From: a virus | Lineage: Duplodnaviria > Heunggongvirae > Uroviricota > Caudoviricetes | Virus record (IMG/VR): IMGVR_UViG_3300014515_000023 | DNA length: 9,984 nucleotides | Direction: 5' to 3' (one strand) | Shown: piece after piece, positions 1 to 9,984 of the stretch | How positions within the stretch are numbered: the stretch's first letter is position 1 | Layout of the letters: each line of letters starts with the position of its first letter | Notes under the pieces: model-generated | Database searches by the model: none | What the model saw: the letters and a program-made list of their open reading frames with translations, nothing else | What the model was told of the DNA's origin: nothing | Program-made: the position numbers and the translations under genes

Positions 1-83
1 AACCTGAGGAGTAAGAGACCTGGCGGGGGAGAAATCCCTCGCCACCTCTGATGAGTCAGGCATCCTCAATGCACCCGCGCTTA

Positions 84-103
84 ACCCGCTTCGGCGGGTT
101 TTT
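84..103 (+). terminator. Rho-independent terminator hairpin upstream of the cassette
   Basis: Stem CCCGC (85-89), loop TTCG, stem GCGGG (94-98), followed by T5 (99-103). It is a near-identical direct copy of the hairpin at 1949-1968. Confidence 0.6.
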
Positions 104-118
104 CTAGCATCTATCTGG

Positions 119-147
119 TTGACAAAGTCTATGTTAAATGGAAATAT
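119..147 (+). promoter_or_regulatory. Putative sigma70 promoter for the two-gene cassette
   Basis: Perfect -35 TTGACA at 119-124, 17-nt spacer, weak -10-like AAATAT at 142-147. A second GGTTGACA lies at 148-155. RBS AAGGA at 166-170 sits about 10 nt before the ATG at 181. The -10 is weak, so this is tentative. Confidence 0.3.
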
Positions 148-180
148 GGTTGACACCAAAACAACAAGGATATTACGGTC

Positions 181-795
181 ATGCAGAATTTATCTCAACA
201 GTTGTTAGAAGCATATGACAAGGAGTGCCGCAAAGAGCTTTCGATCGCGTTAGCACAGGCTTATCTTCATTCGCATATGAAGGCAAAAGAGTTTGGTTCT
301 TTTTGGGCTCAAGCACAGTCATATTTGCGCTGGTTTTATGCCGATGCATTGCTTGAGAATGCGGCTAAGCGTGTGGGGCTGGATTTTGAAGTCGGTAGCA
401 ATGCTGCTAAAAATTGTAAACACATTGCGATTCACTCGAACAACTGGAAAATGACGGCACATCATTTATCGGGTAATGCGCCACTTCCTAAGCAGGCATT
501 GTATAGAGCTGTTTACGCTAATCAAAATTATGAATTGAATTTTGGGGATGAAAATGCCGACTCCCTGGATGGGAGAGCGTCTGGTGGACATGTTTATATG
601 TTACATGATGGCAGTAATCAGCACTTGTCCAAACTGAATTTAACTGTTCCTTCTTCGGATAATTACGGGATTCTTTATACTGAGTCTTTACCAATTATGA
701 CGATGGTAGAAGTTGAAGCAGAAAATGTGGATTCTGAGATTGAAGATAAAATCAAGATTCTTACCGAACAAATAATTAAATCACAGCAATCATGA
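181..795 (+). CDS. Hypothetical protein, 204 aa, first gene of the cassette; no domain recognised
   Basis: Clean ORF with an RBS and an upstream promoter-like site. Its stop TGA (793-795) overlaps the ATG (792-794) of the next gene, which suggests translational coupling. AT-richer than the flanking phage genes by eye. Acidic C-terminal tail. I recognise no catalytic motif. Confidence 0.75.
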   Translation: MQNLSQQLLEAYDKECRKELSIALAQAYLHSHMKAKEFGSFWAQAQSYLRWFYADALLENAAKRVGLDFEVGSNAAKNCKHIAIHSNNWKMTAHHLSGNAPLPKQALYRAVYANQNYELNFGDENADSLDGRASGGHVYMLHDGSNQHLSKLNLTVPSSDNYGILYTESLPIMTMVEVEAENVDSEIEDKIKILTEQIIKSQQS

Positions 796-1937
796 GCATG
801 AATATCGCACAAACACCATTTACTGATAAATCGTTTAATCCTCGTCGCCTTGAGGAGGCAAGAGAGGCAAAAGGGTTGACGATGGCTGAACTTGCCAGAG
901 TGCTCAATATTTCAAGACAAGCTATTTCGTCATTTGAGAAGGGGTTGAAGTCTCCCTCTGCTGATACACTTTCTGCAATAGCCAAGGTGTTAGGATTTCC
1001 AGAACGATTTTTCTTAGCCTCCAGTGCTTCTCCATCTCTGGAGGGGGCGATTCATTTTAGAAGTCGTTCAACTGCGACCAAAAAGGCTCGAGTTACAGGG
1101 AAAACACGTGGGCGTTGGGCGGCATTAATATTGGATGAATGTCTAAAATATGCTCAATTACCAGATGTGGTTCTGCCTGAATTCGATATTATTGATTTTG
1201 AGGTTCTGTCTCTATCTGATATTGAGGATATGTCCACCCAATTAAGGCGTTTTTGGGGGTTAGGTGATGGTCCAATACTCAATTTAACTAGACTTGTTGA
1301 AAATAAAGGAATCGTGGTTTCTCATTTACCTTCTGGTGAGAAAGTTGATGCCTTTTCGTTCTGGCATAATGGGCGGCCTTTAATTATGTTAGATAGCTCG
1401 AAGACGGCTGTTCGCATGCGATTTAGTCTTGCTCATGAACTTGGCCATTTAATTATGCATAGGGCAGTGGAGGATGACTACCTGAATGATAAAGAATTAT
1501 TCGACCTAGTGGAGTTGCAGGCCGATTATTTTGCCTCCAGCTTTTTAATGCCAGCCACGACTTTCGGGCGTGAATTTTATAGTCCAAATTTATCAGCGTT
1601 AGAACGATTAAAACTACGTTGGATTACATCTATCGGTAGTATTGCCATGAGGAGTCATAGCCTTAAGTTAATTAGCGATAATCAGAAAAGCTATATATTT
1701 AAGCAATTAGCGCCATTCCATCGTAGGGAGCCGTTAGATGATGCAATCCCAAAAGAAGAGCCTGAGTTACTTAATAAGTTACTTTTACTTCTTGATAAGC
1801 ATTCAATCATAAAGGTAACTGAGTTAACTGATATCTTTGCTCTTCCTTTAAATGAGTTATCTGCAATTACACGATTTAAAGAATCAGATATGATTCATTC
1901 TGACAATGTTATTTCATTTACCATAAAACAAAAATAA
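792..1937 (+). CDS. Fused XRE-family HTH and ImmA/IrrE-type (COG2856, peptidase M78-like) zinc metallopeptidase, 381 aa
   Basis: N-terminal segment (residues about 20-75, GLTMAELARVLNISRQAISSFEKG) matches the XRE/Cro-C1 helix-turn-helix pattern. HEXXH zinc motif HELGH at residues 215-219 (nt 1434-1448) sits in the context SLAHELGHLIMH typical of ImmA/IrrE peptidases. A C-terminal extension of about 150 aa has unknown function. Followed by a terminator. Confidence 0.85.
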   Translation: MSMNIAQTPFTDKSFNPRRLEEAREAKGLTMAELARVLNISRQAISSFEKGLKSPSADTLSAIAKVLGFPERFFLASSASPSLEGAIHFRSRSTATKKARVTGKTRGRWAALILDECLKYAQLPDVVLPEFDIIDFEVLSLSDIEDMSTQLRRFWGLGDGPILNLTRLVENKGIVVSHLPSGEKVDAFSFWHNGRPLIMLDSSKTAVRMRFSLAHELGHLIMHRAVEDDYLNDKELFDLVELQADYFASSFLMPATTFGREFYSPNLSALERLKLRWITSIGSIAMRSHSLKLISDNQKSYIFKQLAPFHRREPLDDAIPKEEPELLNKLLLLLDKHSIIKVTELTDIFALPLNELSAITRFKESDMIHSDNVISFTIKQK

Positions 1938-1948
1938 TTCTCATTCAT

Positions 1949-1968
1949 ACCCGCCTCGGCGGGTTTTT
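1949..1968 (+). terminator. Rho-independent terminator downstream of the cassette
   Basis: ACCCGCCTCGGCGGG followed by T5 then GTTTT. Differs by one nucleotide from the hairpin at 84-103. Confidence 0.6.
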
Positions 1969-2043
1969 GTTTTACGTATTCTGGTTTACAATCCACAGGC
2001 CAGCCTGAACAACTGGCACCTGCTGCGCCAGCAGAGACAACCG

Positions 2044-2322
2044 ATGGCGCACGATACCAAATTATACAATTCTGATGATTCTGCCGTCTTTGCCAGCAGG
2101 CGCGGACGGTGTTTTCACGCATTCAAATCTGACTGGTACCAGCATCCCCCATGCACTGAAGAACAGGCCGAATGGCTCATTCAGTGTTACCGCAGGCGCG
2201 GATGCGAGGTTAAAAAAGCCCTTAGCCTCGACTACCGTCACTGGATAATCTCCGTCAGGCTCCCTTACTCCGAACGGCCAGCGCGTCCGTCCCGCACATT
2301 CCAGCAACGGATCTGGAGGTAA
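2044..2322 (+). CDS. Hypothetical phage protein, 92 aa
   Basis: ORF in the same orientation as the operon. Its stop TAA (2320-2322) lies immediately before the GTG start (2324) of the next gene and overlaps that gene's GGAGG RBS. No strong RBS of its own; the reading frame stays open upstream through the terminator, so the true start is uncertain. Confidence 0.4.
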   Translation: MAHDTKLYNSDDSAVFASRRGRCFHAFKSDWYQHPPCTEEQAEWLIQCYRRRGCEVKKALSLDYRHWIISVRLPYSERPARPSRTFQQRIWR

Positions 2323-2323
2323 T

Positions 2324-3379
2324 GTGCGGGTATTACTTCGACCTGTTCTGGTACCGGAACTCGGTCTGGTTATCGTTAAGCCAGGCCGTGAATCAATGTC
2401 AGCATTCCATAACGGCAGAATACTGGTGGAGCCGGAACCAAAAAGCATGCGTAATCTGCCGTCCGGGGTCGTTCCTGCCGCTCGCCAGCCGCTGGTGGAA
2501 GACAAAACATTGCTGCCGTTTTTCAGTAACGCACGGGGGATTCGTGCTGCTGGTGGTGCTGGTGCATTGTCTGACTGGCTGTTGCGCCATATTAAATCCT
2601 GCCAGTGGCCACACGGCGATTATCATCACAGCGAAACCGTCATTCACCGTTATGGTACCGGCGCAATGGTGTTGTGCTGGCACTGCGACAACCAGCTGCG
2701 TGACCAGACATCCGAATCACTCGAGCAACTTGCTCATCAAAACCTGTCAGCATGGATGATTGACGTCATCGGTCACGCAATAAGCGGTACGCAGGAGCGT
2801 GAATTATCTCTGGCTGAATTATCCTGGTGGGCGGTCCGCAATCAGGTGGCGGACGCGCTACCGGAAGCGGTATTACGTCGTTCGCTGGGGTTGCGTGCGG
2901 AAAAAATCCGCTCAATGTACCGTGAAAGCGACATCGTACCGGGAGAGCAGACCGCCACCAGCATACTGAAGCAGCGCACAAAAAATCTTGCGCCGCTGCC
3001 TCACGCCCACCAGCAAAACCCGCCACAGGAAAAGACGGTGGTCAGCATTGCTGTTGATCCGGAGTCACCGGCTCAGTATCTCCAGCGCCAGAAACCACAA
3101 CGGGAAGAGATGCCTGTATACACGCGCTGGGTAAAAACGCAGAAATGCATGACGTGCGGTAATCAGGCAGATGATCCGCATCACATCATTGGTCATGGAC
3201 TGGGAGGGATGGGAACAAAGGCTGATGATTTGTTTGTTATTCCGCTGTGCCGTAAATGTCATAACGAACTGCACGCCGGGGTAAAAGATTTTGAAGAAAA
3301 ACACGGCAGCCAGCTGTTGTTGCTGATTCGTTTTTTAATGCACGCGAGAAATTCGGGTGTCCTGAAGTGGAAAGCATGA
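2324..3379 (+). CDS. DUF968-like (YdfU-like) prophage protein with two Cys/His-rich clusters, 351 aa
   Basis: GTG start preceded by GGAGG (2310-2314). C-terminal cluster C275-x2-C278, H286-H287, H291, C309-x2-C312-H313, H317 (nt about 3146-3274). N-terminal cluster C93, H97, HH101-102, C118-WH-C121. Sits immediately upstream of rusA. The family call is from memory of Qin-prophage YdfU. Confidence 0.65.
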   Translation: MRVLLRPVLVPELGLVIVKPGRESMSAFHNGRILVEPEPKSMRNLPSGVVPAARQPLVEDKTLLPFFSNARGIRAAGGAGALSDWLLRHIKSCQWPHGDYHHSETVIHRYGTGAMVLCWHCDNQLRDQTSESLEQLAHQNLSAWMIDVIGHAISGTQERELSLAELSWWAVRNQVADALPEAVLRRSLGLRAEKIRSMYRESDIVPGEQTATSILKQRTKNLAPLPHAHQQNPPQEKTVVSIAVDPESPAQYLQRQKPQREEMPVYTRWVKTQKCMTCGNQADDPHHIIGHGLGGMGTKADDLFVIPLCRKCHNELHAGVKDFEEKHGSQLLLLIRFLMHARNSGVLKWKA

Positions 3380-3745
3380 ATGACTGAACGCATAGAATTT
3401 GTTTTGCCTTACCCGCCAACGGTGAACACTTACTGGCGACGTCGTGGCAGCACATATTTTGTATCAAAAGTCGGTGAGCGTTATCGCCGTGATGTGGCGC
3501 TTATTGTTCGCCAGCAGCAACTGAAATTAAACCTGTCCGGAAGGCCGGCAATAGAAATTATTGCAGAGCCACCGGATAAGCGCCGTCGTGACCTGGACAA
3601 TATCCTGAAGGCACCACTGGATGTACTGACGCATGCGGGGCTGCTCATAGACGACGAGCAGTTTGATGAAATTAATATTGTGCGCGGTCAGCTTGTTCCT
3701 GGTGGGCGGTTGGGGATAAAAATCACAGAACTGGAGTACGCATGA
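3380..3745 (+). CDS. rusA: RusA-family Holliday junction resolvase, 121 aa
   Basis: Size and motifs match E. coli RusA as recalled: LPYPPTVNTYWRRRG near the N-terminus, the catalytic-region RRRDLDNILKAPLDVL, and GGRLGIKITE near the C-terminus. Stop overlaps the next gene's start (ATGA at 3742-3745). Confidence 0.9.
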   Translation: MTERIEFVLPYPPTVNTYWRRRGSTYFVSKVGERYRRDVALIVRQQQLKLNLSGRPAIEIIAEPPDKRRRDLDNILKAPLDVLTHAGLLIDDEQFDEINIVRGQLVPGGRLGIKITELEYA

Positions 3746-4431
3746 ATAACCAGTATTTACAGTTTGTTCGTGAGCAACTCATGATTGCCACCGCCGATTT
3801 GAGTGGATCAACAAAAGGGCAGCTTGAGGCCTGGCAGGAGAATGCCATGTTTGATACAGGGCGTTACAGGCGTAAAAAAATCCGGTACCGCGATGAAGTG
3901 ACTGGAAAAATGATAACGCGGGATAATCCACCAATCCCGGGAAAGCAATCGCTGGCGAAGGGGGTGTCAATTCCTCTCGTCAGTCCGGTTGAGTTTTCGA
4001 CATCATCGTGGCGGCGGGCTGTTCTGTCTCTTGAAGAACATCATAAAGCCTGGTTGTTGTGGTGTTACAGCGGGAGTATTTGTTGGGAATATCAGATCGC
4101 GATAACGCAGTGGGTGTGGAATGAATTTAAAACCCGGTACGGCACCAGAAAAATTGCAGGGAAAACGCAGGAGCGCGTGAAGAAGTTGATCTGGCTGGCG
4201 GCACAGGATGTCAGAGGATGGATTACCGGGTGTGAGGTCTACCAGAGACAGGAGCTTGCCAGACTGTGTGGAGTTAAGCCTGATAACTGGAGCCATAATT
4301 ATGCGAACTACTGGCGTGAGATGTGCGATATTTTTAAGAGTCTCGATAGAGAATCTGTGATTTGCACCGTGAAAATAAGAGCGCAACAAAAAGCGACTTT
4401 TTCACGACGAGATATTGCAAAAGTCAATTAA
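3742..4431 (+). CDS. Putative late-gene antiterminator Q (phage 82/Qin quuQ-like class), 229 aa
   Basis: Position is canonical: immediately after rusA and immediately before a promoter-like region plus a short-transcript terminator. Translationally coupled to rusA. The family assignment is by synteny and recollection, not by a motif I can verify. Confidence 0.55.
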   Translation: MNNQYLQFVREQLMIATADLSGSTKGQLEAWQENAMFDTGRYRRKKIRYRDEVTGKMITRDNPPIPGKQSLAKGVSIPLVSPVEFSTSSWRRAVLSLEEHHKAWLLWCYSGSICWEYQIAITQWVWNEFKTRYGTRKIAGKTQERVKKLIWLAAQDVRGWITGCEVYQRQELARLCGVKPDNWSHNYANYWREMCDIFKSLDRESVICTVKIRAQQKATFSRRDIAKVN

Positions 4432-4452
4432 ATAGCGTACGTTTCGTATAAA
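4415..4452 (+). promoter_or_regulatory. Candidate late promoter (PR'-like) / Q-utilisation region
   Basis: TTGCAA at 4415-4420 and -10-like TATAAA at 4447-4452 lie directly downstream of the Q stop and about 50-70 nt upstream of a strong terminator, analogous to lambda PR'-tR'. The spacing is non-ideal, so this is tentative. Confidence 0.3.
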
Positions 4453-4492
4453 TCTGATATTTTGCCGATTTTGTACGCGATGGCAAAGTAAG

Positions 4493-4523
4493 AAAAAAAA
4501 CTGCCGTCAGGCGGTTTTTTTTT
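4493..4523 (+). terminator. Intrinsic terminator (tR'-like), potentially bidirectional
   Basis: A8 (4493-4500), stem CTGCC (4501-4505), loop GTCA, stem GGCGG (4510-4514), T9 (4515-4523). Confidence 0.65.
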
Positions 4524-4645
4524 ATGCCCAAAATCGCGTCAGTACAGTAAACACGCTGGTGGTTGCGAATACGGGTCTTTCAGCTTGCTGGCTTTTTCGA
4601 CAAGAGTTATTGGTATGTCACGTTAACCGGAAAAAGGAAAAAGAC

Positions 4646-4843
4646 ATGCTAAAACAGCAGGATATGACAGAAACCGCCAGAGTGGTGTTTAATGAATTAA
4701 GCGTTACCGAACCGGCGACAGTCGGGGAGATAGCGCAGAATACTTACCTTTCACGCGAACGCTGCCAGTTAATACTGACCCAGCTGGTTATGGCGGGGGG
4801 GGCAGACTATCAGTTCGGTTGTTACAGACGCCTTCAGTCCTGA
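4646..4843 (+). CDS. Small hypothetical protein, about 65 aa, possible HTH/winged-helix DNA-binding protein
   Basis: ATG at 4646 preceded by AAGGAAAAAG RBS. This is the in-frame internal start of track ORF 4559..4843. The segment TVGEIAQNTYLSRERCQLILTQL resembles a helix-turn-helix. Sits between tR' and the methyltransferase. Confidence 0.45.
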   Translation: MLKQQDMTETARVVFNELSVTEPATVGEIAQNTYLSRERCQLILTQLVMAGGADYQFGCYRRLQS

Positions 4844-4993
4844 AGGCTTTTTTATTTGTGGTAAATGGGCGGCTGGTGGGTGTTAGGGGCACCCACCAGC
4901 CATCTGCTCATGCGTTGGGTTCACAAGCAAACCTCAGGCCCACTGCTTTGCGCAAAAGCAGAATGAGCCTATCAGAGACAGGCTTAATGATCC

Positions 4994-6043
4994 ATGCTTA
5001 ATACTGTAAAAATATCCAGTTGTGAGTTAATCAACGCCGACTGCCTGGAATTTATCCGGTCGTTACCCGAAAATTCTGTTGACCTGATAGTCACGGACCC
5101 GCCGTACTTTAAAGTGAAGCCTGAGGGCTGGGATAACCAGTGGAAGGGCGACGATGATTACCTGAAGTGGCTGGACCAGTGTCTGGCGCAGTTCTGGCGG
5201 GTGCTGAAACCTGTCGGAAGTCTTTACCTGTTCTGTGGTCATCGCCTGGCATCTGATATCGAAATCATGATGCGTGAACGCTTCAGTGTGCTGAACCATA
5301 TTATCTGGGCGAAGCCGTCCGGACGCTGGAACGGATGCAACAAGGAAAGCCTGCGGGCGTATTTCCCCGCCACAGAGCGCATTCTGTTCGCGGAACATTA
5401 TCAGGGGCCGTATCGTCCGAAAGATGCCGGGTATGCGGCGAAGGGCAGTGCACTGAAACAGCATGTGATGGCCCCGCTGATTTCTTACTTTCGTGATGCG
5501 CGCGCTGCCCTGGGGATAACGGCAAAACAGATTGCAGATGCCACAGGAAAGAAAAACATGGTGTCGCACTGGTTCAGTGCCAGTCAGTGGCAGCTACCGA
5601 ACGAAAGCGATTATCTGAAATTACAGTCGCTGTTTGCCCGGGTGGCAGAAGAGAAACATCAGCGCGGTGAACTGGAAAAGCCCCACCACCAGCTGGTGGA
5701 TACGTATACGTCACTGAACCGGCAGTATGTGGAGCTGCAGAGTGAATATAAGCATCTGCGGCGGTATTTTGGTGTGACGGCGCAGGTGCCGTACACGGAT
5801 GTGTGGACACATAAACCGGTGCAGTTCTATCCCGGGAAACATCCGTGCGAAAAACCGGCAGAAATGCTGCAGCAGATAATCAGCGCAAGCAGTCGTCCGG
5901 GTGACCTGGTTGCAGATTTTTTTATGGGCTCAGGTTCAACGGTAAAAGCGGCACTGGCGCTTGGGCGTCGTGCGATTGGCGTTGAACTGGAGACCGGACG
6001 TTTTGAGCAGACAGTCAGGGAAGTTCAGGATTTAATCGTTTGA
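4994..6043 (+). CDS. DNA N6-adenine or N4-cytosine methyltransferase, beta-class motif order, apparently orphan, 349 aa
   Basis: Motif IV DPPY at residues 35-38 (nt 5096-5107) in the context SVDLIVTDPPYF. SAM-binding motif I FxGxG (FFMGSGST) at residues 309-316 (nt 5918-5941). Motif IV before motif I is the beta-class order. No restriction-endonuclease-like ORF is adjacent. Confidence 0.9.
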   Translation: MLNTVKISSCELINADCLEFIRSLPENSVDLIVTDPPYFKVKPEGWDNQWKGDDDYLKWLDQCLAQFWRVLKPVGSLYLFCGHRLASDIEIMMRERFSVLNHIIWAKPSGRWNGCNKESLRAYFPATERILFAEHYQGPYRPKDAGYAAKGSALKQHVMAPLISYFRDARAALGITAKQIADATGKKNMVSHWFSASQWQLPNESDYLKLQSLFARVAEEKHQRGELEKPHHQLVDTYTSLNRQYVELQSEYKHLRRYFGVTAQVPYTDVWTHKPVQFYPGKHPCEKPAEMLQQIISASSRPGDLVADFFMGSGSTVKAALALGRRAIGVELETGRFEQTVREVQDLIV

Positions 6044-6092
6044 AACGGATGAGATTGCAGAATTAATTACGCACCATTATTATTCTGCTCCC

Positions 6093-6168
6093 GGCCCTTT
6101 AGCTCAGTGGTGAGAGCGAGCGACTCATAATCGCCAGGTCGCTGGTTCAAATCCAGCAAGGGCCACCA
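6093..6168 (+). tRNA. ileZ: tRNA-Ile2-like, anticodon CAU (lysidine type), 76 nt with encoded CCA
   Basis: Manual cloverleaf: acceptor GGCCCTT/AAGGGCC, D-arm GCTC-AGTGGTGA-GAGC, anticodon loop CTCATAA, T-loop TTCAAAT, then A-CCA. Closely resembles E. coli ileX as I recall it. A Met identity cannot be excluded from sequence alone. Confidence 0.85.
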
Positions 6169-6175
6169 TCACATA

Positions 6176-6252
6176 CCGCCATTAGCTCATCAGGAAAGAG
6201 CGCCAGCTTTCGAAGCTGGTTGCGCGGAGTTCGGGTCCCCGAAGGCGGTCCA
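6176..6252 (+). tRNA. tRNA-Arg, anticodon UCG, with non-canonical features
   Basis: Anticodon stem CCAGC/GCTGG is perfect with loop TTTCGAA (anticodon TCG). D-arm GCTC...GAGC. The acceptor stem has one A-A mismatch. The T stem has one A-C mismatch. The T-loop TTCGGGT has G at the usually invariant A58 position. Discriminator T, then CCA. Confidence 0.6.
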
Positions 6253-6265
6253 TTATCTGTATCCT

Positions 6266-6342
6266 GCGTTGTTAGCTCAGCCGGACAGAGCAATTGCCTT
6301 CTAAGCAATCGGTCACTGGTTCGAATCCAGTACAACGCGCCA
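6266..6342 (+). tRNA. tRNA-Arg, anticodon UCU, 77 nt with encoded CCA
   Basis: Perfect acceptor GCGTTGT/ACAACGC, anticodon loop CTTCTAA, T-loop TTCGAAT, discriminator G, CCA. Architecture is like E. coli argU. Confidence 0.85.
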
Positions 6343-6386
6343 CACTTATTTTCCCTGGCTCGCTTTTGCGGGCTTTTTTTAAATGT

Positions 6387-9984: not shown

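What the first reader, a model, noticed from the sequence alone, without database searches (positions are those of the whole stretch)
60..1975. Terminator-insulated two-gene moron: unknown 204-aa protein coupled to a fused HTH/ImmA-IrrE metallopeptidase - candidate defence or toxin-antitoxin-like module
Seen in sequence: the two ORFs overlap by ATGA (792-795), have their own TTGACA promoter-like site, and are bracketed by near-identical terminator hairpins at 84-103 and 1949-1968. The cassette is visibly AT-richer than the surrounding phage genes. From established knowledge, XRE-HTH plus COG2856 zinc-peptidase components define a predicted toxin-antitoxin/abortive-infection class and occur in reported anti-phage systems where a peptidase-HTH protein partners an effector of unknown function; I recall one such system being named Rosmer but cannot verify homology here. 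Inference: this is an accessory cargo module in the prophage nin region, plausibly protecting the lysogen from superinfecting phages, with the 204-aa protein as effector and the HTH-peptidase as sensor or regulator.
Basis: partly seen in the sequence, partly recalled or inferred. Interest (0 to 1): 0.8.

Follow-up and report, generated by a model that had tools for sequence, protein, structure and literature searches.

The report
RosmerTA toxin-antitoxin defence cassette in prophage
This is a two-gene RosmerTA-type toxin-antitoxin / anti-phage cassette carried as swappable cargo in a lambdoid E. coli prophage; the system type is already known, but its toxin belongs to a branch that I found no experiment on.

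Summary
ORF1 (181-795, 204 aa) and ORF2 (792-1937, 381 aa) overlap by ATGA. They lie between two 19/20-identical terminator hairpins (84-103, 1949-1968). The cassette has 39.9% GC against 51.5% downstream.

ORF2 matches PADLOC RmrA over its full length (E 5.5e-102). ORF1 matches RmrT weakly on its own (7.5e-10), but all 38 aligned relatives match the same model (best 5.9e-48).

The cassette is cargo, not core. It occurs in 41 of 5,426 complete E. coli genomes, always at 99.7% identity or more, and in phage Tritos of LF82. The same hokD/DUF968 slot is empty in O157 prophages and holds other genes elsewhere. The toxin-antitoxin pair recurs as a unit in other prophage slots and islands, from Yersinia to Bacillus.

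Two points go beyond the label:
- ORF1 is unrelated to the tested toxins I could compare (E. coli OLC-716, Vmi480). Its model weakly resembles a restriction-endonuclease fold without the canonical catalytic residues.
- Two GGTTGAC boxes exactly 31 bp apart flank the -10 in 12 of 13 RosmerTA loci with upstream DNA (the window included), even with unrelated toxins. They are probably RmrA operators.

Verdict: new member of a known kind, of modest interest.

The parts
1..14 (+). 3' end of hokD (context only; type I toxin gene upstream of the slot)
   Evidence: Coordinate mapping onto L002, where hokD ends 46 nt before the match start. Window 3-14 reads CCT GAG GAG TAA.
84..103 (+). hokD terminator hairpin; left copy of the repeat that brackets the cargo slot
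   Evidence: D4; dG -13.9 kcal/mol, z -3.1. The same hairpin directly precedes the 92-aa ORF in empty-site prophages.
117..124 (+). Box 1, GGTTGACA; contains the -35 hexamer TTGACA (119-124); candidate RmrA operator
   Evidence: The box sits in the same place upstream of rmrT in homologous loci.
142..147 (+). Weak -10-like hexamer AAATAT, 17 nt after the -35
   Evidence: Read from the sequence. It aligns next to TAAAAT / TAAATA in homologous loci. It fell below the promoter scan's threshold.
148..155 (+). Box 2, GGTTGACA, 31 bp downstream of box 1 and over the expected transcription start; candidate RmrA operator
   Evidence: The double-box pattern matches once in the window against 0.01 expected. 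It matches once in each of 12 fetched loci that hold the cassette or a homologous pair, and in no empty or other-cargo locus.
166..170 (+). Shine-Dalgarno-like AAGGA, 10 nt before the ORF1 start codon
   Evidence: Read from the sequence.
181..795 (+). rmrT: 204-aa predicted toxin of the PDLC03933-type RmrT family; soluble and acidic
792..1937 (+). rmrA: 381-aa antitoxin/regulator, an XRE helix-turn-helix fused to an M78 (ImmA/IrrE) zinc peptidase
849..1010 (+). HTH_3 DNA-binding domain of RmrA (residues 20-73)
   Evidence: The recognition helix (V/I)SRQAIS.FEKG is conserved among partners of ORF1-type toxins.
1299..1652 (+). Peptidase_M78 domain of RmrA (residues 170-287); HELGH zinc motif at 1434-1448 (residues 215-219)
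   Evidence: H215, E216 and H219 are invariant in 48 homologues.
1949..1968 (+). Cassette terminator hairpin; right copy of the bracketing repeat
   Evidence: dG -12.1 kcal/mol. The other cargos examined in this slot end with their own copy of this hairpin.
1980..1991 (+). TCTGGTTTACAA: resident flank sequence, 11/12 identical to the box 1 region (114-125)
   Evidence: D17. It is present in empty-site prophages too. Its role is unknown.

Best explanation
The cassette is a RosmerTA-type two-gene toxin-antitoxin / abortive-infection module carried as a moron in the hokD-DUF968 slot of a lambdoid E. coli prophage.

**Shown here**
- rmrT (181-795) and rmrA (792-1937) have overlapping reading frames behind a perfect -35 and a weak -10.
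- RmrA is a compact fusion of an XRE helix-turn-helix with a CapP/IrrE-like zinc peptidase. Its HExxH motif is intact.
- The pair is inherited and exchanged as a unit between different slots and hosts.

**Inferred**
1. RmrT is a soluble toxin built on a restriction-endonuclease-like core. Conserved His, Asn and Thr residues sit where the usual acidic residues and lysine would be. It probably acts on nucleic acid or the replication machinery, not on the membrane.
2. RmrA neutralises RmrT after translation. It probably also represses its own promoter by binding the two GGTTGAC boxes, which lie 31 bp (three helical turns) apart over the -35 and the transcription start.
3. By analogy with ImmA/ImmR, IrrE/DdrO and CapP/CapH, a phage- or damage-derived cue switches the peptidase. 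This relieves repression and frees RmrT, which stops the infected cell.
4. As in other RosmerTA systems, host ClpXP probably helps keep the toxin in check.
For: **Identity of the two proteins**
- PADLOC: RmrA 5.5e-102 full length; RmrT 7.5e-10. All 38 ORF1 relatives hit RmrT model PDLC03933, best 5.9e-48. A B. subtilis prophage member hits at 4.2e-75.
- RmrA is 31% identical over its full length to the experimentally verified OLC-716 RmrA (4e-41). It is 35% identical to Vmi470 (4e-50).

**The pair behaves as a unit**
- In all 8 other loci compared, in different contexts, an ORF1-type gene is followed by an HTH+M78 gene, overlapping it or within 4 nt.
- Identities of the two proteins co-vary: Spearman 0.96, p 2e-4.

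**Cargo status**
- 41 of 5,426 genomes carry it, all at 99.7% identity or more.
- The site is empty in O157, and other cargos occupy the same slot.
- LF82 RNA-seq shows the Tritos copy at 30-fold and 14-fold above prophage background in lysogens (PMC9928086).

**Cis element**
- The double GGTTGAC box at 31-bp spacing matches once in the window against 0.01 expected.
- It matches once in each of 12 fetched loci that hold the cassette or a homologous pair, including Vmi480-type loci with an unrelated toxin, and nowhere else in the 28 fetched loci.

**Structures**
- RmrA model: pLDDT 89.6; nearest folds CapP and IrrE.

**Literature on the family**
- Millman 2022: defence by the OLC-716 system, and delta-rmrA could not be obtained.
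- Luo 2015: Vmi480/470 is a proven toxin-antitoxin pair.
- Ernits 2023.
- ClpX/ClpP dependence.
Against: - No experiment exists, in what I could search, for this toxin family. ORF1 shows no similarity to the verified OLC-716 RmrT or to Vmi480 (hhalign probability 0.08%).
- The -10 is weak. Because hokD just upstream is transcribed about 3,800-fold above background, the LF82 signal could partly be terminator read-through.
- Operator binding, toxicity, neutralisation, the trigger and phage protection are all inferred.
- In PD-lambda-2 the HTH-peptidase itself was the toxic component, so the roles could be reversed here.
Confidence: 0.8

Rival explanations
1. It is a pure addiction module. The pair is a type II-like toxin-antitoxin system whose only role is to stabilise the prophage or the cargo slot through post-segregational killing, with no anti-phage effect.
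For: Related pairs behave as classical toxin-antitoxin systems: Vmi480/470, RipAB, and essential rmrA genes in Pectobacteriaceae. The neighbouring gene is hokD, another addiction-type toxin. No defence data exist for this toxin family.
Against: Two RosmerTA systems with other toxins do protect against phages. The cassette sits in moron slots of prophages (nin region, the Q-to-holin slot, the head region), which are typical of superinfection-defence cargo. The two roles are not mutually exclusive.
Confidence: 0.2
2. The roles are reversed. The HTH-peptidase (ORF2) is the toxic or effector component and ORF1 is its inhibitor or sensor, as reported for PD-lambda-2, where the HTH-peptidase alone was toxic and the upstream gene rescued it.
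For: Vassallo 2022 reports that PD-lambda-2B alone is toxic and is rescued by PD-lambda-2A. ORF2 has a weak PADLOC hit to PD-Lambda-2_B (E 0.002). ORF1 lacks recognisable catalytic residues.
Against: ORF2 matches the RmrA models about 100 orders of magnitude better than PD-Lambda-2_B. In every RosmerTA pair studied, the upstream gene is the toxin and the HTH-peptidase is the essential antidote. ORF1 is not HigB-like.
Confidence: 0.07
3. It is a prophage regulatory module. ORF2 is an ImmR/ImmA-like fused repressor and anti-repressor that controls induction or late-gene expression of this prophage, for example through the GGTTTACA-like site at 1982-1989 ahead of the DUF968-rusA-Q genes. ORF1 would be an accessory factor.
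For: The HTH and M78 domains are those of ImmR/ImmA, DdrO/IrrE and CapH/CapP. A box-like sequence lies just downstream of the cassette (D17).
Against: Only 41 of 5,426 genomes hold the cassette, whereas thousands of matches to the slot flanks, and the empty-site prophages examined, lack it. The prophages have their own CI/Cro elsewhere. The same pair occurs in non-phage islands and in other slots. The downstream box is also present in empty-site prophages.
Confidence: 0.04

Closest known systems
RosmerTA (RmrT/RmrA), verified system from E. coli OLC-716 (Millman et al. 2022)
   Same: Two co-oriented genes with the toxin first. The antitoxin is an N-terminal XRE helix-turn-helix fused to an M78 zinc peptidase of about 370-380 aa. 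ORF2 is 31% identical to it over the full length. PADLOC files both systems as RmrT/RmrA.
   Different: The toxins are unrelated. OLC-716 RmrT (239 aa) hits models PDLC03935/03932, whereas ORF1 hits PDLC03933/34/37/40. Neither BLASTP nor hhalign detects similarity.
Vmi480/Vmi470 of Vibrio mimicus MGIVmi1 (Luo et al. 2015), and the related E. coli E101 prophage pair that makes clpP essential (Rousset et al. 2021)
   Same: A toxin of about 200 aa lies upstream of an HTH zinc-peptidase antidote (35% identical to ORF2). The Vmi480-type loci in Vibrio thalassae and Ningiella carry the same double GGTTGAC-type box with 31-bp spacing upstream of the toxin gene.
   Different: Vmi480 belongs to a different toxin family (PDLC03929). 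hhalign probability against the ORF1 family is 0.08%. It sits on a mobilisable genomic island rather than a prophage.
RipA/RipB (Spr1630/Spr1629) of Streptococcus pneumoniae
   Same: Its authors describe it as a Rosmer-family toxin-antitoxin pair. ORF2 matches the NCBIfam spr1629-family model at 4.8e-55, below the curated cut-off. The antitoxin is essential and the system depends on ClpX.
   Different: RipA targets the DnaN sliding clamp. I could not obtain its sequence, so homology to ORF1 is untested.
Gordonia phage Kita RmrT(D5)/RmrA (Ernits et al. 2023)
   Same: A phage-borne RosmerTA system with demonstrated narrow anti-phage activity.
   Different: The Kita toxin is membrane-localised and depolarises the membrane. 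ORF1 has no hydrophobic segment: maximum Kyte-Doolittle value 0.7 over 19 residues.
Split HTH repressor / M78 protease pairs: ImmR/ImmA, DdrO/IrrE, CapH/CapP
   Different: Those are two separate proteins that control an integrative conjugative element, a radiation regulon or a CBASS operon. Here the domains are fused and the controlled gene is a toxin, with no CBASS or conjugative-element genes nearby.

Membership tests
RosmerTA | RmrA: N-terminal XRE helix-turn-helix fused to an M78 (ImmA/IrrE) zinc peptidase, matching the RmrA profiles | tested here: met
   PADLOC PDLC03947, 5.5e-102, residues 11-380 against profile positions 7-381 of 383. Pfam HTH_3 2.4e-16 and Peptidase_M78 9.7e-19.
RosmerTA | Intact HExxH zinc-binding motif in RmrA | tested here: met
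   H215-E-L-G-H219 (nt 1434-1448). H215, E216 and H219 are invariant in 48 homologues.
RosmerTA | Toxin gene immediately upstream, on the same strand, in one operon | tested here: met
   ATGA overlap at 792-795. The same arrangement, from a 17-nt overlap to a 4-nt gap, is seen in 8 homologous loci.
RosmerTA | The upstream protein matches an RmrT profile | tested here: met
   Weak for ORF1 itself (PDLC03933, 7.5e-10, residues 47-161). Strong at family level: 38 of 38 relatives hit, best 5.9e-48, and a Bacillus member hits at 4.2e-75 over the full length.
RosmerTA | Homology of the toxin to an experimentally tested RmrT | tested here: not met
   No similarity to OLC-716 RmrT or Vmi480. RmrT is acknowledged in the literature to be a set of unrelated toxins, so this does not exclude membership.
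RosmerTA | RmrT is toxic and RmrA neutralises it; rmrA cannot be deleted alone | not testable with these tools
   This needs expression and deletion experiments.
RosmerTA | Protection against phage infection | not testable with these tools
   This needs plaque assays. It has been shown only for systems with other toxins.
Prophage immunity repressor / ImmR-ImmA anti-repressor module | Conserved core position at the immunity region of related phages, controlling induction | tested here: not met
   CI/Cro are separate genes about 5 kb upstream. The cassette is absent from most prophages that share the flanks.
PD-lambda-2 | Three genes: a HigB-like toxin, an HTH-peptidase, and a P4-antitoxin-like third component | tested here: not met
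   There are only two genes. ORF1 has no HigB or any other Pfam hit. The PD-Lambda-2_B hit is only E 0.002.
CapH/CapP (CBASS regulators) | Separate HTH and protease genes adjacent to a CBASS operon | tested here: not met
   [not shown]
PD-(D/E)xK nuclease superfamily (for ORF1) | An alpha-beta-beta-beta-alpha-beta core with conserved D...(D/E)xK catalytic residues | tested here: inconclusive
   [not shown]

The most novel reading that the evidence does not exclude
Two linked readings remain open.

1. The ORF1-type RmrT (PADLOC PDLC03933 family, Bacillus to Enterobacteria) may be an uncharacterised toxin that re-uses the restriction-endonuclease fold with a His/Asn-based site in place of D...(D/E)xK. 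It would act on DNA or the replisome.
2. RmrA may be a portable regulator-plus-neutraliser chassis. Its operator architecture, two GGTTGAC boxes 31 bp apart straddling the -10, is conserved across phyla and across unrelated toxins. That would explain how new toxins can be plugged in behind the same promoter.
Probability: 0.3. Interest if true: 0.5.

Novelty: new member of a known kind. Interest (0 to 1): 0.3.

Why it matters
The cassette adds a defence or addiction function to prophages of clinically relevant E. coli, including AIEC LF82, APEC O2:K1 and other ExPEC isolates. It also shows that the hokD-DUF968 junction is a cargo-exchange point bracketed by duplicated terminators.

For RosmerTA biology it offers two testable leads. 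First, this toxin family has no assigned activity but now has a confident structural model. Second, a conserved double operator would place autoregulation by RmrA at the centre of the system. Neither lead overturns current understanding: standard defence-annotation models already flag this locus.

Tried and rejected
**Tested and rejected**
- ORF1 is not the Vmi480 / E101 toxin type. I recovered Vmi480/470 from Vibrio thalassae using the published primer sequence. Vmi480 is a different RmrT family.
- ORF1 is not the OLC-716 toxin type.
- A 379-aa RmrA variant in the cluster list is most likely the same gene annotated from the second ATG at 798. Its longest contig is a genome that carries the same cassette at 99.8% identity.
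- I considered a beta-clamp-binding motif in the N-terminal QQLLEAY of ORF1, by analogy with RipA/DnaN. It does not fit QL[SD]LF or QLxLxL, and it lies in a predicted helix.

**Found nothing**
- Sequence-level function for ORF1: no Pfam, NCBIfam or PDB hit, with either the single sequence or the profile. Foldseek against PDB was not significant.
- ORF1 relatives on plasmids: none. Among deposited phages: only Tritos.
- The E. coli search with the P0043 pair found no match.

**Could not run or obtain**
- The afdb50 library was unavailable.
- A peptide-pattern scan of representative genomes with the ORF1 family found nothing. An earlier attempt failed because the alignment had no conserved stretch.
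- The spr1630 paper (PMC2715704) is not held, so the RipA sequence could not be compared.
Full report
**1. Observation**

The window holds two co-oriented ORFs: 181-795 (204 aa) and 792-1937 (381 aa). They overlap by ATGA.

Hairpins at 84-103 and 1949-1968 are 19/20 identical. Each folds as a GC stem with a tetraloop followed by a U-run. Their energies are -13.9 and -12.1 kcal/mol, with z about -3 against shuffles.

GC content is 39.9% for 104-1968 and 51.5% for the rest of the window.

A perfect TTGACA sits at 119-124 and a second at 150-155. The best -10 is only AAATAT at 142-147, so the consensus scan called no promoter.

Window 1-14 is the end of hokD, so the left hairpin is the hokD terminator.

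**2. What the two proteins are**

*ORF2.* It carries HTH_3 (residues 20-73) and Peptidase_M78 (170-287) with an intact HELGH at 215-219.
- Against PADLOC it matches RmrA end to end: PDLC03947, E 5.5e-102.
- It is 31% identical over its full length to the RmrA of the experimentally verified RosmerTA of E. coli OLC-716. That sequence came from Millman et al. Table S.
- It is 35% identical to Vmi470.

*ORF1.* It has no Pfam, NCBIfam or PDB sequence match.
- It hits PADLOC RmrT models weakly: PDLC03933, 7.5e-10.
- An exhaustive HMMER search of 1.84 billion cluster representatives found only 44 relatives at E of 1e-3 or better.
- All 38 aligned relatives hit PDLC03933, best 5.9e-48. A Bacillus subtilis prophage member hits at 4.2e-75 over its full length.
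- ORF1 is therefore a divergent proteobacterial branch of an RmrT family that PADLOC already holds.
- The RmrA family is much larger, with 1,213 clusters at E of 1e-10 or better. This fits the published picture of one antitoxin chassis paired with many toxins (Ernits 2023).

**3. It is cargo, and the pair is a unit**

*Distribution.* The full cassette occurs in 41 of 5,426 complete E. coli genomes, always at 99.7% identity or more. Carriers include AIEC LF82 and APEC O2:K1 strains. Among deposited phages it occurs only in phage Tritos, a prophage of LF82.

*The slot.* The flanks occur in thousands of genomes. Four states of the slot were seen:
- **Empty.** In O157:H7 E32511 the hokD terminator is followed directly by the 92-aa ORF and DUF968.
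- **Split HTH plus ImmA/IrrE pair** in another strain.
- **A 130-aa hypothetical protein** in two others.
- **This cassette.**

Both alternative cargos aligned (the split HTH/ImmA pair and the MINF_2E 130-aa gene) end with their own copy of the ACC(C/T)GCTTCGGCGGGTTTT hairpin. Cargo is therefore exchanged between duplicated terminators.

*Not the immunity module.* In Tritos, CI and Cro lie elsewhere. The APEC prophage has an equivalent divergent regulator pair, annotated only as a hypothetical protein and a transcriptional regulator.

*The pair elsewhere.* Divergent copies of the same pair occur in other places:
- the stx-type slot between the tRNAs and the nanS esterase in E. coli 2013C-3181;
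- a tRNA-Gly island in E. coli C21-2, and a similar island in Cronobacter;
- between Q and the holin in two different Yersinia enterocolitica prophages;
- between the head protease and the terminase of an uncultured phage;
- Alcaligenes and an unnamed metagenomic contig;
- a B. subtilis prophage.

Across these eight loci, toxin identity to ORF1 runs from 56% to 21%. Antitoxin identity to ORF2 runs in parallel from 65% to 37% (Spearman 0.96).

*Expression.* Published RNA-seq of LF82 lists the Tritos copy as morons. The hypothetical protein is 30-fold and the ImmA/IrrE protein 14-fold above prophage background (PMC9928086). One caveat applies: hokD immediately upstream is about 3,800-fold above background, so some read-through is possible.

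**4. The toxin**

ORF1 is unrelated to the two tested RmrT proteins I could obtain:
- OLC-716 RmrT;
- Vmi480, which I recovered from Vibrio thalassae through the published primer sequence.

It also differs in kind from the membrane-depolarising Kita toxin, because it has no hydrophobic segment.

Its AlphaFold2 model has pLDDT 82.7 and pTM 0.77. It shows:
- a long N-terminal helix (residues 14-64);
- three strands (68-95);
- a helix (107-116);
- three more strands (136-169);
- a C-terminal helix.

The family-conserved residues (N74, A76, N78, H81, T92, H94, A106, R109, H142, G144, P157, E181) include no D...(D/E)xK motif. From the order of secondary-structure elements, H81 and T92-x-H94 fall on the second and third strands, where the canonical residues would sit. 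That placement is an inference, not a measurement. A nucleic-acid target is plausible but unproven.

**5. A conserved cis element**

Aligning the regions upstream of rmrT from nine loci shows two GGTTGAC-type boxes exactly 31 bp apart. Their proteins are as little as 21% (toxin) and 37% (antitoxin) identical to those of the window. The first box contains the -35. The second lies just after a TAAAAT-like -10.

A pattern for this double box was searched in two places:
- **In the window:** it matches once, at 117-154, against 0.01 expected.
- **In the fetched loci:** it matches once in each of 12 loci. Two of these (L001, L002) are further copies of the window's own cassette, and the other ten hold homologous pairs. 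The set includes the Vibrio and Ningiella Vmi480-type loci, whose toxin is unrelated. The pattern matches in none of the four empty or other-cargo loci, and nowhere else in the 28 fetched loci. Three further RosmerTA loci (L009, L020, L027) carry variant boxes that the strict pattern misses.

The element therefore travels with RmrA, not with the toxin. The HTH recognition helix (V/I)SRQAIS.FEKG is conserved among the ORF1-type partners.

The simplest reading is that these are RmrA operators giving autorepression. That is an inference. I found no paper describing it, but my literature search was limited.

**6. Mechanism**

Shown here: the operon architecture, the domain content, inheritance as a unit, and cargo status.

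Known from the literature on relatives:
- The upstream gene is toxic and the HTH-peptidase neutralises it, including in trans. It cannot be deleted alone.
- Two RosmerTA systems protect against phages.
- ClpX or ClpP becomes essential when such a toxin is present.

Inferred for this cassette: RmrA represses the promoter through the two boxes and holds RmrT inactive. A phage- or damage-derived signal acts on the peptidase, as in ImmA/ImmR, IrrE/DdrO and CapP/CapH. This releases RmrT, which arrests the infected cell.

Rival readings are scored lower in the rivals section: an addiction-only module, reversed roles as in PD-lambda-2, and a prophage regulator.

**7. Verdict**

The locus is a RosmerTA system that standard defence-annotation models already recognise, so it is a new member of a known kind.

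Two things remain interesting: the uncharacterised toxin family, which now has a confident model and a hint of a nuclease fold, and the conserved double-box promoter. Interest is 0.3.

Noticed in passing
window 6417-6607 and 6885-7094: Two copies of the sRNA family STnc100 (Rfam RF02076; 136 and 165 bits) lie between the tRNA genes and the nanS-type esterase. That is the slot where Stx phages carry stxAB. No long ORF lies there.
   Followed up: no
window 6093-6342: Three tRNA genes. ARAGORN calls them Met(CAT), Arg(TCG) and Arg(TCT). RefSeq annotates the first as tRNA-Ile in the matching APEC prophage, consistent with a lysidine-modified CAT anticodon.
   Followed up: no
window 1980-1991 (compare 114-125): TCTGGTTTACAA just after the right terminator is 11/12 identical to the box 1 region of the cassette promoter. 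It is also present in empty-site prophages. It could be the homology used for cargo exchange, the -35 of the downstream 92-aa ORF, or an extra RmrA site ahead of the DUF968-rusA-Q genes.
   Followed up: partly
L007 5931-7687 (E. coli 2013C-3181): A divergent RosmerTA pair (56% and 65% identical) occupies the stx-type slot of a lambdoid prophage, next to TerB-family and IraM genes. A PemK/MazF toxin follows Q in the same prophage. RefSeq starts this rmrA at 6626, but the frame is open from ATG 6536, which overlaps the rmrT stop by 1 nt.
   Followed up: partly
[not shown]
   Followed up: partly
window 1905-1934 (RmrA C-terminus): RmrA proteins paired with ORF1-type toxins end with a conserved V(I/V)xFxLK tail, NVISFTIKQK here. 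The model gives this tail low confidence, and a similar tail ends OLC-716 RmrA. It could be a toxin-binding or protease-recognition tail.
   Followed up: no
window 792-800: RmrA has two candidate starts: ATG 792, which overlaps the rmrT stop, and ATG 798. Public annotations carry both 381-aa and 379-aa forms.
   Followed up: partly
PDB 9vzy_A (not in the window): A solved 393-aa 'HTH cro/C1-type domain-containing protein' matches the peptidase part of the RmrA profile (E 1.6e-11). It may be the first structure of a fused HTH-M78 protein of this kind. I could not retrieve details.
   Followed up: no
window 2044-2322: The 92-aa ORF that follows the slot is a conserved phage gene of unknown function (PHROG 1212, 4.4e-35). 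It always precedes the DUF968 gene.
   Followed up: no

What the first reader, a model, noticed from the sequence alone, without database searches (positions are those of the whole stretch)
84..1968. Near-identical 20-nt terminator hairpins flank the cassette as direct repeats
ACCCGCTTCGGCGGGTTTTT (84-103) and ACCCGCCTCGGCGGGTTTTT (1949-1968) differ at a single loop position. They function as intrinsic terminators, but their identity on both sides of an AT-richer insert looks like a recombination footprint: either the cassette was inserted at a pre-existing terminator, duplicating it, or it is a terminator-flanked module exchangeable by homologous recombination. Such insulation is typical of morons.
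Basis: seen in the sequence. Interest (0 to 1): 0.45.

Follow-up and report, generated by a model that had tools for sequence, protein, structure and literature searches.

The report
Matching terminators bracket a prophage defence cassette
Two almost identical transcription-terminator hairpins flank a toxin-antitoxin defence cassette in an E. coli lambdoid prophage; one ends the resident hok gene and the other is most likely the cassette's own, and related phages show that such look-alike terminators mark the exact points where accessory genes are gained and lost.

Summary
In detail: ACCCGCTTCGGCGGGTTTTT (84-103) and ACCCGCCTCGGCGGGTTTTT (1949-1968) differ by one loop base and bracket a 39.6% GC insert between 54-58% GC flanks.

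- **Left hairpin:** the 3' terminator of a hok/sok toxin mRNA.
- **Insert:** a self-contained RosmerTA-type toxin-antitoxin defence moron (rmrT-like 181-795, rmrA 792-1937).
- **Right hairpin:** its terminator, 11 nt after the stop codon.

Related phages with an empty site carry one hairpin. At least five different cassettes in this slot, and several in a second slot of Salmonella-type prophages, are bracketed by two copies. Homology to the empty allele always breaks at the hairpin.

The right copy is probably not a duplicate of the left.
- RosmerTA, Doc and methylase modules carry this hairpin type as their own terminator in non-hok contexts.
- The 21-mer is a generic terminator across Proteobacteria.

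Best reading: successive accessory units end in look-alike terminators, and these act as short-homology joints for module gain, loss and exchange. This resembles the PeSL cassettes of T4-type phages. In the window allele the repeat is composite (hairpin plus a TCTGGTTKACAA box), so the crossover point is ambiguous.

The kind of event is known, the variant is new, and interest is moderate.

The parts
1..14 (+). 3' end of the hok (hokD-type) toxin CDS, stop codon TAA at 12-14
   Evidence: The window start aligns to the end of the annotated HokD CDS in phage Tritos and of hokD in E. coli LF82. Rfam sok (RF01794, 111.7 bits) lies just upstream in L001.
15..83 (+). hok mRNA 3' UTR, including an fbi-like element at about 63-79 (CCTCAATGCACCCGCGC) complementary to the mRNA 5' end
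   Evidence: Strong fold of 1-110 (-46 kcal/mol, z -3.35). Complementarity to GCGGGTGCTTGAGG in L001 was read directly (inference from known hok/sok biology). The region is conserved in 120 or more viral contigs.
84..103 (+). Left hairpin: the resident intrinsic terminator of the hok mRNA (stem 83-89/94-100, loop TTCG, T-run)
   Evidence: Present in empty-site alleles as the only copy.
104..113 (+). Short spacer (104-113 CTAGCATCTA; its CTAGCAT resembles the CCTAGCAT spacer of empty alleles)
   Evidence: Comparison with empty alleles L002 and L090 and with L003. Ambiguous, because L017 has GCAT at the same place.
114..155 (+). Cassette control region: TCTGGTTGACAA box (114-125), -35 TTGACA (119-124), TG (139-140), -10 AAATAT (142-147), and two direct GGTTGACA boxes (117-124, 148-155)
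   Evidence: Conserved upstream of RosmerTA homologues down to 51% protein identity in unrelated contexts. Promoter and operator function is inferred; the simple promoter scan did not list it.
181..795 (+). rmrT-like toxin gene (204 aa)
   Evidence: PADLOC RmrT models, best E 7.5e-10 over a partial length. phrog_35814 full length. No Pfam family.
792..1937 (+). rmrA antitoxin gene (381 aa): XRE-type HTH plus ImmA/IrrE Zn-peptidase
   Evidence: PADLOC RmrA 5.5e-102. Pfam HTH_3 2.4e-16 and Peptidase_M78 9.7e-19. HEXXH motif AHELGH read in the translation of the 93% variant.
1949..1968 (+). Right hairpin: terminator of the rmrTA operon (stem 1949-1954/1959-1964, loop CTCG, T-run), 11 nt after the rmrA stop codon
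   Evidence: Positionally equivalent to the cassette's own terminator in L017. The same hairpin type is native to RosmerTA cassettes elsewhere.
1969..1991 (+). Spacer GTTTTACGTAT (1969-1979), seen only with RosmerTA alleles, followed by the slot box TCTGGTTTACAA (1980-1991)
   Evidence: The box is present in empty alleles.
1999..2017 (+). Conserved stem-loop GCCAG-CCTGAACAA-CTGGC at the start of the downstream unit; right border of the variable slot
   Evidence: Present in all slot alleles after a TAYAAT-like box.
2044..2322 (+). 92-aa ORF (phrog_1212), the first gene of the conserved right flank (then ydfU 2324-3379, rusA 3380-3745, Q 3742-4431)
   Evidence: Annotated in Tritos, LF82 and other phages.

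Best explanation
The two hairpins are the intrinsic terminators of two successive, independent transcription units.

- The left one (84-103) is the resident 3' terminator of the hok/sok toxin mRNA.
- The right one (1949-1968) is the terminator of a RosmerTA-type toxin-antitoxin defence moron that sits between hok and the 92-aa ORF/ydfU/rusA/Q genes.

Both belong to one generic terminator class (CCCGC-YTCG-GCGGG plus a U-run). Many accessory modules of lambdoid prophages carry this class as their own 3' end; hok, RosmerTA, Doc and a DNA methylase do.

Because neighbouring modules end in 14-31 bp of near-identical sequence, these terminators act as short-homology joints. Recombination between them, by phage Red/RecT-type or host enzymes, inserts, deletes or swaps the module between them. 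It could run through unequal crossovers between phage genomes or through integration of an excised circle. The result is either one hairpin (empty site) or two (filled site).

Shown here: the anatomy of the hairpins, the empty-site and filled-site polymorphism, the junction positions, and the hairpin being native to several cassette types.

Inferred: that homology, rather than coincidence, guided the joins; which enzymes act; and whether there is a circular intermediate.

For the window allele the repeat is composite (hairpin, dissimilar spacer, TCTGGTTKACAA box), so the crossover may have lain in either box.
For: 1. Terminator anatomy and energies. The left hairpin closes the hok 3' UTR next to a sok/hok locus. 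The right hairpin lies 11 nt after the rmrA stop codon.
2. The cassette is RosmerTA-like and self-contained, with a conserved promoter/operator and its own terminator in every context.
3. Empty alleles carry one hairpin: 37 of 120 hok-anchored contigs. Another 13 carry a second T-like hairpin, around 5 different cassettes: two RosmerTA subtypes, an HTH + M78 pair, Fic/Doc, and a lipoprotein-like gene.
4. A second, unrelated slot behaves the same way: about 35 single-hairpin alleles and 4 kinds of insert bracketed by two copies.
5. Junction analysis of 10 alleles: right homology to the empty allele starts at -2 to +3 nt from the hairpin's first base, left homology ends 17-30 nt later, and the duplicated target is 14-31 nt.
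6. The hairpin is native to cassettes. L154 homology with the hok-slot allele ends exactly at AACCCGCTTCGGCGGGTTT. Distant RosmerTA homologues end in ATCCCGCTTCGGCGGGAT. Doc homologues without an upstream copy end in T-like hairpins. An intact methylase gene is followed by AAAACCCGCTTCGGCGGGTTTTTT.
7. The same cassette is joined to two different tails immediately after the hairpin (L143 versus L149).
8. In 1.3 Mb of related prophage DNA the hairpin occurs almost only at these slot positions.
9. The repeat length sits just below to at the minimal efficient pairing segment quoted for Red-beta, 23-27 bp (PMC3945230).
10. There is a precedent for promoter/terminator repeats mediating module shuffling and mini-circles in T4-type phages (PMC2839356).
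Against: - Among loci carrying the window-type cassette, the mosaic breakpoint with diverged backgrounds lies near 2065, not at the hairpin. This allele therefore reflects one ancestral event and gives no independent evidence for crossover in the hairpin.
- The spacer after the right copy (GTTTTACGTAT) is found only with RosmerTA cassettes and differs from an empty allele of the same flank lineage (L027). The left copy keeps a slot-like CTAGCAT. Together these point to a crossover at the TCTGGTTKACAA box, which would make the hairpin similarity incidental here.
- About 30-40% of RosmerTA contexts natively carry this terminator type, so a chance pairing with hok's terminator is not improbable for any single cassette.
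- 14-23 bp is below or at the limit of efficient homologous recombination.
- The lipoprotein-like cassette has no such terminator in other contexts, so at least that allele needs another origin for its second copy.
- No excision circles or recombination were observed; all evidence is comparative.
Confidence: 0.6

Rival explanations
1. Coincidence of a generic terminator. hok and the RosmerTA cassette each happen to use the same very common 'optimal' UUCG-type terminator. The cassette arrived by illegitimate recombination, or by recombination at the TCTGGTTKACAA box, and the hairpin similarity played no part.
For: - The exact 21-mer occurs in at least 120 species-representative genomes after unrelated genes, and only 1 of 124 sites is hok-linked.
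- RosmerTA and Doc cassettes carry it natively.
- In the window allele the left copy keeps a slot-like spacer and the right copy has a cassette-specific spacer, which fits a crossover at the -35-like box.
- The two copies differ in the loop.
Against: - Across 10 alleles and 7 inserts in two slots, the junctions coincide with the hairpin within a few bases. That is unlikely if the joins were unrelated to it.
- The L058-type cassette is joined to different tails exactly after the hairpin.
- Inserts whose own terminator differs (L017, lipoprotein) are still closed by a second copy of the local hairpin.
Confidence: 0.24
2. True target duplication. The cassette was inserted at the hok terminator by a process that copies the target, such as staggered breaks at an extruded hairpin or cruciform, replication template switching, or a transposition-like event. 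The right copy would then descend from the left.
For: - The empty site has one copy and filled sites have two.
- In L017 both copies share the local loop variant TGCG as a perfect 21-mer.
- The lipoprotein cassette is flanked by a 28-nt duplication that extends beyond the hairpin, and it lacks such a terminator elsewhere.
- L221 has two copies only 25 nt apart.
Against: - There are no conserved cassette ends, inverted repeats, transposase or integrase.
- The duplicated length varies from 14 to 31 nt.
- For RosmerTA, Doc and the methylase remnant, the second copy is demonstrably the module's own terminator in other contexts.
- The window copies differ in the loop and in the following spacer.
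Confidence: 0.12
3. Site-specific element. The hairpin is an attachment or recognition site, analogous to integron attC sites or to terminator-targeting IS elements and group II introns, used by a dedicated recombinase acting in trans.
For: Recurrent use of the same hairpin as the insertion point in two slots, plus small palindromic insertions inside the hairpin loop in L119, L097 and L215.
Against: - No recombinase gene is linked to the slot or the cassettes, and the window ORFs are accounted for by ordinary phage functions.
- The cassettes share no end motifs.
- The hairpin is a generic terminator far beyond these phages.
Confidence: 0.04

Closest known systems
Morons of lambdoid phages (HK97/HK022 definition; reviewed in 'The moron comes of age', PMC3594210)
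   Same: An extra transcription unit with its own promoter and terminator and a deviating GC content, absent from related phages and inserted between two conserved genes.
   Different: The moron concept does not specify how the unit is joined. Here the moron's terminator is a near-copy of the upstream resident terminator, and the joins fall at that hairpin in many alleles.
PeSL mobile regulatory cassettes of T4-type phages (Arbiol et al. 2010, PMC2839356; PMC4122927)
   Same: Short repeated promoter-plus-terminator stem-loop units flank non-essential ORFs in hyperplastic regions. Recombination between those repeats explains the insertions, deletions and replacements between close relatives. 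The composite 'hairpin + -35-like box' repeat in the window has the same logic.
   Different: These are temperate lambdoid prophages rather than virulent T4-type phages. The motif sequence is unrelated and the order is terminator then promoter box. The repeats are only 14-31 bp, and the hairpin is a generic bacterial terminator rather than a phage-specific motif. Mini-circles have not been looked for.
Relaxed homologous recombination by Rad52-like phage recombinases as the source of lambdoid mosaicism (De Paepe et al. 2014, PMC3945230)
   Same: Mosaic joints arise at short stretches of identity between otherwise unrelated or diverged phage DNA. The quoted minimal pairing segment for Red-beta is 23-27 bp, close to the hairpin plus T-run.
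   Different: That work measured exchange over regions hundreds of bp long, at 67-96% mean identity in the passages read (88-96% for the lambda substrates). Here the proposed homology is a single terminator at or below the minimal length, and nothing was measured.
RosmerTA toxin-antitoxin defence system (Millman et al. 2022 preprint 10.1101/2022.05.11.491447; Ernits et al. 2023, PMC10440598)
   Same: A two-gene operon: a toxin of unknown fold, followed by an antitoxin with an HTH and an ImmA-type Zn-peptidase.
   Different: The toxin matches RmrT models only weakly (E 7.5e-10, partial). Neither toxicity nor defence was tested for this variant.
hok/sok type I toxin-antitoxin loci (hokD of the Qin prophage)
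   Same: The left hairpin is the terminal stem-loop of a hok-type mRNA, downstream of an fbi-like element. sok is detected upstream in the identical phage Tritos, and hokD is annotated in LF82.
   Different: Nothing differs for hok itself. The point is that its terminator doubles as the left border of a hypervariable cargo slot.

Membership tests
Intrinsic (Rho-independent) terminator | G+C-rich stem of about 5-10 bp with a short loop | tested here: met
   The left has a 7-bp stem and UUCG loop at -12.4 kcal/mol. The right has a 6-bp stem and CUCG loop at -12.1 kcal/mol. The right copy is also listed by the terminator scan.
Intrinsic (Rho-independent) terminator | U-run immediately 3' of the stem | tested here: met
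   TTTTT follows both stems (positions 99-103 and 1964-1968).
Intrinsic (Rho-independent) terminator | Located at the 3' end of a transcription unit | tested here: met
   The left closes the hok 3' UTR. The right lies 11 nt after the rmrA stop codon.
Intrinsic (Rho-independent) terminator | Transcripts end there in vivo | not testable with these tools
   Needs Term-seq or 3'-RACE.
Moron | Present in some and absent from other closely related phages at the same position | tested here: met
   Empty alleles L002 and 36 others; filled alleles L001 and L005-L016.
Moron | Own terminator | tested here: met
   A terminator directly follows rmrA in every homologous context.
Moron | Own promoter | tested here: inconclusive
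   A conserved TTGACA, a 17-nt spacer and a TG-extended AAATAT lie upstream of all homologues. The consensus scan did not report it, and there are no expression data.
Moron | Base composition unlike the surrounding genes | tested here: met
   GC 0.396 against 0.54-0.58.
RosmerTA defence system | Antitoxin with an HTH plus a Zn-peptidase (ImmA/M78) domain | tested here: met
   RmrA 5.5e-102, HTH_3 and Peptidase_M78.
RosmerTA defence system | Adjacent toxin gene (RmrT; the family is diverse) | tested here: inconclusive
   Only weak, partial RmrT matches (7.5e-10). The gene order and the 4-nt overlap fit.
RosmerTA defence system | Toxicity neutralised by the antitoxin; protection from phage | not testable with these tools
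   Needs experiments.
PeSL-type mobile regulatory cassette | Repeated composite of a promoter and a terminator stem-loop flanking non-essential ORFs | tested here: inconclusive
   A hairpin plus a -35-like TCTGGTTKACAA box occurs on both sides. Most other two-hairpin alleles share only the hairpin and T-run.
PeSL-type mobile regulatory cassette | Indels and replacements between relatives bounded by the repeats | tested here: met
   Junction analysis of 10 alleles in two slots, plus L143 versus L149.
PeSL-type mobile regulatory cassette | Membership in the T4-type PeSL sequence family, in the hyperplastic regions of T4-like genomes | tested here: not met
   The window is a lambdoid prophage region with Q, RusA, ydfU and hok. 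By inference the motif has no relation to T4 early promoters.
PeSL-type mobile regulatory cassette | Excised mini-circles | not testable with these tools
   Needs outward-facing PCR or long-read data from lysates.
Transposable element with target-site duplication | Conserved element ends or terminal inverted repeats, and a transposase | tested here: not met
   The insert ends share no motif, and no transposase is present in the cassette.
Transposable element with target-site duplication | Fixed duplication length | tested here: not met
   14-31 nt across alleles.
hok/sok type I TA locus (context of the left hairpin) | sok antisense RNA/hok leader and the hok CDS upstream of the hairpin | tested here: met
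   Rfam sok at 111.7 bits in L001, which is 98% identical to the window over 1-2398. HokD CDS annotations.

The most novel reading that the evidence does not exclude
A family of near-identical intrinsic terminators (CCCGC-YKCG-GCGGG plus a U-run) works as a portable 'linker' in lambdoid prophages of Enterobacteria. Toxin-antitoxin and defence morons that end in this hairpin are captured, excised (possibly as circles) and swapped at any resident copy. Terminators would then double as recombination sites that define defence-gene hotspots, giving a temperate-phage counterpart of the T4 PeSL system. This would also explain why the hairpin sequence is conserved on cassettes whose proteins have diverged to 55-60% identity.
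Probability: 0.35. Interest if true: 0.6.

Novelty: new variant of a known kind. Interest (0 to 1): 0.42.

Why it matters
How morons and defence systems get into precise intergenic positions of prophages is still argued: homology at short 'boundary' sequences, or random illegitimate joining followed by selection.

This locus gives a well-populated natural series: empty alleles, at least 10 different inserts, and a second slot that behaves the same way. In that series the joins fall on a terminator hairpin that several unrelated cargo modules bring with them.

If terminator homology really guides capture:
- it gives a simple, testable rule for predicting cargo hotspots in lambdoid prophages;
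- it explains why such cargo is transcriptionally insulated on arrival;
- it warns that synthetic constructs which reuse popular UUCG-type terminators create recombination substrates.

If it does not, the finding reduces to an ordinary moron with an ordinary terminator.

Tried and rejected
1. **Mosaic breakpoints within the window-type allele.** Loci with a diverged right flank break at about 2065, not at the hairpin. This allele therefore gives no direct crossover evidence.
2. **Universal flanking repeats around RosmerTA.** Only 4 independent contexts score above controls. I rejected 'terminator-flanked module' as a property of the cassette.
3. **'Rare sequence, therefore duplication'.** The 21-mer is generic across Proteobacteria, so I rejected this argument.
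4. **'Common terminator all over the same phage genomes'.** One search finds it almost only at the slots, so I rejected this too.
5. **Transposon or TSD reading.** I rejected it: there are no common ends and the duplication length varies.
6. **Tandem repeats and promoter scans of the window.** These added nothing specific.
7. **Left-copy tail CTAGCAT as proof of a crossover at the -35 box.** I left this as ambiguous because L017 has GCAT at the same place.
8. **Literature searches.** Searches found no prior description of a hok-terminator cargo slot. The library is incomplete, so absence there is weak evidence.
9. **Not used.** Protein-structure tools and the large homology searches, because the question concerned DNA junctions.
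Full report
**1. Observation**

ACCCGCTTCGGCGGGTTTTT lies at 84-103 and ACCCGCCTCGGCGGGTTTTT at 1949-1968, both on the + strand. They differ at one loop base, T90 versus C1955. With up to three mismatches allowed they are the only matches in the window. The chance expectation is 0.01.

Each folds into a short G+C-rich stem with a tetraloop and a U-run, at -12.4 and -12.1 kcal/mol. The DNA between them is AT-richer: GC is 0.396 for 104-1948, against 0.583 for 1-103 and 0.54 for 1949-2400.

The repeat is longer than reported. After 10-11 dissimilar bases both copies are followed by TCTGGTT(G/T)ACAA, at 114-125 and 1980-1991.

**2. What the parts are**

The window is the early-right to late-regulatory region of a lambdoid prophage. 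In order it contains:
- the end of hok;
- the insert;
- a 92-aa ORF;
- ydfU (DUF968);
- rusA;
- Q;
- a DNA methylase;
- three tRNAs;
- a nanS-like esterase.

Phage Tritos is 98% identical over 1-2398 and annotates HokD immediately upstream. Rfam finds sok there. E. coli LF82 has the same hokD-insert-ydfU module in a Qin-like prophage. The left hairpin therefore closes the hok mRNA, just after a segment complementary to the mRNA 5' end (this rests on established hok/sok biology).

The insert encodes two proteins:
- A 204-aa protein with weak RmrT matches.
- A 381-aa protein with an XRE HTH and an ImmA/IrrE peptidase. It matches RmrA models at 5.5e-102.

That is the RosmerTA layout of a toxin plus a Zn-peptidase antitoxin.

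The region upstream of rmrT is conserved in homologues down to 51% protein identity in unrelated contexts. It has two GGTTGACA boxes, a -35 TTGACA and a TG-extended -10. Every homologue has a terminator right after rmrA. The insert is therefore a self-contained moron in the sense of PMC3594210. It occurs in 41 of 5,426 complete E. coli genomes, once each, at 99% identity or more.

**3.

I fetched 120 viral contigs using a 25-nt anchor in the hok 3' UTR. I classified what lies between hok and the conserved right flank:

| Class | Contigs |
|---|---|
| Empty: one hairpin, followed by GTTTTTTCCTGGCATTCTGGTTTACAAT | 37 |
| Other inserts (mostly rem-type genes) with no second hairpin | 55 |
| Second hairpin present | 13 |
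| Could not be classified | 15 |

The 13 two-hairpin contigs cover five different cargoes:
- the window's RosmerTA;
- a second, canonical RosmerTA subtype (L058 type), flanked by a perfect 23-nt repeat;
- an HTH + M78 pair;
- a Fic/Doc gene;
- a lipoprotein-like gene.

A second slot was found through the 93% variant of the cassette (L017). It lies between a 174-aa ORF and dinI in Salmonella-type prophages. About 35 alleles there have a single hairpin, AACCCGCTGCGGCGGGTTTTT. Four kinds of insert are bracketed by two copies.

I aligned each filled allele to its best empty allele from both sides, for 10 alleles covering 7 inserts. Right-hand homology begins -2 to +3 nt from the hairpin's first base. 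Left-hand homology ends 17-30 nt later. The shared target is therefore 14-31 nt, always the hairpin with or without its T-run.

**4. Is the hairpin rare or common?**

Within 1.3 Mb of related prophage DNA there are 154 CCCGC-N4-GCGGG sites. Nearly all are the hok terminator or a cassette-closing copy, and only two unrelated contexts exist.

Across species-representative genomes the picture is different. It follows tRNA genes and many unrelated coding sequences in Pseudomonas, Serratia, Burkholderiales and Enterobacterales. Only 1 of 124 sites is hok-linked. The sequence is a generic, convergently favoured terminator, so identity alone proves nothing.

**5. Origin of the right-hand copy**

Several results indicate that it belongs to the cassette.
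- L154 carries the L058-type RosmerTA (87% RmrT identity) in a non-hok context. Homology with the hok-slot allele starts at the cassette promoter and ends exactly at AACCCGCTTCGGCGGGTTT.
- More distant homologues (55-64% identity) end in ATCCCGCTTCGGCGGGATTTTTTT or in loop variants of it.
- The window-type variant in L017 has ACCCGC-TTTAT-GCGGGT starting 10 nt after the stop codon. That is positionally equivalent to the window's right hairpin.
- Doc homologues with no upstream copy also end in such hairpins.
- In L017 the second hairpin lies 190 nt beyond the cassette's own terminator. Those 190 nt are the 3' remnant of a phage cytosine methylase gene.
- In Klebsiella phage 5 LV-2017 the intact methylase is followed by AAAACCCGCTTCGGCGGGTTTTTT and then dinI. 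SEN34 has the remnant plus AACCCGCTACGGCGGGTTT.

Flanking repeats are not a general property of RosmerTA. Only four independent contexts score above shifted and reverse-complement controls. The lipoprotein-like cassette is an exception in the other direction: its homologues elsewhere have no such terminator. In the hok slot it is flanked by a 28-nt duplication that extends past the hairpin.

**6. Mechanism**

The best-supported reading is as follows. Successive accessory transcription units of these prophages each end in the same terminator type. These 14-31 bp of near-identity then serve as joints at which modules are deleted, inserted or replaced.

Supporting observations:
- the junction positions;
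- the same cassette joined to two different tails directly after the hairpin, L143 versus L149;
- the existence of both single-copy and double-copy alleles in two slots.

The length sits just below to at the minimal efficient pairing segment quoted for Red-beta, 23-27 bp, and below that for RecA, 31-34 bp (PMC3945230). Rare events over evolutionary time are therefore plausible.

The closest described system is the PeSL cassette of T4-type phages. There, repeated promoter/terminator units bound indels and generate mini-circles (PMC2839356). Two things remain untested inference: whether the route is unequal crossing-over between phage genomes or integration of an excised circle, and which enzymes act.

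**7. Caveats for the window allele itself**

All loci with this cassette share both hairpins and about 100 nt beyond them. Divergence from other backgrounds starts near 2065. The allele therefore reflects one ancestral event.

Three details point away from a crossover in the hairpin:
- The left copy is followed by CTAGCAT, which resembles the slot spacer CCTAGCAT.
- The right copy is followed by GTTTTACGTAT, a spacer seen only with the two RosmerTA cassettes.
- An empty allele of the same right-flank lineage (L027) has the standard spacer instead.

This pattern fits a crossover at the TCTGGTTKACAA box. That box is the cassette's -35 region on the left and the slot box on the right. In that case the hairpin similarity in this particular allele would be incidental.

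About 30-40% of RosmerTA contexts carry the hairpin type natively, so coincidence cannot be dismissed for a single case. My weights are:

| Explanation | Weight |
|---|---|
| Short-homology joint (in the hairpin or the box) | about 0.6 |
| Pure coincidence | about 0.24 |
| True target duplication | about 0.12 |
| Dedicated site-specific system | about 0.04 |

**8.

The terminator, moron and empty-site predictions are borne out. 'Duplication of the terminator' and 'terminator-flanked module' are not the best descriptions: the two hairpins most likely have separate origins, and only the 3' one travels with the cassette.

**9. Novelty and interest**

Morons, hok/sok, RosmerTA and short-homology mosaic joints are all known. 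I did not find a description of two things in the searchable literature (the library is incomplete):
- the hok terminator as the border of a hypervariable cargo slot in lambdoid prophages;
- the same generic terminator recurring as the 3' end of several unrelated cargo modules, and as the exact junction in two slots.

I rate this a new variant of a known kind and of moderate interest.

Noticed in passing
window 6417-6607 and 6885-7094: Two copies of the sRNA family STnc100 (Rfam RF02076, 136 and 165 bits) lie inside 468-nt-spaced direct repeats, downstream of tRNA-Met/Arg/Arg (6093-6342).
   Followed up: no
window 117-155; also L017, L019-L021, L143-L176: RosmerTA cassettes of two subtypes share a 5' control region with two direct GGTTGACA(AA) boxes about 31 nt apart around a -35/-10 pair. 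It is conserved down to 51% protein identity. It is probably the operator of the HTH antitoxin.
   Followed up: partly
L119 and L097 (hok slot), L215 (second slot): Variants of the terminator hairpin carry a 24-30-nt nested palindrome inside the loop, for example ACCCGC|CCATCGCTGTGATCTCTCAGCGTT|TCGGCGGG. The same kind of variant occurs in both slots.
   Followed up: no
L221: Two copies of the second-slot hairpin are separated by only 25 nt. This could be the remnant of a lost cassette or a minimal insertion.
   Followed up: no
L020 2103-2152 and 4091-4140: A 56%-identical RosmerTA homologue in an unrelated context is flanked by a 50-nt direct repeat (84% identity). The repeat is made of a different terminator plus 29 nt of downstream sequence.
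   Followed up: partly
L019 3558-3921: Three to four repeated GCCCGCSACTGAGCGGGCTTTTTTATGCC terminator-like hairpins lie at 40-170-nt intervals downstream of a 66%-identical cassette.
   Followed up: no
window 1985-2017 and all slot alleles: A TAYAAT-like box and the stem-loop GCCAG-CCTGAACAA-CTGGC are conserved at the right border of the slot in every allele, upstream of the 92-aa ORF. This is probably the start of the downstream transcription unit.
   Followed up: no
hok slot alleles L102, L032, L130, L106: Other cargo occupies the same slot without a second hairpin: a YgiW-like OB-fold gene with a different terminator that replaces the hok hairpin, a reverse-oriented ParE/RelE-like TA pair plus a lipoprotein, a weak DUF6414-like pair, and an AT-rich non-coding insert.
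   Followed up: partly
L228, L276, L300, L338 (Serratia, Stutzerimonas, Pseudomonas): The exact 21-mer terminator occurs twice within 150-1000 nt in some unrelated genomes. In Serratia it follows tRNA-like sequences, which suggests local duplications that include the terminator.
   Followed up: no
window 792-795: The rmrT stop codon and the rmrA start codon overlap (ATGA), which is typical of translationally coupled TA pairs.
   Followed up: no

What the first reader, a model, noticed from the sequence alone, without database searches (positions are those of the whole stretch)
181..795. Orphan 204-aa protein with no recognisable motif as the candidate effector
I find no known catalytic signature in this protein: no HEPN Rx4-6H, no PIN, no nuclease or NTPase motif, and no predicted transmembrane segment. 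Its stop overlaps the start of the HTH-peptidase gene, which implies stoichiometric co-expression. Proteins in this position in two-gene defence or TA-like modules are usually the toxic or effector component.
Basis: inference. Interest (0 to 1): 0.6.

Follow-up and report, generated by a model that had tools for sequence, protein, structure and literature searches.

The report
Prophage RosmerTA toxin gene (RmrT)
The 204-aa protein is not an orphan: it is a divergent member of a catalogued toxin family (RmrT) of the known RosmerTA toxin-antitoxin/anti-phage system, carried as a mobile two-gene cassette in a lambdoid prophage; how the toxin acts is still unknown.

The parts
84..103 (+). Upstream intrinsic terminator (3' end of the hok/gef unit). 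It is copy 1 of a 20-nt direct repeat, ACCCGCTTCGGCGGGTTTTT, that marks the left edge of the cassette.
   Evidence: Direct repeat found; 0 of 200 shuffles give two copies. The hairpin folds at -13.9 kcal/mol, z -3.1. Phages lacking the cassette match the window only up to about 103. The hokD CDS ends at window position 14 in phage Tritos.
111..155 (+). The cassette's own promoter/operator element. It has two direct boxes, TGGTTGACA (116-124 and 147-155; 12-nt repeat, 31-bp spacing), flanking a -10-like TTAAAT (134-139). These are probably RmrA-HTH operators overlapping the promoter (inferred).
   Evidence: The repeat is. The element is conserved in six loci whose flanks are otherwise unrelated. 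Analogous double boxes spaced 31-33 bp occur in distant relatives. The exact box occurs only at these two sites in the window.
166..170 (+). Shine-Dalgarno-like AAGGA, 10 nt before the ORF1 ATG.
   Evidence: Read directly from the sequence.
181..795 (+). rmrT: the 204-aa predicted toxin of a RosmerTA module (the finding). The model has a long N-terminal helix (14-64), a beta-beta-beta-alpha-beta-beta-beta core (68-169), a variable linker (118-135) and an acidic C-terminal helix (185-203).
792..1937 (+). rmrA: the 381-aa antitoxin/regulator. XRE HTH at aa 20-73 (nt 849-1010); M78/ImmA-IrrE Zn-peptidase at aa 170-287 (nt 1299-1652) with H215-E-L-G-H219 (nt 1434-1448) and a downstream ELQADYFASSFLMP motif.
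   Evidence: Pfam; PADLOC RmrA 5.5e-102; 31% identity and E 4e-41 to the verified RmrA; 28% identity and E 7e-36 to RipB; motif positions.
1949..1968 (+). Downstream intrinsic terminator and copy 2 of the 20-nt direct repeat, marking the right edge of the cassette.
   Evidence: Terminator scan; repeat; fold -12.1 kcal/mol, z -2.9. Phages lacking the cassette resume matching at about 1949.

Best explanation
ORF1 is the toxin (RmrT) of a RosmerTA-type toxin-antitoxin/abortive-infection cassette that a stx-negative lambdoid prophage carries as an autonomous 'moron' between two terminators in its nin region. Shown here: ORF1 belongs to a catalogued RmrT sub-family; it is always followed by, and co-evolves with, an RmrA gene (XRE HTH fused to an intact M78 Zn-peptidase); and the pair moves as a unit with its own conserved promoter/operator. 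Inferred from published work on other Rosmer systems: RmrA keeps RmrT harmless after translation, and probably also represses the operon through the two TGGTTGACA boxes. Infection by another phage, or loss of RmrA supply or activity, would then free RmrT, which arrests or kills the cell and so blocks phage spread or stabilises the prophage. How this RmrT acts is the least certain step. The confident AF2 model has an alpha-beta-beta-beta-alpha-beta core resembling the PD-(D/E)xK restriction-endonuclease fold, but the family lacks the acidic catalytic residues and conserves N74, N78, (C79), H81, T92, R104, R109, N116 and H142 instead. My best guess is a soluble toxin directed at nucleic acid or the replication machinery that uses a remodelled endonuclease-like site, either for non-canonical (possibly His/Arg-based) cleavage or for binding. 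I do not think it is a membrane toxin.
Confidence: 0.78

Rival explanations
1. ORF1 acts like RipA, the pneumococcal Rosmer toxin. It would bind the hydrophobic pocket of the DnaN sliding clamp through a short linear motif and stall replication, with no enzymatic activity.
For: RipA/RipB is a Rosmer-family pair whose antitoxin is homologous to ORF2. RipA interacts with DnaN, and suppressor mutations map to the clamp's motif-binding pocket. The ORF1 family has a nearly invariant N-x-[D/S]-L-F segment at the end of helix alpha2, just before a variable low-confidence linker. Some members read QISLF, QLEFF or QLNMF, which match the clamp-binding consensus QL[S/D]LF as I recall it. RipA itself begins MLNQDLF. 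Loss of the canonical nuclease residues fits a binding role.
Against: ORF1 and RipA are not homologous (hhalign probability 0.08; different PADLOC profiles). Only 5 of 68 members have a strict clamp motif. The family consensus has N where the motif requires Q, and ORF1 itself has an interrupted NYELNF. An invariant Asn at a helix end followed by L and F may simply be structural. No interaction data exist.
Confidence: 0.1
2. The pair is mainly a regulatory switch of the ImmR/ImmA or CapH/CapP kind. ORF2 would be a damage- or infection-activated self-cleaving repressor, and ORF1 a non-toxic cargo, sensor or accessory protein rather than a toxin.
For: ORF2 also matches capP (1.5e-21) and capH (1.7e-10) profiles. 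M78 proteases of this type cleave XRE repressors in ICEBs1 and Deinococcus. A conserved operator-like double box lies at the promoter.
Against: The prophage has its own CI/Cro switch elsewhere. The cassette sits at unrelated positions in different prophages. In the Rosmer systems that have been studied, the upstream gene is toxic and the HTH-peptidase neutralises it even when the toxin is driven from a foreign promoter. Strict co-occurrence with no orphan ORF1 is the pattern expected of a toxin.
Confidence: 0.08
3. ORF1 is a membrane-depolarising toxin like RmrT(D5) of Gordonia phage Kita.
For: The Kita RosmerTA toxin depolarises and permeabilises the membrane. ORF1 has a long N-terminal helix and a C-terminal helix.
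Confidence: 0.03

Closest known systems
RosmerTA (RmrT/RmrA), Millman et al. 2022; verified system from E. coli OLC-716
   Same: Both are two-gene operons with the toxin first and the HTH + Zn-peptidase antitoxin second. ORF2 is 31% identical over its full length to the verified RmrA. ORF1 and all its relatives match PADLOC RmrT profiles. Both are found on E. coli mobile elements.
   Different: ORF1 has no detectable similarity to the verified 239-aa RmrT, which belongs to a different profile (PDLC03935/32, against PDLC03933/34/37/40 for ORF1). Defence and toxicity have not been shown for this sub-family.
RipAB (Spr1630/Spr1629) of Streptococcus pneumoniae, a Rosmer-family TA (PMC12795458)
   Same: The architecture is the same. 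RipB and ORF2 are homologous (28% identity, E 7e-36). Both toxins are soluble, about 200-240 aa, and end in an acidic C-terminus.
   Different: RipA matches PDLC03931 only, and hhalign against the ORF1 family gives probability 0.08. RipA targets DnaN and needs ClpX for neutralisation; neither is known for ORF1. RipAB is chromosomal, with a 14-nt gap rather than an overlap.
PD-(D/E)xK restriction-endonuclease-like fold (NaeI, SwaI, ThaI, Hjc, RecU, EcoRV and others)
CapH/CapP and ImmR/ImmA (XRE repressor plus M78 protease regulators)
   Same: ORF2 carries both domain types and matches the capP and capH profiles. An operator-like element lies at the promoter.
   Different: Here the two domains are fused into one protein, which is paired with a small upstream toxin-family gene rather than controlling a CBASS operon or an integrase. 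RmrA profiles score far higher (339 bits against 75).

Membership tests
RosmerTA (PADLOC / Millman 2022) | Antitoxin RmrA: an N-terminal XRE-type HTH fused to an M78 (ImmA/IrrE, COG2856) Zn-peptidase with HExxH | tested here: met
   Pfam HTH_3 2.4e-16 and Peptidase_M78 9.7e-19; RmrA PDLC03947 5.5e-102 over the full length; H215-ELG-H219 present; 31% identity to the verified RmrA.
RosmerTA (PADLOC / Millman 2022) | A small gene immediately adjacent and co-oriented with rmrA, forming a two-gene operon | tested here: met
   4-nt ATGA overlap. The same arrangement is found in 6 of 6 distant and all close relatives. Single promoter element and flanking terminators.
RosmerTA (PADLOC / Millman 2022) | The partner protein matches a catalogued RmrT profile | tested here: met
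   ORF1: PDLC03933 7.5e-10, 03934 6e-8, 03937 1.5e-4, 03940 2.1e-3. All 68 of 68 relatives hit PDLC03933, best 1.8e-53.
RosmerTA (PADLOC / Millman 2022) | RmrT is toxic and is neutralised by RmrA | not testable with these tools
   Only indirect evidence: T and A co-occur in all 41 E. coli genomes with no orphan toxin. Published genetics concern other sub-families.
RosmerTA (PADLOC / Millman 2022) | The operon protects against phage infection | not testable with these tools
   Prophage moron context only.
RmrT sub-family of the verified OLC-716 system (PDLC03935) | Sequence homology to the verified 239-aa RmrT | tested here: not met
   BLASTP E above 2; hhalign probability 0.3; the verified toxin hits PDLC03935/03932, not ORF1's profiles.
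RipA-type (DnaN-targeting) RmrT (PDLC03931) | Sequence homology to RipA/Spr1630 | tested here: not met
   hhalign of A2 against the S. mitis RipA orthologue gives probability 0.08. RipA hits PDLC03931 only.
RipA-type (DnaN-targeting) RmrT (PDLC03931) | A clamp-binding linear motif (QL[S/D]LF-like) or a DnaN interaction | tested here: inconclusive
   N-x-D-L-F is present at positions 116-121 in 34 of 68 members, a strict Q-type motif in 5 of 68, and ORF1 has NYELNF. The interaction itself cannot be tested here.
PD-(D/E)xK nuclease superfamily | An alpha-beta-beta-beta-alpha-beta core fold | tested here: inconclusive
PD-(D/E)xK nuclease superfamily | Catalytic D (start of beta2) and (D/E)xK (beta3) | tested here: not met
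   The conserved residues at these positions are N78, H81 and T92; no acidic residue or lysine is conserved there.
HEPN RNase toxins | A conserved Rx4-6H in an all-alpha domain | tested here: not met
   A literal R132-x4-H137 exists but lies in a variable, low-pLDDT linker, is not conserved, and the domain is beta-rich.
Membrane-depolarising RmrT (Gordonia phage Kita D5) | A predicted C-terminal transmembrane segment | tested here: not met
   Highest KD19 mean 0.70; the C-terminal 35 residues have net charge -5.

The most novel reading that the evidence does not exclude
The PDLC03933-type RmrT proteins, including ORF1, would be a previously undescribed toxin class derived from the restriction-endonuclease (PD-(D/E)xK) fold. 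In this reading the acidic metal-binding site has been replaced by a conserved Asn/His/Thr/Arg constellation (N74, N78, H81, T92, R104, R109, H142), giving either a new metal-independent nucleic-acid-cleaving chemistry or a new way of binding the replication machinery, held in check by an HTH-metalloprotease antitoxin.
Probability: 0.3. Interest if true: 0.55.

Novelty: new member of a known kind. Interest (0 to 1): 0.35.

Why it matters
RosmerTA is a widespread defence/TA system, but for most of its toxin sub-families the toxin mechanism and the role of the protease-antitoxin are unknown. This locus is an E. coli-native, prophage-borne example of a sub-family with no characterised member. It now has a confident structural model, a short list of conserved candidate active-site residues, and a defined promoter/operator element. 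All of these can be tested directly in E. coli K-12. If the remodelled endonuclease-like site proves functional, it would add a new toxin chemistry or target to the Rosmer family. If not, this remains a routine defence-system annotation.

Tried and rejected
1. AF2 with the 9-sequence alignment A1 gave pLDDT 40 and was discarded. Only the 68-sequence alignment A2 gave a usable model.
2. The search for related loci with A2 failed because no stretch was conserved enough. The afdb50 fold library was unavailable.
3. The word-indexed homologue search found only 10-12 clusters, both with ORF1 alone and with A2. The listing of cluster members gave no organism names for the distant members.
4. Pfam and NCBIfam scans of all 68 members gave no recurrent family. 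PDB sequence searches were empty.
5. HEPN, Walker A and TM readings were rejected.
6. Homology to the verified RmrT and to RipA was tested and rejected.
7. The clamp-binding-motif idea was quantified and downgraded.
8. With one mismatch allowed, the TGGTTGACA box is no more frequent in the window than chance (4 against 2.6 expected). Its significance rests on cross-locus conservation.
9. The terminator repeat is not a universal bracket of the slot: phage vB_EcoS-689R5 has only one copy.
10. Rousset 2022 contained nothing on this toxin type, and Piotrowski 2009 is not held.
11. The reading as the prophage's own immunity switch was rejected, because CI and Cro are elsewhere and the cassette's position varies.

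Full report
**1. The observation**

The window has an ATG-initiated ORF at 181-795 on the + strand, encoding 204 aa. Its TGA (793-795) overlaps the ATG (792-794) of a 381-aa ORF at 792-1937. Both genes are AT-rich (GC 0.40 and 0.395, GC3 0.37 and 0.32), against 0.475-0.53 for the neighbouring phage genes.

ORF1 is a real gene. Compared with orthologues in four other loci, synonymous sites are saturated (pS 0.77-0.87), while pN is 0.15-0.23 for the three closer ones. The start position is conserved.

There are no Pfam or NCBIfam hits and no relative with a solved structure by sequence. There is no TM segment (KD19 maximum 0.70) and no Walker A motif. A literal R132-x4-H137 does exist, but it lies in the variable, low-confidence linker and is not conserved.

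**2. ORF1 is not an orphan**

PADLOC profiles identify the pair as the RosmerTA system. ORF2 matches RmrA PDLC03947 at 5.5e-102 over its full length. ORF1 matches four RmrT profiles of matching length, the best being PDLC03933 at 7.5e-10. PHROGs already has a family for ORF1 (phrog_35814, function unknown, 3.3e-146).

The word-indexed search of 5.8 billion proteins found only 10 clusters, from Salmonella, Yersinia, E. coli and unnamed metagenomic assemblies, at 65-100% identity. An exhaustive HMM search of 1.84 billion cluster representatives found 78 relatives, mostly 190-240 aa. I aligned 68 full-length members as A2, reaching down to about 16% identity. Every one of them matches RmrT PDLC03933, the best at 1.8e-53. 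ORF1 is therefore a divergent branch of a catalogued RmrT sub-family.

**3. What the literature says about the system**

- Millman et al. defined RosmerTA as a Zn-peptidase antitoxin paired with a toxin of unknown function. They verified defence for a system from E. coli OLC-716 and could not transform a delta-rmrA construct.
- Ernits et al. describe RmrTs as diverse toxins paired with a common protease-antitoxin. They showed that the Gordonia phage Kita RmrT depolarises membranes through a C-terminal membrane segment.
- Maziero et al. 2025 showed that pneumococcal Spr1630/Spr1629 (RipAB) is a Rosmer-family TA. Its toxin interacts with the DnaN clamp, with suppressor mutations in the hydrophobic pocket. 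Its antitoxin acts in trans and depends on ClpX.

**4. Direct comparisons with the studied systems**

ORF2 is 31% identical to the verified RmrA over its full length (E 4e-41). It carries H215-ELG-H219 and the downstream ELQADYFASSFLMP motif.

ORF1 shows no similarity to the verified RmrT (BLASTP E above 2; hhalign probability 0.3).

To test RipA, I took the ripA cloning primer from the paper's primer table and fetched the locus from Streptococcus genomes. I then read the 243-aa RipA orthologue and the 383-aa RipB. RipB is 28% identical to ORF2 (E 7e-36). RipA matches only PDLC03931, and hhalign against A2 gives probability 0.08. The verified OLC-716 toxin matches PDLC03935/03932.

So at least three RmrT groups that are unrelated in sequence share a homologous antitoxin. 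None of the studied toxins informs ORF1's mechanism by homology.

**5. Genomic association and mobility**

- For six distinct distant relatives whose contigs extend past the gene (nine loci), the next gene begins within -26 to +13 nt and is an RmrA homologue, with E from 1e-14 for truncated fragments to 3e-99.
- The close homologues keep the 4-nt overlap.
- T and A diverge in parallel: 73/65/65/40% identity for T against 80/70/70/44% for A.
- The cassette occupies different positions in different prophages. In the window and in phage Tritos it lies in the nin region, between hokD and a DUF968 gene. In Yersinia it lies directly after the cI repressor and before N. Elsewhere it lies after a primase gene, between the replication genes and rusA/Q, and between the head protease and terminase genes.
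- In a related phage the same hok-to-DUF968 slot holds a different 130-aa ORF.
- Among 5,426 complete E. coli genomes, 41 carry the cassette. The toxin and the antitoxin queried separately each give 41 genomes at 99% identity or more, so there are no orphan copies. All copies are annotated 'hypothetical protein'.

**6. Regulatory anatomy**

The cassette lies between two intrinsic terminators that are copies of one 20-nt sequence, at 84-103 and 1949-1968. The phages that lack the cassette match the window only outside these points.

Directly upstream of ORF1, a roughly 45-bp element (111-155) is conserved in six loci whose flanks are otherwise unrelated. It consists of two direct TGGTTGACA boxes 31 bp apart, flanking a -10-like TTAAAT (TAAAAT or TATAAT in other loci). 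More distant relatives have analogous double boxes spaced 31-33 bp. One of these boxes, AAAATAGGTTTACA, resembles the window's AAATATGGTTGACA.

I infer that this is the cassette's own promoter overlapped by RmrA-HTH operators. That is not shown. No Shine-Dalgarno sequence is evident before ORF2, which fits translational coupling.

**7. The toxin's fold**

With A2 as input, AF2 gives a confident model: pLDDT 86.4, pTM 0.81. Its elements are a long helix (14-64), three strands (68-73, 80-86, 89-95), a helix (107-117), a variable linker with pLDDT 54-66, three strands (136-169) and an acidic C-terminal helix (185-203).

The model's alpha-beta-beta-beta-alpha-beta order fits that core. However, the family conserves no acidic residue or lysine at the beta2/beta3 positions. 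Among the 51 most distant sequences, the conserved residues are N74 (50/51), N78 (48), C79 (34), H81 (46), T92 (48), R104 (44), A106, R109 (46), N116 (43), F121 (46), Y/H137, H142 (45), P157 (50) and E181 (41).

I conclude that ORF1 probably has an endonuclease-like fold with a remodelled site. I could not inspect the coordinates, so whether these residues cluster together is unverified.

**8. The clamp-motif lead**

The segment N116-x-D/S-L-F, at the end of alpha2 and just before the flexible linker, resembles the beta-clamp-binding motif QL[S/D]LF (the consensus is recalled from memory). RipA also begins MLNQDLF.

Quantified, [QN]xx[LMF]F occurs at this position in 34 of 68 members. A strict Q-type motif occurs in only 5. 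The family consensus has N rather than Q, and ORF1 itself reads NYELNF. I keep this as a low-probability rival explanation.

**9. Verdict**

The protein belongs to a known, catalogued system, so this is a new member of a known kind.

What remains open is how this RmrT sub-family acts and how the HTH-peptidase controls it. The model, the conserved-residue list and the operator element make both questions testable in E. coli.

**Confidence**

| Claim | Confidence |
|---|---|
| ORF1 is the RmrT toxin of a RosmerTA cassette | about 0.78 |
| It uses a remodelled endonuclease-like site on nucleic acid or the replication machinery | about 0.3 |

Noticed in passing
window 111-155; also L014 4935-4980, L016, L018, L004, L012/L013, L007, L010, L008 upstream of the toxin start: A conserved double-box element (two direct TGGTTGACA boxes spaced 31 bp, flanking a -10-like hexamer) lies directly upstream of rmrT in loci whose flanks are unrelated. 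Distant relatives have analogous direct repeats spaced 31-33 bp. It is probably the RmrA operator/promoter. Direct rather than inverted repeats are unusual for an XRE-type HTH.
   Followed up: partly
window 84-103 and 1949-1968: The two terminators bracketing the cassette are a 20-nt direct repeat (ACCCGCYTCGGCGGGTTTTT, 95% identical), placed exactly where cassette-less phages stop and resume matching. They may mark a recombination junction for cargo exchange. Phage vB_EcoS-689R5 has only the downstream copy.
   Followed up: partly
window 1-14 and upstream (L001 5859-6014): The window opens in the last codons of a hokD/gef type I toxin gene. The RosmerTA cassette therefore sits immediately downstream of another toxin-antitoxin locus. 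In phage vB_EcoS-689R5 the same slot carries an unrelated 130-aa ORF with no PADLOC hit.
   Followed up: partly
window 6093-7094: Three tRNA genes (Met-CAT, Arg-TCG, Arg-TCT at 6093-6342) are followed by two full-length copies of the sRNA STnc100 (6417-6607 and 6885-7094; 136 and 165 bits). They lie in the ORF-poor stretch between Q/methylase and the sialate-esterase gene. From memory, this is the position that stx genes occupy in Stx phages. Here no long ORF lies in that stretch, and the best database matches are Stx-converting phages.
   Followed up: partly
L032 3874-3894 (S. mitis RipA N-terminus): RipA, the DnaN-targeting Rosmer toxin, begins MLNQDLFDS. This is an N-x-D-L-F string identical in form to the nearly invariant motif of the unrelated ORF1 family, and similar to a clamp-binding motif. 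It may be coincidence or convergence; the RipA paper does not appear to discuss it.
   Followed up: partly
L014 3689-6757 (Yersinia prophage): In a Yersinia lambdoid prophage the same cassette lies directly downstream of the cI (Peptidase_S24) repressor gene and before N. From memory, this is the position that rexAB occupies in lambda, which would suggest expression in the lysogen.
   Followed up: no
L008/L009 326-2586: Upstream of a distant RmrT/RmrA pair lie a 509-aa protein with faint HD / HD_assoc hits and a 241-aa protein with no domain. This could be another defence system in a small island.
   Followed up: no
window 4994-6043: The 349-aa N6/N4 DNA methyltransferase matches PADLOC MTase_II at 4.4e-167, and no restriction-enzyme family was detected among the neighbouring ORFs scanned. 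It looks like an orphan phage methylase downstream of Q.
   Followed up: no
window 2044-2322: The 92-aa ORF just downstream of the cassette is annotated 'toxin to Rem' in one phage record and 'hypothetical protein' in Tritos. It has no Pfam or PADLOC hit.
   Followed up: no

What the first reader, a model, noticed from the sequence alone, without database searches (positions are those of the whole stretch)
792..1937. Single-polypeptide fusion of XRE HTH and ImmA/IrrE peptidase with a 150-aa C-terminal extension
In the canonical ImmR/ImmA and IrrE/DdrO pairs as I understand them, the peptidase and its HTH repressor substrate are separate proteins. Here the HTH (residues about 20-75) and the HEXXH peptidase core (HELGH, nt 1434-1448) are fused, and an uncharacterised C-terminal region of about 150 aa follows. 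That region could be a sensor or partner-binding domain. The architecture suggests a switch that couples a signal to transcriptional or proteolytic control of the neighbouring gene.
Basis: partly seen in the sequence, partly recalled or inferred. Interest (0 to 1): 0.55.

Follow-up and report, generated by a model that had tools for sequence, protein, structure and literature searches.

The report
Prophage RosmerTA toxin–antitoxin defence cassette
The fused DNA-binding/zinc-peptidase protein is real, but it is the known antitoxin (RmrA) of a RosmerTA toxin–antitoxin phage-defence pair, carried here with its upstream toxin gene as a small self-contained insert in an E. coli lambda-like prophage.

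Summary
ORF 792-1937 encodes 381 aa with an XRE HTH (aa 20-73), an M78 peptidase domain (aa 170-287) and HELGH at nt 1434-1448.

Makarova 2009 reported that more than half of COG2856 peptidases are fused to Xre. This protein matches the PADLOC RmrA profile end to end (E=5.5e-102), C-terminal region included. It is 31% identical over 354 aa to the experimentally verified E. coli RmrA.

The upstream ORF (181-795, overlapping by ATGA) is a divergent RmrT toxin candidate. In 10 of 10 related loci, from E. coli to a Bacillus subtilis prophage, a homologue of it lies directly upstream of the RmrA gene.

The pair has its own promoter and terminator. It sits between two copies of the hokD terminator hairpin, in 41 of 5,426 complete E. 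coli genomes. About 2,600 genomes carry the uninterrupted site.

New here:
- Two GGTTGAC repeats about 31 bp apart bracket the -10 element and are conserved across 7 loci. They are a candidate RmrA operator.
- The toxin family has a clamp-binding-like NxDLF loop.

Verdict: a new member of a known kind. The biochemical role of the peptidase is still unknown.

The parts
1..14 (+). 3' end of hokD (upstream prophage gene, not part of the cassette)
   Evidence: RefSeq annotation of the 100%-identical locus L002 places the hokD end 86 nt before window position 100; also seen in phage Tritos.
84..103 (+). Terminator hairpin plus T-run, copy 1 (hokD terminator); left boundary of the inserted cassette
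   Evidence: 20-nt direct repeat with 1949-1968, 95% identical. The two flanks joined together match about 2,600 E. coli genomes as an uninterrupted site.
117..124 (+). GGTTGACA repeat 1, containing the -35 hexamer TTGACA (119-124); candidate operator half-site
   Evidence: Conserved in the promoter alignment of 7 loci.
141..146 (+). -10-like element GAAATA (TAAAAT or TAAATA in relatives), 16 nt after the -35
   Evidence: Invariant G/AAA columns in alignment A4. The simple consensus scan did not call it.
148..155 (+). GGTTGACA repeat 2, 31 bp after repeat 1, just downstream of the -10 and over the expected transcription start; candidate operator half-site
   Evidence: A repeat pair at about 31 bp spacing is seen in 7 of 10 loci, including B. 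subtilis.
166..170 (+). Shine-Dalgarno-like AAGGA, 10 nt before the ORF1 start codon
   Evidence: Read from the sequence.
181..795 (+). ORF1, 204 aa: RmrT-type toxin candidate (RefSeq WP_001180546.1, 'hypothetical protein')
   Evidence: PADLOC RmrT PDLC03933 E=7.5e-10; phrog_35814; no Pfam or NCBIfam hit. A homologue lies directly upstream of the RmrA gene in 10 of 10 loci. The B. subtilis homologue matches PDLC03933 at 4e-75.
526..543 (+). ORF1 aa 116-121, NYELNF: conserved N-x-[D/S]-L-F-type short motif in a low-confidence acidic loop; resembles a beta-clamp-binding motif (hypothesis)
   Evidence: N116 and F121 conserved in at least 90%. pLDDT <50 at aa 117-123. Motif survey across 40 family members.
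792..1937 (+). ORF2, 381 aa: RmrA antitoxin (XRE HTH + M78 Zn-peptidase + helical C-terminal region), RefSeq WP_000062344.1. Its start overlaps the ORF1 stop (ATGA), suggesting translational coupling
849..1010 (+). XRE-type helix-turn-helix domain (aa 20-73)
1056..1061 (+). F89-R90 in the linker: R90 is invariant and lies in a short predicted beta-strand (aa 88-90). Candidate (pseudo)substrate or cleavage site (speculative)
   Evidence: An 'FR' is also present in the verified RmrA and in PDB 9vzy. DdrO is cut at L106-R107.
1299..1652 (+). Peptidase_M78 (ImmA/IrrE) domain (aa 170-287), with HELGH at 1434-1448 and E241 at 1512-1514
1578..1757 (+). C1: conserved helical subdomain (aa 263-322) with K274, W277, R287 and the E313-P314-x-D316 loop
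1758..1901 (+). C2: variable but well-folded helical bundle (aa 323-370); candidate specificity or partner-binding module
1949..1968 (+). Intrinsic terminator, copy 2; right boundary of the cassette
   Evidence: Terminator scan. Direct repeat with 84-103.

Best explanation
Nucleotides 104-1968 are a self-contained 'moron' (own promoter, two genes, own terminator) inserted at the hokD terminator of a lambdoid prophage. It encodes a RosmerTA-type toxin-antitoxin/abortive-infection module. ORF1 (204 aa) is the toxin RmrT and ORF2 (381 aa) is the antitoxin RmrA. Shown here: family membership of ORF2, the strictly conserved pairing and gene order, an intact peptidase site, and the insertion anatomy. 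Inferred mechanism: (i) The two genes are co-transcribed and translationally coupled through the ATGA overlap. (ii) The RmrA HTH binds the two GGTTGACA repeats that cover the -35 and the transcription start, and so represses the operon. (iii) RmrA keeps RmrT harmless after translation, using its zinc-peptidase domain and probably help from host ClpX/ClpP. This follows from clpP or clpX becoming essential in two related modules. (iv) Phage infection disturbs this balance through loss or inactivation of RmrA or shut-off of its synthesis. The freed toxin then stops the cell before the phage completes. The target of the toxin is unknown. A replication target (the DnaN clamp) is my preferred guess.
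For: ORF2 matches all 14 PADLOC RmrA profiles. The best is PDLC03947, E=5.5e-102, covering aa 11-380. ORF2 is 31% identical over 354 aa (E=4e-41) to the RmrA of E. coli OLC-716, the system verified by Millman et al.. ORF1 hits RmrT profiles. Its B. subtilis homologue hits RmrT PDLC03933 at 4e-75, next to an RmrA that hits PDLC03947 at 8e-163. In 10 of 10 loci an ORF1-family gene (hmmsearch E from 1e-83 to 3e-15) lies immediately upstream of the RmrA gene, overlapping it or within a few bases. The catalytic residues H215, E216, H219 and E241 are conserved. Literature: rmrA cannot be deleted and the system defends against phage. Vmi480/Vmi470, with the same layout (198-aa toxin first, 362-aa HTH-Zn-peptidase second), is an experimentally verified toxin-antitoxin pair. 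A prophage module of this type makes clpP essential in E. coli E101. The pneumococcal Rosmer pair RipAB needs ClpX, and its toxin binds DnaN. Insertion: terminator duplication; the empty site in 2,626 genomes against the cassette in 41 of 5,426; GC about 0.40 against about 0.53 in the flanks; also present in phage Tritos. Operator: GGTTGACA occurs only twice in the window, and the repeat pair is conserved in 7 loci while the spacer sequence diverges.
Against: Nothing about this particular pair has been tested experimentally. ORF1 is unrelated to the verified RmrT of OLC-716 (hhalign probability 0.2%), and its own match to RmrT profiles is weak (7.5e-10). In the related PD-lambda-2 system, the Xre-peptidase protein itself was the toxic component, so the roles could be reversed. 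No paper in the library shows what the RmrA peptidase cleaves. One GGTTGACA copy is simply a consensus -35, and XRE proteins more often bind palindromes.
Confidence: 0.75

Rival explanations
1. A toxin-antitoxin/addiction module that mainly stabilises the prophage (post-segregational killing), or tunes host physiology as RipAB does for competence, with no real role in phage defence.
For: The same architecture was first described simply as a toxin-antitoxin pair on a genomic island. RipAB is chromosomal and acts in competence signalling. The cassette lies next to hokD, another addiction-type toxin gene.
Against: RosmerTA systems from E. coli and from Gordonia phage Kita do protect against phages. 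Morons in prophage late and nin regions are typical sites for defence genes, and a paralogue occupies a second moron site. The two roles do not exclude each other.
Confidence: 0.15
2. Reversed roles: the HTH-peptidase (ORF2) is the toxic effector and ORF1 is its neutraliser, as reported for PD-lambda-2B and PD-lambda-2A.
For: Vassallo et al. found that the Xre-peptidase PD-lambda-2B was toxic alone and was rescued by the upstream protein. ORF2 has a weak hit to PD-Lambda-2_B (E=0.002).
Against: The PD-Lambda-2_B hit covers only the peptidase core and is about 100 orders of magnitude weaker than the RmrA hits. ORF1 is not HigB-like, and there is no third gene. For the same-layout pairs Vmi480/470, RipAB and OLC-716 RosmerTA, the upstream or small protein is the toxin and the HTH-peptidase is essential.
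Confidence: 0.05
3. An ImmA/ImmR- or IrrE/DdrO-like stress switch. On DNA damage the protein cleaves itself between the HTH and the peptidase, de-repressing ORF1 or other prophage genes, without ORF1 being a toxin.
For: The M78 fold and catalytic residues are shared with ImmA, IrrE and CapP. An invariant R90 in an 'FR' motif sits in the linker. DdrO is cut at a Leu-Arg bond. An operator-like repeat lies in the promoter.
Against: The prophage's own immunity region (CI/Cro) is about 5 kb upstream and unrelated. The cassette is absent from most otherwise similar prophages. There is no GAF-like ssDNA-sensing domain, since the C-terminus is all helical. The strict co-inheritance with ORF1, and the essentiality of RmrA homologues, point to toxin neutralisation. 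Self-cleavage could still be one step of the toxin-antitoxin mechanism.
Confidence: 0.05

Closest known systems
RosmerTA (RmrT/RmrA), Millman et al. 2022; verified system from E. coli OLC-716
   Same: A two-gene operon with the toxin first. The antitoxin has an N-terminal XRE HTH, an M78 zinc-peptidase and the same helical C-terminal region. It is 31% identical over 354 aa and gives full-length RmrA profile matches.
   Different: The toxin is unrelated to the verified 239-aa RmrT. This pair belongs to the PDLC03933/PDLC03947 subtype and is a divergent enterobacterial branch of it. It has not been tested experimentally.
Vmi480/Vmi470 of Vibrio mimicus MGIVmi1 (Luo et al. 2015) and the E. coli E101 prophage module (Rousset et al. 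2021)
   Same: A toxin of about 200 aa with no known domain lies upstream of a 360-380-aa HTH-Zn-peptidase antidote on a mobile element. The sizes and layout are the same as here.
   Different: Sequence relationship to ORF1 and ORF2 could not be tested. The E101 accessions (WP_001179380.1 and WP_000481765.1) differ from those of this locus (WP_001180546.1 and WP_000062344.1).
RipAB (Spr1630/Spr1629) of Streptococcus pneumoniae, a Rosmer toxin-antitoxin pair
   Same: The antitoxin family is related: NCBIfam 'spr1629 family repressor/antitoxin' aligns over aa 15-364, 187 bits. The toxin gene is in the same operon. It gives a mechanistic precedent, since the toxin binds the DnaN pocket and neutralisation needs ClpX.
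   Different: The score is below the equivalog cut-off (187 against 335 bits), so ORF2 is not an orthologue. RipAB is chromosomal and linked to competence. Homology between RipA and ORF1 is unknown.
ImmA/ImmR (ICEBs1), IrrE/DdrO (Deinococcus) and CapP/CapH (CBASS regulators)
   Same: The M78 fold and the HExxH...E site are shared. The HTH closely resembles those of ImmR, DdrO and CapH.
   Different: In those systems the protease and the repressor are separate proteins, and the protease de-represses genes after DNA damage. IrrE and CapP carry a GAF-like ssDNA-binding domain. Here the two parts are fused, the C-terminus is helical, and the partner is a toxin.
PD-lambda-2 (Vassallo et al. 2022)
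   Same: It contains an Xre-peptidase fusion encoded after a toxin-like gene, and it defends E. coli against phage.
   Different: It has three genes (a HigB-like protein, the Xre-peptidase and a P4-antitoxin-like protein), and the peptidase protein is the toxic one. ORF2 matches it only weakly (E=0.002).
SocAB of Caulobacter (toxin SocB blocks the beta clamp; antitoxin SocA hands it to ClpXP). Recalled from my own knowledge, not checked with the tools
   Same: It is a possible functional analogy: a clamp-directed toxin kept in check by proteolysis, which makes ClpXP essential.
   Different: No sequence relationship was tested. SocA is not an HTH-peptidase.

Membership tests
RosmerTA antitoxin RmrA | Full-length similarity to RmrA family profiles | tested here: met
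   PDLC03947 E=5.5e-102, aa 11-380 against profile positions 7-381 of 383; all 14 RmrA models hit.
RosmerTA antitoxin RmrA | Similarity to an experimentally verified RmrA | tested here: met
   31% identity over 354 aa, E=4e-41, to the RmrA of E. coli OLC-716.
RosmerTA antitoxin RmrA | N-terminal XRE HTH plus an M78 zinc-peptidase with an intact HExxH...E site | tested here: met
   Pfam HTH_3 and Peptidase_M78. H215 and E216 are invariant; H219 and E241 are conserved in at least 90%.
RosmerTA system | Adjacent co-oriented toxin gene (RmrT) forming a two-gene operon | tested here: met
   ORF1 overlaps ORF2 by 4 nt. RmrT profile hits. Pairing conserved in 10 of 10 loci. The B. subtilis homologue matches RmrT PDLC03933 at 4e-75.
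RosmerTA system | Toxin similar to the verified RmrT of OLC-716 | tested here: not met
   hhalign probability 0.2%. RosmerTA toxins are described as diverse, so this does not exclude membership.
RosmerTA system | Toxicity of RmrT, neutralisation by RmrA, and protection against phage | not testable with these tools
   Needs expression and plaque assays.
ImmA/IrrE-type anti-repressor protease paired with a separate repressor | M78 fold and catalytic motif | tested here: met
ImmA/IrrE-type anti-repressor protease paired with a separate repressor | A separate XRE repressor substrate encoded next to the protease | tested here: not met
   The HTH is fused. The neighbours are ORF1 (no HTH) and an unrelated 92-aa ORF.
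IrrE/CapP subgroup | C-terminal GAF-like (ssDNA-binding) domain | tested here: not met
spr1629/RipB family (NCBIfam NF052239, equivalog) | Score above the curated cut-off (335 bits) | tested here: not met
   187 bits. The B. subtilis relative also scores below the cut-off, at 246 bits. The family is related but ORF2 is not a member.
PD-lambda-2 | Three-gene system: HigB-like A, Xre-peptidase B, P4-antitoxin-like C | tested here: not met
   Only a weak partial hit to B (E=0.002). ORF1 is not HigB-like and there is no third gene.
PrpR/RamB (HTH + M78-like) metabolic regulators | Full-length similarity, including the C-terminal domain | tested here: not met
PD-(D/E)xK nuclease superfamily (for ORF1) | Restriction-endonuclease-like fold with a conserved D...(D/E)xK catalytic motif | tested here: inconclusive

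The most novel reading that the evidence does not exclude
The ORF1 toxin family is a clamp-directed effector. It has a restriction-endonuclease-like core carrying a conserved, disordered N-[Y/L]-[D/S]-L-F loop (NYELNF here). This loop docks into the hydrophobic pocket of the DnaN sliding clamp, as the pneumococcal Rosmer toxin RipA does. RmrA controls the toxin at two levels: operator binding at the conserved 31-bp-spaced GGTTGAC repeats, and peptidase- and ClpXP-assisted removal of the toxin. That would give a first concrete mechanism for one RosmerTA lineage conserved from Enterobacteria to Bacillus.
Probability: 0.2. Interest if true: 0.6.

Novelty: new member of a known kind. Interest (0 to 1): 0.3.

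Why it matters
RosmerTA is widespread, but its mechanism is unresolved. It is not known what the antitoxin's peptidase cleaves, what triggers the system, or what most of its toxins do. This locus is an easily handled E. coli prophage example of about 1.9 kb with its own promoter and terminator. It offers three testable handles: a conserved candidate operator, an intact catalytic site, and a conserved short motif in the toxin that suggests the replication clamp as target. As a genome-scan finding it is ordinary. Current defence-system annotation tools would label it RosmerTA, and the fused architecture has been in the literature since 2009.

Tried and rejected
1. Identity with the Rousset E101 module. 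The RefSeq accessions at this locus and at the paralogous E. coli locus differ from WP_001179380.1 and WP_000481765.1. The link stays open.

2. Link to Vmi480. Cluster look-ups of ORF1 relatives gave no organism names. A genome-contig scan with alignment A2 failed for lack of a conserved stretch, and the scan with A3 found no relatives. A profile-seeded database search added almost nothing.

3. Homology of RipA to ORF1.

4. AlphaFold-database fold search for ORF1. The library was unavailable. Foldseek against the PDB found nothing significant.

5. Prophage master repressor or anti-repressor reading. Rejected, because CI/Cro lie elsewhere and the cassette is optional.

6. The consensus promoter scan did not call a + strand promoter at 104-180. 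The promoter assignment rests on the comparative alignment instead.

7. Other repeats in 1-2100 (inverted repeats I1-I3 and direct repeats D2-D3) look like chance matches and were not used.

8. No paper mentions phage Tritos or PDB entry 9vzy.
Full report
**1. The observation**

The ORF at 792-1937 (+) exists and encodes 381 aa. Pfam places an XRE-type HTH_3 domain at aa 20-73 (E=2.4e-16) and a Peptidase_M78 (ImmA/IrrE) domain at aa 170-287 (E=9.7e-19). HELGH is aa 215-219, which is nt 1434-1448. In an alignment of 93 homologues at 32-88% identity, H215 and E216 are invariant. H219 and E241, the likely third zinc ligand, are conserved in at least 90% of sequences. E241 corresponds to E113 of IrrE, whose active site is H82/E83/H86/E113. 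The peptidase site is therefore under purifying selection and is not a relic.

The '150-aa extension' is counted from the HEXXH motif. Only about 94 aa (288-381) lie beyond the Pfam domain.

**2. What the protein is**

- ORF2 matches all 14 PADLOC RmrA profiles. The best match is E=5.5e-102, covering aa 11-380 against profile positions 7-381 of 383.
- A phage protein family, phrog_2439, also matches over the full length.
- The sequence of the experimentally verified RosmerTA of E. coli OLC-716 is in the supplement of Millman et al.. Its RmrA is 31% identical to ORF2 over 354 aa (E=4e-41), and the alignment runs to residue 360. The C-terminal region is therefore part of the family, not an addition.
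- A large-database search gave 1,213 homologues with E<=1e-10. All 120 listed carry the M78 domain, nearly all also the HTH, and most are about 350-420 aa.
- AlphaFold2 predicts one compact protein (pLDDT 91, pTM 0.89). It comprises the HTH, a linker with a short strand (88-90) and a long helix (97-118), the peptidase core, and an all-helical C-terminal part.
- Nothing solved covers the C-terminal part. The closest solved fusion is 9vzy, a 393-aa HTH+M78 protein that is only distantly related.
- Conservation divides the C-terminus in two. C1 (263-322) carries 2.35 bits per column, comparable with the HTH at 2.47 and the peptidase core at 2.54. It includes K274, W277, R287 and an E313-P314-x-D316 loop. 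C2 (323-370) carries 1.56 bits; it is variable but confidently folded.

**3. The premise of the finding**

The literature says otherwise.

- Makarova et al. 2009 reported that more than half of COG2856 domains are fused to Xre, and that many sit beside toxin genes in phages and plasmids.
- Luo et al. 2015 verified Vmi480 (198-aa toxin, first gene) and Vmi470 (362-aa HTH-Zn-peptidase antidote) as a toxin-antitoxin pair.
- Millman et al. 2022 named the defence system RosmerTA and could not delete rmrA.
- Ernits et al. 2023 describe the ImmA domain as a hub antitoxin, often with an N-terminal HTH, and verified another RosmerTA from Gordonia phage Kita.
- Vassallo et al. 2022 found an Xre-peptidase fusion in PD-lambda-2.

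**4. The partner gene**

ORF1 (181-795, 204 aa) ends inside the ORF2 start (ATGA at 792-795). It has no Pfam or NCBIfam match and belongs to phrog_35814. It hits PADLOC RmrT profiles weakly, the best at 7.5e-10. An exhaustive HMMER search of 1.8 billion representative proteins found only 44 relatives at E<=1e-3, almost all about 200 aa.

I looked at the genomic neighbourhood of nine RmrA homologues spanning 37-70% identity to ORF2. Where the source records name the protein's organism, these are E. coli, Cronobacter, Yersinia, Providencia, B. subtilis and an uncultured Geminicoccaceae bacterium. In all nine, a gene of 195-217 aa with no Pfam hit lies directly upstream, overlapping the RmrA gene or within a few bases of it. 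All nine upstream proteins match a profile of the ORF1 family, with E from 9e-80 to 3e-15.

The B. subtilis pair is a textbook RosmerTA by PADLOC: RmrT PDLC03933 at 4e-75 and RmrA PDLC03947 at 8e-163. These are the same two models that give the best hits for ORF1 and ORF2. The window therefore carries a divergent enterobacterial branch of that subtype. The verified RmrT of OLC-716 is unrelated to ORF1, which fits the described diversity of Rosmer toxins.

**5. What ORF1 might do**

A second lead is a conserved N-[Y/L]-[D/S]-L-F segment followed by acidic residues. It lies in a loop of low confidence (pLDDT<50 at 117-123). The window has NYELNF, most relatives have NYDLF, and one has an exact QLSLF. 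This resembles the beta-clamp-binding motifs QL[S/D]LF and QLxLxL, which I recall from my own knowledge and did not test. The resemblance matters because the pneumococcal Rosmer toxin RipA binds the hydrophobic pocket of DnaN. Some distant members, including the B. subtilis protein, lack the motif. I could not test whether RipA is a homologue of ORF1.

**6. The cassette and its context**

The window is the nin and late-regulatory region of a lambdoid prophage. In order it holds:
- the hokD 3' end (1-14)
- the cassette
- a DUF968/HNH gene (2324-3379)
- RusA
- antiterminator Q
- a DNA methyltransferase
- three tRNA genes
- a SASA-family esterase
- a P21-type holin

These assignments rest.

The cassette has GC of about 0.40, against about 0.53 in the flanks. 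It is bracketed by a 20-nt direct repeat of a terminator hairpin, at 84-103 and 1949-1968. Joining the two flanks in silico gives a sequence present at >=80% coverage in 2,626 of 5,426 complete E. coli genomes. The cassette itself is in 41 of them, and in phage Tritos. It is therefore an optional insertion with its own promoter and terminator.

A paralogous pair, 55% and 66% identical, occupies another moron site after the methyltransferase and tRNA genes in other E. coli prophages. RmrA homologues occur in 26 phage records from many hosts.

**7. Regulation**

GGTTGACA occurs exactly twice in the window, at 117-124 and 148-155, 31 bp apart. The first copy contains the -35 hexamer. A -10-like GAAATA follows after 16 nt. 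The second copy begins 2 nt after the -10 and so covers the expected transcription start.

The same arrangement appears upstream of the toxin gene in seven loci, including B. subtilis. It consists of GTTG(A/C/T)C-type repeats about 31 bp apart bracketing a TAAAAT-like -10. In the alignment the repeats and the -10 are invariant, while the sequence between them has diverged.

I read this as a promoter with two operator half-sites on the same face of the helix, bound by the RmrA HTH. This is inference. One copy is simply a good -35, XRE proteins usually bind palindromes, and the three most distant loci show looser patterns.

**8. Mechanism and its limits**

Family membership, gene pairing, the intact catalytic site and the insertion anatomy are shown here. 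That ORF1 is toxic, that ORF2 neutralises it, and that the pair defends against phage all follow from homologous systems and are likely. They have not been tested for this pair.

How the peptidase contributes is not known for any RosmerTA. Two independent studies show that a module of this type makes ClpP or ClpX essential: E. coli E101 and S. pneumoniae. The authors of the RipAB study suggest that ClpX helps RipB act on RipA, or presents RipA to it.

By analogy with DdrO, which IrrE cuts at L106-R107, the invariant R90 in an 'FR' motif of the RmrA linker could mark a self-cleavage site. This motif is also present in the verified RmrA and in 9vzy. I could not inspect the model coordinates, so this idea remains speculation.

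**9. Verdict**

The finding is real, but it describes a known system. It is a new, untested member of RosmerTA, not a new architecture. The residual interest lies in three handles that could help to solve the Rosmer mechanism in an easy host: the conserved operator-like repeats, the strictly co-inherited toxin family, and its clamp-binding-like motif.

Noticed in passing
window 84-103 and 1949-1968: A 20-nt direct repeat of the same terminator hairpin brackets the cassette. The uninterrupted hokD-terminator site is present in about 2,600 of 5,426 E. coli genomes, against 41 with the cassette. This looks like insertion by recombination at, or duplication of, the terminator.
   Followed up: yes
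window 526-543 (ORF1 aa 116-121): A conserved N-x-[D/S]-L-F-type motif (NYELNF here, NYDLF in most relatives, QLSLF in one) lies in a disordered acidic loop of the toxin candidate. It resembles a beta-clamp-binding motif. The pneumococcal Rosmer toxin RipA binds the DnaN pocket.
   Followed up: partly
L005 2396-4152 / L011 1501-3257: A paralogous RmrT/RmrA pair (55% and 66% identical to ORF1 and ORF2) sits in other E. coli lambdoid prophages, directly after the methyltransferase and tRNA genes and before a TerB-domain gene. That is a different moron site, in the region where Stx phages carry stx as far as I recall.
   Followed up: partly
window 6093-6168: ARAGORN calls this tRNA-Met (anticodon CAT), but RefSeq annotates the identical gene as tRNA-Ile. 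It is presumably a lysidine-modified CAT isoleucine tRNA, as in the tRNA clusters of Stx-type phages. Two tRNA-Arg genes follow (TCG and TCT).
   Followed up: no
window 6343-7316: About 970 nt between the tRNA cluster and the SASA esterase gene has no long ORF. RefSeq marks only a small pseudogene fragment, at roughly 6596-6721 on the minus strand. It may be the remnant of a lost cargo gene at the position downstream of Q.
   Followed up: no
window 3716-4517: The antiterminator Q region does not align with the APEC E19035 prophage, which is otherwise about 98-99% identical over 1-3715 and 4518-9792. The window carries a different Q allele (229 aa, Phage_antiter_Q). This is typical lambdoid mosaicism.
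   Followed up: partly
window 1056-1061 (ORF2 aa 89-90): An 'FR' dipeptide with invariant R90 lies in a short predicted strand between the HTH and the peptidase. The same motif is present in the verified RmrA and in the distant solved fusion 9vzy. It is reminiscent of the Leu-Arg bond that IrrE cuts in DdrO.
   Followed up: partly
window 2044-2322: A 92-aa ORF immediately downstream of the cassette matches phrog_1212 (unknown function) and has no Pfam hit. It is also present at the empty site, so it belongs to the prophage backbone and not to the cassette.
   Followed up: no

What the first reader, a model, noticed from the sequence alone, without database searches (positions are those of the whole stretch)
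2324..3379. DUF968-like protein with two Cys/His clusters (HNH-like or zinc-finger) adjacent to RusA
The C-terminal pattern CxxC...HH...H...CxxCH (residues 275-317, nt about 3146-3274) and an N-terminal cluster (residues 93-121) resemble zinc-binding HNH-type nuclease signatures. Together with the neighbouring RusA resolvase this suggests a DNA-processing pair in the nin region, yet the family is functionally uncharacterised as far as I know.
Basis: partly seen in the sequence, partly recalled or inferred. Interest (0 to 1): 0.35.

Follow-up and report, generated by a model that had tools for sequence, protein, structure and literature searches.

The report
Prophage YdfU-type HNH nuclease gene
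This is an ordinary, very common lambdoid-prophage gene (YdfU/DUF968 family): its C-terminal end is a zinc-stabilised HNH nuclease domain related to RecA-dependent phage nucleases, and its N-terminal two-thirds is a conserved zinc-binding domain that resembles nothing known.

Summary

**What it is.** The protein is a YdfU/DUF968 family member, up to 99.8% identical at the DNA level to RefSeq-annotated genes. Related DNA occurs in 84% of complete E. coli genomes.

**C-terminal cluster.** This is an HNH (His-Me finger) core:
- It matches Pfam HNHc_6 above the curated threshold.
- The AlphaFold2 model shows beta-beta-alpha topology.
- The zinc and catalytic residues are 94-100% conserved.
- It is homologous to two characterised RecA-dependent nucleases, phiNM1 Gp16 and P1 Ref.
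- The literature already classed the family as His-Me finger in 2017.

**N-terminal cluster.** This is a conserved four-ligand site inside a confidently folded 225-residue region. That region has no sequence or structural relative, and no HNH signature was detected in it.

**RusA.** RusA is often linked (60 of 80 species-level loci), but its order and spacing vary. The usual immediate neighbour is the Q antiterminator.

**Best reading.** An HNH nickase or nuclease acting on phage replication or recombination intermediates, targeted by its N-terminal domain. No experiment on YdfU itself was found.

**Verdict.** A known family with low-to-moderate interest. The N-terminal domain is the only real unknown.

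The parts
1949..1964 (+). Intrinsic-terminator-like hairpin (ACCCGCCTCGGCGGGT followed by a T-run). It lies between the RmrA-like gene and the orf92-ydfU-rusA-Q block.
   Evidence: Its role as a nin-type terminator is inferred from position only.
2044..2322 (+). 92-aa ORF of unknown function (PHROG_1212). Its stop codon lies 1 nt before the ydfU start.
   Evidence: The same gene precedes ydfU in related prophages.
2324..3379 (+). YdfU/DUF968-family CDS, 351 aa, GTG start with a GGAGG ribosome-binding site.
   Evidence: dN/dS is 0.08-0.29 against E. coli-level homologues.
2324..2998 (+). N-terminal region, residues 1-225. It is confidently folded (pLDDT 85.4, pTM 0.70) and has no relative in Pfam, PDB sequences, PDB structures or BFVD.
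2600..2686 (+). N-terminal Cys/His cluster. The probable zinc ligands are C93, H101 (H or C in the family), C118 and C121 (C or H in the family). They flank a beta hairpin (105-110, 113-118) and the start of helix 119-125. D122 is 96% conserved.
   Evidence: Zinc binding is inferred, not shown.
2999..3052 (+). Low-confidence, probably flexible linker (residues 226-243, pLDDT below 50). It lies just upstream of a recombination (mosaic) boundary with K-12-type ydfU alleles at about nt 3070.
   Evidence: (megablast matches stop at query nt 748)
3110..3376 (+). C-terminal HNH (His-Me finger) domain, residues 263-351.
3146..3274 (+). HNH core. The structural zinc site is C275, C278, C309 and C312. 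The catalytic set is H286/H287 (end of beta 1), D302 (in the 'N' position), and H313 and H317 (helix).
   Evidence: The residue roles are assigned by alignment to McrA, IscB, Gp16 and Ref, and from general knowledge of HNH enzymes.
3380..3745 (+). RusA Holliday-junction resolvase gene. It starts directly after the ydfU stop codon.
3742..4431 (+). Q antiterminator gene (PF06323). Its start overlaps the rusA stop (ATGA).

Best explanation
The gene encodes a two-module phage DNA-processing enzyme.

**C-terminal module (residues about 263-351).** This is an HNH (beta-beta-alpha-metal) nuclease. A four-ligand zinc site (C275, C278, C309, C312) holds the fold together. H287, at the end of strand 1, is the likely general base. 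H286, H313 and H317 are the likely ligands of the catalytic metal. Invariant D302 takes the place of the motif's Asn.

**N-terminal module (residues 1-225).** This is a separate, conserved domain of unknown fold with its own probable zinc site (C93, H/C101, C118, C/H121). A flexible linker joins it to the nuclease. It most likely supplies substrate or partner recognition, the role that the NinB-like domain (phiNM1 Gp16) or the basic tail (P1 Ref) is proposed or shown to play in the nearest characterised relatives.

**Expression and role.** The gene sits in the delayed-early block just upstream of Q. I infer that it is expressed with that block, and that the protein nicks or cuts branched or recombinase-bound DNA (D-loops, stalled forks) to promote phage replication and recombination.

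**Shown versus inferred.**
- Shown here: domain architecture, conservation, homology of the HNH core, and genomic position.
- Inferred: zinc binding, nuclease activity, substrate, and any dependence on RecA.
For: **HNH assignment**
- Pfam DUF968 E = 4.9e-64; HNHc_6 31.8 bits, above the 26.6 cut-off.
- PHROG_96 'HNH endonuclease' E = 9e-163.
- AlphaFold2 mean pLDDT 83.3, with beta 284-287, beta 305-308 and alpha 310-318.
- BFVD matches to short DUF968 phage proteins (E = 7e-8, TM 0.78) and to a Ref-like nuclease (probability 0.99).
- hhalign against Gp16: 95%, E = 3.9e-8, with the same CxxC-x8-H ... CxxHH-x3-H spacing.
- hhalign against P1 Ref: 78%, E = 1.8e-5. Against YbcO: 48%, E = 1.8e-4.

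**Conservation**
- The catalytic and zinc residues are 94-100% conserved in 109 sequences.
- Both modules are under purifying selection, dN/dS 0.1-0.3.

**Genomic position**
- In 80 species-level loci the gene lies directly upstream of a Q antiterminator in most cases.
- RusA is within 4 kb in 60 of 80 loci. NinG/Rap is in 0 of 80 and NinB/Orf in 1 of 80.

**Literature**
- PMC5714182 proposes a recombination nuclease role for the family.
- Gp16 and Ref are RecA-dependent HNH nickases (PMC12817073, PMC4330346).
Against: - No experimental data exist for any YdfU-type protein.
- Matches to solved HNH structures are weak, both by sequence (E = 0.08-1.6) and by Foldseek (E > 1).
- The protein does not match Pfam RecA_dep_nuc, and it lacks the N-terminal modules that Ref and Gp16 are shown or proposed to need. 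RecA dependence therefore cannot be carried over from them.
- Three distant homologues (P0202, P0207, P0228) have lost the HH motif, and another subset has lost three of the four zinc cysteines. Catalysis is therefore not universal in the family.
- The gene is widespread in defective prophages and is often truncated or fused by deletions. This is compatible with dispensability.
Confidence: 0.55

Rival explanations
1. It is specifically a RecA-dependent nuclease of the Ref/Gp16 kind. It cuts only DNA bound by RecA filaments (D-loops). This both stimulates phage recombination-dependent replication and damages or arrests host DNA replication.
For: - The two closest characterised HNH modules are both RecA-dependent: Gp16 (95%, E = 3.9e-8) and Ref (78%, E = 1.8e-5). 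See PMC12817073 and PMC4330346.
- A Ref-like protein is a structural neighbour in BFVD.
- phiNM1 also carries RusA a few genes away from gp16.
Against: - There is no Pfam RecA_dep_nuc match.
- The N-terminal 262 residues share nothing with the Ref or Gp16 N-termini, nor with NinB or YbcN.
- RecA dependence is a property of whole proteins and has not been mapped to the shared HNH core.
Confidence: 0.25
2. It is an obligate functional partner of RusA. The HNH protein and the resolvase would act as one DNA-processing pair, for example nicking followed by junction resolution.
For: - There is a zero-nucleotide gap between ydfU and rusA in the window.
- RusA lies on the same strand within 4 kb in 60 of 80 loci.
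- The related small HNH gene ybcO also sits directly upstream of rusA in DLP12.
- The literature notes the same neighbourhood.
Against: - Order and spacing vary: 20 loci have RusA adjacent upstream, 37 have it further upstream with at least one gene or a gap of more than 100 nt between, and only 3 have it adjacent downstream.
- 20 loci have no RusA in the stretch held, although 2 of these have almost no upstream sequence.
- The Vibrio, Yersinia, Proteus and Serratia loci, and the K-12 type loci L012-L015, have no RusA.
- Both are ordinary nin-region genes, so linkage may only reflect a shared location.
Confidence: 0.12
3. It is a non-catalytic zinc-finger DNA- or RNA-binding protein that regulates late gene expression together with Q. 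In this reading the HNH fold is used only for binding.
For: - The most constant neighbour is Q, immediately downstream.
- Rare read-through DUF968-Q fusion proteins exist (P0381, P0456).
- One family member is annotated as a 'phage transcriptional regulator'.
- Some homologues have lost the HH motif.
Against: - The full catalytic set (H286, H287, D302, H313, H317) is 95-100% conserved. A pure binding module would not need it.
- The fusions are single-member clusters and may be frameshifts or sequencing errors.
- Adjacency to Q is explained by nin-region gene order.
Confidence: 0.08
4. It is a selfish free-standing HNH homing endonuclease, or alternatively a terminase-associated HNH packaging factor of the HK97 gp74 type.
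For: - HNH domains are common in both roles (PMC12817073 introduction).
- The gene is mosaic, with a recombination boundary near the linker.
Against: - Its position between the replication genes and Q is conserved across Enterobacterales and Vibrio at 25-50% identity.
- The large N-terminal domain is under purifying selection.
- The terminase genes lie about 9.4 kb downstream in the matching prophage.
- There is no match to the PHROG or Pfam families of packaging HNH proteins beyond the generic HNH core.
Confidence: 0.05

Closest known systems
E. coli K-12 Qin prophage YdfU and Pfam DUF968 (PF06147); His-Me finger group 7 of Jablonska et al. 2017 (PMC5714182)
   Same: - Same family and same full-length architecture: PF06147 E = 4.9e-64 and PHROG_96 over the full length.
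- Near-identical genes are annotated 'DUF968 domain-containing protein / ydfU' in RefSeq and in phage records.
- The published neighbours (RusA, Q, antirepressor) are the same as those found here.
   Different: - The window allele shares the N-terminal 250 residues with the K-12 type but carries a diverged C-terminal HNH allele: dN 0.34 against 0.03.
- Here the gene is followed by rusA. In the K-12 type loci (L012-L015) the gene directly downstream is not rusA, and no RusA was found within 4 kb.
- Pfam's model starts at residue 160, so residues 1-159 lie outside any described family.
Staphylococcus phage phiNM1 Gp16 (Pfam HNHc_6, PF16784), a RecA-stimulated HNH nickase (PMC12817073, 2026)
   Same: - The HNH module is homologous: hhalign 95%, E = 3.9e-8, 37% identity over 63 columns.
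- The layout is the same: CxxC, His nine residues later, then C-x-x-(C/H)-H-x3-H, then a shared 'HA.GVK.F..K' tail.
- Gp16 itself also scores above threshold on DUF968.
- Both are early or delayed-early genes located near replication genes, and RusA is present in the same phage.
   Different: - Gp16 has a NinB/Orf-like N-terminal domain. The window protein's residues 1-262 show no similarity to it, to lambda NinB or to YbcN.
- The hosts and phage lineages are different.
- RecA dependence has not been tested for YdfU.
Phage P1 Ref, a RecA-dependent HNH endonuclease (PDB 3PLW, Pfam RecA_dep_nuc)
   Same: - The HNH core aligns: hhalign 78%, E = 1.8e-5, covering CxxC ... HH ... PLCR.HH.
- A Ref-like phage protein is a structural neighbour in BFVD with probability 0.99.
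- Both have a two-part design: an N-terminal DNA or partner-binding part plus a C-terminal HNH.
   Different: - Ref's N-terminus is a 76-residue disordered basic tail. This protein has a folded 225-residue domain with a zinc site.
- There is no Pfam RecA_dep_nuc match.
- The genomic context is different: next to cre and c8 in P1.
DLP12 / phage 82 YbcO (DUF1364, PDB 3G27), a predicted treble-clef His-Me nuclease
   Same: - It is the best solved-structure sequence match, although weak: E = 0.077 for the profile, and hhalign 48%, E = 1.8e-4.
- It belongs to the same His-Me finger group.
- ybcO sits directly upstream of rusA, as ydfU does in this window.
   Different: - YbcO is 96 aa and consists of the HNH module only.
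- It has AH instead of HH at the catalytic strand.
- Its function is also only predicted (PMC4999995).
Lambda NinG/Rap, a branch-specific endonuclease of the nin region
   Same: - It occupies the same genomic slot, just upstream of Q.
- It is also classed as a His-Me finger protein.
- NinG is absent from all 80 DUF968 loci examined, which is compatible with functional replacement.
   Different: There is no detectable sequence similarity: hhalign probability 0.8%. Any equivalence is therefore functional analogy inferred from position only.

Membership tests
HNH / His-Me finger (beta-beta-alpha-metal) nuclease superfamily | Two antiparallel strands followed by a helix (beta-beta-alpha topology). 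| tested here: met
   The AlphaFold2 model has E284-287, E305-308 and H310-318, with block-mean pLDDT above 90 over the strands and helix and 64 for the 291-300 loop. BFVD neighbours are DUF968 or HNH proteins with TM 0.78. Foldseek matches to PDB HNH domains (IscB, Cap5) are only weak, E > 1.
HNH / His-Me finger (beta-beta-alpha-metal) nuclease superfamily | A catalytic His at the end of strand 1, an Asn/Asp between the strands, and His/Asn metal ligands on the helix. | tested here: met
   H286/H287 are 97% conserved, D302 100%, H313 96% and H317 95% in 109 sequences. They align with the HH ... DN ... CH...H motif of McrA and with IscB, Gp16 and Ref. The 'N' position is Asp here.
HNH / His-Me finger (beta-beta-alpha-metal) nuclease superfamily | A significant match to a curated HNH family profile. 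| tested here: met
   HNHc_6 scores 31.8 bits for the whole protein and 34.7 bits for the domain alone, against a cut-off of 26.6. The generic HNH profile PF01844 scores only 16.4 bits, below its cut-off.
HNH / His-Me finger (beta-beta-alpha-metal) nuclease superfamily | Metal-dependent nuclease activity. | not testable with these tools
   This needs purified protein. No published assay on YdfU was found.
Pfam DUF968 (PF06147) | A profile match above the gathering threshold. | tested here: met
   215.9 bits against a cut-off of 27.8, covering residues 160-343.
RecA-dependent nucleases (P1 Ref, PF16786; phiNM1 Gp16) | An HNH core homologous to Ref or Gp16. | tested here: met
   hhalign 78% (E = 1.8e-5) to Ref and 95% (E = 3.9e-8) to Gp16.
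RecA-dependent nucleases (P1 Ref, PF16786; phiNM1 Gp16) | A family-specific profile match (RecA_dep_nuc), or the N-terminal module of Ref (basic tail) or Gp16 (NinB-like). | tested here: not met
   There is no RecA_dep_nuc hit at E <= 0.01. Residues 1-262 show no similarity to the Gp16 N-terminus, Ref N-terminus, NinB or YbcN; all probabilities are at or below 1.4%.
RecA-dependent nucleases (P1 Ref, PF16786; phiNM1 Gp16) | Cleavage that requires or is stimulated by RecA filaments. | not testable with these tools
   This is a biochemical property.
   hhalign of the N-terminal against the C-terminal domain gives probability 0.5-1.4%. 8 of 100 column shuffles score at least as well. H97, H102, H108 and H120 are poorly conserved. 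Only the four-ligand site and a hairpin-helix shape are shared.
Lambda NinG/Rap family (PF05766) | Sequence or profile similarity to NinG. | tested here: not met
   hhalign probability 0.8%. There is no Pfam NinG hit.
Terminase-associated HNH packaging proteins (HK97 gp74 type) | The gene is adjacent to the terminase or portal genes. | tested here: not met
   In the matching prophage the terminase small subunit gene lies about 9.4 kb downstream, beyond Q, the lysis genes and other genes.

The most novel reading that the evidence does not exclude
The N-terminal 225 residues form a previously undescribed zinc-binding fold. This fold acts as the specificity module of the HNH nuclease, for example by recognising a branched DNA structure, RecA or SSB, or RusA. 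YdfU-type proteins would then be a third, independently assembled class of 'targeted HNH' recombination nucleases alongside Ref and Gp16. In lambdoid phages that lack both lambda functions, they would replace Orf (NinB) plus Rap (NinG).
Probability: 0.3. Interest if true: 0.5.

Novelty: already known. Interest (0 to 1): 0.28.

Why it matters
ydfU-like DNA is present in 4545 of 5426 complete E. coli genomes, with up to 9 places per genome. It is one of the commonest prophage genes that has no tested function.

Its nuclease core is related to RecA-dependent phage nucleases. Those enzymes affect host DNA integrity, the choice between lysis and lysogeny, and antibiotic sensitivity. If YdfU works the same way, it could influence the induction and replication of Stx-converting and other lambdoid prophages.

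The practical gain from this analysis is a concrete, testable hypothesis with defined mutant residues. It also shows that residues 1-225 are an orphan domain worth a structure determination. Nothing here overturns current understanding.

Tried and rejected
1. **Internal duplication (N-terminal domain as a degenerate copy of the HNH).** By eye, 'LCWHCDNQLR' resembles 'LCRKCHNELH', and hhalign finds that alignment. It is not significant: probability 0.5-1.4%, and 8 of 100 shuffles score at least as well.
2. **N-terminal domain as NinB/Orf-like,** as Curtis 2014 described for Gram-positive 'DUF968' proteins. This is rejected. Gp16, the Staphylococcus representative tested here, now falls in HNHc_6.
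3. **Structural neighbours of the N-terminal domain.** Foldseek against the PDB found nothing below E = 1, using both the full model and a separate model of residues 1-225. BFVD gave only C-terminal domain hits. A profile search against PDB sequences and Pfam found nothing.
4. **Apparent fusions of the N-terminal domain to tail-fibre, J, portal or capsid domains.** These are chimeric ORFs, not real architectures. The one case checked in a complete genome is a prophage deletion scar.
5. **Defence-system membership.** There is no PADLOC hit for the protein.
6. **Full-length profile against PDB sequences.** No hits. The domain-only profile was needed to recover the weak YbcO, McrA and IscB matches.
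7. **Overlapping ORF 2322..2759 in another frame.** I treat it as spurious, because the homology and annotation evidence all falls on the 2324 frame.
Full report
**Observation.** The window carries an ORF at 2324..3379 (+). It has a GTG start six bases after GGAGG and lies 1 nt after the stop of a 92-aa upstream ORF. It encodes 351 residues.
- Pfam assigns DUF968 (E = 4.9e-64, residues 160-343). It also assigns HNHc_6 'putative HNHc nuclease' above the curated threshold: 31.8 bits against 26.6, residues 266-327.
- PHROG_96 'HNH endonuclease' matches end to end with E = 9e-163.
- RusA (3380..3745) follows with no gap, and a Q antiterminator (3742..4431) overlaps the rusA stop.

**Origin.** The window is a lambdoid prophage of the ompW-site type.
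- Near-identical DNA is annotated 'ydfU' or 'DUF968 domain-containing protein' in phage and RefSeq records. The gene reaches up to 99.8% identity.
- ydfU-like DNA occurs in 4545 of 5426 complete E. coli genomes.
- The local gene order is: hokD; an RmrT/RmrA-like pair; a terminator-like hairpin at 1949-1964; orf92; ydfU; rusA; Q; a DNA methyltransferase; three tRNAs; a SASA esterase; lysis genes.

**C-terminal cluster.** Several independent lines show that it is an HNH (His-Me finger) core.
- An AlphaFold2 model built from 45 diverse homologues has mean pLDDT 83.3. It gives strand 284-287, strand 305-308 and helix 310-318, which is a beta-beta-alpha unit. C275/C278 lie before strand 1 and C309/C312 lie at the strand 2-helix junction.
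- In 109 homologues down to about 25% identity, C275 and D302 are invariant. C278, H286, H287, C309, H313 and H317 are 94-97% conserved, and position 312 is C or H in 94%.
- The HNH profile aligns with phiNM1 Gp16 (hhalign 95%, E = 3.9e-8), P1 Ref (78%, E = 1.8e-5) and YbcO (48%, E = 1.8e-4), but not with lambda NinG.
- BFVD structural neighbours are short DUF968 phage proteins (E = 7e-8, TM 0.78, rmsd 1.2 Å) and a Ref-like nuclease.
- Matches to solved structures are weak but consistent in kind: YbcO, McrA, IscB, Cas9 and Cap5.
- Residue roles follow from these alignments and from general knowledge of HNH enzymes. H287 is the general base, H286/H313/H317 are metal ligands, and D302 takes the Asn position.

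**N-terminal cluster.**
- C93 and C118 are invariant. Position 101 is H or C in 108 of 109 sequences, position 121 is C or H in all, and D122 is 96% conserved. H97, H102, H108 and H120 are variable.
- In the model the four conserved positions flank a hairpin (105-110, 113-118) and the start of helix 119-125. A structural zinc site is therefore the natural reading, but this is inferred.
- Residues 1-225 fold confidently on their own: pLDDT 85.4, pTM 0.70.
- They have no relative in Pfam, in PDB sequences, in PDB structures (best Foldseek E = 1.2, probability at most 0.06) or in BFVD.
- They do not resemble lambda NinB, YbcN, or the N-termini of Gp16 or Ref.
- The idea that this is a degenerate second HNH is not supported: 8 of 100 column shuffles score as well.
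- Residues 226-243 are a low-confidence linker.

**Neighbourhood.** I examined 80 loci drawn from a collection with one genome per species, mostly Enterobacterales.
- The gene immediately downstream is most often a Q antiterminator: PF06530 in 41 loci, PF03589 in 16 and PF06323 in 7. DUF1133 matched 17 of the downstream proteins; I did not check its relation to Q or its overlap with those counts. RusA is directly downstream in only 3.
- The gene immediately upstream is Rha/ANT in 25 loci, RusA in 19 and KilA-N in 10.
- RusA lies on the same strand within 4 kb in 60 of 80 loci. NinG is in 0 of 80 and NinB in 1 of 80.
- More distant loci from Vibrio, Yersinia, Proteus and Serratia keep the position between the replication genes and Q but have no RusA.
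- RusA linkage is therefore frequent but neither obligatory nor fixed in order. The constant feature is the nin-type position upstream of Q. The absence of NinG and NinB is compatible with YdfU filling that functional slot, which is inference.

**Selection and mosaicism.**
- dN/dS is 0.08-0.29 in both modules.
- Against K-12-type alleles, residues 1-225 are close (dN about 0.03) while residues 263-351 are far (dN about 0.34, dS saturated). Megablast matches to K-12-type ydfU stop at query nt 748. A recombination boundary therefore lies at about residue 250, just C-terminal to the low-confidence linker (226-243).

**Literature.**
- Jablonska et al. 2017 (PMC5714182) placed DUF968 together with DUF1364 in His-Me finger group 7. 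They named YdfU and YbcO, listed RusA and Q as neighbours, and proposed a recombination or repair nuclease role.
- Kaur and Subramanian 2016 (PMC4999995) predicted a nuclease function for YbcO and linked it to Ref and HNHc_6.
- Curtis et al. 2014 (PMC4118853) described Gram-positive Orf-HNH fusions that were then filed under DUF968.
- Xu et al. 2026 (PMC12817073) showed that phiNM1 Gp16 is a dsDNA nickase that binds RecA and is stimulated by it. Gp16 inhibits host growth and is needed for phage DNA replication. I confirmed that Gp16 is an HNHc_6 member that also scores above threshold on DUF968.
- P1 Ref cleaves only RecA-bound DNA, and its N-terminal tail anchors it to DNA (PMC4330346).
- No paper reports an experiment on YdfU itself.

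**Mechanism proposed.** The protein is a zinc-stabilised HNH nickase or nuclease tethered by a flexible linker to an orphan zinc-binding domain. That domain supplies substrate or partner recognition. I infer that the gene is expressed with the delayed-early nin block and that the protein acts on recombination or replication intermediates. I put about 0.55 on this general statement. Within it, I put about 0.25 on RecA dependence specifically. Rivals are an obligate RusA partner (0.12), a non-catalytic regulator linked to Q (0.08), and a homing or packaging HNH (0.05).

**Verdict.** The entity is a known, catalogued family with a published in-silico HNH assignment, so novelty is low. The orphan N-terminal domain and the lack of any experiment on so common a gene give it modest residual interest.

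Noticed in passing
window 181-795 and 792-1937 (+): Two overlapping genes match the PADLOC RmrT (E = 7.5e-10) and RmrA (E = 5.5e-102) models. The second gene is an HTH plus M78 peptidase protein that also resembles the NCBIfam 'spr1629 family repressor/antitoxin'. Together they look like a prophage-borne toxin-antitoxin or anti-phage defence pair just upstream of the nin block.
   Followed up: partly
window 6417-6607 and 6885-7094 (+): Two full-length copies of the sRNA family STnc100 (Rfam RF02076, 136 and 165 bits) lie downstream of the phage tRNA cluster.
   Followed up: no
window 6093-6342 (+): There is a cluster of three phage tRNAs. ARAGORN calls them Met (CAT), Arg (TCG) and Arg (TCT). 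RefSeq annotates the first as tRNA-Ile in the matching prophage, so it may be a lysidine-modified Ile2-type tRNA.
   Followed up: no
window 1949-1964 and 4503-4515 (+): Two strong terminator-like hairpins bracket the orf92-ydfU-rusA-Q block. One follows the RmrA-like gene and the other lies about 70 nt after Q. The positions are reminiscent of lambda tR2/tR3 and tR'.
   Followed up: no
proteins P0146, P0178, P0180, P0148, P0229, P0174, P0127, P0160; locus L093 5001-6356: Many database 'proteins' join the first 115-300 residues of YdfU in frame to tail-fibre, J, portal or capsid sequence. In a complete E. coli genome, one such ORF sits in a Qin-like remnant (hokD, rem, orf92, chimera, ydfJ). 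It is therefore an internal prophage deletion scar, not a real domain fusion.
   Followed up: yes
proteins P0381, P0382, P0436, P0456: These 587-607-aa proteins join a complete DUF968 protein to a Q antiterminator (PF03589). They are probably read-through of adjacent genes. Each is a single-member cluster, though seen on up to 6 contigs.
   Followed up: partly
window about 3070 (codon about 250), between the linker and the HNH domain of ydfU: There is a mosaic boundary. Against K-12-type ydfU, the 5' 748 nt are close (dS 0.15-0.4) while the HNH-encoding 3' part is saturated. Recombination has therefore shuffled the two modules of this gene.
   Followed up: partly
80 loci L009-L088: Nin regions that carry DUF968 never carry NinG/Rap (0 of 80) and almost never carry NinB/Orf (1 of 80), yet 60 of 80 carry RusA. 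A Rha/ANT or KilA-N gene is frequently inserted between rusA and the DUF968 gene.
   Followed up: yes
alignment A1: P0167, P0182, P0212, P0214, P0232, P0257; also P0202, P0207, P0228: One subfamily has lost C278 and C312 (and C309 in all but P0212) while keeping the catalytic His residues. This gives a zinc-less HNH variant. Three distant members have instead lost the HH motif and are probably inactive.
   Followed up: no
window 7317-9170 (+): A 617-aa protein has DUF1737, a SASA (sialate O-acetylesterase) domain and DUF6645. It sits between the tRNAs and the lysis genes.
   Followed up: no

What the first reader, a model, noticed from the sequence alone, without database searches (positions are those of the whole stretch)
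4415..4523. Short late-promoter-to-terminator module right after Q, with additional strong terminators further downstream
A promoter-like region followed within about 70 nt by a strong terminator (A8-hairpin-T9) looks like a lambda-type PR'/tR' pair producing a short terminated transcript unless Q modifies RNA polymerase. Further intrinsic terminators lie at 6578-6599, 6791-6817, 7065-7085 and 9256-9285, between Q and the lysis genes, so downstream expression (methyltransferase, tRNAs, esterase, holin) would depend strongly on Q antitermination. Which promoter-like site is the real qut-bearing late promoter (here or in the 6387-7088 repeats) cannot be resolved from sequence alone.
Basis: partly seen in the sequence, partly recalled or inferred. 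Interest (0 to 1): 0.35.

Follow-up and report, generated by a model that had tools for sequence, protein, structure and literature searches.

The report
Phage-82-type late promoter, pause site, terminator
The stretch right after the prophage's Q gene is an ordinary copy of the well-studied phage 82 late-gene switch: a promoter, a built-in pause site where Q boards RNA polymerase, and a terminator about 72 bases downstream.

Summary
Window 4415-4523 runs exactly from the first base of a -35 hexamer to the last T of an A8-hairpin-T9 terminator.

- **Q family.** The upstream gene (3742-4431) is a Q82-family antiterminator: Pfam PF06323, 66% identical to phage 82 Q with no gaps.
- **Element map.** The map rests on a phage whose Q is 97% identical to Q82, and on published descriptions of 82 pR'.
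  - -35 TTGCAA 4415-4420, inside Q's last codons
  - -10 TACGTT 4438-4443
  - +1 at 4450
  - extended -10-like pause element TGaTATTTT 4455-4463
  - GCC 4464-4466
  - pause at T4474 (+25)
  - terminator 4492-4523
  - predicted terminated RNA about 72-74 nt
- **Conservation.** In 80 distinct homologous loci from many enterobacterial genera, these elements are 88-100% conserved. A terminator follows in essentially all of them, although its sequence is swapped among unrelated hairpins.
- **Which promoter carries qut.** Homology settles it: this one, not the 6387-7088 repeats. Those repeats are STnc100/PasD-family small-RNA genes, and three of the "further terminators" are their 3' ends.
- **tRNAs.** They have their own probable promoter, so they may not need Q.

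This is a new member of a known kind and of low novelty. One small open point is a structurally conserved leader hairpin.

The parts
3742..4431 (+). Q antiterminator gene, Q82 family (229 aa)
   Evidence: PF06323 E=1.4e-83. 66% identity to phage 82 Q over 229 aa with no gaps. PHROG 304.
4415..4420 (+). PR' -35 hexamer TTGCAA, inside Q codons 225-227
   Evidence: 94-100% conserved in 80 loci. The synonymous third-codon positions -37, -34, -31 and -28 are 97-100% conserved, against 41-82% at neighbouring third positions.
4438..4443 (+). PR' -10 hexamer TACGTT (17-bp spacer)
   Evidence: It aligns with TATATT of the 82-like phage and of PPompW. Family consensus is T88 A99 t75 a82 T97 T99.
4450..4452 (+). 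Inferred transcription start (+1 = A4450, run AAA)
   Evidence: Counted back from GCC = +15-17 as defined for 82 pR' (PMC5001585). AAA is 89-97% conserved. Inference only; no 5' end mapping.
4455..4463 (+). Sigma-dependent pause element: extended -10-like TGaTATTTT (+6 to +14)
   Evidence: T+6 94%; G+7, A+8, T+9, A+10 and T+14 100%; T+11 97%; +12 and +13 free. This gives TGnTAtnnT. It matches the published description of 82 pR'.
4464..4475 (+). GC-rich discriminator-like GCC (+15-17), AT-rich tract, and pause site T4474/A4475 (+25/+26)
   Evidence: GCC or CGC in all loci; T+25 in 93%. PMC5001585 gives GCC at +15-17, AT-rich +18-25, U at +25, and G displaced into the pause end by a +18 insertion.
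4458..4490 (+). Predicted leader RNA hairpin; 5' arm is the pause element plus GCC, and the loop holds the pause site
   Evidence: Fold. Arm complementarity exceeds shuffles in three sequence classes (p = 0.0016, 0.045, 0.0006). No RNAalifold consensus. Role unknown.
4492..4523 (+). tR' intrinsic terminator: A-tract, CTGCC-GUCA-GGCGG hairpin, T9. Symmetric, so possibly bidirectional.
   Evidence: Homologous to the terminator after a different Q type in Stx2a phage Stx2_EH2201.
4450..4522 (+). Predicted short PR'-tR' transcript, about 72-74 nt
   Evidence: Inferred from the start and the terminator. Analogous short RNAs are documented for lambda, 21, 82 and Stx phages (PMC7547250).
4646..4843 (+). 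First late-operon ORF (65 aa, function unknown), followed by a terminator at 4830-4847
   Evidence: Annotated in AR_0013. PHROG 331. Terminator.
6055..6083 (+). Probable tRNA promoter pT (TTGCAG, 17 bp, TATTAT)
   Evidence: Aligns at 90% column identity with the annotated putative pT of phage 933W.
6357..6381 (+). Terminator after the three tRNA genes (6093-6342)
   Evidence: Homologous to the 933W 'terminator upstream of the stx genes'.
6417..6607 (+). STnc100-family small-RNA gene, copy 1; its terminator is 6577-6596
   Evidence: Rfam RF02076, 136 bits against a gathering score of 47.
6646..6819 (+). Divergent STnc100-like copy; its terminator is 6790-6813
   Evidence: RF02076, 30 bits, below the gathering score. 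Terminator.
6885..7094 (+). STnc100-family small-RNA gene, copy 2; its terminator is 7064-7083
   Evidence: RF02076, 165 bits. Direct repeats.
9253..9290 (+). Terminator between the esterase gene (7317-9170) and the holin gene (9321-9536)
   Evidence: -17.0 kcal/mol, z = -4.5. Holin start taken from the AR_0013 annotation.

Best explanation
Window 4415-4523 is the late-gene control cassette of a phage-82-type lambdoid prophage of E. coli. It holds the late promoter PR', the Q-utilisation (qut) region with its sigma-70-dependent pause element, and the first terminator tR'.

Proposed mechanism:
1. Host RNA polymerase with sigma-70 starts at A4450.
2. Sigma-70, still on the polymerase, re-binds the extended -10-like sequence TGaTATTTT at +6 to +14.
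3. The complex scrunches and pauses at +25/+26 (T4474/A4475).
4. Without Q, the polymerase escapes and stops at the A8-hairpin-T9 terminator, releasing an RNA of about 72-74 nt.
5. With Q, made from the gene that ends 19 bp upstream of the start, Q bound to DNA near the promoter boards the paused complex with help from NusA. The polymerase becomes terminator-resistant.
6. It can then read through tR' and the six or more further terminators before the holin gene.

Shown here: the gene family, the element-by-element match to phage 82 pR', conservation across 80 loci, and terminator folding. Inferred: that this copy is active, the exact start and pause positions, and Q-dependent read-through.
For: - **Q family.** PF06323. 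66% identical to Q82 over its full length with no gaps. PF06323 is the Q82 family according to PMC9388147.
- **Match to an 82-like phage.** PhiR47_2 has a Q 97% identical to Q82. Its downstream sequence aligns with the window without gaps and is identical from +1 to +17.
- **Published descriptors of 82 pR' are met.** These are a -10-like element starting at +9, an extended -10, GCC at +15-17, AT-rich +18-25, G at +24, U at +25, and an A-run start consistent with the reported slippage.
- **Conservation in 80 distinct loci with Q identity 48-100%**. These come from Escherichia, Shigella, Enterobacter, Klebsiella, Citrobacter, Kluyvera, Raoultella, Leclercia and others.
  - -35 hexamer: 94-100%
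  - -10 hexamer positions T-12, A-11, T-8, T-7: 88-99%
  - TGnTAtnnT: 94-100%
  - T+25: 93%
- **DNA-level selection on the -35.** Synonymous codon positions under the -35 are 97-100% conserved.
- **Terminator recurrence.** 74 of 80 loci score a terminator with its T-tract starting at +47 to +93. The other 6 have visible hairpins. At least 8 unrelated hairpin sequences are used.
- **This terminator.** -17.2 kcal/mol, z = -5.9.
- **No second site.** No other qut-like motif is in the window.
Against: - There are no transcript data for this element or strain.
- The -10 hexamer TACGTT matches the consensus at only 3 of 6 positions, and the generic promoter scan does not report the site. PR' may therefore be weaker here than in phage 82.
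- An overlapping TATAAA (4447-4452) could act as a competing -10, but it is present in only 11 of 80 loci.
- The GC core of the terminator is short: 5 pairs, -6.9 kcal/mol. Termination may be incomplete.
- The Q-binding element of phage 82 could not be located from the sources available, so that part of qut is unverified.
- The closest genome copy sits in a prophage with a frameshifted lysis gene and a nearby IS element. The switch may be vestigial in some hosts.
Confidence: 0.9

Rival explanations
1. The short PR'-tR' transcript is not just a by-product. It is a trans-acting, Hfq-dependent regulatory small RNA in lysogens, as StxS is for Stx phages, and the cassette is kept partly for that reason.
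For: - StxS, made from PR' and ended at tR', is an Hfq-binding regulator. Its authors propose that antiterminated phage promoters are a general source of small RNAs (PMC7547250).
- The predicted RNA has the usual small-RNA build: a 5' hairpin, an A-rich single-stranded linker (AAGUAAGAAAAAAAA), and a terminator hairpin with a 9-U tail.
- The linker GGCAAAGUAAG is retained in the E. coli group in front of three different terminator hairpins.
Against: - There is no sequence similarity to the 933W StxS region beyond a weak 32-nt match at the promoter core.
- Conservation of the 5' half is fully explained by DNA-level pause-element function.
- The 3' half is swapped freely among loci, which argues against a conserved seed.
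- No Rfam family reaches threshold here.
- This reading is compatible with the main explanation rather than an alternative to it.
Confidence: 0.2
2. The real Q-responsive late promoter lies further downstream, in the 6387-7088 repeats. The site at 4415-4523 would then be an unrelated promoter-like sequence followed by the terminator of the Q gene.
For: - The repeats contain TTGACT/TTGACA hexamers (6403, 6871) and -10-like TATAAT/GATAAT strings (6955, 6497).
- The generic scan does not score the 4415 site.
Against: - The repeats are STnc100-family small-RNA genes (165 and 136 bits). This is a known prophage small-RNA family related to PasD.
- No copy of the 82-type pause element is present there, even with 3 mismatches allowed.
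- In all 80 homologous loci the promoter and pause element sit at a fixed distance from the Q stop codon, whatever lies downstream.
- In the 82-like phage, the holin gene follows about 310 bp after Q with no such repeats.
Confidence: 0.03
3. The cassette is a decayed remnant in a defective prophage. The sequence is homologous to a PR'-tR' module but no longer works, because the -10 is too weak or Q is inactive.
For: - The -10 hexamer is TACGTT rather than TATATT.
- The nearest complete-genome copy lies in a prophage with a frameshifted lysis gene and an IS fragment.
- The Shigella and K-12-like copies show decay: TGATAC in the pause element and broken terminator stems (L011 and L060).
Against: - Q is full length with all 102 family-invariant residues aligned.
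- The pause element, GCC and T+25 are intact.
- TACGTT keeps T-12, A-11, T-8 and T-7, and it recurs in related loci alongside TACATT and TATGTT.
- The identical cassette is present in at least nine viral contigs plus this window, and 52 RefSeq records match the 401-bp query at 99% identity or more.
Confidence: 0.07

Closest known systems
Phage 82 late promoter pR' with its qut site, +25 sigma-70-dependent pause and downstream terminator (Q82 system)
   Same: - The Q family is the same (PF06323, 66% identity, equal length).
- The -35 TTGCAA and the 17-bp spacer are the same.
- +1 to +17 (AAATCTGATATTTTGCC) is identical to that of the 97%-Q82 phage PhiR47_2.
- GCC at +15-17, G+24 and U+25 are shared.
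- The terminator hairpin starts at about +52 in both.
   Different: - The -10 is TACGTT rather than TATATT.
- There are a few substitutions between +18 and +35.
- The terminator hairpin is unrelated in sequence.
- The 82-like phage reaches its holin about 310 bp after Q. Here 4.9 kb of cargo, with at least six more terminators, lies in between.
Lambda PR' - 6S RNA - tR' with Q-lambda
   Same: The logic is the same: a constitutive promoter next to Q, a sigma-dependent promoter-proximal pause, a short terminated RNA, and processive antitermination by Q.
   Different: - The Q family is unrelated (PF03589).
- The pause is at +16/17, with the -10-like element starting near +1.
- The RNA is 194 nt (established knowledge; PMC5001585 and PMC9388147).
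933W / Sp5 Stx-phage pR' - StxS - tR' late region
   Same: - The control logic is the same.
- The downstream cargo is homologous. pT, ileZ-argN-argO and the following terminator are 89.9% identical. An STnc100-like element and the nanS-p-type esterase follow.
- The tR' hairpin of the window is homologous to the one in Stx2a phage Stx2_EH2201.
   Different: - The Q family differs.
- The terminated RNA is 258 nt and is processed to 74 nt.
- The RNA shows no sequence similarity.
- There are no stx genes here. The slot that holds stx2AB in 933W holds extra STnc100-like copies.
STnc100 / PasD prophage small RNAs (Rfam RF02076)
   Different: It is not part of the PR'-tR' switch itself. These are separate genes lying in the path of the late transcript.

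Membership tests
Q82-type PR'-qut-tR' late control module | Lies directly downstream of, and overlaps the 3' end of, a Q82-family (PF06323) gene | tested here: met
   PF06323 E=1.4e-83. 66% identity to Q82. The Q stop codon is at -21 to -19 in all 80 loci.
Q82-type PR'-qut-tR' late control module | Sigma-70 promoter with -35 and -10 hexamers at the positions of 82 pR' | tested here: met
   TTGCAA, 17 bp, TACGTT aligns with TTGCAA, 17 bp, TATATT of the 82-like phage. Conserved in the family. The -10 matches the consensus at only 3 of 6 positions.
Q82-type PR'-qut-tR' late control module | Extended -10-like sigma-dependent pause element starting at +9, with TG upstream | tested here: met
   TGaTATTTT at +6 to +14. 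The key positions are 94-100% conserved. It fits PMC5001585.
Q82-type PR'-qut-tR' late control module | GC-rich discriminator-like GCC at +15-17, AT-rich +18-25, U at the +25 pause end | tested here: met
   GCC 4464-4466, GATTTTGT 4467-4474, T4474. Descriptors from PMC5001585.
Q82-type PR'-qut-tR' late control module | Q-binding element recognised by Q82-type protein | not testable with these tools
   PMC4914094 places the 82 QBE within -31 to +30, but its sequence was not in the held text and the supplements are not held. Conserved non-hexamer positions (A-29, A-28, A-23, A-18, T-6, A+2, T+4) are candidates only.
Q82-type PR'-qut-tR' late control module | Intrinsic terminator within about 100 nt of the start | tested here: met
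   Hairpin plus T9 at +43 to +74. A terminator is present in essentially all 80 loci.
Q82-type PR'-qut-tR' late control module | Sigma-dependent pausing at +25 and Q/NusA-dependent read-through | not testable with these tools
   Needs in vitro transcription or in vivo transcript mapping.
StxS-like PR'-derived Hfq small RNA | Sequence similarity to StxS | tested here: not met
   blastn of window 4415-4560 against the 933W pR'-tR' region gives only a 32-nt, 81% match at the promoter core, E = 0.024.
StxS-like PR'-derived Hfq small RNA | Stable RNA bound by Hfq with trans targets | not testable with these tools
   No expression or binding data are available.
Rfam STnc370 | Score at or above the gathering threshold (54 bits) | tested here: not met
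   39.4 bits on the minus strand and 22.6 bits on the plus strand. The alignment is carried by the symmetric A-run/hairpin/T-run.

The most novel reading that the evidence does not exclude
The leader hairpin may be a functional part of Q82-type qut sites. It spans RNA +9 to +41. Its 5' arm is the RNA copy of the pause element plus GCC, and its loop holds the +25 pause site.

Evidence that it is real: it recurs in at least three sequence classes with different arm sequences, and the complementarity exceeds chance in each. In the 8 leader variants (of 60 distinct leaders) that lack it, the terminator stem starts at the same place (+31).

Possible roles are helping pause escape or sigma release, setting how Q82 (whose mechanism is still unsolved) engages the nascent RNA, or stabilising the short RNA as a regulator in lysogens.
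Probability: 0.2. Interest if true: 0.5.

Novelty: new member of a known kind. Interest (0 to 1): 0.2.

Why it matters
It matters little as a discovery and somewhat more as annotation.

- **Annotation.** It fixes the late promoter, the pause site and the first terminator of a prophage type found in about 5% of complete E. coli genomes (266 of 5,426). RefSeq records leave these features unannotated.
- **Experimental use.** It shows which elements must be kept or mutated to control expression of the late-region cargo. That cargo includes a methyltransferase, small RNAs, an esterase and the lysis genes; in related phages it includes Shiga toxin.
- **Family consensus.** The 80-locus comparison gives a family-wide consensus for Q82-type qut sites (TTGCAA, 17 bp, TAyrTT, 6 bp, AAATCTGATAtnnT-GCC ... 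T+25). This could help structural work on Q82, the one Q family with no match among solved structures.

Tried and rejected
- **Alternative -10 TATAAA (4447-4452) as the true -10.** Rejected. The A at -2 that creates it is present in only 11 of 80 loci. It has no usable -35. It would start transcription inside the pause element.
- **A second qut site in the 6387-7088 repeats.** Rejected. None is found with up to 3 mismatches, and the repeats are STnc100 genes.
- **Rfam STnc370 on the minus strand (4488-4564).** Rejected. It is below threshold on both strands and is driven by the symmetric terminator.
- **Other sub-threshold Rfam hits over 4407-4527** (Phe leader, OrzO-P, isrK and others). Rejected as terminator-shaped noise.
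- **RNAalifold consensus for the leader hairpin.** It gave no pairs, because the arm register shifts between classes. Only a per-class permutation test supports the hairpin.
- **Exact 82 pR' sequence in the literature library.** Not found, and the supplements of PMC4914094 are not held. The map therefore relies on a 97%-Q82 phage plus verbal descriptors.
- **Link to the EHEC late-region small RNA HnrS.** It could not be tested, because the paper text gives no sequence. The O157 locus I fetched has a different Q type.
- **PDB search with Q.** No relative found; the only hit was a spurious 19.6-bit match.
- **Stx2a_1447 locus.** Uninformative for StxS.
Full report
**What the window is.** The window is the nin-to-lysis segment of a lambdoid prophage of Escherichia coli.
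- Bases 4300-4700 are 100% identical to strain AR_0013. 266 of 5,426 complete E. coli genomes carry at least 80% of that stretch.
- The gene order is as follows:
  - RmrT/RmrA defence pair, 181-1937
  - DUF968 gene, 2324-3379
  - RusA, 3380-3745
  - Q, 3742-4431
  - a 65-aa ORF, 4646-4843
  - DNA methyltransferase, 4994-6043
  - three tRNAs, 6093-6342
  - small-RNA repeats
  - SASA-family esterase, 7317-9170
  - holin, 9321-9536
  - YdfR-like gene

**Checking the observation.**
- Coordinates 4415-4523 run from the first T of TTGCAA to the last T of a nine-T run. The ruler label gives the first base of each line; an early off-by-one of mine was corrected.
- The terminator is an A8 run (4493-4500), the hairpin CTGCC-GUCA-GGCGG (4501-4514), and T9 (4515-4523).
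- With the A/U extension it folds at -17.2 kcal/mol, z = -5.9, and none of 200 shuffles folds as well. The GC core alone is weak at -6.9 kcal/mol.
- Terminator-like sites are twice as frequent as in shuffles: 23 against 10.5 +/- 2.9.

**What the element is.** The upstream gene belongs to Pfam PF06323 (E = 1.4e-83). The literature equates this family with Q82, one of three unrelated Q families (PMC9388147). The protein is 229 aa, the same length as phage 82 Q, and 66% identical to it with no gaps.

The GenBank record for phage 82 ends at the Q stop codon. I therefore used phage PhiR47_2, whose Q is 97% identical to Q82. Its sequence downstream of Q aligns with the window base for base. Both have:
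- TTGCAA
- a 17-bp spacer
- a -10 hexamer (TATATT there, TACGTT here)
- six bases
- AAATCTGATATTTTGCC, which is identical in the two

The Roberts laboratory's description of 82 pR' (PMC5001585) gives independent landmarks. All of them fit if +1 is A4450:

| Published landmark | Window |
|---|---|
| -10-like element begins at +9 | T4458 |
| carries an extended -10 (TG) | T4455-G4456 |
| closer to TATAAT than lambda's | TATTTT |
| +15-17 is GCC | 4464-4466 |
| +18-25 is AT-rich | GATTTTGT |
| a one-base insertion at +18 puts a G at the pause end, so +24 is G | G4473 |
| paused RNA ends in U at +25 | T4474 |

The A-run start is also consistent with the reported initiation slippage at this promoter.

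**Comparative evidence.** I fetched 133 loci encoding relatives of this Q: 53 from one genome per species and 80 from viral contigs. Together with loci fetched earlier and the window itself, 139 sequences carried a usable Q 3' end. They collapse to 80 distinct sequences around that end. Q identity to the window ranges from 48% to 100%. The genera include Escherichia, Shigella, Enterobacter, Klebsiella, Citrobacter, Kluyvera, Raoultella, Leclercia, Atlantibacter, Lelliottia, Siccibacter and Scandinavium. All but one align without gaps from -45 to +17. Conservation is as follows:

| Element | Conservation |
|---|---|
| -35 hexamer TTGCAA | 94-100% |
| Q stop codon | always at -21 to -19 |
| -10 hexamer | T88 A99 t75 a82 T97 T99 |
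| +1 to +3 (AAA) | 89-97% |
| T+6 | 94% |
| G+7, A+8, T+9, A+10, T+14 | 100% |
| T+11 | 97% |
| +12, +13 | free |
| +15-17 | GCC or CGC |
| T+25 | 93% |

The pause element therefore reduces to TGnTAtnnT, which is the minimal extended -10 signature.

The -35 hexamer lies inside Q codons 225-227. The synonymous third positions beneath and beside it (-37, -34, -31, -28) are 97-100% conserved. Flanking third positions (-43, -40, -25, -22) are 41-82% conserved. This shows selection on the DNA itself rather than on the protein.

**The terminator is conserved as a function, not as a sequence.** A simple hairpin-plus-T-tract search finds a terminator with its T-tract starting between +47 and +93 in 74 of the 80 sequences. 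The other six have visible hairpins with weaker T-tracts or decayed stems. At least eight unrelated hairpin sequences are used.

In the window, the upstream half (promoter to about +42) matches PPompW-type prophages. From the A-run onward it matches Stx2a phages and O157 prophages, which carry a different Q type and promoter. The recombination joint therefore sits at tR', as expected if the promoter-pause cassette travels with its cognate Q and the terminator travels with the late cargo.

It is here.
- The 82-type start/pause motif occurs once in the window, even with three mismatches allowed.
- Its distance from the Q stop codon is fixed across the family, whatever follows.
- The repeats are two full copies and one degenerate copy of the STnc100 small-RNA family: Rfam RF02076 at 165, 136 and 30 bits. 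This known prophage small RNA was recently linked to PasD (bioRxiv 10.64898/2026.05.13.724894).
- The terminators at 6577, 6790 and 7064 are their 3' ends.

**How far downstream genes depend on Q.** The late transcript must cross these terminators before reaching the holin gene:
- tR'
- 4830-4847
- 6357-6374
- 6577-6596
- 6790-6813
- 7064-7083
- a weak site at 7192-7207
- 9253-9281

It is less safe for the tRNAs. Window 5942-6384 is 89.9% identical to the 933W segment that carries the annotated putative tRNA promoter pT, ileZ-argN-argO and the terminator that precedes stx2. The pT hexamers are intact here: TTGCAG 6055-6060 and TATTAT 6078-6083. The STnc100 genes are also expected to be transcribed on their own.

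**Mechanism, and what is shown versus inferred.**
- Shown: family membership of Q, the element-by-element match to 82 pR', family-wide conservation with DNA-level selection, terminator thermodynamics, and uniqueness within the window.
- Taken from established knowledge of Q82 (PMC5001585, PMC4914094, PMC9388147):
  - sigma-70 re-binds the -10-like element
  - the complex scrunches and pauses at +25/26
  - DNA-bound Q engages it with NusA's help
  - the modified polymerase ignores terminators
- Inferred for this copy: promoter activity, the exact 5' and 3' ends, and Q responsiveness.
- Caveats:
  - the -10 is weak (3 of 6)
  - the terminator's GC core is short
  - the QBE is unmapped
  - some hosts may carry a defective prophage

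**The short RNA.** The predicted 72-74-nt product folds into a 5' hairpin (4458-4490), an A-rich linker, and the terminator hairpin.
- Short PR'-tR' RNAs are documented for lambda (6S), 21, 82 and others. StxS of Stx phages is an Hfq-dependent regulator (PMC7547250).
- The window RNA has no sequence similarity to the 933W StxS region, and no Rfam family reaches threshold.
- A regulatory role is possible but unsupported.

**A small unexplained feature.** The 5' hairpin uses the RNA copy of the pause element plus GCC as its 5' arm and places the +25 pause site in its loop.
- Equivalent hairpins occur in other sequence classes with different arms: UUUGCC/GGCAAA, UGUGCC/GGCA, GUCGCC/GGUCGAC and GCUGCC/GGCGGC.
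- Arm complementarity exceeds composition-matched shuffles in three independent classes (p = 0.0016, 0.045 and 0.0006; Fisher 7e-6).
- Single-sequence z-scores are modest, -0.7 to -3.9.
- RNAalifold finds no common structure, because the register shifts between classes.
- Eight leader variants lack this hairpin and have the terminator stem starting at about +31 instead.
- I could not find this feature discussed in the held literature.

**Verdict.** The finding is real and correctly interpreted. It is a new member of a thoroughly studied kind, the phage 82 type of late-gene antitermination switch. Its value is in precise annotation and in a family-wide consensus for Q82-type qut sites, not in novelty.

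Noticed in passing
window 181-1937, with a terminator at 1949-1964: Two overlapping ORFs match the RosmerTA anti-phage defence pair. RmrT (181-795) scores E = 7.5e-10. RmrA (792-1937, HTH plus M78 peptidase) scores E = 5.5e-102. The pair sits as a self-terminated insert in the nin region. It is absent from the otherwise similar AR_0013 prophage.
   Followed up: partly
window 6384-7094, compared with L144 (933W) 2413-4193: The slot between the post-tRNA terminator and the esterase gene holds stx2AB in 933W. Here it holds two full copies and one degenerate copy of an STnc100/PasD-family small-RNA gene. 933W has one such element just after stxB.
   Followed up: partly
window 6055-6083: A probable tRNA promoter (TTGCAG, 17 bp, TATTAT) is homologous to the annotated putative pT of 933W. 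The generic promoter scan missed it. The tRNAs may therefore be expressed in lysogens independently of Q.
   Followed up: partly
window 4458-4490 and homologous loci L003, L006-L008, L012-L058: A leader RNA hairpin overlaps the pause element, with the +25 pause site in its loop. It recurs with different arm sequences in several classes. Eight leader variants replace it with a terminator stem starting at about +31, giving a predicted RNA of only about 50 nt.
   Followed up: partly
window 4415-4431: The PR' -35 hexamer is dual-coding with Q residues I225-A226-K227. Synonymous sites there are 97-100% conserved across 80 loci, and the Q stop codon is always 19-21 bp upstream of the start.
   Followed up: yes
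window about 4490-4500: A mosaic joint lies here. Upstream matches PPompW-type Q82 prophages. From the terminator onward the sequence matches Stx2a phages and O157 prophages that carry Q21-type Q genes.
   Followed up: yes
window 4430-4460, compared with L144 1661-1691: There is a weak 32-nt similarity (81%, E = 0.024 in a tiny search) between this PR' core (AAATAGCGTACGTTTCGTATAAATCTGATAT) and the annotated pR' of 933W, which serves a different Q family. It may be chance or a shared promoter core.
   Followed up: partly
window 7102-7123, minus strand: A strong minus-strand terminator (-16.9 kcal/mol, z = -3.8) faces the end of STnc100 copy 2. RefSeq annotates only a pseudogene fragment nearby, and what it terminates is unclear.
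   Followed up: no
window 23-104: A sub-threshold Rfam hit to isrK (26 bits against a gathering score of 50) lies upstream of the RmrTA pair. isrK is the Gifsy-1 small RNA tied to an antitermination-controlled transcript.
   Followed up: no
window 6093-6168: ARAGORN calls this a tRNA-Met (CAT anticodon). RefSeq and the 933W record annotate it as tRNA-Ile (ileZ, AUA-reading after lysidine modification).
   Followed up: no
L011, L060 (Shigella flexneri) and L009, L010 (E. coli ECMA0423): These are decayed copies of the same cassette. The pause element is mutated to TGATAC, and the terminator stems are broken (CCCTCCC...GCGGG). This suggests loss of function in cryptic prophages.
   Followed up: no

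What the first reader, a model, noticed from the sequence alone, without database searches (positions are those of the whole stretch)
4994..6043. Orphan beta-class DNA methyltransferase in the late-regulatory region
Motif IV (DPPY, nt 5096-5107) precedes motif I (FFMGSGST, nt 5918-5941), the beta-class order of amino-methyltransferases. There is no cognate restriction enzyme in the window. A phage-borne orphan methyltransferase can protect phage DNA against host restriction or alter host gene expression or prophage induction.
Basis: partly seen in the sequence, partly recalled or inferred. Interest (0 to 1): 0.4.

Follow-up and report, generated by a model that had tools for sequence, protein, structure and literature searches.

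The report
Known prophage non-specific adenine methyltransferase
The gene is a real, intact orphan DNA methyltransferase, but an already characterised one: a near-identical copy of the E. coli prophage enzymes M.EcoGI/M.EcoGII, which methylate adenine in any sequence context and stay silent in the lysogen.

Summary
ORF 4994-6043 (+) encodes 349 aa, with DPPY at nt 5096-5107 and FFMGSGST at nt 5918-5941. It matches Pfam N6_N4_Mtase at E = 2.7e-44.

The gene is not new. The identical protein is already recorded on at least 1000 public contigs. It is 346/349 identical to the only PF01555-type methyltransferase in the ompW prophage of E. coli EC958; by elimination that is M.EcoMV, published as 99% identical to M.EcoGI. 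It is about 94-95% identical to M.EcoGII. Both M.EcoGI and M.EcoGII were reported to methylate adenine without sequence specificity and to be unexpressed in lysogens.

The window is a lambdoid prophage late-regulatory region: DUF968, RusA, Q antiterminator, small winged-helix ORF, methyltransferase, three tRNAs, two STnc100 sRNAs, a nanS-p-like esterase and a holin. No restriction enzyme is annotated in either of two related prophages, one seen from integrase into the tail genes, the other complete. The order Q, methyltransferase, lysis genes recurs in Salmonella, Klebsiella and Erwinia.

Most likely mechanism (partly inferred): Q-dependent late transcription after induction, then bulk adenine methylation of replicating phage DNA as broad protection against restriction in the next host.

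The gene is already known and of low interest. A side observation is that a 65-aa winged-helix gene and a structured leader are tightly linked to the methyltransferase.

The parts
4994..6043 (+). Methyltransferase CDS, 349 aa plus stop; an M.EcoGI/M.EcoGII-type beta-class N6-adenine methyltransferase
   Evidence: ORF list. Pfam PF01555 at E = 2.7e-44. 346/349 identical to the EC958 ompW-prophage methyltransferase. 330/350 identical to a machine-read M.EcoGII sequence. The exact protein is on at least 1000 public contigs.
5096..5107 (+). Motif IV, catalytic DPPY (aa 35-38)
   Evidence: Coordinates. D35, P36, P37 and Y38 are invariant in 34 homologues.
5432..5752 (+). [quoted passage not shown]
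   Evidence: The AF2 model has helices at 147-173, 177-184, 190-194, 204-223 and 231-253, with block pLDDT of 62-86. The published M.EcoGII model places the recognition domain at residues 160-237 (PMC11551740).
5918..5941 (+). Motif I, SAM-binding FFMGSGST (aa 309-316; FxGxG at 5921-5935)
   Evidence: Coordinates. F309, F310, G312, S313, G314, S315 and T316 are invariant.
4646..4843 (+). 65-aa winged-helix ORF tightly linked to the methyltransferase (phrog_331; named 'TrmB family transcriptional regulator' by NCBI)
   Evidence: It lies 348-349 nt upstream, start to start, in 77 of 79 viral loci with enough upstream DNA. It is also present in Salmonella and Klebsiella loci. dN/dS is 0.07-0.10. 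The AF2 model has pLDDT 88 and a winged-helix topology. PDB fold matches are to generic winged-helix domains only.
4844..4993 (+). Structured leader between the winged-helix ORF and the methyltransferase start; the last hairpin ends about 9 nt before the ATG
   Evidence: RNA fold of 4820-4996 gives MFE -71.1 kcal/mol and z = -3.68, with 0 of 200 shuffles folding as well. The sequence is conserved in E. coli, Salmonella and Klebsiella loci.
4830..4857 (+). Terminator-like hairpin plus T-run overlapping the stop codon of the winged-helix ORF
   Evidence: 7-bp stem followed by TTTTTTATTT. The hairpin is kept, with changes on both sides of the stem, in the Klebsiella locus.
4503..4525 (+). Terminator-like hairpin plus T9 run just downstream of Q; putative tR' of the late promoter
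   Evidence: sequence read. The assignment as tR' is an inference by analogy with lambdoid pR'-tR'.
3742..4431 (+). Late antiterminator Q (229 aa), the presumed activator of read-through into the methyltransferase
   Evidence: Pfam PF06323 Phage_antiter_Q at E = 1.4e-83.
6093..6342 (+). Three phage tRNA genes directly downstream (anticodons CAT, TCG, TCT); context that marks the position equivalent to the one upstream of stx in Stx phages
   Evidence: ARAGORN and Rfam. RefSeq names the first one tRNA-Ile in near-identical prophages.

Best explanation
ORF 4994-6043 encodes an allele of the prophage methyltransferase M.EcoGI/M.EcoMV, a close relative of M.EcoGII. This is a beta-class, SAM-dependent N6-adenine methyltransferase that methylates adenine regardless of sequence context.

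The gene has no restriction partner. It lies downstream of the late antiterminator Q and behind two terminator-like hairpins. No promoter-like site was found on its own strand.

It is therefore most likely silent in the lysogen and transcribed only when Q lets RNA polymerase read through after prophage induction. The enzyme would then methylate a large share of the adenines in replicating phage DNA before packaging. Progeny DNA would enter the next host already protected against the many Type I, II and III restriction enzymes that m6A blocks.

Shown here: the identity of the gene, intact motifs, purifying selection, orphan status and conserved late-operon position.

Taken from the literature on near-identical proteins: non-specific activity, silence in lysogens and toxicity when expressed.

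Inferred: Q-dependent timing and the anti-restriction benefit.
For: Identity:
- Pfam PF01555 at E = 2.7e-44.
- Motif order and coordinates confirmed.
- 346/349 identical to the only PF01555-type prophage methyltransferase of EC958. By elimination that is M.EcoMV, published as 99% identical to M.EcoGI and encoded on prophage Phi4 (PMC4659465).
- 330/350 identical to M.EcoGII as machine-read from Table S1 of PMC11551740.
- 95% identical to the phage 1720a-02 enzyme, which Murray et al. name as a close homologue.

Activity, from the literature:
- M.EcoGI and M.EcoGII are reported as non-specific for adenine (PMC5778455; PMC4659465; PMC6602927).
- Reconstructed ancestors across the family remain largely non-sequence-specific (PMC11551740).

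Functional gene: all motif residues are invariant in 34 homologues. Against Salmonella, Klebsiella and Erwinia orthologues pN is 0.14 while pS is 0.75-0.80.

Orphan: no restriction enzyme is annotated in the E19035 ompW prophage, seen from integrase to the tail-assembly genes, or in the complete EC958 one.

Late position:
- Q lies upstream, with terminator-like hairpins at 4503 and 4830, and there is no + strand promoter-like site in 4300-7400.
- The order Q, methyltransferase, holin/lysozyme recurs with three different Q families in Salmonella, Klebsiella and Erwinia.

Silence in lysogens, from the literature: M.EcoMV transcripts are low by RT-PCR (PMC4659465). No methylation motif is attributable to homologues in O111 strains (PMC6602927). 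[quoted passage not shown]
Against: - No experiment on this allele exists. It differs from the EC958 protein at three positions (L2, V74, D346) and from M.EcoGII at about 16-18 positions, several of them in the central recognition region.
- I found no paper that measures adenine methylation of packaged phage DNA, or a restriction-escape phenotype, for any member of this family. The biological role is therefore inferred.
[quoted passage not shown] Full hypermethylation could therefore harm incoming phage DNA.
- The pR' promoter was not located by the consensus scan.
- The enzyme also acts on ssDNA and RNA, so DNA protection need not be its only role.
Confidence: 0.8

Rival explanations
1. It is a sequence-specific orphan methyltransferase, as the database name 'site-specific DNA-methyltransferase' implies. 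It would mark a defined motif and act as an epigenetic regulator of host or prophage genes in the lysogen.
For: Public names for the cluster are 'site-specific DNA-methyltransferase' or 'adenine-specific DNA-methyltransferase'. The central region has a size normal for a recognition domain and contains a helix-turn-helix (PMC7544214; PMC11551740). Other orphan beta-class enzymes, such as CcrM and YhdJ, are sequence-specific.
Against: The protein is 99% identical to the EC958 enzyme that matches M.EcoGI. It is about 94-95% identical to M.EcoGII. Both reference enzymes were reported non-specific when cloned. NCBIfam equivalog scores are far below cut-off: PRK11524 scores 111.9 against 292, and CcrM 71 against 830. 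Homologues give no motif signal and low transcription in lysogens.
Confidence: 0.05
2. Its main substrate is RNA or single-stranded DNA. During lytic growth it would methylate host or phage RNA (for example the adjacent phage tRNAs, or mRNA), or single-stranded replication and packaging intermediates. Protection of duplex DNA from restriction would then be secondary.
For: M.EcoGII methylates ssDNA almost as well as dsDNA, and also methylates RNA and DNA:RNA hybrids (PMC5778455; PMC7544214). The gene sits directly upstream of three phage tRNA genes.
Against: The initial velocity of M.EcoGII on RNA is about 100-fold lower than on DNA: 0.12 against 11.12 units (Table S3 of PMC11551740). The tRNA block is absent downstream in the Salmonella, Klebsiella and Erwinia loci, while the methyltransferase is kept. 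No RNA phenotype has been reported in the papers read.
Confidence: 0.08
3. It is half of a restriction-modification system whose endonuclease lies outside the window, or is the nearby DUF968/HNH-like protein at 2324-3379.
For: DUF968 carries a weak HNHc_6 nuclease match at E = 1.3e-7. It recurs a few genes upstream of the methyltransferase in all four distant loci.
Against: No restriction enzyme is annotated in the E19035 ompW prophage, seen from integrase to the tail-assembly genes, or in the complete EC958 one. DUF968 has no PADLOC hit. It lies in the early nin-type region, separated from the methyltransferase by RusA and Q. A restriction enzyme expressed while its methyltransferase is silent would kill the host. 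From my own knowledge, not tested here: DUF968 proteins such as YdfU of the K-12 Qin prophage occur without this methyltransferase.
Confidence: 0.02
4. It is a decaying passenger gene of a cryptic prophage with no current function.
For: Murray et al. describe the M.EcoGII prophage as cryptic and the gene as unexpressed. Many truncated copies exist in databases.
Against: The reading frame is intact and all motif residues are conserved. Selection is strongly purifying across genera. The identical protein occurs on at least 1000 contigs. The gene is present in inducible, sequenced Stx phages. Cloned M.EcoGI and M.EcoGII are highly active.
Confidence: 0.04

Closest known systems
M.EcoGI (E. coli O104:H4 C227-11) and M.EcoMV (E. 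coli ST131 EC958, prophage Phi4)
   Same: The window protein is 346/349 identical to the EC958 ompW-prophage enzyme, which is published as 99% identical to M.EcoGI. Length is the same at 349 aa. The neighbourhood is the same: DUF968, RusA, Q, small ORF, methyltransferase, tRNAs, SASA esterase, holin. Both are orphan and prophage-borne.
   Different: There are three substitutions (L2 for A, V74 for A, D346 for G). The window carries a different Q allele (PF06323, 229 aa) from the 273-aa antiterminator in EC958. I did not hold the M.EcoGI sequence itself; the link runs through the published 99% figure.
M.EcoGII, the biochemically characterised non-specific adenine methyltransferase sold as a reagent
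   Same: It has the same length and beta-class layout, with DPPY, a central recognition domain and FxGxG. Raw identity is 330/350 to the machine-read published sequence. That is in line with the 333/349 published for M.EcoGI against M.EcoGII.
   Different: About 16-18 substitutions, mostly in aa 148-263. The comparison sequence came from a machine-read PDF. That text shows the same odd strings (NHHIWA, GRRRAIG) in every listed protein, so those are probably reading errors, and the exact identity is uncertain by a few residues.
Methyltransferase of Stx-converting phages (phage 1720a-02, Stx2a/2c/2d phages, phiP27)
   Same: The gene occupies the same slot between Q and the tRNA/stx region. Nucleotide identity is 84-96% and protein identity is 95% to the 1720a-02 enzyme.
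   Different: This window has no stx genes. At the equivalent position it carries two STnc100 sRNA copies within a roughly 470-bp duplication.
Phage Mu Mom
   Same: It works in a comparable way: a temperate-phage DNA-modifying enzyme that is silent in the lysogen, toxic if expressed out of turn, made late after induction, and gives broad protection against restriction (comparison drawn in PMC12707154).
   Different: Mom is an unrelated protein with different chemistry, from my own knowledge an acetamido modification of adenine rather than methylation. This is an analogy of function only, not family membership.
Promiscuous alpha-class adenine methyltransferases (M.HaeV type) and the ssDNA-specific M.EcoGIX
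   Same: They are mobile-element-borne adenine methyltransferases with very relaxed specificity (PMC5778455; PMC7736820).
   Different: M.HaeV-type enzymes have the opposite motif order (alpha class) and retain some context preference. M.EcoGIX is plasmid-borne and specific for single strands.

Membership tests
Beta-class N6/N4 amino-methyltransferases (Pfam PF01555, N6_N4_Mtase) | Profile match above the curated threshold | tested here: met
   152.2 bits against a cut-off of 26.7, E = 2.7e-44, covering aa 29-340.
Beta-class N6/N4 amino-methyltransferases (Pfam PF01555, N6_N4_Mtase) | Motif order: catalytic motif IV (D/S-PP-Y/F) N-terminal, then the recognition region, then SAM-binding motif I (FxGxG) C-terminal | tested here: met
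   DPPY at aa 35-38 and FMGSG at aa 310-314. Both are invariant in 34 homologues.
M.EcoGI/M.EcoGII family of non-specific prophage adenine methyltransferases | Near-full-length, high sequence identity to a characterised member | tested here: met
   346/349 identical to the EC958 enzyme that is published as 99% identical to M.EcoGI. 330/350 identical to machine-read M.EcoGII.
M.EcoGI/M.EcoGII family of non-specific prophage adenine methyltransferases | Encoded on a lambdoid prophage, with no cognate endonuclease | tested here: met
   No restriction enzyme is annotated in the E19035 prophage (integrase to tail-assembly genes) or the complete EC958 one. The same holds within 6 kb on either side in Salmonella, Klebsiella and Erwinia loci.
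M.EcoGI/M.EcoGII family of non-specific prophage adenine methyltransferases | Rossmann catalytic domain split by a helical linker and a four-helix-bundle recognition domain containing a helix-turn-helix (published AlphaFold model) | tested here: inconclusive
   My AF2 model has helices in the expected places (aa 147-253), but mean pLDDT is only 65.7 from a shallow alignment. I did not use it for fold search.
M.EcoGI/M.EcoGII family of non-specific prophage adenine methyltransferases | Methylates adenine in any sequence context | not testable with these tools
   This rests on published experiments with M.EcoGI and M.EcoGII (PMC5778455; PMC4659465). It needs expression of this allele and methylome sequencing.
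M.EcoGI/M.EcoGII family of non-specific prophage adenine methyltransferases | Not expressed in the lysogen | not testable with these tools
   Published for M.EcoMV by RT-PCR and for M.EcoGI/GII. Consistent here with the position behind Q and two terminator-like hairpins, and with no + strand promoter-like site.
Type II restriction-modification system methyltransferase | A cognate restriction endonuclease gene adjacent or nearby | tested here: not met
   None is found in the window or annotated in the two related prophages. PADLOC matches a 'Type II methyltransferase' model only.
Site-specific orphan methyltransferases CcrM and YhdJ-like (NCBIfam equivalogs) | Score above the equivalog cut-off | tested here: not met
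   PRK11524 scores 111.9 against 292. The CcrM model scores 71 against 830.

The most novel reading that the evidence does not exclude
The methyltransferase may not be a lone gene. It could be part of a three-part cassette that travels together behind different Q alleles: a 65-aa winged-helix protein, a structured 150-nt leader containing a terminator-like hairpin, and the methyltransferase.

The winged-helix protein could be a dedicated controller of this toxic enzyme, comparable to the C proteins of restriction-modification systems. It could also be a reader of adenine-methylated DNA. Nothing I read describes such a partner for M.EcoGII-type enzymes.
Probability: 0.2. Interest if true: 0.45.

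Novelty: already known. Interest (0 to 1): 0.1.

Why it matters
For annotation, the gene should be labelled as an M.EcoGI/M.EcoGII-type non-specific adenine methyltransferase. The current label 'site-specific DNA-methyltransferase' is misleading, and no recognition motif should be expected.

For experiment design, methylome comparison of uninduced lysogens will miss it. Induced cultures or packaged phage DNA are required.

In biological terms it is one more copy of a very widespread late-gene module of enterobacterial lambdoid and Stx-type prophages. The module probably gives progeny phage broad protection against restriction.

The open question is not what the gene is. It is whether and how far phage DNA is methylated in vivo. 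It is also unclear how the phage tolerates that, given that heavily methylated plasmid DNA transforms very poorly. Nothing in this window adds new evidence on that question, apart from the conserved link to a small winged-helix gene.

Tried and rejected
1. **Clean M.EcoGII or M.EcoGI sequence.** None was available. Murray et al. have no supplements held. I used the machine-read Table S1 of PMC11551740, which has evident reading errors, so identity to M.EcoGII is approximate. To get a clean reference I walked the EC958 chromosome. The first region held no prophage. The second held only the tail-fibre end and right junction of the ompW prophage. The third found the methyltransferase.

2. **Structure prediction of the methyltransferase.** A 34-sequence alignment with at least 75% identity to the query gave mean pLDDT of only 65.7. 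I did not run a fold search on it, because a low-confidence model gives meaningless matches.

3. **PDB sequence search.** It found only generic beta-class relatives, with the best E = 2.5e-25 covering the two conserved lobes and not the central domain. No close relative in the PDB matches the central domain.

4. **Fold search of the small winged-helix model.** It returned only generic winged-helix domains, all with E above 0.001, so no specific function could be assigned.

5. **Promoter scan.** No sigma-70-like site was found on the + strand in 4300-7400. The late promoter pR' is therefore not mapped. By eye, TATAAA at 4447-4452 is a candidate -10 element, but it is unsupported.

6. **Rfam.** There was no family hit in the leader region 4844-4993.

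7. **DUF968 as a hidden restriction partner.** Considered and rejected; see the rival explanations.

8. **Literature on phage biology of this enzyme.** Searches for measured methylation of phage DNA, or a restriction-escape phenotype, found only reviews and inference.

Full report
**1. The observation**

The + strand ORF at 4994-6043 starts with ATG, ends with TGA and encodes 349 aa. The catalytic motif precedes the SAM-binding motif, which is the beta-class order.

The match to Pfam N6_N4_Mtase (PF01555) is E = 2.7e-44, 152 bits against a cut-off of 26.7, over aa 29-340. Solved relatives are beta-class enzymes: M.RsrI, CcrM, M.MboIIA, DpnA and M.PvuII. They match only the two conserved lobes and not the central region.

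**2. The surroundings**

The window is the late-regulatory region of a lambdoid prophage:

| Coordinates | Feature |
|---|---|
| 181-1937 | Two-gene RmrT/RmrA (Rosmer-type) cassette |
| 2324-3379 | DUF968 |
| 3380-3745 | RusA |
| 3742-4431 | Antiterminator Q (PF06323) |
| 4646-4843 | 65-aa ORF |
| 4994-6043 | Methyltransferase |
| 6093-6342 | Three tRNAs |
| 6417-6607, 6885-7094 | Two STnc100 sRNA matches |
| 7317-9170 | nanS-p-like SASA esterase |
| 9243-9536 | P21-type holin |
| 9538-9891 | DUF1327 |

This is the layout of Stx-converting phages without the stx genes. The gene has 84-96% nucleotide identity to the 'DNA methylase' of 38 phage records, almost all Stx2 phages. In phage 1720a-02 the order is Q, small ORF, methyltransferase, stx2A.

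**3. What the gene is**

- The exact 349-aa protein is already in public collections on at least 1000 contigs. It belongs to a cluster of 5932 members named 'site-specific DNA-methyltransferase'.
- IMG/VR returned over 600 matching stretches, many 100% identical.
- Murray et al. describe M.EcoGII as a 349-aa beta-class enzyme of a 'very large family' on E. coli prophages. It is 333/349 identical to M.EcoGI and 'very similar' to the phage 1720a-02 enzyme (PMC5778455).
- The window protein is 95% identical to the 1720a-02 enzyme.
- It is 330/350 identical to M.EcoGII as machine-read from Table S1 of PMC11551740. That text contains reading errors, so the figure is approximate.
- For a clean reference I located the ompW prophage of E. 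coli EC958. Its only PF01555-type methyltransferase is 346/349 identical to the window protein.
- The EC958 methylome paper lists two prophage methyltransferases: a Dam homologue, and M.EcoMV on Phi4, which is 99% identical to M.EcoGI (PMC4659465). By elimination the gene I found is M.EcoMV.

The window gene is therefore an M.EcoGI allele.

**4. Activity, taken from the literature and not tested here**

- M.EcoGII methylates up to 99% of dA in vitro and more than 85% in vivo. It blocks all tested m6A-sensitive restriction enzymes, and it also acts on ssDNA, RNA and hybrids (PMC5778455).
- M.EcoGI is cited as non-specific (PMC4659465). Homologues at about 93% similarity are classed as non-specific in O111 strains (PMC6602927).
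- Reconstructed ancestors of the family remain largely non-sequence-specific (PMC11551740).
- NCBIfam equivalogs for site-specific relatives fall far below cut-off.

**5. Is the gene functional?**

All motif residues are invariant across 34 homologues with 75-94% identity to the query. Against Salmonella, Klebsiella and Erwinia orthologues, synonymous sites are saturated (pS 0.75-0.80) while pN is 0.14. The library of representatives holds 302 clusters at E of 1e-30 or better.

**6. Orphan status**

The prophage of strain E19035 (integrase to the tail-assembly genes) and the complete EC958 prophage, both at ompW, have no annotated restriction enzyme. Neither do the 6-kb flanks in Salmonella, Klebsiella and Erwinia. 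DUF968 carries a weak HNH-like match. It lies in the early region, has no defence-system hit, and could not safely be paired with a silent methyltransferase.

**7. Expression, inferred**

- The gene lies behind Q and two terminator-like hairpins, at 4503-4515 plus T9 and at 4830-4847 plus T6. No + strand promoter-like site was found in 4300-7400.
- The order Q, methyltransferase, holin/lysozyme recurs with three unrelated Q families: PF06323 here, PF06530 in Klebsiella and PF03589 in Erwinia. In Salmonella the order DUF968, small ORF, methyltransferase, holin is kept, but no Q family was recognised there.
- In 80 viral loci the same Q allele is present in only 13 of 76, while the methyltransferase is constant.
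- This fits the published low transcription of M.EcoMV in the lysogen. [quoted passage not shown]

**8. Mechanism**

After induction, Q-modified RNA polymerase reads through into the gene. The enzyme then methylates adenines in replicating phage DNA, and packaged DNA is broadly protected from m6A-sensitive restriction in the next host.

The weak points are as follows. No paper I found measures methylation of phage DNA or restriction escape for this family. Heavily methylated plasmid DNA transforms E. coli 4-5 orders of magnitude worse.

**9. Side observations**

- The 65-aa ORF at 4646-4843 sits 348-349 nt upstream in 77 of 79 loci. It is under purifying selection, with dN/dS of 0.07-0.10. It is predicted as a winged helix at pLDDT 88, with only generic structural neighbours.
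- The 150-nt leader between that ORF and the methyltransferase is unusually structured, with z = -3.68, and is conserved.
- Together these suggest a controlled cassette, but this is only a lead.

**10. Verdict**

The finding is real and correctly read. The gene is already known, extremely common and biochemically characterised through near-identical proteins. Interest is low.

Noticed in passing
window 4646-4843 (+): A 65-aa ORF (phrog_331; NCBI 'TrmB family transcriptional regulator') always accompanies the methyltransferase. It lies 348-349 nt upstream in 77 of 79 viral loci, and also in Salmonella and Klebsiella, but not in the Erwinia locus. dN/dS is 0.07-0.10. The AF2 model has pLDDT 88 and is a winged helix. 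Fold search gives only generic winged-helix matches. It could be a controller of the toxic methyltransferase or a DNA reader. In the window copy, the nearly invariant L52 is G.
   Followed up: partly
window 4844-4993 (+): The leader between the small ORF and the methyltransferase folds far better than shuffled sequence: MFE -71.1 kcal/mol, z = -3.68. It forms a terminator-like hairpin, a 14-bp hairpin and two further hairpins, the last ending about 9 nt before the ATG. The sequence is conserved in E. coli, Salmonella and Klebsiella loci, and there is no Rfam hit. The methyltransferase ATG overlaps the stop of an upstream frame (ATGCTTAA).
   Followed up: partly
window 6387-7094 (+): Two full-length matches to the sRNA family STnc100 (6417-6607 at 136 bits; 6885-7094 at 165 bits) lie inside a roughly 470-485-bp direct duplication. 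This is the position where Stx phages carry stx. Several terminator-like hairpins are repeated with the duplication.
   Followed up: partly
window 181-1937 (+): This is a two-gene cassette: a 204-aa protein (phrog_35814; weak PADLOC RmrT hits) followed by a 381-aa HTH plus Peptidase_M78 protein. The second protein matches PADLOC RmrA at 5.5e-102 and NCBIfam 'spr1629 family repressor/antitoxin'. It looks like a Rosmer-type toxin-antitoxin defence system carried in the prophage early region next to hokD.
   Followed up: partly
window 6093-6342 (+): The tRNA triplet has anticodons CAT, TCG and TCT. ARAGORN calls the first one Met, but RefSeq names it tRNA-Ile in near-identical prophages. This matches the ileZ-argN-argO set of Stx phages (from my own knowledge).
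   Followed up: no
window 3742-4431 versus loci L003-L082: There is a mosaic boundary. The winged-helix ORF and methyltransferase are constant, but the Q gene upstream is the window's allele in only 13 of 76 loci. The cargo downstream also varies: stx, IraM, a Cas1-like gene with an AcrVA2-like gene in Klebsiella, or nothing before the holin in Erwinia.
   Followed up: partly
window 7317-9170 (+): A 617-aa protein with DUF1737, SASA esterase and DUF6645 domains (phrog_143). It is the nanS-p-type sialate O-acetylesterase common in Stx and related prophages (name from my own knowledge).
   Followed up: no
L084 8143-9808 (Klebsiella locus): Downstream of the Klebsiella orthologue lie genes with Pfam hits to Cas1 and AcrVA2-like, and an Acb2/Tad1-hairpin protein follows the lysis genes. 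These look like counter-defence cargo in the same late-operon slot.
   Followed up: no

What the first reader, a model, noticed from the sequence alone, without database searches (positions are those of the whole stretch)
6176..6252. Phage tRNA-Arg(UCG) with non-canonical acceptor and T-arm features
Compared with the two flanking, well-formed tRNAs, this one has an A-A mismatch in the acceptor stem, an A-C mismatch in the T stem, and G at the usually invariant A58 position of the T-loop. It may still be functional (phage tRNAs are often divergent), or it may be a degenerating copy or have a non-canonical role. All three tRNAs plausibly supply codons rare in the host for late phage genes.
Basis: seen in the sequence. 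Interest (0 to 1): 0.35.

Follow-up and report, generated by a model that had tools for sequence, protein, structure and literature searches.

The report
Damaged copy of prophage tRNA-Arg argN
This is the long-annotated argN gene (tRNA-Arg, anticodon UCG) of the three-tRNA module carried by lambda-like E. coli prophages, here in a common variant whose three structure-breaking mutations probably weaken or kill it, so it is ordinary rather than a new kind of RNA.

Summary
Window 6176-6252 encodes a 77-nt tRNA-Arg(UCG) with an A6·A67 acceptor mismatch, an A52·C62 T-stem mismatch and G58. It is argN, the middle gene of the ileZ-argN-argO module of lambdoid/Stx prophages, downstream of Q and a DNA methylase.

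The odd features are not general phage-tRNA divergence. Reference argN in Stx2 phages is a flawless cloverleaf with A58. The window differs from it at 8 of 77 nt, while ileZ and argO are identical (p=1e-4). All 31 other distinct alleles of the scaffold keep A-U at 6-67 and G-C at 52-62. Rfam score falls from 54-58 bits to 43, and predicted cloverleaf stability falls by 8-11 kcal/mol.

The exact allele is in 560 of 5,426 complete E. coli genomes, always labelled tRNA-Arg. It is absent from all 261 phage records that carry argN.

Best reading: a derived, weakened or dead allele carried in chromosomal prophages. Function cannot be settled by computation, and argN shows no faster change than its neighbours within this allele family (p=1.0).

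Side finding: the same post-Q slot holds one shared tRNA scaffold with different anticodon arms, including unannotated 74-nt elements with a hypervariable 6-nt loop that lacks U33.

The parts
6176..6252 (+). argN, tRNA-Arg(UCG), 77 nt: the finding itself, in a derived allele
   Evidence: ARAGORN. Rfam 42.9 bits. PGAP labels the identical copy tRNA-Arg with no pseudogene flag. It is 69/77 identical to the gene annotated argN in AP012536.
6181..6181 (+). A6, unpaired partner of A67 (6243). The derived change is U67 to A.
   Evidence: Sequence. All 31 other distinct scaffold alleles have A-U at this pair, and all 8 unpaired cells belong to the window family.
6228..6228 (+). A52 opposite C62 (6238). 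The derived change is G52 to A.
   Evidence: Sequence. All 31 other alleles have G-C. Relatives that do carry A52 pair it with U62 (CGGAG/CTCCG in L171 and L173).
6234..6234 (+). G58 in the T loop TTCGGGT. The derived change is A58 to G.
   Evidence: Sequence. A58 is present in the 933W-type and common alleles. G58 also occurs alone in a few otherwise intact alleles.
6210..6212 (+). Anticodon TCG in an intact 7-nt loop (U33 and A37 present). The window has U32 where most alleles have C32.
   Evidence: C32 in 98 and T32 in 51 of 149 family copies.
6093..6168 (+). ileZ, CAU tRNA annotated tRNA-Ile, upstream member of the module, intact
   Evidence: Rfam 72.5 bits. PGAP tRNA-Ile. One allele accounts for 103 of 116 copies.
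6266..6342 (+). argO, tRNA-Arg(UCU), downstream member of the module, intact
   Evidence: Rfam 70.1 bits. 69 of 89 copies are flawless, and a double compensatory change CACTGG/CCAGT to CAGTGG/CCACT is present.
6357..6384 (+). Terminator-like hairpin plus T-run just after argO
   Evidence: Consensus scan. Its function is inferred.
3742..4431 (+). Antiterminator Q gene. It places the tRNA module in the late operon.
   Evidence: PGAP annotation of the colinear AR_0013 region.
4994..6043 (+). N6/N4 DNA methyltransferase gene immediately upstream of the module
   Evidence: Pfam PF01555, 152 bits. The same arrangement occurs in Stx2 phages.

Best explanation
The feature is argN, the tRNA-Arg(UCG) gene in the middle of the ileZ-argN-argO module that lambdoid (Stx-type) prophages of E. 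coli carry in their late region, downstream of Q. In its intact form it is an ordinary elongator tRNA. The following steps are inferred from the anatomy and from standard E. coli tRNA biology. It is transcribed with the late operon. It is released by RNase P and 3' trimming, with CCA encoded in the gene. It is charged by ArgRS, since A20, C35 and G36 are present. It reads CGA and CGG, an anticodon E. coli itself lacks. The window carries a derived allele in which three substitutions hit structure: U67A breaks acceptor pair 6-67, G52A breaks T-stem pair 52-62, and A58G removes the partner of the conserved T54-A58 T-loop pair. The most likely consequence is a poorly folding, weakly active or inactive tRNA. 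It would be tolerated because argN is dispensable to a resident prophage, many genomes hold several copies of the module, and host tRNAs already read CGN codons. The allele then persists by hitch-hiking with the intact ileZ and argO in chromosomal prophages. The identity, the derived state and the structural damage are shown here. Loss of function is inferred.
For: Identity: position, anticodon and 69/77 identity to annotated argN. An identical copy is annotated tRNA-Arg.

Derived and damaging: reference phage argN is fully paired with A58, and the window differs at 8/77 nt against 0/153 in ileZ plus argO (Fisher p=1.2e-4). The cloverleaf is supported across 39 distinct scaffold alleles: 96.2% of cells are paired against 29-53% when slid, and 4 pairs change on both sides. 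Every unpaired cell at 6-67 and 52-62 belongs to the window family.

Scores: canonical argN gets 54-58.4 bits and the window family 42.9-43.4. Cloverleaf energy is -20.0 against -28.3 to -31.3 kcal/mol, and a competing fold is 9 kcal/mol better, against 1.1-5.3 for the others.

Weaker constraint on argN overall: pi is 0.189 over all loci and 0.068 over full-length alleles, against 0.010 for ileZ and 0.036 for argO, with spacers at 0.15-0.37. Only 29 of 84 loci with ileZ and argO have a flawless argN.

Distribution: the exact allele is in 560/5,426 genomes and its family in 988. None of the 261 phage records with argN carries it, the best being 90.9% identical, and 4 of 5 phage copies checked are flawless. 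Two host prophages inspected are degraded: frameshifted Rz plus IS and intron insertions in one, two IS1203 copies and an inverted lysis cassette in the other.

Further damage without repair inside the family: CCA to TCA in 22/149 copies and G10T in 4/149, and G50A.
Against: Both tRNA finders and PGAP still call it a tRNA, and 42.9 bits is well above the gathering score of 29. The anticodon loop, A20, C35, G36, G18, G19, G53, T54, T55, C56, C61 and the CCA end are all intact.

Within 149 family loci, argN does not change faster than ileZ plus argO (6/54 against 18/153, p=1.0). There is therefore no direct sign of neutral drift specific to argN after the damage, and the family may simply be young.

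An A.C mismatch at the neighbouring pair 51-63 persists across seven genera and in the Lys(UUU) relatives, so one A.C in this T stem is not lethal for whatever those elements do. G58 also occurs in otherwise intact alleles scoring 54 bits.

Absence from phage records is confounded by their bias towards Stx phages. No expression or charging data could be found.
Confidence: 0.62

Rival explanations
1. It is a functional, merely divergent tRNA-Arg(UCG). The three changes are tolerated, perhaps with reduced efficiency, and the gene still supplies CGA/CGG decoding during late gene expression.
For: It scores above threshold in every detector and is annotated as a tRNA. The Arg identity positions and the anticodon loop are intact. 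The allele is abundant and identical in 560 genomes. It shows no excess change relative to its neighbours within the family. CGG is enriched 1.4- to 2.2-fold in the window's ORFs and in a prophage carrying the same module. A.C mismatches persist elsewhere in this scaffold.
Against: All three changes are derived and hit positions kept by all 31 other alleles. The allele loses 13 bits and 8-11 kcal/mol. No compensating change appears in 149 copies, while CCA to TCA and G10T do arise. It is absent from 261 phage records. From general knowledge rather than a test here, A58 is near-invariant in bacterial elongator tRNAs, and combined stem and T-loop mutations are usually strongly deleterious in tRNA mutational scans.
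Confidence: 0.28
2. It has been kept for a role other than decoding. Examples are an RNase P or RNase E punctuation element needed to release ileZ and argO from the shared transcript, or a decoy or competitor for a tRNA-targeting nuclease.
For: The slot always holds a tRNA-shaped element of about 74-81 nt, even when it cannot decode. Examples are the yahM-type occupants flanked by intact ileZ and argO and the 6-nt-loop elements. Sister arrays carry Lys(UUU) and Thr(UGU), which are known nuclease targets.
Against: In the window allele the damage lies in the acceptor and T arms, the part RNase P recognises, so no sub-domain is consistently protected. Apart from C32U, the changes are outside the anticodon loop. 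Anticodon nucleases act on that loop, and it is where phage tRNAs are reported to carry mutations predicted to evade them (PMC10264068). The host has no UCG tRNA to mimic (established knowledge). Nothing here tests processing.
Confidence: 0.07
3. It is an artefact: a chance tRNA-like sequence or a sequencing error.
For: None.
Against: The identical 77-mer is found in 560 independent complete genomes, 109 viral contigs and 47 metagenome contigs.
Confidence: 0

Closest known systems
argN of Stx2-converting phages (for example AP012536, where ileZ, argN and argO are annotated; the 933W/Sakai-type module)
   Same: It has the same slot between ileZ and argO, 7-nt and 13-nt spacers of similar form, the same UCG anticodon, the same scaffold and U73-CCA end, and 69/77 identical bases.
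   Different: The window has U67A, G52A and A58G, plus five changes at freely varying positions (17, 20a, 32, 44, 60). It has no stx operon downstream, where the phage has stxAB between argO and STnc100.
Chromosomal E. coli tRNA-Arg isoacceptors (anticodons ICG, CCG, UCU, CCU; established knowledge)
   Same: It shares the Arg identity positions A20 and C35 and has a class I cloverleaf of 77 nt.
   Different: E. coli has no UCG isoacceptor. The scaffold is unrelated, and the discriminator is U73 rather than A or G.
Phage tRNAs that counter tRNA-cleaving defences (T5 tRNA-Lys against PARIS, PMC11464382; phage tRNA-Thr(UGU) against P2 OLD, PMC12445682; the anticodon-loop escape hypothesis, PMC10264068)
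   Same: It is an accessory tRNA carried by a phage in a variable cargo slot. Sister arrays in the same slot carry exactly Lys(UUU) and Thr(UGU).
   Different: No nuclease is known to make a UCG tRNA useful. The window allele's distinctive changes are in the acceptor and T arms, not at an anticodon-loop cleavage site. Nothing was tested functionally.
tRNA-like element in the yahL-yahM gap of the E. coli core genome, and the 74-nt 'tRNA-???' elements of other Enterobacteriaceae prophages
   Same: They have the same acceptor stem, D arm, T arm and CCA end.
   Different: Those have a different or U33-less anticodon arm and score below the Rfam tRNA threshold. The window gene keeps a normal 7-nt UCG loop.

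Membership tests
Bacterial elongator tRNA (Rfam RF00005) | Covariance-model score at or above the curated gathering score | tested here: met
   42.9 bits against 29. This is 13 bits below canonical argN.
Bacterial elongator tRNA (Rfam RF00005) | Four stems of 7, 4, 5 and 5 standard pairs | tested here: inconclusive
   19 of 21 pairs are standard. 6-67 is A.A and 52-62 is A.C.
Bacterial elongator tRNA (Rfam RF00005) | Conserved tertiary bases U8, A14, G18, G19, U33, G53, T54, T55, C56, A58, C61 | tested here: not met
   Ten of eleven are present. A58 is replaced by G.
Bacterial elongator tRNA (Rfam RF00005) | 7-nt anticodon loop with U33 and a purine at 37; encoded 3' CCA | tested here: met
   The loop is TTTCGAA and CCA lies at 6250-6252.
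Bacterial elongator tRNA (Rfam RF00005) | Processed to mature size and aminoacylated in vivo | not testable with these tools
   No expression or charging data were found in the literature searches.
argN of the ileZ-argN-argO prophage module | Middle gene between a CAU tRNA-Ile and tRNA-Arg(UCU), downstream of Q in a lambdoid late region | tested here: met
argN of the ileZ-argN-argO prophage module | Anticodon UCG and sequence homology to annotated argN | tested here: met
   69/77 identical to argN of AP012536. It aligns without gaps with 33 other alleles.
Substrate of E. coli ArgRS | Identity elements A20 and C35, with G36 or U36 (established knowledge) | tested here: met
   The D loop ATCAGGAAA places A at position 20, and the anticodon is U34 C35 G36. 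Actual charging is not testable here.
tRNA pseudogene | Derived loss of pairs or bases that orthologues conserve | tested here: met
tRNA pseudogene | Evolves faster than neighbouring functional tRNAs | tested here: inconclusive
   Between families the answer is yes: 8/77 against 0/153, and pi of 0.068-0.189 against 0.010 and 0.036. Within the window family it is no: 6/54 against 18/153, p=1.0.
tRNA pseudogene | Not expressed, not processed or not charged | not testable with these tools
   This needs tRNA-seq or Northern blots.
Anti-nuclease phage tRNA | Same anticodon as a host tRNA that a defence nuclease cleaves, with changes at or near the cleavage site | tested here: not met
   The host has no UCG tRNA (established knowledge). 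The distinctive changes lie outside the anticodon loop except C32U.

The most novel reading that the evidence does not exclude
The tRNA slot just downstream of Q in lambdoid prophages of Enterobacteriaceae is an arms-race cassette. One conserved tRNA scaffold, with a shared acceptor stem, D arm, T arm and CCA end, carries interchangeable anticodon arms. These include Arg-UCG, Arg-UCU, Lys-UUU with C33, Leu, Val, and a 74-nt form whose 6-nt loop lacks U33 and is hypervariable between species. On this reading the cargo is selected to replace or shield tRNAs attacked by host or rival-phage nucleases, and the window's argN is a retired cassette left to decay once that pressure lapsed.
Probability: 0.15. 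Interest if true: 0.65.

Novelty: already known. Interest (0 to 1): 0.2.

Why it matters
For the finding itself, the value is mainly in annotation. A tRNA-Arg labelled as an ordinary gene in at least 560 complete E. coli genomes, many of them O157:H7, is probably impaired. Counts of 'extra prophage tRNAs' used in codon-supply arguments for Stx phages and EHEC should therefore not assume every copy works.

It is also a clean natural example of uneven constraint within one three-gene tRNA module. ileZ and argO are held almost invariant while the middle gene varies or is replaced.

The broader pattern seen along the way could matter more if it is real. One scaffold carries swapped or hypervariable anticodon arms in the post-Q slot, next to Lys(UUU) and Thr(UGU), which are known nuclease targets. 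That would link lambdoid prophage tRNA cargo to tRNA-directed defence and counter-defence.

Tried and rejected
1. Unconstrained MFE folding as a test of an alternative cloverleaf was uninformative. The intact ileZ and argO also lack a cloverleaf MFE. I used the energy of the imposed cloverleaf instead.

2. I first read the 29 loci with nothing callable between ileZ and argO as independently wrecked argN. I rejected that reading. Their central segment aligns with a separate tRNA-like lineage that is also fixed upstream of yahM in the E. coli core genome. They are alternative occupants of the slot, not decay products of argN.

3. The within-family rate test gave p=0.19 at n=16. After enlarging to 149 loci it gave p=1.0. 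There is no support for argN-specific acceleration inside the family.

4. A count of 'distinct changes' in the non-family alleles was inflated by a few truncated or outlier sequences, so I did not use it.

5. An off-by-one error in feature boundaries was found and corrected. The conclusions did not change.

6. Literature searches by gene name (ileZ, argN, argO) found nothing relevant in the held library. The 933W genome paper, which I recall as the first description, is not held. The gene names therefore rest on GenBank annotations.

7. CGA enrichment as a rationale for this tRNA was not found.

8. No sigma-70-like promoter on the + strand passed the scan between Q and the tRNAs. By eye, TTGCAG-17-TATTAT at 6055-6083 is a weak candidate only.

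Full report
**What is there.** ARAGORN finds three adjacent tRNA genes on the + strand: a CAU tRNA at 6093-6168, tRNA-Arg(UCG) at 6176-6252 and tRNA-Arg(UCU) at 6266-6342. Rfam's tRNA model matches all three, at 72.5, 42.9 and 70.1 bits. In the middle gene it flags non-standard pairs in the acceptor and T stems.
- A6 (6181) lies opposite A67 (6243).
- A52 (6228) lies opposite C62 (6238).
- The T loop is TTCGGGT, with G58 at 6234.
- The anticodon loop (U33, UCG, A37), A20, G18, G19, G53, T54, T55, C56, C61 and the encoded CCA are all intact.

The model's optimal alignment retains both mismatches, so no alternative register removes them.

**Context.** The window is the late region of a lambdoid prophage of E. 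coli or a close relative. It contains DUF968, RusA, antiterminator Q (3742-4431), a DNA methyltransferase (4994-6043), the three tRNAs, two STnc100 sRNA copies, a SASA esterase and a P21-type holin. The 361-bp tRNA module is 100% identical to one in E. coli AR_0013, where PGAP labels the genes tRNA-Ile, tRNA-Arg and tRNA-Arg with no pseudogene flag. No complete genome in the collection matches the whole window; the best hit is 98.3% identical over 90% of it, so the prophage is mosaic. The module occurs in 3,061 of 5,426 complete E. coli genomes, up to 13 times per genome, and in 289 phage records, mostly Stx2-converting phages. Several of those records name the genes ileZ, argN and argO. The finding is therefore argN, a gene annotated in this module for many years. 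From memory it was first described with phage 933W, but I could not open that paper.

**The odd features are derived, not typical.** In Stx2 phage Stx2a_1447, argN has a fully paired acceptor (CCGCCAT/ATGGCGG), a fully paired T stem (CGGGG/CCCCG) and the T loop TTCGAGC with A58. The window differs from it at 8 of 77 positions, while ileZ and argO are identical between the two (0 of 153; Fisher p=1.2e-4).

I collected 63 full-length argN copies (34 alleles) from viral contigs by scanning for the ileZ 3' end. About 37 copies are flawless. Sixteen form the window's family and all share A6.A67, A52.C62 and G58.

A formal count on 39 distinct alleles of this scaffold, including Lys(UUU) and a Serratia Arg(UCU) relative, supports the cloverleaf. 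96.2% of cells are paired, against 29-53% when the 3' partners are slid, and four pairs change on both sides. Every unpaired cell at 6-67 and 52-62 comes from the 8 window-family alleles. The other 31 alleles all have A-U and G-C at those pairs. Relatives that do carry A52 pair it with U62.

**Size of the damage.**
- Rfam score: canonical argN alleles get 54-58.4 bits and the window family 42.9-43.4.
- Stability: with the cloverleaf imposed, the window allele is 8-11 kcal/mol less stable (-20.0 against -28.3 to -31.3).
- Competing fold: a rival fold beats the window cloverleaf by 9 kcal/mol, against 1.1-5.3 for the other tRNAs. That fold uses G58 and A67 to pair UUCGG with CCGAA.

**Constraint on the three genes.** Across 89 loci, nucleotide diversity is 0.010 in the unselected part of ileZ and 0.036 in argO. 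It is 0.189 in argN, or 0.068 if only full-length alleles are used. Spacers are at 0.15-0.37. Both ileZ and argO contain true double compensatory changes. Among 84 loci that keep ileZ and argO, 29 have a flawless argN, 4 have one defect, 20 have two or more, and 31 have no full-length argN.

The last class needs one correction. Those occupants are not decayed argN. They align with a separate tRNA-like lineage (see 'Seen in passing').

**Where the allele lives.** The exact 77-mer is in 560 of 5,426 complete E. coli genomes, and its family is in 988, including many O157:H7 strains. None of the 261 phage records that carry an argN has it; the best is 90.9% identical. Four of five phage copies checked are flawless. 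If the phage records matched the chromosomal frequency of 13.8%, finding none in 266 copies would have P of about 8e-18. That figure is weakened by the dominance of Stx phages among the phage records. The two host prophages I inspected are visibly degraded. One has a frameshifted Rz, IS3/IS629 fragments and a group II intron. The other has two IS1203 copies and an inverted lysis cassette.

**What did not support decay.** I enlarged the family sample to 149 colinear loci by scanning viral and metagenome contigs for the family-specific 23-mer. The unselected 54 nt of argN show 6 distinct changes, against 18 in the 153 nt of ileZ plus argO (p=1.0). Within this family argN is therefore not changing faster than its neighbours. 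Further damaging changes do occur: CCA to TCA in 22 copies, G10T in 4 and G50A. No compensating change is seen. But argO is also damaged in a 14-copy sub-haplotype. Two further points weaken the case. An A.C mismatch at the neighbouring pair 51-63 persists across several genera, and G58 occurs in otherwise intact alleles.

**Codon supply.** A prophage carrying the identical module was compared with a 10,890-codon host sample. It is enriched for CGG (14.5 vs 6.8 per 1000, p=3e-8), AGG (4.7 vs 1.7) and AGA (6.6 vs 4.5). It is not enriched for CGA (4.7 vs 4.8) or AUA (7.3 vs 7.3). The window's own ORFs give CGG 9.8, AGG 5.5, AGA 7.4, AUA 12.1 and CGA 4.7 per 1000. An intact UCG tRNA could plausibly help with CGG. 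The CGA argument fails.

**Mechanism and verdict.** Intact argN most likely works as a normal late-expressed elongator tRNA for CGA and CGG. This is inferred from its anatomy, its position downstream of Q, and standard E. coli tRNA biology. The window copy is a derived allele with three hits on conserved structure. I judge it weakened or non-functional with confidence of about 0.6. It would be tolerated because the gene is dispensable and often redundant in the same genome, and it is carried along with the intact ileZ and argO. Retained function has a probability of about 0.3 and cannot be excluded without tRNA-seq or charging assays. A non-decoding role has little support. The gene family is already known, and the interest of the finding is low.

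**Seen in passing.** A scan of species-representative genomes with the argN 5' scaffold found few true argN copies. Instead it found many 74-nt tRNA-like genes in Enterobacter, Buttiauxella, Dryocola, Cedecea, Pseudescherichia, Salmonella and other genera.
- They have canonical acceptor, D and T arms and a CCA end.
- Their loop is 6 nt and fits C-NNN-R-N, that is, a normal anticodon loop minus U33.
- Among 20 species the loop has 13 different sequences and all 6 columns vary, while only about 14 of the other 68 positions vary.
- ARAGORN calls them 'tRNA-???', and Rfam does not reach threshold.
- They sit in arrays with Thr(UGU) and Gly(UCC). In L135 the array lies directly downstream of a Q gene.
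- An 81-nt relative is fixed in the yahL-yahM gap of 5,169 of 5,426 E. coli genomes, with no RNA annotation.

E. coli and Shigella prophages also carry Lys(UUU) with C33, Thr(UGU) and Gly(UCC) in this slot. tRNA-Lys(UUU) is the target of PARIS and PrrC, and tRNA-Thr(UGU) is the preferred target of P2 OLD during P2-lambda interference, a defect that phage tRNA-Thr rescues (PMC11464382, PMC10264068, PMC12445682). I found no description of the 6-nt-loop elements in the searchable literature.

Noticed in passing
L128-L175 (for example L130:7700-7773 on the - strand, L135:1474-1547 +, L157:6780-6853 +): These are 74-nt tRNA-like genes on the argN scaffold, found in many Enterobacteriaceae genera. 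Their 6-nt loop fits C-NNN-R-N, a normal anticodon loop lacking U33. Among 20 species there are 13 loop sequences and all 6 columns vary, while the remaining 68 nt are almost invariant. ARAGORN calls them 'tRNA-???', and Rfam scores them below threshold. They sit in arrays of [Met(CAU)] - ??? - Thr(UGU) - Gly(UCC), directly downstream of Q in L135. No description was found in the literature search.
   Followed up: partly
L182:4001-4081 (E. coli Sanji, yahL-yahM gap, overlapping the yahM start): An 81-nt tRNA-like element on the same scaffold is present in 5,169 of 5,426 complete E. coli genomes, identical in 4,822, and in other Escherichia species. It has no RNA annotation. The uncallable occupants of the ileZ-X-argO slot in 29 viral contigs (for example L003:1630-1729) are relatives of it rather than decayed argN.
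   Followed up: partly
L146:1406-1479 (- strand), L159, L004:1623-1699, and 13 IMG/VR loci: The same post-ileZ slot can carry alternative cargo: tRNA-Lys(UUU) on the argN scaffold, followed by Thr(UGU) and Gly(UCC). Most of these Lys copies have C33 instead of the universal U33, plus an A51.C63 mismatch, and score 44.4 bits. Lys(UUU) and Thr(UGU) are the tRNAs attacked by PARIS/PrrC and by P2 OLD.
   Followed up: partly
window 6417-6607 and 6885-7094 (+): Two tandem copies of the sRNA family STnc100 (136 and 165 bits) lie between argO and the esterase gene, each ending in a terminator-like hairpin. In an Stx2 phage the stxAB operon sits between argO and its single STnc100 (L002: stxAB 3393-4633, STnc100 4708-4923). 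The window therefore has the stx slot empty. AgvB lies next to STnc100 in L037 and L056.
   Followed up: partly
IMG/VR loci (sequences listed): The argN slot shows other rearrangements. An argN 5' half is fused to an argO 3' half in 3 copies. One argN scaffold has its anticodon changed from TCG to TCT. One family has the acceptor 3' strand changed from GG to AA and scores below the Rfam threshold (L006). Some copies have T-loop indels in G runs.
   Followed up: no
149 window-family loci: Within prophages carrying the window's argN allele, argO is also damaged in a 14-copy sub-haplotype (C61A plus C67G), and ileZ has G1A in 4 copies. The whole module may be drifting in some of these prophages.
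   Followed up: no
window 6093-6168: ileZ carries an A27.C43 mismatch in its anticodon stem that is fixed in 113 of 116 sampled copies. One variant has a double compensatory change at 31-39. The mismatch is a stable feature of a conserved gene, not damage.
   Followed up: yes
window 792-1937 (+): This ORF encodes an HTH plus Peptidase_M78 (ImmA/IrrE-like) protein. AR_0013, which has the identical tRNA module, carries a QueH gene at the corresponding place. This shows the mosaic make-up of the prophage.
   Followed up: no
window 6055-6083 (+): By eye, TTGCAG-17 nt-TATTAT ends 9 nt before the mature 5' end of ileZ and is followed by a G+C-rich stretch. It could be a weak dedicated promoter for the tRNA module. 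It falls below the promoter scan's threshold.
   Followed up: no
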